Source of the DNA: the human T2T-CHM13v2.0 reference genome, Homo sapiens
Length of the DNA stretch: 64,000 nt
Direction: 5' to 3' (one strand)
NCBI RefSeq assembly: GCF_009914755.1
Contig: NC_060936.1
In this document: positions 1-64,000 of the stretch, in pieces
How the letters are laid out: each line of letters opens with the position of its first letter
Numbering within the stretch: position 1 is the stretch's first letter
Program-made: the position numbers and the translations under genes
Notes under the pieces: model-generated
Database searches by the model: none
Seen by the model: only the letters and a program-made list of their open reading frames with translations
What the model was told of the DNA's origin: nothing

Positions 1-1340
1 AAAAAAAAAAAACCTTTGAAAAAGAAGAACTGAAGTACTTAATTCCACCTGGTATTTATATTATCCTCAAGCACAGTAATGAACACAGTGTGGTACTGGT
101 GTCAAAATAAACAGATCAATGGAACAGAGTAGAATTCATCAACAGACCCACATATATACAAATAACTCATTTTTGATGAAGGTATAAAGGCAATTCATTG
201 GAAATAGGATAGTCTTTTCAACAAATGGTGCTGGCATAAGTGAATACCCATACAACCCCCCAGAAATGAACTTCAACCCATACCTTCACTGTATACAAAA
301 ATTAAGCCAAAATGAAACATAGAGCTAAATGTCAAACCTAAAACTATACATCTTCTAGAAGAAAATATGAGGCCTTGGGTTAGGCAAAGATCTCTTTATA
401 TGATATCAAAAGTATGGTTTATAAAATAAATAATTTATAAACCAGACATCATAAAAATTTAAAACGCCTTCTCTTCTAAAGACACTGTTAGAAACAGGAA
501 AAACAGTCCAGGTGCAGTGGCTCACGCCTGTAATCCCAGCACTTTGGGAGGCCAAGGCTGGAGGATCGCTTGAGCCCAGGAGTTTGAGATCAGCCTAGGC
601 AACATAGTGAGACCTCGTCTCTACCAAAAAAAAAAAAAGTTTTTAATTTTCCGGGCATGGTGGCACATGCCTATAGTCGCAGCTACTTTTGGGAGGCTGT
701 GGTGGGAAGATCATTTGAGCTCAGAAGGTCAAGGATGCAGTGAGCCGTGACTGCACCATTGCACTGCACCATTGCACTTCGGCCTGGGTGACAGAGTGAG
801 ATCCCATCTCAAAAAAAAGAAAAGGAAAATTACAAAACACAGAATGAAAAAAATAGTATTTGTAAAATGCATTTCTGATAAAGGACTTGTGTGTTAGAAT
901 ATATGAAGATACCTCGATAACAAAGGATAAACTACTGATACATGAAAACTATAAATGAAACTCTAAATAATTATGCTGTATCATAATTATCAACATACCA
1001 TATGATTCCATTTATATAATATTCTAAGAAACGCAAACTAAGGTATGGTGGTATCACAATTTTCATAATTATCAACACACTGTATGATTCCATCTATATA
1101 ATATTCTAAGAAAAACAAACTAGTTTAGTTTGCATTTAGCATAATTATTGATTGCACTGGGATGTGATGGCAGGAGTGAAGTTGGGAGGAAGGAATTAGA
1201 AAGAGACAGGAGTAACTGTTTTGGAAGTGATGGACATGTTTACTATCTCAATTGTGACAGTGGTTTCATGCGTATATACATATGTCAAAATTTATCAAAT
1301 TGTACACTTTAACTATGTGTGGTTTATTGTAAGTTAATGA
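1..1340 (+). mobile_element. Old L1M ORF2-end/3'UTR fragments interrupted by an Alu
   Basis: gtggtactgg, aacaaatggtgctgg and ttcaacccataccttcac L1 motifs. Confidence 0.75.
506..829 (+). mobile_element. Alu (AluJ-like)
   Basis: Dimeric Alu consensus with A tail. Confidence 0.93.
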
Positions 1341-3699
1341 GGAACCCAGTTCTCCAGTTCTTCACCTCCCACTTCTCAAGGTTGTATTCTACACATCCAT
1401 AATTCAGGCACTAAGGGGGACTTGATCATGAGGACAAAGAAGGAAAGGTAGCAAACAATTCAGCCAAAGAAGTCCATAAATCAACCCAAGGTTTGCTGAG
1501 CAGGAAGGAAAACAGGAAAGATAGAACCCAGCAGCTGACAGGAACAGTCACTGTGGAGAGCCCAGTCCAGAAAGAAACAGCTATGGGCCCAGCCCAAGCC
1601 CCTTCCCATATTCATGCTTCCTGCTCTTTCTCTATAAACCAAGCCAATGTTTAACTCTGGGCCCTGTGGTCAGCTGCTCCCACCTCCTTCCTCTGCCTCG
1701 TTGAGCTCCTTGGCAGCCTGCCAAGAGGGACAAAGTCCACACCTGCAAGGAGGGGCTACAGGCCCTAGAAGTGTGAGAGGGGTCGGGGTGGGAGGGAGCC
1801 AAGGGGGCCAGGTACGGACTGAGGAGTGCTGAAGGGCATTCTGCCTCTTCCCCTCCGCAGGTACCACCATCAAAAGATGAAGTTAGTCCTGGGGATGGGG
1901 GGTGGAGTTCACAGTAACCTGCACCCCCATATCATCCATACTAGTCTCCTCAAAAATTCTAAAATGTGCTGGCATTTTCTCCGTGAGATAGGAGAGACCA
2001 TATCCCCGTCCCAGAAAGCAATCACTCTCTTGGCCCCCCTTCTCAAAAGGAGCACGCTCTGTGGTGTCACTTGTAACGTTCCAGCCAATTTCTTACGGCA
2101 TAAACTGACGATCTTCCACTTGAGCAACAGAAGAGCGAGGAGCTTCCATGAGGAGTTATGTGCTGTCCTCGGCATGAGCCTGACCAACAGTGGGCCCTGA
2201 GTCATTAACTACACTTGGTAACACACTGTCACTCACTGCTAAATTAACCATTACTTTTATATGAACACACGAACAGTGCTTCTTATTTCTCTTTATTCTC
2301 TGCTATCTATAAACAGCACAGGGCTAATGGTTTTCCTTGCTGCCAAGGGAATCCTCTTTGTGTGGGCATCCCAGTGCACCTTCTTTACAGGCTGGAGCTG
2401 AGGGATCTTTCCCCTCCAGGCCCTTCTGAGAGGTCCTGCTGTGTGCCTCCTGTCGTGGCCTCACATGGGGACTCCAGTCCCAAGTTAATTCTGGGTGTTG
2501 AGCAACTTGGTCTGCCAGCAGCCAGGGTCCAGGCAGTTGGAGAGGTCTCAGCTGAAGGCCCGTGTTCTGAAGCACCCAGGACCTAGGTATGGGAAGACTG
2601 AGGCTCTGAAGAGGAGTTGGAGGGGACAGGGAGGAAGTCCTCGCAAAAGATGGTCTCCAGCTGGTGTCCTGAGACTAGTGGAAAACTTAAAAGGTTCTTG
2701 GCACGGGTAACTTCTGCCCCGAGTGAAATTTCAGCAACCTGGACTTAGAAATTAAGTGAAAATGTTGGCAGACGGTTTTTTCATCTGGGCTGAGATAGGC
2801 AGGAAGGTGATTTAAATTCCCCGCTGGCTATGGACAGTCCTATGACCAGAACCCTCTCCCGCTACCTTCTTCCCACATCACGCCTCCTGCGTTATCCAGC
2901 ATCTCCTCGTCCCATGACTGGAACTTTAACTGGGCAGGCCCTAGTAGAAAATCGTATTTGCTTTCCCTCCTGGCAGCTGAGGGTGGAGGGCTGGAGGAAT
3001 AGTTCAAATGTCAAGCTTCTTCAGCCGCCTCGCCAGCTCAGGGCCCCACCCCCGAGGAGTCTGGCCACTGGCACACTGTCACTGCTACGCAGGACTCACA
3101 TGGCCCCCTTCCGCCCAGAAGGGAAATACACAAGGAAGGGGTGGATTTTACCTACTCCCACATTTTGCCCCAATAACCCACATTTACTATTTCCAATTCC
3201 TTTCTCCCATCTCCCCCATTATCTTAAATCCATTTCAATCAGTCATTGTCCCCAGCCCTCCACTGTAACCGCTCTTATCATCAATGACTTCCCAGCTGCT
3301 AAAACCAACAATCAATTTCCTTTCCTCATCTTCTTAACCTATCTGCAGCCTTTGCTGCAGTTAATTTCTCCCTCCTCCCTGATAGAATTTCTTCACTCGA
3401 CTTTCCAAAACACTTCATTCTCTTGGTTTTCATCCTGCTTTACCAGTTTCTCATTTTCTGTCTCCTCTGCTGGTTTCCCATCTTCTCCCAGACCCACTAA
3501 AGGTCCTTACTTTCTTTTCTTATACCATCAAAATGCTAATGATCCCCAAATACACACCTCCAGCCAGATCTCTCTCACAAACCCCAAACTCACATTCTAT
3601 TGCCCAGTTGCCATTTCCACATGGACATCTGATAGATACCTCAACTCAACTTTCCCAAAATTCACCTCCTTACTTTCCCTTCAAAACCTGCTCCTCTGG

Positions 3700-3850
3700 G
3701 GCTAGGCACAGTGGCTTATGCCTGTAATCCCAGCACTTTGGGAGGCCGAGGTAGGCAGATCACTTGAGACCAGGAGTTTGAGACCAGCCTGGCCAACATG
3801 GCGAAACCCCCTCTCTATTAAAAACAACAACAACAACAAAACAAAACACA
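3700..3850 (+). mobile_element. Alu left monomer with (aac)n tail
   Basis: Alu left arm; TSD-like caaaacc(t)tgctcc on both sides. Confidence 0.9.
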
Positions 3851-4248
3851 AAACCTTGCTCCCTTCATGGCCTTCCACATCTCAGTGAATGGCAGCTCCT
3901 TCCTTCCAGTCACTCAGGTGAAAACTCTCGGATTGCTTAGATGGGTGCTAGCAGTGGAGGGGATGAGAAGTGGTCGGGTCCTGCACATCTCATCGCGGGG
4001 GCTCTAGTCCCAGGCATTCGGGTGCTGAGCTACTCGCTCTGCCAGCAACCAGGGTCCAGGGAGCTGGAGAGGTCCTGAAGCTCCCAGGACCTGGGTGTTT
4101 GGGTAGAGTCAAGAGCTATGAAAGGTGGAGGAAATTAAGGATGACTCCAAGATTTTTGCCTTATAACCAGTCAGCTTCTGCCTTCACTCCCCTATACTCA
4201 GTTCTCAACATACCAGCTAGAGAGATTATTTTAAAATGTAAGATGACT

Positions 4249-4530
4249 GTCCGGGCGCAGTGGCTCACGCCTGTAATCCCAGCACTTTGGGAGGCCAAGG
4301 TGGGCAGATCACCTGAAGTCAGGAGTTCGAGACCAGCCTGGCCAACATGGCAAAACCTCGTCTCAACTAAAAATACAGAAATTGGCCGCGCGTGTTGGCG
4401 CGCGCCTATAGTCCCAGCTACTGGGGAGGCTGAGGCGGGAGAATCACTTGAACCCAGTAGGTAGAGGTTGCAGTGAGCTGAGATTACGCCACTGCACTCC
4501 AGCCTGGGTGACAGAGCGAGACTCCATCTT
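4249..4530 (+). mobile_element. Alu (AluS-like), A tail degenerate
   Basis: Full dimer; diverged TSD aatgt(a/g)agat(g/t)actg. Confidence 0.93.
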
Positions 4531-7500
4531 GGAGGGGGCGGAAATAATGTGAGATTACTGCTGCCCAAAACCCTGCCCTGCATCTGAATGTCACTAGAGC
4601 AAAAGCTGAAGTCTGAGAGTGGCCAACCTGACATACCTGATCTGCCCCTCTCCCTGTCCCCAGCCCATTTACTTCCCTGACCTTATCTATTCACTTGCCC
4701 AGCTCCAGGCTTGAGTCCTCCTCAAACAAGCCAGCCAGACTCTTGCTTCGTTTCAACCTTTGTTTCCTCTGCCTAGAGGAAAGCACTTTCACCCAACCCC
4801 ATAATATCCACATGGCCAGTTCTCTCACTCCTGGCAAGGCTTTGCTCACATGCTCTCAATGACCACCCTTTTAAAAATTGCCACCACCCACACCCACACT
4901 CCTGATCCCCTTTACCCAGCTCTCCTTGTTCTTTTTCTATAGCACTCATTAATTTTGGAATGCTACCTAATTTACTCATTTATCCCATTTATTGTGTAGT
5001 GTCTGTCTCCCTCCTCTAGAATGTATGCCCTATGAGGACAGGGAATTGGTCCGTTTTGATTATAGATGTATCCCAACCACCTAGAACAGTTCCTGGCTTT
5101 TGCTACGTGCTCAGTAAGTATTTGCTGGTGAATGACACAGGCTCAGGGCTTGGCTGAGTATGCGCCGAGGCAATGGAAAGAGACTGGAAATTATAAAGCC
5201 AGTAGGATGAAGCAGGTGCCTGGGGGTGGATCAGCTGCAGGTCCTGGACAGCAGGGAGATTATTTACCCAGGAGATGGTGGAGGCGGGCATCCCTCTCAC
5301 TCACCTCCCTAAAAGCGTCCCTGTTGCTTCCGATTTCAGATGGGCTTCTTTGAATCACTTTCTCAGCTTCCCTGCCTTTTGACTACAGTTTTCAGCTGTT
5401 TGCCTTGTGTTCTATCATAGCCTTGCCTCAGCTCTGGAACTCATTTCAAATTAGATCTACCACATGTTGACGCTGGAAGAAACCAAAGAAGATGTCACTT
5501 ACATTTTTAGTTTGGAACTAAAATTGTGCTCTGAGGACTTCTTCATCCCTGAGCTTCTCACTAAACAAATACTACTACGAATCCAATTCCTTGATTGCCC
5601 TCCCCTCCCCGCCAAGCACAAGAGTGGCTACTTGGAGCTGTGAATTTAAAGAAAGGGCCCAGGAGCAGGCCAGTCGGGTACGTTACTAAAGGATGGCACA
5701 GCCTGGAGTATCCCAGCGTCCTTGCTCAGAACACTCTTCCCATGCCCAGGAGCCAAGGCCCCAGTCTGAGAATGGTGAGTTCAAATAAAAGCATTAAACC
5801 AGGAGGAAAGGGGTCCAACCAATCTACAGGGTCTCCATTCTCCCCAGCCTCCTTCCCACATCAGCAGCAAAGGGTCCTTTCAGGAAGAGGCAGCAGTCTC
5901 TTCTTTGGCAAAGAGACAGGAGAATGACAAGATGAAGTTTAAGGGCCCATTCTCTGTAGGAGTTTGCTTTGCGTGGGAGGTGAGAGGAGTTAACTGATGA
6001 CAGAAAGTTTAAACTGCTGAGAACACCAAAAAAAAAAAACAGAAAAATAGGCAGGTCCAGGTTCCTCTACTGACCACACACATCCTTGATCAGCCCGCTT
6101 ACCTTGGCAAAGGAGCCATTTCACTAACCCAGCCAGTGGTCCTGGGTGACTCGTGCCCTCCAGAGCAAACCTGGGCCCCTGCCTGCAGCTCCCCAGTCCC
6201 TCAGAACATTCCCCTCCAGCTGCTGTCATCCATCAGCGAATGGGGGCGAGGAGTGCTCAGGCCCTGTGCTTGATAAGGGAAGAAGTTACGGGTAGGTAGT
6301 GTAAGGGTTAAACAAAGAGAACTTGACTGGATGGCAGGACTCCCAAACATGTCAGGACTCTCCACCAGAATCAGAGTGCTGGAAGGCAGGCTCTACCCAG
6401 GGAGAAGGAGACCACAGCCGCCGCCCTGCTGCCTCCACCTCCCCACACAGGACCCACGTGAATGACCAAGGGCTGTGGGTACTCTGCGTTCCCACACAAG
6501 ACACAGTCAACACGTTCCAGACCCACACAGACTCACCACGCAGCCCTGGGACCAAACATTGCCAGACAAAGGACCGGGGAGAGTCCCTCATCCCCCACGT
6601 TCCAGTCACTGCTCCCCTCCACTTTCCCCTGTCAGCCCAGTGCTTTGCATTAGACCTGGAAGGCAATCTCTCCCACCTCTTCGTGCCATTCCTGCTAATT
6701 CCCAGGCCAACCTTTACCCAATTCCAGAGAGGCTTGGGGAAAGCTGCTCACCTCCTAATCTCTCTGCCATGTGAGGAGCTAAGCTGGTTACCAGGTTCCA
6801 GACCCAGAGTCCCAATGCCAGATTAGTCCCCCAGCCTCCAGCTTTCACCCTGGGCCAGCTCCGTCTCTCCTGATTCTCCAAAGGGAGGGTACTCAGGCCT
6901 AAATTCCTAAACAAGCACGTGGAGCGTTCGGCACTAGGTAAAAAGTGGGTAGACCTTCCCTCTTCCCTCACAGTGCAAACTGAGCAAAGTCCTATGATTT
7001 CAGGCCACTGGCCAGAAAGAAATTCCTAGGAGGAAGGGACACGACAGCCCATTTTCATCCCTCTGGAAACATTCAAGTTAACCTCCAACCCAGGGACAAT
7101 CCCCAGTTGCCACAGACCTGGGAACCAGACTCCATGGGCCCAGGGCATCTCTCGTGTTCTCCCCCAGTTCCCACACCTCCCCTCTGTATTGAATGCTTTC
7201 TCTCTCTAAAATCATTGTGAGACTCAAGCTGGATGCGTTCGGCAGCTCTTACTCACCTGCAAAAGGATAGGTGTTGCTTTAAAGGACCTCAAATCCTGTA
7301 GCCCATGAACTTATCACTCCTCTCATCATTTTCCCTGGTGACCTACCTCTGTATTCCACATTCCTCCAGTCCCGGCTGCAGTCTCACTACAAAATCAGAC
7401 CTGGGAGCCCCAATCCTACAAGCTTTACCCATAAGCAAGGAGATATTCCTAACCCACTGGTCACCCAGAACCCTCCAGTAGTTGGGAAATCCCTCTAGCT

Positions 7501-7796
7501 AGGGCTTCCCACAGAGATACAAAATTCCCTGACTGTGGGTTAGTGGTTGCAAAATTTCTGTCACTGCTGTGGGGATAGCAGAGTTACCCCAGGGGGCTGA
7601 AAGAGAGGGGAATGAGAAGCCAATGATGACACAGTAAAGAGCTGGAGGTCATGCTCCCCCTACAACATGCACACATTTGTGCTGCGAAATTTTTAAAAAG
7701 AGAGCCTATACTAGAAGGGGCTGGGTAATGGATGGCTTAGGGAGCCTCACCGTGCCAGCAAAGTAGGAAAAAGACACAAGACCAAGGCTGGGGAAC

Positions 7797-8276
7797 CTTA
7801 AGACCACAGAACAGTTTGGTTATCAACGTCATCATCAGCAGAGCTACTATTTATTACTTAAGACCACAGAACAGTTTGGTTATCAACGTCATCATCAGCA
7901 GAGCTACTATTTATTACTTAAGACCACAGAACAGTTTGGTTATCAACGTCATCATCAGCAGAGCTACTATTTATTACTTAAGACCACAGAACAGTTTGGT
8001 TATCAACATCATCATCAGCAGAGCTACTATTTATTACTTAAGACCACAGAACAGTTTGGTTATCAACGTCATCATCAGCAGAGCTACTACTTATTACTTA
8101 AGACCACAGAACAGTTTGGTTATCAACGTCATCATCAACAGAGCTACTACTTATTACTTAAGACCACAGAACAGTTTGGTTATCAACGTCATCATCAGCA
8201 GAGCTACTATTTATTACTTAAGACCACAGAACAGTTTGGTTATCAACGTCATCATCAGCAGAGCTACTATTTATTA
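7797..8276. repeat. Minisatellite/VNTR, 8 x 60 bp, in SLC6A13 intron 2
   Basis: Unit cttaagaccacagaacagtttggttatcaacgtcatcatcagcagagctactatttatta; variants only at 8008, 8090, 8138 and 8150. Confidence 0.99.
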
Positions 8277-8460
8277 AGTGCTTTACACACATTGTCTCTA
8301 ATCCTTACAATGACCTTGAAAGGCAGGCATTATTATCTCAATTTGCAGGAGCGGCAATTGATGCTCTGAGAGCTTAAGTAACTTGTCCAAGATCACACAG
8401 AGTGTTAAGTAGCAGAGCCAGAATCCAAACTCTCATCCACCTGGTTCCAGCTTGTGCTCA
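8277..8460 (-). mobile_element. MIR abutting the 60-bp VNTR
   Basis: agtgctttacacacattgtc...aagtaacttgtccaagatcacacag MIR core, reverse orientation. Confidence 0.8.
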
Positions 8461-8589
8461 TATTTCTACGATGCCACGTTATAATAGAAAGAGCCCTGGG
8501 ATAGTCACGTAACCTTTCTAGGTCTTAGTCTCTTACAGAGTGTCCTTAATGACCTCTAAGCGTCCTCCTACCTCCAGAATTCTATACAT

Positions 8590-8883
8590 CTATGGGACTC
8601 CCCAGAGGGGCCGTAAGTGCAGGAGATGGAAGTATCCTCCTTCCAGGAGTGGGTGGGGTGGCACAAGGGCTCTCATCTCACCTCCCCCATTTTTGTAGCA
8701 GAGATAGGGAAACCTCCAGACGTTGCCTAAGCCAATGATCTCCCCAGCCACTGACAGCACAAACTCCATCTTGTTGTTCCAGTGCCCCCGCTCCAGGGTG
8801 CCATCTTCCTCCTTCTTTTCCATGACTGGATACACTGGTTTTGTCTCTCCATTACTGGTTGTGCCTGAGACCCTGCTATCCAT
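8590..8883 (-). CDS. SLC6A13: Possible truncated SLC6A13 isoform from read-through of the exon 2 donor: 97 aa ending [30 protein letters not shown]
   Basis: Frame stays open into intron 2 until TAG at 8590; poly(A) signals begin 315 nt later. Confidence 0.55.
8682..8883 (-). CDS. SLC6A13: SLC6A13 (GABA transporter GAT2) first coding exon (exon 2; exon begins at 8888), [16 protein letters not shown]...[17 protein letters not shown]
   Basis: SLC6 TM1 signature [18 protein letters not shown]; acceptor ttttccag|GTGGGATG; donor GAG|gtgaga; 202 coding nt. Confidence 0.97.
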
Positions 8884-9309
8884 CCCACCTGGAAAACAAG
8901 TGGGATGCTCTGTTACTGTTGGGAACCCCAGAAGGAAACCCCTCCTCCTGCTTTTACCAACAAATCCATAAGGGAATGAATGCACTGGAAGAGGTGAATT
9001 TCTATTCCCTTCCCTGTAGACCATGTCCTCCTTAGCAGTTCTCATTGGTAGAAGCTGGGTGACAGCTACTGAAAACATATATTCCTTTCCTGTTTCAGGA
9101 AGAAAGTGTTGGTACTGACAGACAGCCTTTGCTTCCACTATAAGGCCCTCTTGGGTTGAGGATTGCAGACATGGAGGAGTTCATGGGCCGCTGTGCTGTC
9201 TAAATTCTCCCTGCCACCCTACAGTCAGCCTCGTCGGGATTAGCATGTGCTTCAGTCTGTTTACTCTGTATGCTGGGACACGTTGAAAGGATGGGATTTT
9301 ACATGTCCT

Positions 9310-9750
9310 CAAAGCCACCAATTTCCCTTGCAGGAATTTATGCTAAGGAAATAATTGTGATTGTGAGTGAAAGGTGTAGCATTAGGATATTTATTGTTCA
9401 TAACAGCGAAAAATCGGAAAGTACATAAATTGTCAAAAATGGTAGATATGTTGATAAATTATGGCACATTCATATAATGGACTACTATATATAATCATTA
9501 AAACCTGTGTTATAGAAACAAGTATATCGGCACAAAAGGGTGCTCACAATATATAGTAAAAAACAGTACATACAATATGATCATGCTTGACAAATATTTT
9601 ATAAAGTATTTATAGGCATTGAAGGAGTAGGATAGCCATGAAAATGTTTTTCTTTCAGCAGTTGGGTTATAGGAACATTTCCTTATCTATATTTTCTACA
9701 ATTACATCAAAAATGTGTTTTACTTTTGTAATATAAAAATAAAAGCCGGT
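9310..9750 (+). mobile_element. Old L1M 3' fragment
   Basis: caatttcccttgcaggaatttatgctaaggaaataat L1M-type motif. Confidence 0.65.
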
Positions 9751-10049
9751 TTTAAAAAAAAATCCTGTCAAAGGATTGGGAGAGGTTGAGTGGGACCAGG
9801 AATTGTGAGTAAGATGAGGTGGTCTAAGTACTCCTTCTATGTCTCTCTGAAATCAGCGTAAGGCAGAGATTTACTATGCGCTCTTTTTCTTTTTTGGTGA
9901 TGACAAATTAGGAGTCTGTGACAGTAGAGAAGATGATATAAATAAAAAGCCACAGTTTTAACCATTCACTGTCAGAAATGGCCCATTCCAGACCACTGTT
10001 GGGATTGAGGATGACTGGACGTGGCCCACATTTAGTTAGCAACTACTAT

Positions 10050-10230
10050 AGACTAGGCACTTCACATACATTCTTTTCATTTAATTCTCACAACAACCCT
10101 GAGATGTAAGCATTATTACCTCCACTTTATAAATAAGGAAGTTGCAGCTCAGAGAGGTTAAATAATGTGACTGCTGCTGCCATATAGCTACTAACTTGCA
10201 CAGCCAGGACTTAAACCCACTCTGCCCCTG
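10050..10230 (-). mobile_element. MIR
   Basis: ttaattctcacaacaaccctgag...gctcagagaggttaa. Confidence 0.75.
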
Positions 10231-10468
10231 CTCTTTCAGTTCCATCCCTTTGATTACATTGGCTGCCTAGGTTCACTGGTGTGTCTACTAAAAGCATCTT
10301 CTAATGACTCTGCCTTGATTTTGCAGAGTGGCCTCTTTTCTGGAGAAGGAGGCAGATGGACTTTTTTCTAAGCCTCAAGCAAAGTTCATGTTAACAGAAC
10401 TTTCTCAGCAGTAACCTCTTCTGGCCACAGACTCTACTTTGGCTCTGACCCAGAAAATTAGAAAGTCA

Positions 10469-10834
<366 letters not shown>

Positions 10835-11074
10835 CTACAAAGGAGAAACTCAAGTAACTGGTCCCAAGAGGGCTCCTCAGTCCTTTTGGGAAGGTTGTCT
10901 AAGGTACTGACTGTGCTGGCCTCCCCTCCCTTTACCAGCTGATGGATCTCTCCCAGTGATGGAAAGCCTTCCCTTCTCCACCCTCCCAGACCCTAGGAGA
11001 AACAGTAGCCTTCTCCTGGCTCCCTTAGCCTCATTAGAGCTGCTTCTCAGAGGTAGCATGTTGTGTCTGAAAGG

Positions 11075-11290
11075 CCATGAGCTGTAGAGTCAGATGAGGC
11101 CAGGTTCAAACATTAGTTTTTTCTCATACCAATGTCTGACTTCAGAGAAGTTAATGAATGACTCTGAGCCTTAGTTTGTTCATCTGTAAAAGTGGGGATG
11201 ATAGATAGGATATACTTAGCTATAAGAATTAAATGAGGAAATATACATATGTATACACACTTAATAGAATAACAGGTACTCAAATTTTTG
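11075..11290 (+). mobile_element. MIR
   Basis: ctctgagccttagtttgttcatctgtaaaagtgggg core. Confidence 0.7.
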
Positions 11291-11619
11291 TTTTCTTTCA
11301 GTCCTGTCAGAGTTGATCATTGTTCTCTTTTCTCAGAGAAGAAAGACTTTGTTTTCTTGGAGTTAAATCCAGTTGTCTTTCCTCTCAATCTAGGGCTCTC
11401 TCTTTCCAAATCACAGTGTCACTTAAGTCAACAGCCACCCAAGTTTCAGAAAGTCAAGAAAATAGCACATAATCTTTGCATTTGCACACATACATGTCAG
11501 AAGCGTACTTTCTAGGCGAGGGTAAGAAAAAAGTCCTTTGGTTGTAAGTCCCATGGATCCCACCAACCTGCAGTCTGAGACGCAGAAATAGAAAAAAAAG
11601 AGAAGAAAACATTTCGAAC

Positions 11620-11667
11620 CTTAGTGAAGCTGCTGCCAGAGGTCCAGTCAGGGGAGAAGAATTATCT
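11620..11667 (-). other. SLC6A13: SLC6A13 non-coding exon 1 (TSS approximate)
   Basis: Donor CTAAG|gttcga at 11620/11619; TATA-like element ~30 nt upstream; splicing gives cactaagGTGGGATG. Confidence 0.75.
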
Positions 11668-11689
11668 AAGGGGGAAGGAGAAGGTGCTG

Positions 11690-11810
11690 GCTATTTAAAG
11701 TGTGGTTCCAGAACGCCTCTGTGGCACTTGAAATTCTAAACTTGGCCCAGCCCACATTCCACCCTTGTGCCTCCCCCTCCCCTTTTCTCCCCTCCCCTCC
11801 CCTCGGCCAC
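11690..11810 (-). promoter_or_regulatory. SLC6A13: SLC6A13 core promoter: TTTAAATA (11699-11692) and GGGGA-repeat tract (11770-11805)
   Basis: TATA-like box 32 nt from inferred TSS; G-run tract compatible with SP/MAZ binding or a G-quadruplex. Confidence 0.6.
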
Positions 11811-14199
11811 TGGACAACCCACACATGAGTGATTTCGCAGTCTGGGGAGTGTGCACGCCCTGGCAGGTCGGGCCAGTTGCTGGTGAGCTTATGAAGTGTG
11901 GTCTCCTCCCCGGAGCTCATGTGCGCTTCCCACCTGGTGAGCTCAGGGTCTCTCTGGAGGGATCCTGCCTCCCACCCCTGTCTCCAACACAAGTGCTCCT
12001 ATAAATCCATCAAGAATAGGTATTCCTTTGGTCAGGTGCTGTGTAGCTTAATTTAAAAATACATTTATCTTACCGTTTCGCAGCTTGCAATGTGGAATGG
12101 ACGATGATTTAGAACAAAGATACATAGATACAGAACTCTGAGATGTCAGAAAAACTTCCCAAACATACACAGACATTTATACACATATAGAAAAAGTCTG
12201 AAAAAATCTTCGCTAAATGATTAATAGTAGTTACATTTGTAGAGTGGAACTGAGATCAGGAGATGGCAGTAAGGGAGATTTTTTCCCCACTTTTTCAATA
12301 TTGTTTAGATTTTTTAATATGCTAGAATTTTAAAATATTTTTTAAATCAATAGAGAAAAGGAAGTGCCAACGTTTAAAATAAAGCAAAGCCCTAAAGCTG
12401 TTATAAGGGAAGGAGCAGGCGGTGAGCGCGAGGCCGAGGTCATCCAGGGAGCTTCGTTTCTCTGCAGGAACAGCCCACAGAGGCGGCTGTGAGAGTAGTT
12501 CATTCAGCCTGGAGTCTAGGACAGGGCAGAGTCCCACCTCAGCCATGTGCTGAAGCACAGTACATGTAGTGGAAACCTGCTCAGACTTTGACACCAGAGA
12601 GTGTGGGGTCTGAGTCCTACGTATGCCACTGTGTAGCTTGAGATTTCAGGAGATGATGACTAACTGTAAATGGCAGCTGTTATTCATCCTTAAGGGATTA
12701 TTCACAGTGAGCAGTGAGCCCGGAAGTCTTCTTGAAGGAGACGGGACTGAGAGACCCCTGAGCTAAGCTGGGCTCTGGCCAGACTGTGAGAATGAGTTAG
12801 GTAGGGGATGCGGCAATGAGTGAGTGAGGTGATAGAGACATCTTGAGATGACGGAGAAGTGTGGAAAGAAAGACGGATCGAAGAGTCTAAGGTAGTTTCC
12901 GTTTCCTTGATCCCTCATCTAACTCAAGGGCATGGGGTAGGGGCATGGAAACACTGCATGGTAATACCTGGAGAGCTTCCCAGAAGCTTCTTGGAAATTA
13001 TTATTCTTATGTTTCAGCGGCCCCTGTTCCTCTCCCCTTTCAAGCTTTCATCTGTTAGACTGAGCTCTGTAAAGCAATAAACCAAAAGCGTCCTGAGACA
13101 GCCTACAAACTCATGTAAAAAAAAGACCATCTTCAAAGCAGTGCTATTGACTTCCATTTTTACGTATCACTGAGTGGTACTTACTAATGGCCTACTATGC
13201 ATTATAAACTTTGGCATTTGTAATCTAAAATTACCAGATAACGGGTGTTTTCTCAGATACCATTCAGCCTTTGGCAATGTTGCACAGCCCCTTCTGTGTC
13301 CTCACATATGCAAACGGTTGCAATTTCCAGCTTCCAGGAAAGACTGTCAGTGATAAGGACATCATCAGGCTTATCCTGAGTTGGTTGTGAGCTGCTGCTG
13401 TTGTATGAAGGAATGTTGGCTTTACTTACCAACTCTTTTGTTTTTACATAACTGCTGCCATGTTACCATGTTGACTCCTATTTTATTCCTCTCCAAATCT
13501 TTGTTATCCCCAATTTCTTTTTCCTCTATAAAGTGGGAATGGCTATGGTAGGTTTTTTGTCCTGCTTAGGTTGACAAAAGTTAAAGAAAAAAAAAAAAAA
13601 GCTTGAGAACCACTGGTAGATAAATGTTGGCGACAGTCCCTCACAACTTCCCGTCTGGGGTTCCACACAAAACAGGCATGACTAGCCTTGCATCTACCTC
13701 ACGTTGCCATCATCCTTTGGTCTGCTGGGTGCAAAGTCAAGAAACCTGAAAACAGGTAACAACAGAATCCGTATTCAACAGTTCTTACTCAAGAGGCTGC
13801 ATAAGTTTTAAGACTCACTAGAGATTGTCAGTGAGGATAATTGAAGGCTGTGCTTCCAACAACAGGATTGTATAAAACAAAGTGAACCACGCAAAAAGCA
13901 GGCCTAGGAGTCCTGGTTTGTACCAAGTTGATCCCAGGTATGTTTAAATGACAGTACGCCATGATACACTCTCCCAAAAATTGTTTGACTCTACTAGGAG
14001 TGGAATAAGAACAAATAAAATTTTTTTCTAGTTTGACATTTCACAGAAACAAATTTTAAAAGCAGCATGATTTGTTTCAAGAAAGAACATTTCTGAGCAA
14101 CATCAAGGTGGCAAAGGAAGTGGTGGGTTCTCCTCTGGAGACCTTTAAATTAAGAGATATAGTTCTGTTTAACCACAGGAGTCAGAAACCTGTTGACTT

Positions 14200-15350
14200 T
14201 TTGGATCCCTTTTCAAACATCACACTGAAAGAAAAGAAAAGAGCAAGTAGAACAGACTAAACAACAAATTATGGCTTTTGCTATAACTGAAATAATTTGA
14301 ACAACAAAATGAATAATGATAGTATTGGATTGTAGCCCAAAGAACAAAGTTCACTAATAAGTTCATGCTGATACAAATAACCAACAAGTTAATAAGTGGG
14401 ATAAAAGGACTAGTCTTCCTTACAGTTGAATTCCAATTAATACATATAGAAGGATGCCGAGCATGGTGGCATGCACCTGTAATCTCAGTTACTCAGGGAG
14501 GCTGAGGTGGGAGGATTACTTAAGCTCAGGAGTTTGAGGCAACACAGCAAGACCCCATCTCAAAGAAAAAGAAGTCTTAATAAATGTAGAAGGAAAGAGA
14601 AAAACAGAAAATCACCATTAGACAAACACCACTATAATAATTGTTGCAGACAAGATCTACCAATGAATGCTAAAACTAGTGGGTGAAAGTTCCAGGAGGA
14701 ACAGAATTTTTACAATTCCAAAGTGTCTCCCCCAAGATATTTATTAACTACAAAGGGAAAAATAGTGATTTTGAAGTAGAGAAGCCAGGCAGAAACCACC
14801 TTAACCAAATGACCAAGGTCAACATCACCAGTAATAAGATAGTAATAAGACATCAATATCTCTCTATATCATGAACCATGGATATGATGTACTAAGAGTG
14901 ACACAACATTTCTGTGGTATTCTTGCCAAACATGCGGTTCAATCACAAGAAACATAAGACAAACCCAAAGTGAGGGGCATTTGACAAAATTACCGATCAC
15001 TACTCTTCAAAAGTGTCATGAAAGACAAGACAGACAAGACAACAAAGACTGAGCAAGTGTTTTAGGCTGCAGGAGACTAAGGGAAAATCACAACTAAATG
15101 CAATGTGGGGTCCTGAATGGGATCCTAGATAGGATCCTGGAATAGAAAAGGACATGAATGTAAAAACTGGTGAAAGTTGCATAAGGTCTTTAGTTTAATA
15201 GTTCTCTACCAATGTTAATTTCCTCGTTCTAACAATTGTACTATGGTTGTGAAAGATGCTAACGTTAGGGGAAGCTGAGTGAAAGGTGGAAACTCTCTGT
15301 ACTATTTTTGCAATTTTTCTGTAAGTCTAAAATTAGCTTAAAATAAAGTT
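14200..15350 (+). mobile_element. Old L1M 3' region with an Alu monomer inserted at ~14455-14572
   Basis: L1MB/MC-type 3'UTR ending aaactctctgtactatttttgcaatttttctgtaagtctaaaatta. Confidence 0.75.
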
Positions 15351-15554
15351 TTTTTGGTTTTTTTTTTTGTTGTTGTTGTTGTTGAAGATTTTTGTTTACA
15401 CTCTATTACAGCCCAAGTACTTGACCCTGCTGTGAAAAGCTCTGGGATGTTATGTGCGGAAACCAGAGGTGTCACTGAAAACTGTGAAGCGTTTTCTGTT
15501 TGATCCCAGATGGGATAATTCACCTAAATTCTATCAACTCCAATTTGTTTTCTT

Positions 15555-15873
<319 letters not shown>

Positions 15874-15929
15874 TGAAAGAAACAAGACTTATGACAAAGA
15901 ATATTAATGACGTCAACCATTACCATTAG

Positions 15930-16180
15930 TAACGTTTGTCGTGCATTTCAAATGTGCCAGACGTGGTGCTAAGTGCTACACAGGCACCATCGCATTTATC
16001 CTCAGAACAAACCTACGACACAAGAATTACTGACATGACCATTTAAAGACAGGAAAACAAAGGCTTAGAGATAATTAAATTACTTGCTAGGCCACATAAC
16101 TAGTAAATGGTAGACCCAGGTTTTGAACTCAGGTTTGTAGAATTCTAAAGTCCATTATTTACTTATAGCTACCATGCTAT
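15930..16180 (-). mobile_element. MIR
   Basis: atgtgccagacgtggtgctaagtgct...ggccacataactagtaaatgg. Confidence 0.75.
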
Positions 16181-16987
16181 CTATACTTTAAGTCTAGAGG
16201 GGGAGGAAAAAAGACAAGAAAAACACTAAAAAGCACAGCTCTAGTACTGTTTATTTTGGCTATTGCTGGCCCGTGGGATTAAACATAACTTTCTTAGGAA
16301 AGAGGTGAATAACGAAAATGACAAGAAAAATGTTGCTTTCACTGAAAATCTCATCAGACCTGAATAATACTTTAAAAATCTAATCAGAAGGCTCTCTTCC
16401 TATCCCAATGTGTTCCACAATTCTCTCCTACTACTCTGCCCTATTAAGGAAAATCATACCTTTTGTCTTTAACTCTAGAAAAGTAATTGCAGTTATTTCC
16501 CAATTTTATCCTGTTTCTTCCAATCCCTGTTTCCCTGATTTCTTGTCTGACTCTCAGAGTACATACAGTTTGCAACACTTATGTAACTAGTCTCAGTGGG
16601 AAGCTCTTGGCTGATGAACAGTTAGTGAGCAGGGGTTCTGAGTGAATGGAGACACCCTGACACTATGGAGCTGCGGTGAGGGATTAGGGCAGAGTGACAT
16701 TTAAAAAGAGCAACTTCAATCGATGGACAGTCTTTTATCCTAAACATTTTTAACCACCACTGCAGGACGTTATTTGTGATGAGAAAAATATATTGATGCA
16801 CTGATCACACAGCTGACTGATGAGGAATGCAAAGTGTGGCCGGAATCTCATCTCTCATGTCTCAGCCCAGAGACAGAGGGGACCCAGAAGGGAAACATGA
16901 TTGTTTTCCCATGACTGGGAAACATGGCAGCTCTCATCTGTCCTGTTTCCCCAAACAAGAAAAAACAGACACAGCCTGCTCAAACTG

Positions 16988-17500
16988 TGCCGTCAATGCC
17001 CGTGAGCCAAAGACCGCGAGGAACACACAAGTTGGGTTCATTACTCGTGGCAACAAGGGAGAGTGCACACAATGTAAACTGTGAGGTGTCTCAGTCAGAG
17101 GGCGTCGCTGAGGACTTGTTATCGGATGAATTTCTGTTAGGTGATTTTCAGGAGGCTTCAGGAAGCAGGGCTTTGCTTTGGATTGGATGCTGTGAGGAAG
17201 GAGGAGTAATTTTATAATTAGGTTTCCTAATGGATTTTGTCTAGAAAGCAGGAGAACGAAGTGAAGTGAAAAGCTGTGATTGGCAAGGAAGGAGCAGTCA
17301 CTTGTGTTAGCCGGCAAAAGATGTTCGATCGCTTGTGTGGTTTGGACAATGTTTACGTTGTTGTCTTTATTCAGACATCATCACAGGGTGATCTTATTTG
17401 TGTCTGGATCCACCATGATCACAGAGTGGCCTTGCCTGACATTGACATGTGAGAACAAACACCAGGGCAGCTCCTAGCAATACAAAGCCTAACTGATAGT
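16988..17500. mobile_element. Probable ERVL-class solo LTR (MER76-like)
   Basis: gttgggttcattactcgtggcaacaagggagagtgcacac and tttggacaatgttt...cacagagtggccttg resemble the family; assigned by eye. Confidence 0.45.
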
Positions 17501-18079
17501 GTCTGTCCAATTTCCAGCTGTCAGGGGCTTCTTTTCTCTTTCTCAGCCATAACAGCCACATAAACTCGGAAGAGTGAACTGACGTCACAGAAAGTGGTGA
17601 CTGTAGCGGGAGGAAGGCCCCTCTACCTGTTCTCAAGGCCTTGGCCACGGGTTTTCACCCCCTCTTCCCTATATTCTCCTCCTTCACACTAAGCCCAATC
17701 CCAACTTTACCCGCTCTTGTTATATCTTATCCGTATTCCCTCCATTAAAAAAATATTTTTTTTCCTAGCATAGTTTGACATCATTGTGCAATTTTCCTCC
17801 CAGTTATTCCATAAGATTAAAATTTTAAATTTTCTGAATCAGAAATCAATGTTGGCTACCCTGGGAAACATTAAAGAAATTACCGATGTTTAACACCCAC
17901 TCCCAAAGAGAAGATTCTGATTTAATTGTTCTGAGGTGAAACTTGAACATTGGGATTTTTTAAAAAGCTCTCTGGATGTCTCTAATAGGCAGCTAAATTT
18001 GAAAAGCTCTGTAGCCTAATTGCTGCTGTTAGCTAATTTCTTAGTCCATCCTCAGGGAAGATGTACTACAGCTGGTCTG

Positions 18080-18280
18080 GTCTTATATCTGAAACTCCTT
18101 TTCAAAGACACTCTCAGCCTTCTCTTCTCCAAGATAAATAATCTGAAACCCTTTTATCTTTCCTAAGAGTTCTTCCTTCTCATCCCCACCCACTGTTTTC
18201 ATTGCTCTCCTTTGGAAGCTCTCCAGGTTCTGAACATCCCTGTCAAGTACTGGTGTCCAAAGCTCCCTCACGGCCCCTTT
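18080..18280 (-). mobile_element. L3/CR1 ORF2 3' fragment
   Basis: Translation LWTPVLDRDVQNLESFQRRAMKTV resembles CR1 FW.P..KKD...LE.VQRRATKM. Confidence 0.7.
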
Positions 18281-18976
18281 CCGCTGCCTGCCTGCTGGCT
18301 GCAAGTGCTGCTTGCTTCCACAGCTCTGTAGTGTCAACTGAACCCTTGGTTTCCACCAATGGAGAAATTCAGCAACAGAGAGAGATCTACCTACATGTCA
18401 GACTAACAGGCAAAAGAAGCCTAAAGGTCCTGCAGCCTGACTGTTGGACCAGGGTGGCCTTCCATAGAGTTCTGCTAGGTGGACAATGGAGAAGGAAAAC
18501 TAAAGAAGGGGCATAAATGGAGAATGAGTTAGAGCAAAGTTCAGTGTGATGAAAAAAAATGTACCTGGGAAGCAGAACTCCAAACTTCTAGTCCTGGATA
18601 TGACCCGAATCAGCCACATAATCTTGGGCAATCCATTTTGCCTTTCTAGGACTCTGTTTTTCATGCATAAAACAAGAGAGTAAGACTGGGTCATCCCCAG
18701 GCTTCACTTCAGCTCTGGGTCTTCCACAGCTGATCTCAGGCTTGGAAAGAAAGAGACTGCTGGTCTGATCATCCCTCTTGTAACTGCTCTGGCCACAGTT
18801 CTTTCTATCCAGCAACTCGAGTTATTCCAAGAGTTCTTATATTCCCAACAGCCAATGACTATAGCCCAGACTAGCACCTCTAGTCTGTAAGCTTCTTGAA
18901 GACAGTAGAGTACCATCTGCCCCCTGAATATAGATAAGAGCCTAGGAGTGCTTAGCTCACTTGGCAGATACTTTAA

Positions 18977-19365
<389 letters not shown>

Positions 19366-21814
19366 GATATCCACTTTTCATCAACAATCATACTTACCAA
19401 AACTTAGCACCACATAAAGTCATCCAGATTAGCAGTCATGGCATGTACTAGGAACCTTCACATACATTCTCTCATTTAGTCTGTATTGACAAGCCAGAAA
19501 GACTGGCATTATCCCTATTTTATAGGTAAGAAATTGAGCTTCACAGACAGGAAAATTAAACTGCCCAAGATTCCAAAGCTAAGAAGTGACACACTTAGGA
19601 TTTGGATGTCTGTCTGCCCCAGCTCCTTCTGCTCCACTCAAACAGATTCACCTCACAGTTAATTCAACGTAAGCTTCGGGACCCCCTTGCATGGGTGCCT
19701 TCCAATCCCCTGTACCTAGTTTTGAATTCTTAATTTTTTGCCATTTTCCGTAAAGGGGACCCTCCGCAAATTGTCTAAGCTTCAAGACCTACAAAATCTA
19801 GATCCGCCTCTGAACTCAGCTTTCCATGTAAACAGCAACACTACCATCTTGTTTAGTAATTTCAGCGTGAGGGTATTTTTCAAACATGAATTCAAGAGGA
19901 ATCCTTGCCGGCTTTCTGCTCTGGGAACCTATGCCGGTTCTTTAAAGAAATGGTAGAGTATGGCCGTGGGTCACTCACTATTCCGTCTTCCCACTTACTC
20001 TGTGCCCATGGTTCTCTTCTCCCATGCCGGGCTGTGGATTTCCCCTCTCCCTCACAACAGGCCTTCCTGAGTCCGGCTTTAGCCTGTAGCATGCCCTTCC
20101 ATGCTGGTTTTCATAAATCACTTTATTCTGTACTCAGTCTTTGGTAATGACTCTGTTCTACCCCTCCTGCTGCTTCTTTTGGTTTGCACTTTGGACCGGA
20201 GCCTGCTGCTGCTTTGGGATTGAGCCTCAGCTGCTTTCTGTAGCCAAAAAAGCAGTGCTGTTGTTCACTTGGAGAGGAGTGACTTGAAAAGGGGGGAAGA
20301 AGGGGGATTGTTGTCTACTTCAATTTTTGTTAGGTAGGCTCTAATATCGAAATTCACATTTCATTCCAGCTTCTTCTATAACATCTCATATTTACCCATC
20401 AAAATATTCTAACACTATTTATTATCTACTATTCCTTCCCTGTATCTTGACCTTAGTTATCAGATCTCTCTTCTTTAGATTTTATATGTATAAAATTTCC
20501 CTCTTTTGTCCCCTCTTTGCAAACCAGAGAAGGTGTAGATACAACTTTGGAAAAACACAGTTTAGCAAAGAAATAGCTTGGGAACTGAGGCTTTCAGGTG
20601 AACTCAGCACACCATTTCCTTCTCGCTCGGTCCTGTCCACTTGTCATCTCCTAGAGCTTTAATACCTCCCACTACAACCATCTGGCAAATGAGAAAAACC
20701 TTTGCTCGGTCACAACTTATCATACAATGGTAACTTAATTCATAATATTAGAAAAACCAGGACAGAACTAGGCAATTTATACATAATGTTTCCAAAATAC
20801 ATTTTTTGTGCAGGCCATCTTTTAGAAATGTGTAGATACTATCCTAGTGGTAACAGAAGCATAGAAAAGTTGACGTTAGGATACCTGAAAATCTTAGGGC
20901 TATGTAATTGTAAGACAGGACTTAAGATGTGTATGTATTAATCCACAGAACCTACAGCAGTTAGAATATTACACATTTTCCAAACAAGAACTGCAAAACA
21001 CACACACAGAGCCAGCACGGATCCATGCCCTTGCGGAGTTGTAAACAAGTCTGAAGAGTCACCTGTCAATAGCAGCGATGGCAATACCATTATCTTGGAA
21101 AGAAATCATTGTTTCCTAGGTGACAAACTTGGGATCAGATACTTTAAAACTCTCAATTCTGCTTTCAGTTTCTTCTCTTGCCTCCTATGTTTTCATACCA
21201 CGCATACCACCAATTTACAAAACCCCCAATGTATCCATCCCTAGGAACAAAACAGAAATTCTTGTGAGGCACAGGAAAGGACAAATTTCAATGATGAGGA
21301 AATCCTCACATTTCCATTTCTCGATGGAAATTACAGCAATTTTTGCTGACAGCTTCCAAAAGCACAGGCTGTAGAAGAAATATGTATAGAGAGGAAACAA
21401 ATTCATAAAGATACTTAACCATCCACACTGTGAATACTATAAATTTTAAAATTCAAGATCTGATTCCTTCAGACAGAATTGTAATTTGAAGACTAAAAGA
21501 ATGCTTTGTATAGATACAAAAAGGGATATGAACCATTTGGAGGGTGTTCAGAGGAGAAATCAGTAGAGTTAAGGAACCCGGAACACAGTTGACAAGATTT
21601 GGAGATTTCTATTTTCCTAAGAAGTAAATTTGTTCTACTGAATGCAGGATATTGGCCAAAGGGCAGTTACAAATACTTCAAACTGCAGCAGCTTATAAAA
21701 TGTTAGCCCAAGTGTAAAAAGTTACTGCATTTCTTCTCATGAACATTAAAAAAGACATTACACTTACCTTTTTTGATCTAACTTGAATAGGAAAGTATGG
21801 ATAGAGTGAATTTT

Positions 21815-21880
21815 ACAGGTTAGCGCAAAACTAACTGCGGTCTTTGCCACTGACCACAATACTTTTGCACCAGCCTATAT
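21815..21880. mobile_element. MADE1 (Hsmar1-derived miniature inverted-repeat element)
   Basis: aggttagcgcaaaactaactgcggt...ccacaatacttttgcaccagcct inverted termini. Confidence 0.75.
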
Positions 21881-21951
21881 TAAGCCGAAGGAAGTTAGCT
21901 TATGCTCTCAGGCACTTCAGTCTTTGTATGATGCAGCACATTCTGCGTGAG

Positions 21952-22491
21952 TATAGCAGACAAACTCAGAGGTGGCCTCCCGCAATCCCTGCCTCCCCTG
22001 GTGTTCACTTCCTTCTGTGATCGTCTCTTGGCATGGGCAGGACCTGGGACTTGCTTCTCACCAATAGAATAGGGCAATGGTGGCAGGATGTATGTGATTA
22101 TACATACATGTTTACATTACATAAGATTGTAACCTAGTCTTGCTAGCTTTGAGAAAGCAAGTAGCCATGTTGGGAAAGCGCAGGGGCCAAGGAACTAAAG
22201 GTGACCTCTGGCCAGTGGCCAAACAAAATCTAAGGCCTTTATTCCGACGACCCAAAAGGAACTAAAGGCTGCCAACAACCACATGAGCTCAGAAGTAGAT
22301 TCTTCCTCAAACTTCAGATATGACACAGCCTTAACCACCACCGTGATGACAGCCTTGTGAGACCCTGAAGCAGGGTACCAGCAAAGTTGTGCCCTGACTC
22401 CTGACACAGCAATTGTGAGGCAATAAATGTGTGTTGCTTTAAGCTGCTAAGTCTCTAGTAATACTGTTATGCAGCAGTAGGTAACAAATAC
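21952..22491 (+). mobile_element. MLT1 (MaLR) solo LTR
   Basis: ccaacaaccacatgagct...tgtgaggcaataaatgtgtgttgctttaagctgctaag...gcagcagtaggtaacaaataca. Confidence 0.85.
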
Positions 22492-24034
22492 AGTAAATAC
22501 TGAATGTATACACATTTGTAAAGCTGTGTTTGCACATTAGAGGTTTTGGAATGACTATATGTACACATGCACAGACATGCAAACCATTTAAGAAACTTAA
22601 ATGTAGTCAACAGAGCAATAAAGAAACTTGGCATTCTTCACACCAATCAATTCAAGATGTAACAAAGATTTAATATAAAGCATAAAAGTTTTAAGCAAAA
22701 TCATGGAGGTATTTTTATTACCTTGTGGGGAAGGTCATTCTACGCACGTCGGGAAAACCAGGAATTATAAAATCAAAGAGATTAAGTTTACATCATAAAA
22801 CTTAACTTTTATAACAAAAAAACTATAAATAAGGTTAAAAGACTAATAATAACATGGTAAAAAATTTGCAACACAAGACAAAGAAATAATGTCCTCAATA
22901 TACATAGCTCTTAAACATCAAGATTCAGTATAATGCAAAACTATACAGCCATTAAAAACAATACAAATCTATATCTATGGTCATGTACAAATGTTCTCAG
23001 GATTAAGTGAAAGAAGCAAGTTACAAAGCAGTACATAGAGTGTGATCTCATCTATGCAAAGGTGTACATAGTTGTATATAAGCATATGTAAATATGCACA
23101 GAGTTGTCTGAAAGTAAATCTTAACTGGTCATTTTGGGGTAGATTATTTTTTATTTATTTTTTTAAAAATGTGCATGCACTATTTGTTTTTTTAAGAAAG
23201 AAATATATTTTCCAAAAAAAGTTTTAGAAATGTTTGTGTACCTATGAAGCAAAAGTCCATTTATTTGGCAGAGAAGTTAATCAGACAGCAAAACCTCTAG
23301 TGAAGAAACACCACTGTGAAAGATAAAGGAAAGTAACTTCAAGGATGGAATCAACACCAATACGTGCGATCATTACTGAAGACATCATCTCAGGGAGAAT
23401 GCTCCTGAGATATCTTCCAGCACTATTCATTTATGAGCTAAAGGGGAAAAAAGCAAGACTGGAGATGTTTTAAAATAACTTGGGGACAGAATGGGAGGCC
23501 ATTTTGAATATGATACTAAAATGTATAAAAGGAAAGAATGGTCTGTTAAGTTCCATTATCAAATTAATGATCTTTGTCTTACTGGTGATAGACGCATTCA
23601 CTGTAAGGATGGGAGTCATAAATATGAAAATACGTAAAATATTATATATAATCTTTAAAAACCATTATTTCTCATAATGCATTTAGAATTATGGTTCTCA
23701 ACTCTGGCTGCAGAAAAACAAAAACCTGATGTTTAGGTCTAGAAAAGACAAATCTAGAGATACTCAGATTAATGGCCACCTAGAGCTGGGAGTAGAAACA
23801 GGGAGTGACTAAATAGACATGAAGTTTCTTTTTGGGTGATGGAAACATTCTGGTTTGTATGATGTGGTAAGGGCTGCACAAGTCTTTAAATTTACTAAAA
23901 TCATATATTAAAATAAGTGGATTTTATGGTATATAGATTATACCTCCATAAAGCTGTTCAAAAAAACATTGATACTTGGGCTCCCTGTGAGATACTTGCA
24001 ATTAGATTGGTCTAGGATGGGAGCGACAGGGATG

Positions 24035-24280
24035 GTTTGTTTTTGAGGCAGAGTCTCCCTCTGTCACCTAGGCTGGAGTGCAGTGGCGCGATCTCGGCTC
24101 ACTGCAACCTCCGCCTCTACCGGGTTCAATTGATTCTCATGCCTCAGCCTCCCAAGTAGCTAGGATTACAGGCGTATGCCACCATACCTGGCTGAATTTT
24201 GTATTTTTAGTAGAGACGGGGTTTCGTCATGTTGGCCAGACTGGTCTTGAACTCCTGACCTCAAGCAATCCGCCCACCTA
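24035..24280 (-). mobile_element. Alu, 5'-truncated
   Basis: Reverse Alu sequence. Confidence 0.9.
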
Positions 24281-24737
24281 GGAACACCTCCAACTGTACA
24301 AATGGAATTCTAACTATGTTCATTGTGAACTCTGTCTTGCTGGGGTGATTACAGACATGTATAGTTCCACCTTTCAGAATTGTAGGTTAAAAGCTAAAAG
24401 GATATTTTGAATATACACTTAAGATGGATATGAAGTAAGTTGGAATTGTCCAGGTAAGTCCAAGGAAGAAAGTGAAGGGATTCAAAGTTATAGCACATAA
24501 GAAAAAAAAGACATTAAACCAGAGGAGCTAGGGATGAGAGGTGGAGAAGTAGAGATAATCGCTATCCTCAAATGTTGTAAAGCTGCCTAACAGAGATGCA
24601 ACTCAACTAGTTTTTCATATTCTCAACCAGGATTGATGAGGCTACAGGAAGATAGATTTCAGGTCGATCTTCACAATAATCCTGCTCTAGGCGTTGTGTC
24701 AGATCCTGGAGATATATTCTACAGTGACTATATTCTA

Positions 24738-24922
24738 GTGGTCCTCAAACTTTGTGTTCGTCACAGTCACCTGCAGGGCTTGTTAAAACGCAGGTTGTTG
24801 GCCCCACTCCCAGAGTTTCTGTTTCAGGAGGTCTAGGGTAGGGCCTCATAATTTGCATTTCTAATGAATTCCCAGATGACGGTGATGCTGTCCATGCAGA
24901 AACCTCACTCTGAGGACCAGTG
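24738..24922. mobile_element. MER5A-like hAT DNA transposon
   Basis: agtggtcctcaaactt...tttgcatttctaatgaattcccagatg...ctctgaggaccagtg. Confidence 0.8.
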
Positions 24923-25879
24923 TCTAGTCTAAACGCTATTAGAGCTCCAAGAAAGGACATCTTATTCAGATTAGATGGAGAGGAACAACCTGAAGGACTT
25001 CTCAGAGGAATTTGGGGATGAGCTGAATTTTGAAGAATGAGAAGGTAGTAAGGAGAAAAGGTAGATGAGGTTATGGCAGTCCAAACACAGAGAACATTAG
25101 GGGAGCAATAATGTATAGGAAGGAATGAAGGCATGAAACAGCATTCCTTCAGGTTATCTGTTGCATGTTTACTCTATGCATTGTATTGTTCCAGTTGCTG
25201 TGTATGGAGGGATAAAGGAAACAAAACCTCTGCTCTCATGGAACTTTTACACAAATATGCCATATATGGCAAAGTCCCCTAATGGAATAGAACAGGCCAT
25301 TGCAAGAGAGAACATGGGGGCCTCTGAAGAGATAACATTTAAGCTGACATCTTAAGAATGAGCGAGCTGAGACTGTTGAGAGATGCTGGTGAAAATAACC
25401 AGGAAACCATGAGCCTCCAGCCTAGCTGTCAACCACCCACCCACCAATACCCAAGAAGTAATGAAGAGAAAGGCCCTGTCTCAACCTAGGTCCAGAAGCA
25501 CTATCAAGGTTCCCAAGACAACCTTGAAAGGGAAGGGAGACCTCCAAGGGAGTTCCAGGGAAAAAAAAAAAAAAAAAAAGCCTCTACAAAAAAGACCACT
25601 GCCTCAAGAAAACCTGAGGAAGGGAGCAGGCCACACTATCCGGCCACTGCGACCAGCTGAATGAGGAACTCAATCAAAATGAGCCACAGGAGGACCCAAA
25701 GAGTGAGGAGCCTCCGCCATCTCCAGCATCTCCCTGAGAACCCAGTAATTTCAGGGCAAGGCCAGAGACCCATGAGCTATCTGAGAAGTCTCCAGAGGTC
25801 TAACTCTAGAGAAATAGCCAACAGAGTCTAGAGTACGTTTAACATCATCCCACAGGGTACGCCCACGGTGATGAAAATA

Positions 25880-26085
25880 AGACTAATACAATGGACTCTG
25901 GTGACTTGGGGGGAAGGGTGAAAGGGGGTGAGAGAGAGAAGACTACACATTGAATGCAGTGTACACTTCTTAGGTAATGGGTGCACCAAAATCTCAGAAA
26001 TCACCACTAAATAACTTACCCATGTAACCAAACACGACGTCCCCCAAAAACCTATTGAAATAACATTTAATAGGTTAAAAAAATA
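25880..26085 (+). mobile_element. L1 3'UTR end fragment
   Basis: gggtgcaccaaaatctcagaaatcaccactaaa...aaacctattgaaataa. Confidence 0.8.
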
Positions 26086-28987
26086 CAAGTGGAAATGTTT
26101 AACAGACAGTTGATTAAACAGCTCAGAAACAACCCGTGGGCAAGTGATACTTTTATTCAAATGAATAAAAGTAATTGGGAGTGGACTGGGGCACCCATGT
26201 TATATAGAGAAGAGCCCCCAATTACACCATTTCAAGGAGGCTGATTAAAGAGCAGCTAAAAAGAAGAAAAATTAGGAAACGGTAGTGGCCAAGAATCCAA
26301 TGGAGGGGTTTTTTAAAAGAAGTGGACAACAATGTCATACTGAAGAGAGGTCAAATACAAATGACTTCTAGCAATATGGAGTTCACTGACTTCAATAGGG
26401 AAACTTTCAGTGAAATGAGGGTAGAATCCAGATTACAACTGGCTGAGGAGTGATTGAAACCTAAATACAGAGAAGAGGTAAGGCTTGGCTACAAAGAAGA
26501 AAAAGAGAACAGGAAACAGAGACAGGTTTAAGGGAAAATATGTAGTTGAGCACTCCTATTTAATACAGAGCTTGAAATTATATGCTAAATGAGAGATACT
26601 GAAGATAAAGGGCTGATTGATAGAACAAGGTCTCTAAGGAGTTACAATGGGATAGGATTCACTGATGTGCTCATTCACCTATACTCTCATAGTGTTGACC
26701 AGAGGACAGACACCTCTTCTGGGACAGATGAGGATGATGATATAGATAACTAAGGAAGAAGCTTAGAAGCTCTCCTATTAGGTTCAATTTACCCGTTAGG
26801 AGGGTAGGCTTCTGCTGAGGCAGCAGAGGTGACAGGCTGAGTATTTGACAAGAGGTGAAAATCTGAAATAGTCTTTAAGAACGGAAGAGGTTGGACCGCC
26901 AGGGCTGCTAAACTGCTTCAAGAGCCTGCCTACTTGAGTCAATCTGTGGTGCTACCAACCAATGGTATATACTCAGTAGCATGCAGCAGCCCATGAAATC
27001 AAAGAAGTCAGATGGCCAAACTGATCCACGGATAAGGTTCTGCAGAGCCAGAGTGACAGGCCAGAGTCTATGCTAAATGGGGAAGCGGTAAAGCCAGAGT
27101 AAACTGACAGAGGGGGGGGGGAAAAGGTTGGTTAAGGAATTGGAGGCTTCTTGAGGTCAAAGAGTAAGTATACTGAGAGGAAGAGATTAAAGGAAAAGAC
27201 ATTAAAATCATAGAATAAATTAGGCTGTACATTTCAGAAAATAAATTTCTGATGAGTCCGAAGTGTGGACTTAAAATTGGTTTGCTAAATGGAGTAAAAA
27301 ATGACTAGTGGAGATGGAGGTCCAGAAATTGTTAAGGTCATCCATGACTAATGAAATTGCCCACAATGATGGCAGCACCAGGGAAAGAGATGCCCATCAT
27401 CGAAGTCCCCTCCATAAATGACGAGTAGTAACCAGAGATGAGTGAGGAGGATAGATGGTGCAGCTCAACAGCAGAAGCCTCAAAATAGAAGAACAATGGT
27501 GTAGCAATGGCAATCAAGAATACAGGGGCAACAGACCCTGTAATCCATCCATTTACTAGCAGTAAAGTGAGAAAATGAACACTCTCCACTTCAAATAGTC
27601 CTAAGGTAAGTATGGCTGAGGGAGAGTCAATTTCCAGTTAATGAAAAACCAGAAAAGCATATTTACAAAGGAATAGGGAATGAAAATCTCCATAATGCGA
27701 AGAACTGGCAAGGACAGCAGCAAAGGTAAAATGAATTGAGGAAAGTAGGTAACAATTTGAGGCCTGGTGACTGGATGGGCTTCTGTTTCAGATGGCAGCA
27801 ATGCATTATAGGGATGAGAAGCAAAGTGAATCAAACCAGTCTCTCAATGTTTCAACTGAACTCTGAAACGAGATGTTTCTATGACAAAACCAGTCCTGGG
27901 AAGTGACCAAGACGAGATGAGTTTGAATTGTTATTCAAGGTTCCAAAGAGAACATCAGTGATTTGCTGTTTTGCGTTGTCAATGAAGTTTAGCCCCAATT
28001 AGAGAGGATGGTAGGGCTAGGTCAGAAAGACTAAAGCTGCCAGTGCCCAGGTGGCCTACTGGTCTCAACAGAGCAGCATAATTTGCAGAGGGAAGGGGCC
28101 CATAGATGACTGAACGTCTAGGCTAGGTTTGTCAAAATGTGTCTAACACTCTCACCTTACCTCCATGGAGTTCAGCATTGAATGGAATAGAGATGCCGAC
28201 TTGCTAGCCCCAGGGCATAAGTGAAAGTGCTTGAAAATGCTGCAAAATTCAGACCCCAGCAGAGGGAAGTCTATAGGCGAGTTCCAATACATGTTAGTGA
28301 CCAATACTTAGATTTTTCCAAGAGATAGTCAGTACAGACACTGTATGTTCTGTCCTCAGGAGTGCCGAATCAATTTTTCGCTCATTAAATGGGGATTTGG
28401 ACTATACAGCCTCTATTGTCGTCTTTAAATTCTGTAACCTTTTTAGGAAGAAACATCCTTAGAAATCATCTATGTCTTACCCTGTCAAGGGGAGGGTTGT
28501 AACTTTTTTCTTTGTCACTAACTTGCATGTGGTAGGAAGCCAAGGTCCACAACAGATAAGCAACTAACCTAAGGGGCCAAACATAGAAGCTAAAACCCCA
28601 ATTCTCTTATTCCTAAATCCAGTGTTCTTTACGGGACGTAATTCTAAGATTCTCATCGGGGCTTCTGCAAACCTTTTTTGAAACTAAAGGACATTCTGAT
28701 TTCATCCTACGTCCCTGACAACTTCAAAAGGGCTCCTCAATACAAGGTGGGCCACGGAGCCATTTCTAAAGCTTCTTCCTGTGGTGCCTTTTCCCCCTCC
28801 CCACTGACAAGATACACAACCTAGCTCCAGAGATCAGGCTAGGGAAAAGCTTTGCCTAATAAAGAAATTTCATGGAACTTTAAGGAAATATTAAATCAAG
28901 TCTTTCTTCCTACCAAAGTAGAAATACACTTTACAGAACATACAAGTGAGAAGGGGTGAAGAGAGTGAAATTCCAAAATCACTCTAG

Positions 28988-28993
28988 TTTATT
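28988..28993 (-). terminator. KDM5A: Probable distal KDM5A poly(A) signal AATAAA (second AATAAA at 29115-29120)
   Basis: tttatt on plus; two UGUA motifs upstream (29042, 29051); U/GU-rich tract downstream (28921-28970). Confidence 0.6.
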
Positions 28994-30754
28994 CACATAA
29001 TATAGTATTTGATTCCATTCTTTTGTACTGTTCCCTACTTTTACAATGTGTACAATGTTTCACCATGTTCCAATTAATGGTTGAGCTTTAAATGAAAATA
29101 TTCTGGATCTTCCATTTATTGGTATCAACCACAATAGCAAGACCCCCAAGAAATACTTGATCTAAACTGGGAGGGTCCAACACAATTTTTTTTTTTAATG
29201 GACTTGCCACCTTAAGAAACTTCAAGTGTATCTTTTTGTTGGCAAGAAAATTATTTCCCAAGAGGTAATCAGATTCCCCTCCCTGCCCCCGCTCTTTCAA
29301 CCAACCCTCCTCCTAACATACACATACAGAGTTACACATTTCATGAAACTGAGGCCAAGTCCACTGCAAGCAGAGTCTTAACATTTTCAGAAATGATCCG
29401 TCCTTCATATCTGCATAAGCTGGGATCCTTGGCAATGGGGAAAAGGTGCCATTTGCTTCTCTGAAGTAACTTGGGGTCTGAATTGGTTGTGAGCTTTAAG
29501 AAGCCAAAGAGAAAGGGAAAGCATTTCCTTGTTTTCCCTATTAATGGTTTGTTGCAAAGGGATAAACTTCTCAAGAACCAAAAGTGAGGAAATGTGTTGG
29601 TCATCACTGGATTCTTGCTGGAAACAGAAGGCAGGTGAAATCTTCAGGAATCACTTCACACTCCAAAAACACTATTCTCAGCAATGATAATAGGCTAATC
29701 ACACCACTGATCAAATTATTTTGGCTCAGTTCTTTATTTTATAGTTAGCAAATGAAATTAGAAACTGCTTTGGCACAGGTCAAAGGTGGCTCCCATATAC
29801 TCACTAGTTTTCCTCAGGATTATCAATACTCATTATCAAAATGTACTTTTGCTTGGTTACCATTTAAAGTTGCCACCAATGTAAATGACAGGGGTTAGGG
29901 TGGGTATGGGTGTGGGGAACCTGAGCATACACACAATTTTTTAAATCTTTTAGATGTAATGCAATTAACCATATCTAATATTCTTTTAGAAAACACAAGA
30001 AACACAAAACATGCTCAAAGATCAAGAAATCGAGTTATACTTTTCATAAGGCACCACCAATTACCCTGATAAATTGTAAATAAATATGTAAGGGAATAAT
30101 CAATAGGGAGTCTTGAGGTTTTACAAGACATTCCTGTTTAGACCACTTGGAGTACTGCAAAAGAAAAAACAAACAAGATACAGCTTTCATAACCCATCAT
30201 ATCCTTGCCCAGTGCACATCATTTGTTGCATAGTGGTGACTGGATATGATCCAGGCCAAGACAAGACCAAAATTCAAAAAATACATTAACAGCCATTCTT
30301 CCTCATACTACAGTAGGAGATACCACTTGGGACATTCATATCCAAAGAAGTAATGGTATGACTTAAAAAAAAAGGAGGAATTTCAAAAGGAGTACTTAAG
30401 GACCTGCTATAAAAGCAACCTTCTACACACATATGGAGCTAATTCACATGTGAAGCTTTATTAAATCTGGTTATATGTGGGACTTCAACAGCTCAATTTT
30501 TCCACAATTTCCACTTTTCAAATCCCATGCCAAACTGTCACTTTTTCCCTTAAAAAGTGGATAAACCCATCTTTTGAAAGACAGGTCTTCTCAGTTTTTC
30601 TGTTCATCCTCCTACTGTAAGTACTGGCTGATATTCACACACATGTACTACAGAATTAAAATACTGACAAGCAAGTAGTTTCTTGGCGTGCACGAATTGC
30701 ATCCAGAACCCAAAAATTAAGAAATTCAAAAAGACATTTTGTGGGCACCTGCTA

Positions 30755-30986
30755 GCACAGAAGCGCAGAAGCAAAGCCCAGGCAGAACCATGCTAACCTT
30801 ACAGCTCAGCCTGCACAGAAGCGCAGAAGCAAAGCCCAGGCAGAACCATGCTAACCTTACAGCTCAGCCTGCACAGAAGCGCAGAAGCAAAGCCCAGGCA
30901 GAACCATGCTAACCTTACAGCTCAGCCTGCACAGAAGCACAGAAGCAAAGCCCAGGCAGAACCATGCTAACCTTACAGCTTAGCCT
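30755..30986. repeat. Minisatellite, 4 x 58 bp, within KDM5A 3'UTR
   Basis: Unit gcacagaagcgcagaagcaaagcccaggcagaaccatgctaaccttacagctcagcct starts at 30755, 30813, 30871 and 30929; last copy has 2 substitutions. Confidence 0.98.
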
Positions 30987-33900
30987 CTGTCCTTTAAAAA
31001 AAGAGAGAGACAGACAGACACATGGGGTCTCGCTGTTGACCAGGCGGGACTCAAACTCACAGGTTGAAGCAATCTTCCCACTTCAGCCTCCTGACCACAG
31101 GTGCACTCTACTGCACCTGGCTGCCATGTTTTTTATTATTAAAGTACATTATGGGTAATCACAGGTTTAATGTTTGCCGTTTCCATTATTCAAGGTATGA
31201 CATGCAATAATTTATAATTTTACTGAGGCACAAATTTGAATCATGCAGGCAAAGCTGGTGTGCAGCAGCTTAGTGAGGAAGTCATGCATCTACACATCAA
31301 CATGGCTTTGCTGCAGTACCTATCAGGAAGCAAAATAAACATCTGTGGAAGAAAAATCTCCTGTCTTCTCCCCCAGCTAGAAAGCTAACTACTGGTGCTG
31401 TATTTGTACTTTTAAACTTGGGGATCTGCATAGTTCTAATGACTTAGCTTTTAAGAATACCACAGGCCTACCATATTTCCATTTTTCTTTCTATAACCTT
31501 TGCCAGAGTTAAAATACTAATGATGAAGAATTGCAACTTCAGTTGCAGTTTAGAGGAGATAAGGGTAGAAAGACATTTTAAATCATGTCTTAATACAAAA
31601 TATTACAATACAGAAGGGAGCAAGTAAGTAATTTTCTCTAAGTGAAAATAATGCTTTGTATTAGAACACCAACATTTCTTTAAATAGATGAATCTTGTTT
31701 CATTAATTCCAAAACCGCAGATTTGTGTATTTTTTGTTTTGCCATTAATTTCTCCCTTCTGTTCTTCTCAGCCTTGGTCTAAACCTGTGGTCAAGTCATA
31801 CCAAATCCTCCATGACTGTCAAGTAAATACAGAAAATCCCACAGTATCAACGAAAAGACATATTTAAGTTTCAAAACGTCAGAAGGTGACAGGAAGCTAT
31901 TCATACTTTCTCAGCATCCTCATGACTCTCCACTGATAGTGGAATAGTTAATGGATGATTAGGAAGGAAAAATAAAAATTTTAAATGTATTCCAGGCATC
32001 TGTCACTTAAAATTACATTCAATTTTTAACCCACAAATATCTGAAGACTGTTACAAAGAAGATCAACAGGCAAAAAATATTGTGCTTTCTTGTATAACAT
32101 CAACCAGAGGAAATTCTTAATTGATAATCGTTAGCTTGGCAAAACGAAAACTTATGAAATCAGTTAATTAGTTACCTTGCAATATCCATTGAAATCTTCG
32201 ATCATACACAAACTTACTTCAGATGAGACCTCAAGACATATGCACAGCAACACTAACAAACCTCTGAACAAGTCAAAACACTCAAAATGTTATACAGTAT
32301 TAAGAATGAATAAAAAGTAGGTAGTATGAACTTCAGAGAAAACATTTACAGAAATTGGATTTTATAAGAAAACATCTTTTTTTTTGTAAGATTCCTTTTG
32401 AGTTAAATCTCATACCCACTCAAACTGTAACTGGACAGTACATTTCACTTCTAGTTACTAGAAGACAGTTCTTTAAAAGAGACTGGGGCAAAAAGGGAAG
32501 AGGAAACTATAAGCTGTTGCTAGGTCCACCCCAATCCCCCCTTTAAAAGGAAAACTGATGAATTTAAGTCAAACCACAGATTTTTTTAAACCAAAATAAA
32601 GACACCAGACAGTGATGACAAAACACTATTTTTAGTCATTTTTTTTTTTGTCCTTTAAAAAAAAATTAGTCCCCTTCTAATAAGAGTTTACATACAGCTT
32701 ACCTAATACCTTAAGAAGAACAGAGAACACAACAGGAGGGAAGAGGACACAGCACCATAGTTTCAAACATTCACACACAAAAGAAAAAAGAGCCAGCACA
32801 GACTAGAGTGAGACCAAGTTTCCCAACAGACAGGGACAAGTCCCAACACACAAAGGACATATAATTATCTATATGAACAAAAGCAAAATGGAAGATCTGG
32901 TCAGGCTGGGATGGAGGAGGGAGTGCTAACTCCTTGTACTACAAAGAAGGAATGGGATTTTTTTTTTTAAAGCAAAAAAGAAAAAGCAAGCCCCCAAATG
33001 GATTTTTGATGTTGAAACTCTGTCATATGCTGCTGGTAACAGTAAATATATATATTTATATATTCATATATGTATATTAAAAAAGGAAAAATAATCTATG
33101 TATAGAACAGTCAGTAGTCAGAGACATTTAGAAAAAAGTAAAAACAAGTCCTTTTTTTTTTTTAAAAATGGATTTACTAAAACAACTTCATCACCCAGAG
33201 GTACTACAACCCCACATCCTCTGATGAAGCCATGGTGTTATTCAACAGCATCTGCTGTGGGCCGTAGTTAGAAATCACCAGTGTTGGAAACAGCAGACAT
33301 TGGGGTCAGGGCTGCAAGGCAAAAAGCTGTTATTTGCTGGTCTTGCTCATGGCCATGCCTGAAGCCTGGTGTCTGGAATACTTGTGAATGAAGTTTTCCC
33401 CGAAAAGCATGCATCACTGTGGCTCAGTAAGATAGTACGACTGGTCATCATCGTCATCTTCTTCTCTTTTTTTTTTTGGCAGAAGCCTGGATCCATGTAC
33501 CTGCTCTTCCCTAAAATGTAGACCCAAGACAGCAAGACTTTTCAAAGCCAAAAAACGGCTCCTTGCCTTGTAGTAGGTTCTTCTCCTCAGAATCCAATCT
33601 AGTCAGATTTCTGATCTAGATGATATCCTCATCTTACAAAGATAAGGTGACCTGCCCCAGCTTGTGAGAGGTTCTCCTATTTGGGATGTTCTTCTAGCAC
33701 AAACAAGCACAAATCGCTGAGGTCAATAGACTGTGATACCATTCCTTGACGTCTAACAGAAATAACTTTGGCCCTGTTACTCCTAGTTGTATCTTTAGGG
33801 CATTAAGTACCAGGTAACAGTGGAAGGAAAGTGGTACTCCAATCCCTCTCCAACTATCCCAATGAAGGAGATCCAAGCAATTAGCACCTTCAGTTGGTGC

Positions 33901-34283
33901 TGCTCCTAAGTTGTAAGCCTCTAACTACTATCAGCTGGACAAAAGCCACATCCTATATGCCCTGTTAGCACACCAATGTATTAATACTAACCAGCCACCC
34001 TAGAGCTCAATTAAGCATCTGGCCTTAATGCAGTAAACCACACTCAAAGGAGACATGAAATATTGGCTGTTGTACCAAAGAAGACACCCTCTGCATAGAT
34101 ATGTTGATAGAGAATGTAACCCACAGAGTCCATGCAAAGAGGAAGCCAGCACTAAGGGGACTTTCTCTGAAGGCCATTCATCTTTGGAAGCAACATTCCA
34201 AGTGGATATAAACCACTCTACTTGATGACTAAGGTCTCAATGTGGTCCATGTCCCCCCATGTCCCAAACTAACCAAGCATCTG

Positions 34284-34532
<249 letters not shown>

Positions 34533-34953
34533 TTAAGCCTAGAATAAAAGCAAACCAAAGAGCTTTCTTGGCTTAAACAATAGCAAACAACTGGGATGTC
34601 TAGATAGGCAATGACTTCTTATGGGGTTATTTTTTAAAGAAAGAAGCTGAGAAGTTAATACCCCAAAATTATATTTCACCATAGTGTGTCCACAAAATTA
34701 GGCCTCTTAGGTACTCCATTACCTCATGAATACCTGGGGCTCCTTGTGAGGCAGAAACATGTTTGAGAAAAATTTGACAAAAAGGGAACTTCTAATAGAG
34801 CAGCCAAGTAGTTTTAGCTAATATTAACAATTTCTAGGCTCTAAGACAATGCAATTATCAATCAAGAAAGGAAGAGTACAACAATGTGAAGGCAATCCTG
34901 TGTATTAGCTTTATTTCAAAGAGATAAGCCAAAGTACTAAGAGCATTAAATAC

Positions 34954-35035
34954 CTTTTTAGAAAAGCAGTCACATAGGCCACTTTTAAAACTAATATTTT
35001 TTATTCTTCTCTTCTTCCGTTACAAATACAACTCC
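34954..35035 (-). CDS. KDM5A: Candidate 82-nt alternative KDM5A cassette exon encoding GVVFVTEEEKNKKY* (CDS 35035-34991)
   Basis: Acceptor ctaactttttatag|GGA, donor AAG|gtattt, in frame with exon 27; the peptide matches my recollection of a short KDM5A isoform C-terminus (not verified). Confidence 0.7.
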
Positions 35036-38000
35036 CTATAAAAAGTTAGCAAATATCAGATGTCAAATCTTACAAATTAACCAATTATAACAGTCAAAGA
35101 CACAGGTCAATAGATCACTCTGGGGTTTAAAATTAAAATCTGAAAAACTGATAGGTCAGTGGCAGGTGTCAAACTTTGACCCTTCTGACAATACTGTGAT
35201 TACAGGAGGCTAGGAAGGGATTGTAGTTTGGTGACTTTAAGCCTTGGACTTAAGAGTTAACAATAAAGTGACTTTTGGCTTTTATATTTGAAGGCTGATT
35301 GTGGTAGTTTTTACAGCTAATGTCATGGCAGACAAGAACATTTAAGATGAAAAGAGCTACTCTTCCTCACCTCAATACCAAGGTTGGTCATTTCATTGGT
35401 AACGTTAAGAAGCCACTTAAAACCATGAGCTTTACCAGATATCAAAGTAAGGAATAGAAAGGGATCCAAGAAGTACCTCTATACAACTTAAGAGAAAGAA
35501 CAGATGAAGGAGGTTTTGGCTAGGTAAATGAGTTTCATTCATAGCAACTGAGTAGTTTTCAAAATTAGTTTCCATGTCCTATAAAAAACTGTCAAAACCA
35601 CAGTAGTCACGTCAGTAGTTTTAGGCTTGTAATAAGGGGTGGGAAAAATAATTTGTCAAAATGATATTCTACTTGTTTTGTTCCTATGCTAAAGTTCTAG
35701 ATCTTAAGAGACAATATTGTGTTAACATCAAGATTACTCAACTCAGAAGCTCTGAGTTCCAGTGTGTATCATTTCAGGCAAGTCATTTAACCTGAGTGAC
35801 TCAATTTCCTCATCTGAAAATGGAGATGACATTAATTACAAGATTACCGAGAGGATCCAATGAAATAATGTATGGCAAAACACCTAATTCACTGCCCAGG
35901 ATACTGGAGGCACTTTCCAGTCATGGTCTCATGGCTCTACTCATTACCCTACACTACACAAAACGTTCTGCACCTTGATACAACTGTCGGCAGCACTGCT
36001 TTTCAAAGTGTGTAGACCACTGGCATCAGAATCATCTATTGTGTTTGTTTAAAATGTAGCTGGGACCCATCACCCTATGAACTCAGAATATCTGGGGAGT
36101 ACAAGCCAGAAGCTTACATTTTTAATCAGCTCCCAAGTGATTCTCATATATTCTAAATCCGATCATTGCTGGCCCTCTGTGATATCACTTCCTGTAAATT
36201 CAGAGCAACTTAACAATACCTTCCTAAACTGATTTTTGTTCTGTAATTGATTGTTTAGCTTCTGAAGTCTGTGCAATAAAAAAACTCACCAAAATGTTCC
36301 TATTGTAGCAAACTAATCAGAGACCAAAAAAAAAAAAAAGGGGGAAATAATGGCATCTGTGCAAAATGTAAAAATTAAAGTACTGCAAGCAGTAAAAACA
36401 CAAAATGCTAGCTGTAGAGTACGTGCACTCAGAGTGAGTGTTTTGGCTGTTTGGGACTGGTAAAGGGAACTGGATAGATAAACTGTGGTTCTCTGTGCTG
36501 CCCAGGTTTGAGATACCATGCTTTTTATAATGGTACCTGTGAACCAACAGTTACCTTCACCCTTACACCTCCAACCCTCTTTCTTAATCCAGTCTAGTCC
36601 CCATTCATGCTAATCCATTGGATAAGAATGTTATTAATGTATCAGTATTTGCTACAAAGAAAAGTGTCCCATGTCTTTTTAAATCTAGTGTTTGCACTAT
36701 ACTCACTGGCTTACAATTTCCCAAAATTCTCTTACAAATAAGACAATACTTTCCCTTTTGTGATTTTGACTAAAGGTCCCTTCCTAAGCCCAGATCTTCT
36801 ACCATTTCAAAAGAGTATATAACCTTCCTTGAGATACTGGTACACAAATTCTAACCTAGACTACAGGTTATATAACAATTTAGCCTGATAATAGAACAAG
36901 CAAAAAATAGTCCTTCTCTTTACCAATATCTTTTTTATCATGTTCATCTACTAACAATCAACTCTGAGTTCTACTTTTGTGTGAAAGGCCCACAGCAACA
37001 TAAAGCAAACTAAAGTTTGGGATGTCAACTGAATCCACAGATGATTTTGACACAGGGGCAACAGACTATGTAGTATCCTGAAAACTCAAGAACACAGAAT
37101 TTGGATAACTGTATAAATTGTCATTTCCCCCCCTTTCATTATTTCTAGGAGATGTATTTAGTGAATCACAAAAATAATTACTAAACTTCACAGCTATGAA
37201 CTGTTCAAATATTAAATGATAGGAGATTTTACATTACAGTACAAATAGGTTACTATGTTTAGATCTGGGGGAAATGTCTGTTTCAAAAAGAAATATATTA
37301 AAAAGAGGAAATATTAGTTTAATATTCATGTTTTGCTGTATGGTTTCATATTCACACTTAATAAAAAATATTTGGCATAGTATATTTTGTTCATTTCTTA
37401 GAGAATAGTACTGCACTGGGAAAAAAGAAAATCTGGTAATTTAGTGATATTCTTAGCTTACTAATTAAACTGAGCTTTTGTTATTTTGGCATTTAATATC
37501 TTTTGCACCCCAAGTTTCCTAGCAAAAGCTGGATTTGAAAAAGGAAAACAATTCACTAAGTGAACTACAACATATGTTCAGAATCCTTGTGTATATTTTC
37601 TTGGTGCTCTCAATATTCAGTGACCAATCCTCCCAATTTGCCAAGGAATGACAGATTTCTCAGCATGTGGGAATTTCAGTGCCAAAACTGGGAAAGTCCC
37701 AGGGAAACTGGGACAGTTAGTCACTCTAGCTCAACATCATGCGCGTGCACGCGTGTGTGTGTGTATTACACACATTTAGGTAACTTAACCTTTGCTTATC
37801 TGTGCTAAAAGGAGATATGAACTAGTAAAGCCGCTGGAAATGCAAATACTTTGATTGAGGCAACACCCCCATGAAAATCTTAAATCAGAGTGGCTAATAA
37901 ATAGTAAAAATGAGAGTTCATAGTCTCTTAATTTACCACACAAAACTTCTCATGGAAGTAGGAATGGGTAAAGGAAAAGGCCAACAATAAGAGGGTTAAA

Positions 38001-38396
38001 AAAAGTGAAGAGAAAAAGACTATTTTCATAAGTAAAATTATTAAATATTTATTCTAATACAGAAGAAAAATACTACTTAAATTAGTAGCCTGAGAGAATT
38101 TGATATTTTTTCTAGTTAACTTGTTTTATCTTTGGTACCAATAAGACTGAATAAAGAGTTCAGAGACAAAAAGATTCTGAACTTCAAAATTAATTTTTTA
38201 AAAAGTTTTGTTAATATTAATTTTAGCTTGACATTAATTTAATAATCAAAGGAAAAATTATTTTTTCAAAATCTTTTACATTATTCTGGTATTGTCTTCC
38301 TTTTTCTAAAACATCTTGAAACTGAGGCTAGGCACATTTAACTAGCCTCATTTAATCTTTCTTTTAATTTTTAAAAGAGCATTTCTCAAAAAAAGA

Positions 38397-38562
38397 GGTG
38401 GGCATAGTGGTGTGTGCCTGTAGTCCCAGCTATTCAGGAAGCTGTGGCAGGAGGACTGCTGGAGCCCAGGAGATCAAGGCTGCAGTGAGCTATGACCACA
38501 CCACTGCACTCCAGCCTGGGCAACAGAGTAGGACCCTGTCTCAAAAAAAAAAAAAAAAAAAA
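38397..38562 (+). mobile_element. Alu monomer
   Basis: Right-arm-like monomer with A tail. Confidence 0.88.
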
Positions 38563-38731
38563 ATTTAATCTGCATATTTTGGGGGAAAAGTCCCAGTAAT
38601 TATTAGTTAGAGAAATAATAGTAATTACTGGTCAGAGAATTCACCTAAAAACAAGTGAACCCTGGAAGTTATTTTTTGCTGCATGGTATCTTAAAGAACA
38701 AACTGGGCTAAAAAGCATGATTTTTTCTTTC

Positions 38732-38764
<33 letters not shown>

Positions 38765-38775
38765 TCTTGCCAATC

Positions 38776-38946
38776 TTTTTCTTTTTGAGACAGGGTCTCC
38801 TGTGTAGCCCAGACTGAAGTGCAGTGGGGCACTCACAGGTGCGATCATAGCACATTAACTATAGCCTTGAACTCCTGGACTCAGGCAATCCTCCTGTCTC
38901 AACCTTCTGAGTAGCTGGGACTACCAGGATGGGCCACTGCAGCTGG
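38776..38946 (-). mobile_element. Alu monomer
   Basis: Reverse right-arm-like monomer. Confidence 0.85.
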
Positions 38947-40729
38947 CAAAGGCATTCTTTTCTTATTTTGCTCTAAAGATGTGTGCTGTATATTAATTGT
39001 TTTCTCAGAGAAACACTAAACACTGAGAAAGTTTTAACATTCTTTACAGAAATTTTTATAGAACTGTAACTTTTATTTAGCAAAATCAATGTCAGGAACA
39101 AACATGTAGAACCATAAAAACTGCAAAACAGCAGTAACAGGCAAAATATCTATAATCTGAAATAACTTCTGCTTAAAACGAAACACGTTATAGAAATAAA
39201 ACACTATTTTATATAAACTAACAACATAGGGTGGGGCACACGTTGCTCACCTTTACGTATCGTAACAGTTCAAAATAGACATTTTCTCTGAGCACTCAGC
39301 CAAATCTCCTTTTGCTCCATCAAAATGTAGATGATAACTCTAGATTTTGTTTAAAGATTTTGTTTAAAAAATACCTATAATATTAGGAGCAAATCTCACA
39401 GTTCCTTCAAAAATAATGATCACATCTTAGCACTTACGTTGCATTTTTTGGTTAACAAGTGCTTTCATAGAGATTGTTTTGTCTTATCATCATAACCCTT
39501 TGAATAGGCAGGGCACCTGTTAATTTGACAATTTCATAGCAAATGAAAAAAAAAACGGCCTAAGTGTTTATATTGCTATAAGAAGACAACAGGAATAATG
39601 GATGAACTGAATCCTATTTAAATGCTGAGCAGAAGGGAGGGGAAAGATTAAGTGATAAGGAGAAAGAGTATAAAAATAAGACGAAAGGCTCATGATAGAT
39701 GTAAACATTATAGAAAGAATGTCAGGAAAGTTTAAAAAGGAAACATCCTACCTTGCTGCTAGTCTTTAAACTACCATAAAATTAAGGAAGAAAAGGGAGA
39801 AGGTTCTGCCAATAATGAACTGCTACACTTTGATACCCAAAGAGAAAGTTAACTCTTCATCAGCCTCTTTAACAAACAAACTCAGATGGAAATAAATTCA
39901 AAATTAAAGATAAAAATAATATGCACATATATATTAAAATGCTTTAAAATGTTTATAATATAGGAAGATGCTTATAAAATGAACAGATGCAAGTCAGTAA
40001 ACAGTCTGACAATGATATAAAACAAACGCCATAGAAAAAAATTGGAAGGAAACACTAAAATATTTATAGCTGTCTGCCTTGGAAGATTAGACTATAGGAT
40101 ATATATTTTACTATGCACATTCCAAAAAATGAATAGAATACCCCTAATACATCTCATTTAAATATGTGTCATTTAGTTTTGGAATGTGTTTTTGTACTTA
40201 CATCTCAATTATTGATGGGGTAAGGTGTTAGTGGAGAGAACCTGGTCTGACAGCCAAGATCTAGGGTTCTACTTTTGGTTTTGCTACTAACTAGCTCTGT
40301 AACTTTGGTCACATAATTACCTTCCCTGAGTCCTGGTTGCATCATCTGTAAAATGAGCAGCCTGAACAAAGTAACCTGTTGGTGCCTTCAAGCTCTAAAA
40401 AGGTTTAAGTATTTCATTGAAAAAGTGAGGGCATAACCTATAGGGAACAGTGATGCAGTTTTATTTACTGTTTATATTTTCAAACTGAGGCACTATTAGA
40501 ATTCTAAATATCAAATAGTATAATGAGCATAATAAAATTAAAACTACAGATTTATCAATATTCTTGATAAGAGCCGTAACAGGTGCCTCCAATCATTTAA
40601 ACAACTGGAATTTTTCATAAAGTCTGACTATTACTCTCAGAAGTTCATACTGTCAACATTATATTTAAAGAACGGCCATAAGAGAATTACTATACTTAAA
40701 ATTTAGGGTTGGAAATTTTAAAACAATGC

Positions 40730-41033
40730 TTTTTTTTTTTTTTTTTTGAGACAGAGTTTTGCTCTTGTGGCCCAGGCTGGAGCACAATGGAGCCATCCTG
40801 GCTTACTCCAACCTCTGCCTCCTGGGTTCAAGCGATTCCCCTGCCACAACCTCCCAAGTAGCTGAGATTACAGGTGTCCGCCACCACACCCTGCTCATTT
40901 TTTGTATTTTTAGTAGAGATGGGGTTTTACCATGTTGGCTAGGCTGGTCTCGAACTCCTCACCTCAGGTGATCCGCCCACCTCGGCCTCCCAAAGTGCTG
41001 GGATTACAGGCGTGAGCCACACCTTGCCTGGCC
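40730..41033 (-). mobile_element. Alu (AluS-like), TSD taaaa(c/t)aatgc
   Basis: Reverse dimer. Confidence 0.94.
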
Positions 41034-41568
41034 TAAAATAATGCATTTATAGGTTTGAATTATTTGTTGCAAAAGATTTGAAGAAAATCATATTCCATTT
41101 AGGAGGGTGCCCACAGCTCTGAGTGTAAGATATGGACTAAAAGTTTCAAGTCTTTGGAATACCATCTTAATGCAATTTGCCACAGCTCTTACAATACTGG
41201 CCCAGGATTTTTTTCAGGCCATTGTGACTATCCGACAAGGTATTTAGTTCTCTGAGTCACCTTATAGGGAAGGCACAAGATTATTCTGAAACTTGTTATG
41301 CCCACTGCATATGAAATGCACTGTTTGCCAGGGAATGTCACATAGCTTCTCTCTGCTCCTGTCTCATTATGTTCATTAAGTATATGATTTTTGAAATACA
41401 ACACTTCTACTAGGCACACTAAGAGCCTCATTATTCAAAACAGTTTATAGAAATTGTACAAAAGACATTATGTTGGAAGTCCAAATCCTAGAACCAAAAA
41501 CATACTACACATTGATATCAAACATGTGTCTCCACAACTGTTGCTCCTTGACCTCTCATGCTTGACTA

Positions 41569-42039
<471 letters not shown>

Positions 42040-42287
42040 TTAAAAAACAGTATTACTCTCTTATATGAGGTACCTAGAATAGACACATTCGGAGAGACAG
42101 AAAGTCGAACAGAGGTTACCAGAGGCTGAAGGGAAGAAGAAATGGAGATTTGTTTAGTGGGTATAGTTTCTGTTGGGGATAACTAAAAAATTCAGGAAAT
42201 GAATAGTGGTGACAGTTGCGTAACACTGTCAATCTACTTAATGTAACTGAATTGTCTACCTAAAAAGGGTTAAAATGGTAAACTTTA

Positions 42288-42642
<355 letters not shown>

Positions 42643-44057
42643 CTAAAGATATTCAAAAGACATTTTAAGAAGGTAAGTATACTATTCAATGAAGATAACA
42701 GTAGAAGATCACAAGTCCGAAATGAAATATTTAACTTATACTAGCTTACTAGGAGAAAAAGGGCATATAAAAAAAAAATCAGTGTTAGCATAATATATTA
42801 ACAGTCTGTAGCATCTCTGTTAGAGATGAAAACATACACAAAAAGCAAACTGTACTAAATTATGTTAATAACTTTTGGGATCTTCATAATAATAAAAGTA
42901 TTGGTAGTTATTTTTAAAAAGTCAGAAAAACATAAAATTGTATCCATGATCTCATTACACAGAATATATAGTGACTTTGCCAAGGGCTAGAAAACAGTTC
43001 ATGTGACAAAGCAAAAAAAATTGTCATTTTTGTTTTCAGCTTTTTAATATTGTTGCTAGTATGTGCCAATGTAATAAACATTTTAAATTTTAATGGTAAA
43101 AGTGTATCTAGTAACAGAAAGAACAGGAGGAGGAATAAGAGAAAGAAATACTGAAGAAACATAACATAAACCTAATAATTCCCTTGAGAACTCATTTTTC
43201 TACAGATCTGACACTTGAAAATCTTTGACAGGAACCTAAGAATCAGCAGAATCCAAAAGAACACTGGATTATAAGTGCCTTAAGTCTATTACATCTTGAA
43301 CAAGATATTTAACCTCTTAATACTTTGTGCTTCCTTATCAGTAAAAGAAAAAGGATTGGGTAAGATAATGAATGTGAAGAAAATGCTTTGCAGACTGGAA
43401 AACACTATCTAAATTAGGCTACCTAGATCTGACTTTCAAAACAAAAACAAACTATAGCATATGCTAAATATATCTGTATCAACTGTTGGTGACATGGCAC
43501 CATTCCATTACATGGAAAGAAGGAAACTAATGAAAAGAATACTCATGAAAATGAATGAAAAGAAAAGAGTCAAATGGCAGACTTAGAATCCAGATCTCTT
43601 TATTTTTTACTGGATGTGTGACCTTAATTTTCCACCTCTCATACTTACTTTCTTCATATGCAGAATGGGTAAAATACTTGCCCTCTAGCTCCCCTACCCA
43701 TTCCTCTTCAAGACAGTGGTGAGGACCAAATGAGCTCATGGATATGGTACCATCATCTCATCAAATGAGCTCATGGAACTGCTATGTAAGTGTGATATAT
43801 GAATGTGGACCTTCTCTCCCCCCCAGGCTTCTACTACTTAACCATCCCTGTGCTTCTTTTCATAGTCACTATATATTTTCCCCTATCTCTGAGCCCTCCA
43901 ATAATGGGAGTCTGGGCTACAGAGGTTGTTCTAAACGGGATGGTTATCAATCTTGCCCTTCCCCGCTTCTTTTTAGCAGAAATGGCCTTTTTTTTTCAAC
44001 TTAGATACTACCTAAAAGCTTAAAAGAAAGCCATAAATCAAATCTCTGGTGTCCTAC

Positions 44058-44227
44058 AAGAAGAAAGGAAAGGAAAGGGGAAAGGAGAAAGGGGAAGGAA
44101 AAAGGAAAGGAAAGAAGAAAAAAGAAAAAGAAAGGAAAGGAGAAAAGAAAGAAAAAGAAAAAGAGAAAGAGAGAGAAAGAAAGAGAAAGAGAGAAAGAAA
44201 GAAAGAGGGAGGAAGGAGGGAGGGAGG
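44058..44227 (+). repeat. 170-nt uninterrupted polypurine low-complexity tract
   Basis: Only A/G from 44058 to 44227 (GAAA/GGAA/GA/GGGA units). Confidence 0.97.
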
Positions 44228-44392
44228 CAGGGAGGCAGGCAAGCCAGCAAGCCATAAAGCCCAATTTCTTTGGCTGAAGTGGGAAAGTAGACCAGCCAGA
44301 TTACTGCCCTCAGCCACCCCTTTGCCAACATTTATGATACCTCTAAGGAACCTAGGCATTCTAGTTTTTAACCACTGTTTAAATAAGTATTA

Positions 44393-44659
<267 letters not shown>

Positions 44660-44777
44660 TTAAAACTATGGAAAAAACATGTTTTCAAAGCAAATATTGA
44701 GACTAGCCCCCCATCCCCCAATACTAACTTCAGATATCTGGATTCATTATATCAGTATGAAAATGTAAACAGAATTA

Positions 44778-45168
<391 letters not shown>

Positions 45169-45750
45169 GTGGTTCTTTATCCTGAACATTAATCTCTACT
45201 GAGTCTTTATCGTGTGGCAAGGGGAGCGAGCAACCAGAATCTCTCCATTTTAGAGTATACCAAAAGATTAAGCATTTAATAAAGCATTTGGCTGCCTTAT
45301 ATAAATAACTGGTTGTCTTTCTAATGAACAGACAATAATACACAGTTCCATAAAATCCTGAATTTTATTATAAAGAGATAAACACCCTCCATCTTCCAGA
45401 GTTGTGACCTAAAGTAATGTGACTTGTTTTTGCTGAGGGACAGAAAAATTAACATCACAGAGAAAATCACCCTCCAAGGAAAGGAAGAACTTTCTAACAA
45501 TTAAAGTTACCCAAAACCAGAATAAATATGCTTAAAAAGCAGCAGTTCCACAACACCTGATAATGACCACATAGAGGGTGAAGGACTACCTATCCGGAAT
45601 TTTCTAGAACTGAGGCATGGGACTAGATGGCCCCTCAAGTTCTTCTAATTAGGACTCTAAAACTCTATGTAAGTTTTCAGGTTGTGATGACAGAAAATGC
45701 AAACAGGGATTGGCTTTTCCAAAAGAAAACAGCATTTTCAGGTTCCATTA

Positions 45751-46080
<330 letters not shown>

Positions 46081-46206
46081 TTATGACAAGGCCCAAAATG
46101 GAGGCTTTCAGGTTAAAGCTTCTAATATACTAAAAATATGAGATTAAAATTAAATATCTGATGTTAAATAAGATAGAAAATGTCCATTGGGGAGAAAAAC
46201 TGTAAT

Positions 46207-46729
46207 TGTGGCAGGCCAGGTCTCCATGAGCAACCAGAACAGTTTCTACTAACACATTACTATAATTCTGATGAATGTGTAAGTTAAACAGTAAATAACT
46301 GGAGAAACTACTGCCTTCGTACAAGGGCTGAAATGTGAAAACAAACCCATTAAGATTTTCACCCGGGTTTTCTAAGACCCTAAAGCCTGATAAAGTTATG
46401 AAGGCATTCTTACACACACCTTGTACCAGGGCCCACTTAAGATAAGGAAATTTTTCCAAGTCTCTAGAGAAAGCTTTCCAGACCCTGGACCCTACCTGAA
46501 GATTAGATACAGTTTGAATGAAACATTCTGGCTTGTAGGTGCACCTCCTACACACAGACATAGAATTTAGAATGAATACAAGCGTTGAAAAAAACTTGTA
46601 ACTTTTAGTTGGTCTGGTGAGTTACTCCATAACCAGCTGCAGAAATTAACTCCCTTCTTTCCCAGTCAGTCTGCATCTCCTTATTGGACTGAGAGAAAAA
46701 GCAGCCAGACCTCGTTCTGTCCAGGAATA
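46207..46729 (+). mobile_element. Solo ERVL-class LTR (MER54/MER73/MER74-like)
   Basis: Begins tgtggcaggccaggtctc, ends ...gcagccagacctcgttctgtccaggaata; family assigned by eye. Confidence 0.55.
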
Positions 46730-47413
46730 TAATGACTACAGATTCAAGACAAAAGAGAGTGTTAAGGTCAAAAACAATCCACGGAGATAATAAACCTACA
46801 AAAAAATTACTATTGCTCTCTAGATTCCTCCTCTCTGGGCAGGGCATCTCTGAAAAAAAGGCAGCAGCCCCAGTCAGGGACTTATAGATAAAACCCCCAG
46901 CTCCCTGGGACAGAGCACCTGGGGGAAGGGGCGGCTGTGGGCGCAGCTTCAGCAGACTTAAATGTCCCTGCCTGACGGCTCTGAAGAGAGCAGCGGATCT
47001 CCCAGCACAGCATTCGAGCTCTGATAAGCAACAGAATGCCTCCTCAAGTGGGTCCCTGGCCCCCGTGCATCCTGACGGGGAGACACCTCCCAGCAGGGGT
47101 CAACAGACACATCATACAAGAGAACTCTGGCTGGCATCTGGCCAGTGCCCCTCTGGGATGAAGCTTCCAGAGGAAGGAACAAGCAGCAATCTTTGCTGTT
47201 CTGCAGCCTCTGCTGGCGATACCCAGGCAAACAAGAGTCTGGAGTGGACCTCCACCAAACTCCAGCACACCTGCAGCAGAGGGGCCTGACTGTTTGAAGG
47301 AAAACTAACAAACAGAAAGGAGTAGTGTCAACATCAACAAAAAGGACGTCCACTCAGAGACTCCACCCAAAGGTCACCAACATCAAAGACCAAAGGTAGA
47401 TAAATCCACGAAG

Positions 47414-48435
47414 ATGGGGAGAAACCAGTACAAAAAGGCTGAACATTCCAAAAACCAGAATGCCTCTTCTCCTCCAGAGGATCAAATCTCCTCGCCAGCA
47501 AAGGAACAAAACTGGATGGTGAATGAGTTTGATGAATTGACAGAAGTAGGCTTCAGAAGGTGGGTAATAACAAACTCCTCTGAGCTAAAGGACCATGTTC
47601 TAACCCAATACAAGGAAGCTAAGAACCTTCAGGAAAGGTTAGAGGAATTGCTAACTAGAATAACCAGTTTAGAAAAGAACATAAATGAACTGATGGAGCT
47701 GAAAAACACAGCACGAGAACTTCGTGAAGCATACACAAGTATCAATAGCCGAATCAATCAAGCAGAAGAAAGGATATCAGAGATTGAAGATCAATTCAAT
47801 AAAATAAAGTGAGAGGACAAGATTAGAGGAAAAAGAGTGAAAAGAAACGAAAAAAGCCTCCAATGCATATGGGACTACGTGAAAAGACCAAATCTACATT
47901 TGATTGGTGTACCTGTGTGATGGAAGAATGGAACCAACTTGAAAAACACTCTTCAGGATATTATCCAGGAGAACTTCCCCAACCTAGCAAGGCAGGCCAA
48001 CATTCAAATTCAGGAAATACAGAGAACACCACAAAGATACTCCTTGAGAAGAGCAAACCCAAGACACATAACTGTCAGATTCACCAATGTTGAAATGAAG
48101 GAAAAAGTGTTAAGGGCAGCCAGAGAGAAAGGTCAAGTTACCCACAAAGGGAAGCCCATCAGACTAACAGCGGATCTCTCGCAGAAACTCTACAAGCCAA
48201 AAGAGAGTGGGGGCCAATATTCAACATTCTTAAAGAAAAGAATTTTCAACTCAGAATTTCATATCCAGCCAAACTAAGCTTCGTAAGTGAAGGAGAAATA
48301 AAACCCTTTCCAGACAAGCAAGTGCTGAGAGATTTTCTCACCACCAGACCTGCCTTACAAGAGCTCCTGAAGAAAGCACTAAACATGGAAAGGAACAATC
48401 GGTACCAGTCACTGGAAAAAACATACCAAATCGTA
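47414..48435 (+). pseudogene. L1 ORF1 remnant (premature stop at 47810, frameshifts)
   Basis: ORF fragments 47414..47812 and 47939..48277 are ORF1p-like. Confidence 0.9.
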
Positions 48436-48499
48436 AAGACCATCGACGCTATGAAGAAACTGCATCAACTAACAGGCAAAATAACCAGCTAACATCATA

Positions 48500-52290
<3,791 letters not shown>

Positions 52291-52687
52291 CGAGAACATA
52301 TGGACACAGGGAGGGGAACATCACACAGCAGGGCCTGTCCAGGGGTGCAGGCCTAGGGGAGGCATAGCATTAGGAGAAATACCTAATGTGGTTGATGGGT
52401 GCAGCAAACCACCATGGCACGTGTATACCTATGTAGCAAACCTGTACGTTCTGCACATGTACCCCAGAACTTAAAGTATAATACAAAAAAAATTATGGTT
52501 AAGTAATCTACCTTCTATAGTCTACAACCTATAATAACTCCTATACCAACAAGTTAAGGAGGGGAAGATAAATTTAGATGTGACAGCCTAAGGACACAAA
52601 CCATTTAATCCTCTCTACAGGTTTTCAAACCTAGAATCTTACCAATTGCTCTTAATACAAGTATATGTCTGACTGACAATATATAGA

Positions 52688-52815
52688 TTACAGTAAGTCT
52701 TCATGTAATGTCATTGGTAGGTTCTTAGAAACTGCCTTTAAGCAAAAGGAAGTATAGTAGCAGGTCTTTGAATAAAGTTGTTTTCATTTCATTATAACAG
52801 TGATGAGGGGGAAAA
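52688..52815. mobile_element. Tigger5/MER47-like DNA transposon fragment
   Basis: tacagtaagtcttcatgtaatgtc...caggtctttgaataa; similar to the 57988 copy. Confidence 0.6.
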
Positions 52816-53329
52816 ATAAGTTCAGCTTGCAGATCAGCTTGGTACTGCCCATTAATCTCATTGTTACACTTAAAGTCCTTGCAATGTTAAGTGAGCTCTG
52901 ATTAGGTCTATGATTCTCCTTGAAATTAGTTTCCACAAGCTCACCTACATAGACACAATCCCAAAAGATGCAGGACAGACTTTGCTTCATTAAATATGTA
53001 CCTCGTAAGTAATGATTTTCTGGATGGTAACTAAGATAAAATGACTGATTTTATTTTACTAAATAATTACCTACCCCTCCTCCTAAACCAAGAGGGGGCT
53101 CTTCCTCAAGCAAGAATACTAAGTTCAAAGTATTTTAAGTTATGAATTTATGGTCACAACAGAGGACATCACACAAAGGAAAAAACCACCAGGTCAAATG
53201 CAAATAAACCGGCAAATAAAATTTTCATTATACAATTATCGCTTGCTCTGTGGGAAAATGCTCAAGAGTATAGGCTTTTTTTTTTTTTTTTTTTTCATTC
53301 AAAGATATCAACATCAAAGTAAATTGGCA

Positions 53330-53365
53330 GGGGTATATAGCTCAGTGGTAGAGCATCTGACTGCA
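53330..53365 (+). pseudogene. tRNA-Cys(GCA) 5'-half tailless retropseudogene with TSDs
   Basis: GGGGTATATAGCTCAGTGGTAGAGCATCTGACTGCA ends at the anticodon; caaagtaaatt repeated at 53315 and 53364. Confidence 0.85.
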
Positions 53366-54796
53366 AAGTAAATTTGAACTTGAATTACCATAAGTCTTGC
53401 CACCATTCTTCTCAGCTGTCAAATACATTGCTAACACTAGAAAATCCATAATCTTATTTTTCTACCCTGCCAATACCCACTACCAAAGAGACAGTAAGCT
53501 AAGATTCTCATATAAATTCCTCCACAAAAAGACTACTCCATCCAACCATATGAAACTGCAGTTGTGATCCCTAGTCCTGAAAATCATCAATACTTGTGAT
53601 GTTTTCATAGGTTACCAGTCTGCTTTCAAGCAAAGCCCATCATGTTAAGCAATTCTAGAAGAGTGGCTGATAGCTAATGTGCTAGAAAGCAACCACCAAA
53701 AATATCAAAGGCCTCTAACTAGGGTAAACGGGTGATTCCAGTATTCAAGGAAAAAGCTAATTATACTTGGCATGGGTTGCATTTCTTTTCAGCTGCTCTT
53801 AGTCACCCTATATACAACTTCGTAAACAAAGATAGTCATTAACTTCTGGATAACAACGTGCTTAAGAATGTACCGCTGTGTGTGGTATAAGCTAGTGTAC
53901 CTTTCAGCAGACTGCCAATGAATTCTTCATAATGGGATTTAGCAGTACACTAAGATGATATTCAAGAACTGTACGCAACTGTAATGCCTCTTTTCTTAAT
54001 AATGGCCCTCAATCAGCCCTTGAAAATCAGTGCAACAAAACTTGGCCATCTGTTCACAAAACTTTCAAAACTGAAAAATAATAATCTACCATATAATAAG
54101 ATATTTTAATATAAAAAAAGATTATTTGAACAGTCTAATTCAAGTTTCAACTGTTTTCAAGTCTTTAAGTCACATAACTGAAAATTCCCATTTCTATCTT
54201 GAGAAAAAATATTTCCCAGCAGAGGAATCTACGAGCGTCTATGATGGATGGTTTTAATTTTATATCCTAGGAGTTTTAATGCTGATGAGATTAATGAGCA
54301 GTACCATGCTGATCTGCAAGCTGAAAAGACAAATAAAAGATAGTGAAGGGGTAGGAACAGAATCTCCCCTTGTTCTCTGGAAGCAGCCTTTTGTATCAGA
54401 GTAGGAATTCCCAGGTTACAAGAATAGATTCTAAACAAAGCAACTAAGAATCATATAAAACAAGTCAATGGATTGACTGTAATCTGGCAGGGTCTCTGCC
54501 TAATCACATTGTTATTACTAGGTTAAAAAGCAAAGGGCTTGCACCTGACAAAAAGGGCTAACGAAAAGCCAACTGGATCCAACACAAAACAAACTTGTCA
54601 AAACCTTCTCTTCACCACCAGTAACGTGTCATTACCAAAATAATCACATTGATGGTAAATAATTTGTTGTATCTGCAACTGGAACTCAGCAAATTCTAAC
54701 CTGGGCCCAAGTATTATATTACCCATCTCCGAATGTGACATTCTATCTAGCACCATCCAGACGAGAAAGCAGAGCAAAAGACTCTAGCAATGGAAG

Positions 54797-55104
54797 TGTT
54801 TTTTTTTTTTTTTTTTTTTTGAGACAAGGTCTTGTGCTGCCCAGGCTGGAGGGCAGTGGTGCAATCATGGCTCACTGCAGCCTCGACCTCCTAGGCTCAA
54901 AGCAATCCTCCCACTTCAGCCTCCCAAGTAGCTGGGACTACAGGTGTGTGCTACCACACCCAACTAATTTTTGTATTTTTTGTAGAGATGGGGGTCTCAA
55001 TATGTTGCACAGGCTGGTCTCAAACTCCTGGGCTCAAGTGATCCTTCCACCTCAGTCTCCCCTAAATTGTTAGGTTTACAGGCATGAGCCACCACACCAA
55101 GCCT
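54797..55104 (-). mobile_element. Alu (AluJ-like)
   Basis: Reverse dimer. Confidence 0.93.
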
Positions 55105-55289
55105 AGAATGGAATTCTTAAAACTTAACTGTATACAGACTTTCACAACTCAAAGAAAAAAATCTGAAAAACTGAAATTGGCCAAGAAAGCTTTACATATT
55201 GTTTTTCTAGTTCCTCTAAGCCATAAGGGATTATAAGATGAGTAAAACAAATACAGATTTTTTAATTCTATTTTTTAAAAATTGTTTCA

Positions 55290-55594
<305 letters not shown>

Positions 55595-55723
55595 TCAGCA
55601 ACCTGTAATGTTTTGAGTTTTGAAAAAATGCTACGACTAAAAACTCAGAACAGATAAATGATTAGTTTTCTCTTTCACTTTCAGGCCTCAAACATCACTG
55701 TTCAATAGCTTTTTTTTTTTTTA

Positions 55724-55918
<195 letters not shown>

Positions 55919-56231
55919 CTAAACAACAAATAATTCCAAGATGAACAGCAAGACATGCTAAACAGACAGGGTAATTAATGTGTGCTTAAGATCACCAAAA
56001 TGTAATGAATAAGCAAAGTGGCTAACAGAGTTCTTCAACAGTTAGTAGAAATCAAATTATTTGATTATGATGCCAAAGTCCACCTGAATGATATTACCAA
56101 GAATATTTCACTAAGTACGTATCCAAAAAAAGTGCTATAGTGTATGTTGAAGGAGAATGCAATGGATAATTGCTGACAAGTTACTGTTATTTTCCTAATC
56201 AATTGGTAAGACAGACTCAATTTACTATTTA

Positions 56232-56987
<756 letters not shown>

Positions 56988-57986
56988 TCAAGTGTGAAAT
57001 GGGCAAAGTGCTATCATATTTGATCATGTACATCAGTACAGTACTTTGGCCTCTTCTGTAGGGTGCGGTACAAAGATGGCATGCCTTGAAATCAAGCAAC
57101 CTGGGTACAAAGCCTGGCTCTTGTACTTTTAGACTGTTAATATGGGGTACAAGTTTCAGAACGTCCGTTTTCTGAAAAATGAGAATACTACCAACCGTAT
57201 TTTGCTGTTTTACGGATTAAATAAGATAACATATGAAAGTGCCTAACCTGGTACCTTGCACAAGGTAAACACTCTTAAAGTATTAGTTTCCTATCACCTC
57301 GTAATTCATTCCCTGGGGCAAGTCCTACACAAATTAATTTACTTCTCTCTGGAAAGCCTCTTCATGTATAAGTAGAATAACAAAACTTGACGATCAGTTG
57401 TAACAACAGAGTTTTATGAAACTCATTTTAACAAAGTAAATAAAGGCAAACAAATTTAATTATCAATACTGTCAGTGCATTTTCTTGTTAAACTACTGGC
57501 AGCTTTGAAACAATTTTGAAATAATTTCCAGTCCTACTTGTCTAGCAAGATTGACTTGTTAGGCAGGCTCTCTAATCAGAGAATATTTTCACTGGCTTCA
57601 AAACAGAATCATTTGTAGGCAGAAAGAGCTATATCACATGCAATTCCCTACTTTTATTGTCCAGATTCGTATTTATTTTCCATTTCCTCAGGCTCCTAGT
57701 AATCTTAACACATTCCTCCTATCCTCCAAAAAAGCATAATTCTCATCAACTACAAATATTTTAACACTCATTAAGAGATGGAAATCTGTAGCCTGGTATA
57801 ATTCCTTTGAAAAACACAATAGTAATAAGAGTCATAAAATGCTTATATTAAATTCTAACCCAGTAATTACATTCCTAAGAGTCAAGTCTAGGAAATTTAA
57901 AAGAAGGAAAAGGTTATAAAAGAAGTTCATTTTATTACTTACAATAAGAAACTTAGTAACAGGCAAAATGCTCAAAATTAGAAAAC

Positions 57987-58352
57987 TACAGCAGGTCCTC
58001 AAATAACATCTTTACGTTCAGTGTAGTTTCATTATAACACTGATGAGAAAAAAATCAATTCCTGGCCAATGCCACTGTCACTCACTAATTTACCAAAAAC
58101 TGGATAATTATTTCGTTTTTATTACTCTTTCTTAAATGTAGGTTTAGCTCGAATTTTCTCAGTGTTTAATATCAGAAGTGTTTGGGGTCTTTATTTTAAA
58201 AGTCTGATGATGTTTTTGTGACCAGAAATATGCTGCAGGAACTTAACTCTTGTTTATATCAGTCTGTAGTAAAAGTGGGTTCATTATACATTGCTTCGCT
58301 TAAAGTTGCAGTGCAAGAAGCTATTGATAAAATTAAGTGAGGACTTACTGTA
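57987..58352. mobile_element. MER47A-like (Tigger5) DNA transposon
   Basis: ta-cagcaggtcctcaaataac ... aagtgaggacttactg-ta termini. Confidence 0.75.
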
Positions 58353-58610
58353 CTCAGCAAACTATGGACAACTTGATGGAACAGCAGACAACTATTAAAA
58401 CAACAATAAAGAACAGAGGTATGGAAAAGACAATTTTGGGAAAAGAGCAGAATACTAAACTTTTTGTATATCTTGATTATAAATATTTACTTTTAATGTG
58501 AAATATGTATAATCATAAAGCCAAAGTATATGAAAATAAAAAGTTAAAAACATAAAAACTGTGAGTCTGCTAATATCTCTACAGAGTTTTGTATTCACCA
58601 AGCAAACTCA

Positions 58611-58793
<183 letters not shown>

Positions 58794-58879
58794 CTACAAA
58801 AATAAAACCACCATTATAAACTCTGGTTTTGAAAATAATCTTAAAAGTAAAAATAATAAAGGAACCATTTGTTGACTGT

Positions 58880-59105
58880 TCAACCATGTCCCACGCACTT
58901 TCTTAAGGACTTTATACACATGATCTAATTCATTCCTCACAACAACCCTATGTAGTAGGTATTAATATCTACATTTTATAAACAAGAGAAACTGAGGCTC
59001 AGGAAGGAAATAACTTGCCCAAGGACACAGGGTTAGCAATTAAGGAGTCCACTCTCAAACCTGAAAGGATCTCATTCCAAAGCCTTTGCTCTTAACTACT
59101 ATGTT
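58880..59105 (-). mobile_element. MIR
   Basis: attcctcacaacaaccctatg...aaactgaggctcagg. Confidence 0.8.
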
Positions 59106-59177
59106 CAACTGCTCAAGATGAAAGGGATGATGAATATACAAATTTGTGCTTCGGAGAAATACGATCTTTCAATGATA

Positions 59178-59491
<314 letters not shown>

Positions 59492-59674
59492 CTAGAGTCC
59501 AATAACAAGCCAAGGCCGACTGCTTTTTCTAGGGACAGCACAAGATTAACTGGAAATGAATCTGCCCAAGGTTCCAGATTTCAAGTCAACATCTGATATT
59601 ACCTAGTAAGAATCACTTGTATAATGGTAATCAGATAAACTGAAAATAACCCTCACCAATACTATTACTACTTA

Positions 59675-59914
<240 letters not shown>

Positions 59915-60190
59915 TCACAATTTGAGTTCTCTTATGGGGTTTGGCAATATACTGTTGAAAGACCTTACAAAGTTTAGTGTTAGTTCTTTTATTAAATATT
60001 ATTCTTTGAATGTAATTCCATCTCTTGAATTAATATAACTTCCAATGTCCTATTTTTTAAAGTTTGTGTAAATTATTTTTTTAATGAACATGTCATCAAT
60101 GATTTTATTTATTAATTGAGAGTACCAGTAGATATAACAACCAGTTCAAAGGACAATCTAAAGCACAGACATATATAAACACAGTTAGCA

Positions 60191-60304
60191 GGCCAGGCGT
60201 GGTGGCTCACACCTGTAATCTCAGCACTTTGGGAGGCTGAGGCAGGCAGATCACCTGAGGTCAGGAGCTCGAGACCAGCCTGGCCAACATGGTGAAACCC
60301 CACC
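60191..60304 (+). mobile_element. Alu left arm, 3'-truncated
   Basis: Stops at ggtgaaacccc. Confidence 0.9.
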
Positions 60305-60549
60305 TGGTAGAGAGACAGCCCTTTGAAATTACAGAGGAAACACATGATAGTTACCTATACTTATTGACTTAGTCCTTCAATTCTAAATAAAACAGCCAAT
60401 TAAAGATTCTCAGACATTCGAAGACAACAACTACTGCCTGAGCCAGGTCAAAAACGCATCAAACATAGAAGCTGTCCAGATAAAAACAGAAATAATTCAA
60501 AAAAACAGAAAAGAAACAGGGGCAGCTAAGCAGGTCCCAGAAAAACTCA

Positions 60550-60999
<450 letters not shown>

Positions 61000-61454
61000 T
61001 TATGATTCGAGTACACTTTTATCTCTATCTAGCACTTATTTCATTCTGTTTTAAATCACAGATGTGTAAAATACGTCTCTCCAACTAGAAAATATGTATT
61101 TGGAAGACTCTACTTTTATACCCTATTTTGTACCATAAGTCCTATTTTTATACCCTTCCCTTACATGCCTGCTCCCAAACATCTAGAATAGTAGCAAGAG
61201 TACTGTGGTGCTCAGTAAATGTTAATTTCATTTTATTTTTCTGCCTCTAATTTTAAAAGTAATTTATGCACATGGAAAAAAATTTGAAGAATACAGTAGG
61301 TAACAAATTCCCTACTGCTTAAGAGTTAAATAACTAATTCCATCATCTTTCATAGCAAGGAGTCAATAAAAACAAGTAATATTTAAGTAGGTAATAATTA
61401 TTCTAAATTATAAAATCAGACGAAAGAGTAAGTGAACTTTACTAGAATTATTTT

Positions 61455-61788
61455 ATAGATGCTCCTCAACTTACGACAGGGTTATGTCCCGTCGTAAGGT
61501 GAAAATATTGTAATTTGAAAATGCATTTAATAAAATTAACATACGAAACACAGCTTAGCCTAGCCTACCTTAAAGGTGCTCAGAACACTTACATCGGCAT
61601 GACTGACTGGGAGCTGTGGCTCAGTGCTGCTGCCCGGCATTGTGAGAGAATGTCATACCACATATTGCTAGCCTGGCACAAGTTCAAAATTCAAATTTCG
61701 AAACACAGTTTCTACTCAATGCATATCACTTTCGCACCATCATAAAGTCTAAAAATCACAAATCGATCTAAGTTAGGGATCGTTTGTA
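61455..61788. mobile_element. Tigger4/MER46-like DNA transposon
   Basis: ta-gatgctcctcaacttacga ... aagttagggatcgtttg-ta termini. Confidence 0.75.
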
Positions 61789-61815
61789 TTATGATTATTC
61801 TATTCTAAAGAATTA

Positions 61816-62115
<300 letters not shown>

Positions 62116-63034
62116 TCACTGAATTCTTACCACAATCCTATAAGGGAGGCAAAGCAGCTAGTATCTTTCTTTTCCATCTTACAGATAAGAAAACTTCACA
62201 GATAAGAAAAGGTATAAACATAAGTTTATAATAAAATAAAATATAAATTTTTATGGATAAGAAAACTTTAACTCAAAGAAAAGTTATTTTCCCCGGTCAT
62301 TTAGTGTAATAAAGGACACATCTGAAATACTGATTCAGAATGAGGGTCAGATCCATGATCCTTTCACTATACTAGACTGCCTCTACTCTACTTGTCTACA
62401 GTACCTGAAATTGTCAGAGATGCACATTGGATAGCAATATAGAAAACAATAGACTAGAAATCCATTAATGTTGACAATGTACATTTAAACTACATTCATT
62501 AACATTAGTTACACAAAGATGAATAAAGCATAGACCTTATCCTCAATGAATCACAATAGAAGATAAGAATTATGCTTCTACTGGGAACTAAAACCAAATT
62601 ACTATAAACTCACTGTTATGGGAGGCAGTGATTAATTCTGCCCAGGAGAGTTGAGAAAGGCTTTGAAGTAGGCCTTATATTAGTATGATTCTGTCCAAAC
62701 GAAAAGTTAAAGAAGTTAAAGAAACCAGGAATATAATGAACAAAGGCATGGAGAAACACTTGAAAAGCATTCATGGTTCAGTTTGCGATTAGGGGGTGAT
62801 GTGGAGGGTTGGAGGCAGGGGCTGGGTGGAAAAAGAGTGGGGCAGGAAAAAGGAATCTGGCAGGAAGAAAGATGCAGAGTCTGAGAGCCATGGACTTCAT
62901 CATGTAAAGCAATGGGAAGGTACTGAGGCTGAAATCGTTCATCATCCATGAATCCTACTACGTGTTAGGCACTGTTCTAGGTCCTGGAAATTGCTCATGA
63001 GCAAAAATGACAGTCCTTGCCTCATGAAACCTTT

Positions 63035-63323
<289 letters not shown>

Positions 63324-64000
63324 TCACGAAACTTTTTAATCTTATGAAGATTATTCATAAGGAGTTTATGATGCTCTGTGGTAAGTGTAATGATAAATGA
63401 AAGTAAAAGTGCTATTGGAATACATACTAGGAGAACCTAATTGACTTGGCAGGGAAAGAAGACTTCCCAAAAGTGATGTCTAAGCTTTCCCATCCTTTCT
63501 GAACAAGACTTAATCTGGAAAGCTGGGGCCAGGGGCAGGGTAGGGTTGGTAGAGGTACACCACAGGAGATGGGCTGAAAATAAGAGTGCTCCACAGGAGA
63601 ATAAAATAAACATGCACAAAGATGCAGAGAAAGAACACAGATGTTTGAGGAACTGAGAGGAAAAATCACAATGTTTGGAACATAGAATACAAGAGGAAGA
63701 ATAGCAAGAGATAAGACTAGATATATAATTAAGCAAGAGGCTAGATGACAGATGGCCTTATAAATCAGGTTAGGGAATTTGGACTTCATCCTGAGGGCAA
63801 CAGAAAACTAGAGAAGGATTTAAGTAAGGGAGTGAAAGTTACACCTGTATTTTAACAAAGTACTAGTGGCAGTATAGAGAATGAATTAGAGAGGGGTAAG
63901 ACCAGACATTCTAGGCAAGCTTGTCTTGTCTAGGCAAGCTACGACAGCAGCCTGAGTGGAATGAGAGAAAAAGAAGGAATAATCCTACAAGCAGTCCAAG

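What the first reader, a model, noticed from the sequence alone, without database searches (positions are those of the whole stretch)
7797..8276. A minisatellite built of poly(A) cassettes right after SLC6A13 exon 2: possible copy-number rheostat for intronic polyadenylation
Seen: on the SLC6A13 sense strand each 60-nt unit reads UAAUAAAuaguagcucugcugaugaugacguugauaaccaaacUGUUCUGUGGUCUUaag, i.e. AAUAAA with a GU/U-rich element ~37 nt downstream. Six of eight units carry AAUAAA (plus-strand tttatt at 8270, 8210, 8030, 7970, 7910, 7850); the substitutions at 8090 and 8150 convert the other two to AAUAAG. I found no AAUAAA or AUUAAA between the exon 2 donor (8681) and the array. The reading frame runs past that donor to a stop at 8590, giving a 97-aa product with only the N-terminus and TM1. 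Established: AAUAAA plus a downstream GU-rich element is the CPSF/CstF architecture; intronic PAS use competes with splicing and U1 telescripting; near-identical tandem units are typically length-polymorphic. Inference: the number of intact-PAS units could tune the ratio of full-length GAT2 to truncated transcript.
Basis: partly seen in the sequence, partly recalled or inferred. Interest (0 to 1): 0.8.

Follow-up and report, generated by a model that had tools for sequence, protein, structure and literature searches.

The report
Poly(A)-signal minisatellite in SLC6A13 intron 2
A 60-base unit carrying a poly(A) signal inherited from an old SINE has been copied eight times just after SLC6A13 exon 2, and an annotated truncated transcript already ends at its last copy, but nothing yet shows that copy number tunes the gene.

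Summary
Window 7797-8276 holds exactly 8.0 copies of a 60-bp unit. On the SLC6A13 sense (-) strand, 6 of 8 units carry AATAAA and 2 of 8 carry AATAAG. No AATAAA or ATTAAA lies between the exon-2 donor and the array. Read-through gives a 97-aa ORF.

Three things are new here.
- The hexamer was probably inherited, not made by chance. The array starts inside the 3' tail of a MIR-like dispersed repeat, and the rest of each unit is unique flanking sequence with a TGTG-type downstream element.
- The hub's RefSeq table lists an alternative exon 7820-8888. It has no splice donor at 7820 and ends 30 nt after the last AATAAA. Intronic polyadenylation here is therefore already annotated.
- That transcript reads through five intact upstream cassettes and stops at the only unit followed by an extra unique GU/U-rich tract.

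The copy-number "rheostat" stays untested. I could not test length polymorphism, per-unit usage or any expression effect. SLC6A13 was absent from 5 of 6 supplement sets, and the two tandem repeats the sixth lists for it lie elsewhere.

Best reading: a young, amplified, SINE-derived intronic poly(A) site that makes a minor truncated isoform.

The parts
7797..8276 (-). Minisatellite of 8.0 x 60 bp. Each unit holds a PAS hexamer (unit positions 2-7), a cleavage region (around positions 35-42) and a GU-rich element TGTTCTGTGGTCTT (positions 44-57).
   Evidence: The unit is unique in the T2T-CHM13 assembly: 1 candidate locus, and all 4 matches lie inside the array.
7850..7855 (-). AATAAA of unit 8, the hexamer that precedes the annotated 3' end. 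The other AATAAA hexamers lie at 8270-8275, 8210-8215, 8030-8035, 7970-7975 and 7910-7915.
8090..8155 (-). Adjacent units 3 and 4 with AATAAG (8150-8155 and 8090-8095), a variant shared by two neighbouring units.
7820..8888 (-). Annotated alternative exon of another SLC6A13 RefSeq transcript. It is a composite terminal exon of 1069 nt: exon 2 plus read-through into intron 2, ending at position 37 of unit 8.
   Evidence: Hub annotation table supplied with the finding. There is no donor dinucleotide after 7820, and the hexamer starts at -35.
8682..8888 (-). SLC6A13 exon 2. The ATG is at 8883 and the donor GAG|GTGAGA has its first intron base at 8681.
   Evidence: Hub annotation.
8590..8883 (-). 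Read-through ORF of 97 aa plus stop. It covers the N-terminus and the first 38 positions of the SNF profile (TM1), followed by 30 intron-encoded residues.
8277..8433 (-). MIR-like dispersed repeat in the same orientation as the gene. Its 3' tail runs into unit 1 (hexamer and roughly the first 15 nt). UGUA motifs lie at -69 and -47 relative to the unit-1 position that corresponds to the annotated end.
   Evidence: 39 dispersed genomic matches at 71-95% identity, with 103 candidates of which 40 were scored; 80% identity to the majority of 17 copies.. The family name is recalled and fits the description in PMC2553571.
7768..7785 (-). Unique GU/U-rich tract TTGGTCTTGTGTCTTTTT just after the array. 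It is an extra downstream element available only to the last cassette.
7745..7753 (-). 5' splice-site-like ACG|GTGAGG (7 of 9 to consensus), 47 nt after the array.

Best explanation
This is an evolutionarily young minisatellite made by tandem amplification of a transposon-derived intronic poly(A) site. The 3' tail of a MIR-like SINE, lying in the sense orientation, supplied the AAUAAA and an upstream UGUA. The adjoining unique sequence supplied the cleavage region and a UGUG/U-rich downstream element. A 60-nt segment spanning both was then copied to 8 units.

When the exon-2 donor is not spliced, the transcript runs 406 nt into intron 2, crosses the array, and is cleaved and polyadenylated about 30 nt after the last AAUAAA. 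This gives the annotated composite-terminal-exon transcript (7820-8888). It encodes a 97-aa fragment (N-terminus plus TM1) that cannot be a transporter.

I infer that this is a minor by-product. Splicing and U1 bound at the good exon-2 donor should suppress most use, and the internal cassettes are weak and usually bypassed. Copy number would then mostly change the length of that isoform's 3'UTR and would have little effect on full-length GAT2 output.

Shown: the anatomy, uniqueness, origin of the upstream repeat, the ORF, and the fit between hexamer, annotated end and downstream element. Inferred: the isoform's low abundance, U1 suppression, the weakness of internal units, and neutrality.
For: - Array anatomy.
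- The unit occurs nowhere else in the assembly.
- The sequence directly upstream belongs to a dispersed family. One search gave 39 dispersed matches. All 17 of 17 fetched copies matched at 69.6-81.3% identity. The window copy is 80% identical to their majority.
- Family tails carry the hexamer at the homologous place: AATAAA in L017 and L025, AGTAAA in L019. 2 of 6 tails aligned pairwise run through the hexamer to unit position ~15.
- PMC2553571 (passages read) states that the MIRb 3' end carries ATTAAA, AATAAA and TGTA on its plus strand. It also states that MIR/L2 3' ends combine with flanking genome to make poly(A) sites.
- Units differ by a mean of 1.55%, against 20% divergence of the SINE part from its family. 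The amplification is therefore far younger than the insertion.
- The annotated exon 7820-8888 (hub table) ends without a donor, 35 nt after the start of the last hexamer, with TGTG at +7..+20. This lies within the -40..-1 and +1..+40 ranges quoted in PMC2553571.
- The downstream genome is not A-rich.
- No stable RNA structure hides the cassettes: z = +1.17.
- The donor matches the consensus at 7 of 9 positions.
Against: - I saw no 3'-end sequencing, long-read or expression data.
- The accession and evidence type of the RefSeq transcript ending at 7820 are unknown to me.
- Low abundance and weak internal cassettes are inferences from a single annotated end, and annotations tend to keep the longest end.
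- Units 1, 2, 6, 7 and 8 are identical, so short-read 3'-end data would multi-map and under-report internal ends.
- Homology of the hexamer itself to the SINE tail rests on a few copies, because most tails are truncated or diverged.
- AATAAA is reported to be counter-selected in introns, most strongly near 5' splice sites (PMC5499120, abstract and passages). Six copies 406-826 nt from a donor is therefore an unusual accumulation that a purely neutral view does not predict. Youth of the array could excuse it.
Confidence: 0.6

Rival explanations
1. Copy-number rheostat. Every intact cassette has an appreciable chance of cleavage, so the fraction of truncated transcripts rises as 1-(1-p)^n with the number n of AAUAAA units. 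Population variation in n, or in the AAUAAA/AAUAAG composition, would then tune full-length GAT2.
For: - Each of the 6 intact units is a complete cassette: hexamer, cleavage region and TGTG element.
- No competing AATAAA or ATTAAA lies upstream.
- The canonical gene-end signal is the weaker variant ATTAAA at -24.
- The shared AATAAG in adjacent units shows that units have been duplicated after mutating, so the array has turned over.
- The geometric model gives sizeable effects if p >= 5% per unit: 26% truncated at n=6 against 46% at n=12.
Against: - No polymorphism, usage or expression data could be obtained.
- The only annotated end is in the last unit, after five intact cassettes were bypassed (hub table; one search gives <=16.5% expected under equal p).
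- The last unit alone has an extra unique GU/U-rich tract.
- If p is ~0.5-2%, doubling n changes full-length output by only 3-10 percentage points.
- In the Lu et al. 2023 tables, SLC6A13 has one eVNTR row and one eMotif row, at hg38 chr12:295,231-295,377 and 239,029-239,383. Neither is at my estimated position of this array, about 259.0-259.5 kb.
- SLC6A13 is absent from the supplements held for four other VNTR-eQTL or IPA papers and from Lu 2021. One file each was unreadable, and kidney and liver sample sizes are small.
- The array lies within the distance at which U1 at the donor is expected to suppress poly(A) sites (recalled).
Confidence: 0.12
2. The annotated 3' end at 7820 is not a real poly(A) site. 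It would be a model end or cDNA artefact caused by the repeat, making the array a functionless intronic minisatellite whose hexamer is never used.
For: I could not see the evidence behind the RefSeq model. Alignment and mapping inside 98-100% identical units are error-prone. The hexamer-to-end distance (35 nt from the hexamer start) is at the long edge of the usual range. SLC6A13 does not appear in the IPA tables held for IPAFinder or InPACT.
Against: The end falls at the expected place relative to both a canonical AATAAA and a TGTG element. It lies at ...GATAA|CC with only 5 A in the next 10 nt, so oligo-dT internal priming is unlikely. An arbitrary truncation would hit such a position by luck only.
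Confidence: 0.1
3. The array acts at the DNA level as a variable intronic enhancer or silencer, as is claimed for other SLC6-family VNTRs. Each unit would offer the same set of transcription-factor sites.
For: Each sense unit contains TGATAA (GATA-like), TGACG (CRE half-site-like; lost in unit 5 through the CpG>TpG change at 8008) and TGTGGT (RUNX-like). The motif names are recalled, not tested. Precedent, also recalled: the SLC6A4 intron-2 and SLC6A3 intron-8 VNTRs.
Against: Any 60-mer contains a few such short matches. The hub's RefSeq functional-element list has no element here; its only enhancer in the window is at 55538-56737. No chromatin or binding data could be examined.
Confidence: 0.07

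Closest known systems
Composite-terminal-exon intronic polyadenylation (an internal exon extended into the intron to a poly(A) site; concept recalled from Tian et al. 2007)
   Same: The exon-2 acceptor is kept and the donor is skipped. The transcript ends at an intronic AAUAAA site, the ORF is truncated with an intron-encoded tail, and the stop lies in the last exon (hub annotation).
   Different: The signal is present 6-8 times in perfect 60-nt register instead of once.
Poly(A) sites built from the 3' ends of MIR/L2 elements plus flanking genome (Lee, Ji & Tian 2008, PMC2553571; passages read)
   Same: An upstream UGUA and the AAUAAA lie in the tail of a MIR-like element on its plus strand, and the TGTG downstream element lies in unique flank. 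This is exactly that paper's 'mode ii'.
   Different: The junction segment has been amplified into a minisatellite. That paper describes single sites.
Sense-oriented intronic L1 as a 'molecular rheostat' through multiple internal poly(A) signals (Han, Szak & Boeke 2004; Perepelitsa-Belancio & Deininger 2003; both recalled, not read here)
   Same: The idea is the same: many cryptic poly(A) signals in an intronic insert attenuate full-length transcription in proportion to the insert.
   Different: L1 signals are heterogeneous and come with an elongation defect. Here the units are identical, and the dose would be set by a length-variable repeat. Nothing of this is demonstrated for the locus.
Tandem poly(A) 'STOP' cassettes used in conditional alleles (recalled)
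   Same: Several poly(A) sites in series raise the total termination probability, the same logic as the geometric model.
   Different: Those are engineered and use strong viral sites. The natural cassettes here are of unknown, probably low, efficiency.
VNTRs of other SLC6 genes: SLC6A4 intron 2 STin2, and the SLC6A3 intron 8 and 3'UTR VNTRs (recalled)
   Same: Minisatellites inside SLC6 transporter genes that are proposed to modulate expression.
   Different: Those are proposed to act through transcription-factor or RNA-level effects and carry no poly(A) signal. There is no sequence relationship: the unit is unique to this locus.
U1 telescripting / counter-selection of intronic AATAAA near 5' splice sites (PMC5499120, abstract and passages; the protective distance of about 1 kb is recalled)
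   Same: The array sits 406-826 nt from the donor, in the zone where U1 is expected to suppress poly(A) sites.
   Different: AATAAA is generally depleted there, whereas this locus has accumulated six copies.

Membership tests
Minisatellite / VNTR | Head-to-tail tandem copies of a 10-100 bp unit | tested here: met
   Period 60, 8.0 copies, 98% matches, no indels.
Minisatellite / VNTR | Copy number varies between individuals | not testable with these tools
   Only one human assembly is held. A prefix search of the two Lu 2021 locus catalogues for start coordinates 258,970-259,039 (my hg38 estimate) found no chr12 row. This is inconclusive, because the estimate may be off and the files were cut when stored. 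The shared AATAAG in adjacent units shows past unit duplication.
Functional mammalian poly(A) site | AAUAAA or a close variant within about 40 nt upstream of a mapped RNA 3' end | tested here: met
   The annotated end at 7820 has AATAAA starting at -35 (hub table). I did not see the evidence behind the annotation.
Functional mammalian poly(A) site | U/GU-rich (TGTG-type) element within about 40 nt downstream | tested here: met
   TGTTCTGTGGTCTT lies at +7..+20 in every unit. An extra TTGGTCTTGTGTCTTTTT follows the last unit only.
Functional mammalian poly(A) site | Poly(A)-tailed reads or 3'-end tags at the site in expressing tissue | not testable with these tools
   No 3'-end database is on hand. 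SLC6A13 is absent from the held IPA supplements, and one file of each was unreadable.
Composite terminal exon (IPA isoform) | Shares the upstream 3' splice site of an internal exon and ends in the downstream intron without a donor | tested here: met
   The exon 7820-8888 starts at the exon-2 acceptor (AG at 8890-8889). The bases after 7820 are CC (hub table).
MIR/L2-tail-derived poly(A) site | The sequence carrying the hexamer belongs to the dispersed repeat family | tested here: met
   Window 8433-8277 has 39 dispersed matches. All 17 of 17 fetched copies align, and the window copy is 80% identical to their majority. The name MIR is recalled. The order ATTAAA...TGTA...AATAAA in family copies agrees with PMC2553571.
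MIR/L2-tail-derived poly(A) site | The hexamer itself is homologous to the family's own tail hexamer | tested here: inconclusive
   L017 and L019 align through the hexamer to unit position ~15, which is 2 of 6 tails aligned. L025 also shows AATAAA at the corresponding place. In the other fetched copies the tail shows no clear hexamer at that place or cannot be placed. The window copy lacks about 28 nt that are present in fuller copies.
Copy-number-dependent attenuator ('rheostat') | Several units used as cleavage sites | not testable with these tools
   Only one end is annotated, in the last unit.
Copy-number-dependent attenuator ('rheostat') | Repeat length or unit composition associates with the truncated:full-length ratio or with expression | tested here: inconclusive
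   This array is not the eVNTR or eMotif repeat listed for SLC6A13 in Lu 2023. SLC6A13 is absent from the Eslami Rasekh 2021, Bakhtiari 2021 and Lu 2021 supplements. Whether the locus was genotyped at all in those studies is unknown.

The most novel reading that the evidence does not exclude
The array is a common human length and composition polymorphism. The number of AAUAAA units versus AAUAAG units would act as an intronic-polyadenylation QTL for SLC6A13 in kidney and liver. It would be invisible to short-read 3'-end and eQTL pipelines because the units are identical. It would shift GAT2 dosage enough to contribute to the kidney-function and metabolite associations reported at this gene (those associations are recalled, not checked here).
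Probability: 0.07. Interest if true: 0.65.

Novelty: new variant of a known kind. Interest (0 to 1): 0.3.

Why it matters
If the internal cassettes are used, this would be a natural case where a length-variable repeat sets the dose of premature polyadenylation. Such cis-variation would be missed by short-read pipelines, because 5 of the 8 units are identical.

Even on the modest reading, the locus is a clean worked example of how a SINE tail plus flanking sequence becomes a poly(A) site and is then amplified. This happened in a zone near a 5' splice site where AATAAA is normally depleted (PMC5499120).

For SLC6A13 itself the practical consequence is probably small: a minor transcript encoding a non-functional 97-aa fragment.

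Tried and rejected
**Literature, full-text searches**
- 'SLC6A13' + 'VNTR': 5 papers, none about this locus. I saw the listing, plus one passage of PMC7488140 that concerns gene copy number.
- 'SLC6A13' + 'intronic polyadenylation': 0 papers.
- 'SLC6A13' + 'polyadenylation': 17 papers, 15 listed, none relevant by title or abstract start.
- 'SLC6A13' + 'tandem repeat': 15 papers, 14 listed. The two I opened mention the gene only as a missense-variant row and as a marker gene.
- 'VNTR' + 'intronic polyadenylation': 2 papers, listing only, neither on such an array.
- So I found nothing in print on this array. Subscription journals and unsearched supplements could still hold it.

- SLC6A13 is absent from Eslami Rasekh 2021, Bakhtiari 2021, Lu 2021, IPAFinder 2021 and InPACT 2024.
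- One file each could not be read. Several other files were cut when stored.
- Lu 2023 lists two other tandem repeats for SLC6A13, not this array.
- Searches by neighbouring catalogue index and by coordinate prefix found no row for this array.

**Other checks**
- Earlier findings of this scan were not open to the session.
- RNA structure hiding or presenting the signals: rejected. MFE was -28 kcal/mol against -32.1 +/- 3.5 for shuffles, z = +1.17.
- A coding repeat on the opposite strand: two stop-free frames cross the array on the + strand. This follows mechanically from a period of 60 = 3 x 20. No gene is annotated there, so I rejected it.
- My first guess that the SINE lies antisense to the gene was wrong. 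The alignments and PMC2553571 show it is in the sense orientation.
- Dating the amplification in primates, and comparing copy number with hg38, could not be done with the collections on hand.

Full report

Yes. Tandem Repeats Finder reports one array at 7797-8276: period 60, exactly 8.0 copies, 98% matches, no indels, score 932. Across the whole 64-kb window only one other array reaches score 150.

Read on the SLC6A13 sense (minus) strand, the unit is TAATAAATAGTAGCTCTGCTGATGATGACGTTGATAACCAAACTGTTCTGTGGTCTTAAG.
- 5 of 8 units are identical.
- The array holds four substitutions in all: 8150 A>G and 8138 C>T in unit 3, 8090 A>G in unit 4, and 8008 C>T (a CpG>TpG change) in unit 5.
- AATAAA starts at 8275, 8215, 8035, 7975, 7915 and 7855. 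AATAAG starts at 8155 and 8095.
- No AATAAA or ATTAAA lies in the 405 nt between the exon-2 donor and the array. Of the 19 hexamer variants I scanned, only AATAAT at 8334 occurs there.
- The next sense AATAAA after the array is at 4993.
- Reading through the donor from the ATG at 8883 gives 97 residues and a TAG at 8592-8590.
- Pfam sees only positions 1-38 of the 524-position SNF profile.

All coordinates and counts in the finding are therefore right. One refinement: the two AATAAG units are neighbours, so one mutation followed by a unit duplication is the simpler history.

**2. Is it more than chance?**

On sequence alone, only weakly. A hexamer followed by at least two TGT at +20..+55 occurs in 0.8% of 60-mers sampled from this intron and in 1.8% of shuffles of the unit. 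Among the many human intronic minisatellites, some will therefore look like this by chance. Two further facts lift the case above chance: where the hexamer came from, and an annotated RNA end.

**3. Origin**

The 60-nt unit is unique in the T2T-CHM13 assembly: one candidate locus, with all four matches inside the array.

The sequence directly upstream (window about 8433-8277) is a dispersed, old repeat.
- A search of the same assembly gave 47 matches. Eight are the locus itself and 39 are dispersed over many chromosomes at 71-95% identity. Only 40 of 103 candidates were scored, so these counts are lower bounds.
- A further diverged copy lies in the window at 10043-10216.
- I fetched 17 of the dispersed copies. 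All 17 match the window copy at 69.6-81.3% identity.
- The window copy is 80% identical to their majority (124 matches, 31 mismatches, 10 gap columns).

From recall, this family is the MIR SINE, lying in the same orientation as the gene. My first guess of antisense was wrong.

The family copies show, in order, an ATTAAA, a TGTA and then a tail hexamer. The tail hexamer is AATAAA in L017 and L025 and AGTAAA in L019. This agrees with Lee, Ji & Tian 2008, who state that the MIRb 3' end carries ATTAAA, AATAAA and TGTA on its plus strand. They also state that MIR/L2 3' ends combine with flanking sequence to create poly(A) sites (PMC2553571, passages read).

Pairwise alignment carries 2 of 6 tested tails (L017, L019) through the hexamer to about unit position 15. 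The other tails are truncated or too diverged. I therefore rate 'the hexamer is inherited from the SINE tail' as likely, not proven.

About the first third of each unit is SINE tail. The rest, with the cleavage region and TGTTCTGTGGTCTT, is unique flank.

Units differ by a mean of 0.93 differences per 60 nt, or 1.55% (26 differences summed over 28 pairs). The SINE part is 20% diverged from its family. The amplification is therefore much younger than the insertion, or the array is kept homogeneous by turnover.

**4. Is the signal used?**

The RefSeq table that the hub attached lists, among 'exons of other transcripts', one exon 7820-8888.
- It begins at the exon-2 acceptor (AG at 8890-8889).
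- It ends where the following sense bases are CC. It is therefore a transcript end, not a spliced exon.
- Position 7820 is position 37 of unit 8. That is 30 nt after the end of the last AATAAA, or 35 nt after its start.
- The TGTG-containing element lies 7-20 nt downstream. Both distances fall within the -40..-1 and +1..+40 ranges quoted in PMC2553571.
- The genome after the end reads CCAAACTGTT, which is not an oligo-dT priming site.

Intronic polyadenylation at this array, giving a 1069-nt composite terminal exon with a 770-nt 3'UTR made largely of the repeat, is thus already in the annotation. I could not see which accession this is or what supports it.

For comparison, the canonical SLC6A13 end uses ATTAAA at -24. 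The lncRNA end at 2277 uses AATAAA at -20.

**5. Does every unit count?**

Points in favour:
- The six intact units are complete cassettes.
- They are not buried in RNA structure (z = +1.17).
- No competing signal lies upstream.
- A simple serial model gives a useful dynamic range if per-unit efficiency p is at least 5%.

Points against:
- The one annotated end lies in the last unit, after five intact identical cassettes were read through. With equal p, at most 16.5% of truncated ends fall there.
- The last unit is the only one followed by an additional unique GU/U-rich tract, TTGGTCTTGTGTCTTTTT at 7785-7768. This suggests the flank, not the unit, makes the site efficient.
- All hexamers lie 406-826 nt from a good donor (GAG|GTGAGA, 7 of 9). 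From recall, that is within the distance over which U1 suppresses poly(A) sites.
- With p of 0.5-2%, doubling the array changes full-length output by only 3-10 percentage points.

A caveat cuts the other way. Annotation keeps the longest end, and short reads cannot be placed among identical units, so internal ends could exist unseen.

Lepennetier & Catania 2017 report that AATAAA is counter-selected in introns, most strongly near 5' splice sites (PMC5499120, abstract and passages). Six copies here are thus an unusual accumulation. That fits either a very young array or weak sites.

**6. What the literature and tables say**

Five full-text searches combining the gene name, or VNTR, with the relevant terms found nothing on this array. 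The passages I opened were unrelated.

SLC6A13 is absent from the held supplements of two VNTR-eQTL papers, of Lu 2021, and of two IPA-caller papers. One file in each could not be read.

Lu et al. 2023 list SLC6A13 twice, both in thyroid:
- an eVNTR at hg38 chr12:295,231-295,377;
- an eMotif VNTR at 239,029-239,383 (nominal p = 2e-13).

Neither is this array. By the offset of the gene ends, I place it near hg38 259.0-259.5 kb. Index and coordinate-prefix searches found no row for it. Whether the locus was genotyped at all in those studies is unknown, so this is absence of evidence only.

**7. Verdict**

The best-supported reading (confidence 0.6) is a SINE-tail-plus-flank poly(A) site, recently amplified into an 8-unit minisatellite. 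It terminates a minor, already annotated read-through isoform that encodes a non-functional 97-aa fragment. Copy number then mainly changes that isoform's 3'UTR length.

Rivals:
- a true copy-number rheostat (0.12);
- an artefactual annotated end (0.10);
- a DNA-level enhancer VNTR, based only on short GATA-, CRE- and RUNX-like words in each unit, whose names are recalled (0.07).

The kind of thing is known: TE-derived intronic poly(A) sites and composite terminal exons. The tandem amplification of a whole cassette is a variant I did not find described. Interest is moderate to low until long-read ends and population copy numbers are examined.

Noticed in passing
window 30755-30986: A second near-perfect minisatellite: period 58, 4.0 copies, 98% matches, score 450. 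It lies inside the KDM5A last exon (28885-34490, coding only from 34284), so it is in the KDM5A 3'UTR.
   Followed up: no
window 28885-28945 (- strand): The annotated KDM5A 3' end at 28885 has none of the 9 common hexamers I scanned in its last 50 nt. It does have three UGUA at -59, -50 and -43, which could mean a non-canonical, UGUA-dependent site or an imprecise end.
   Followed up: no
window 7741-8369 (+ strand): Two stop-free frames (178 and 200 codons, stop to stop) run through the array on the strand opposite SLC6A13. This follows mechanically from a period of 60 = 3 x 20, and no gene is annotated there.
   Followed up: partly
window 7745-7753 (- strand): A 5' splice-site-like ACG|GTGAGG (7 of 9 to consensus) lies 47 nt after the array. 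A U1 site just downstream of the last cassette could damp its use, or could serve as an unannotated donor.
   Followed up: no
window 10043-10216 (- strand): Another diverged copy of the same MIR-like repeat (63.8% identity over 174 nt), in the same orientation, in SLC6A13 intron 1.
   Followed up: no
window 2277-6131 (- strand): The lncRNA LOC102723544 lies inside SLC6A13 intron 2 on the same strand. It starts about 1.7 kb downstream of the array, and its end at 2277 has a textbook AATAAA at -20 (hub table). A same-strand start so soon after an intronic poly(A) site may deserve a look.
   Followed up: no
outside the window (hg38 chr12:239,029-239,383, mid-SLC6A13): Lu et al. 2023 list a different SLC6A13 VNTR whose 21-nt motif dosage associates with SLC6A13 expression in thyroid (nominal p = 2e-13, slope -0.31).
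   Followed up: no
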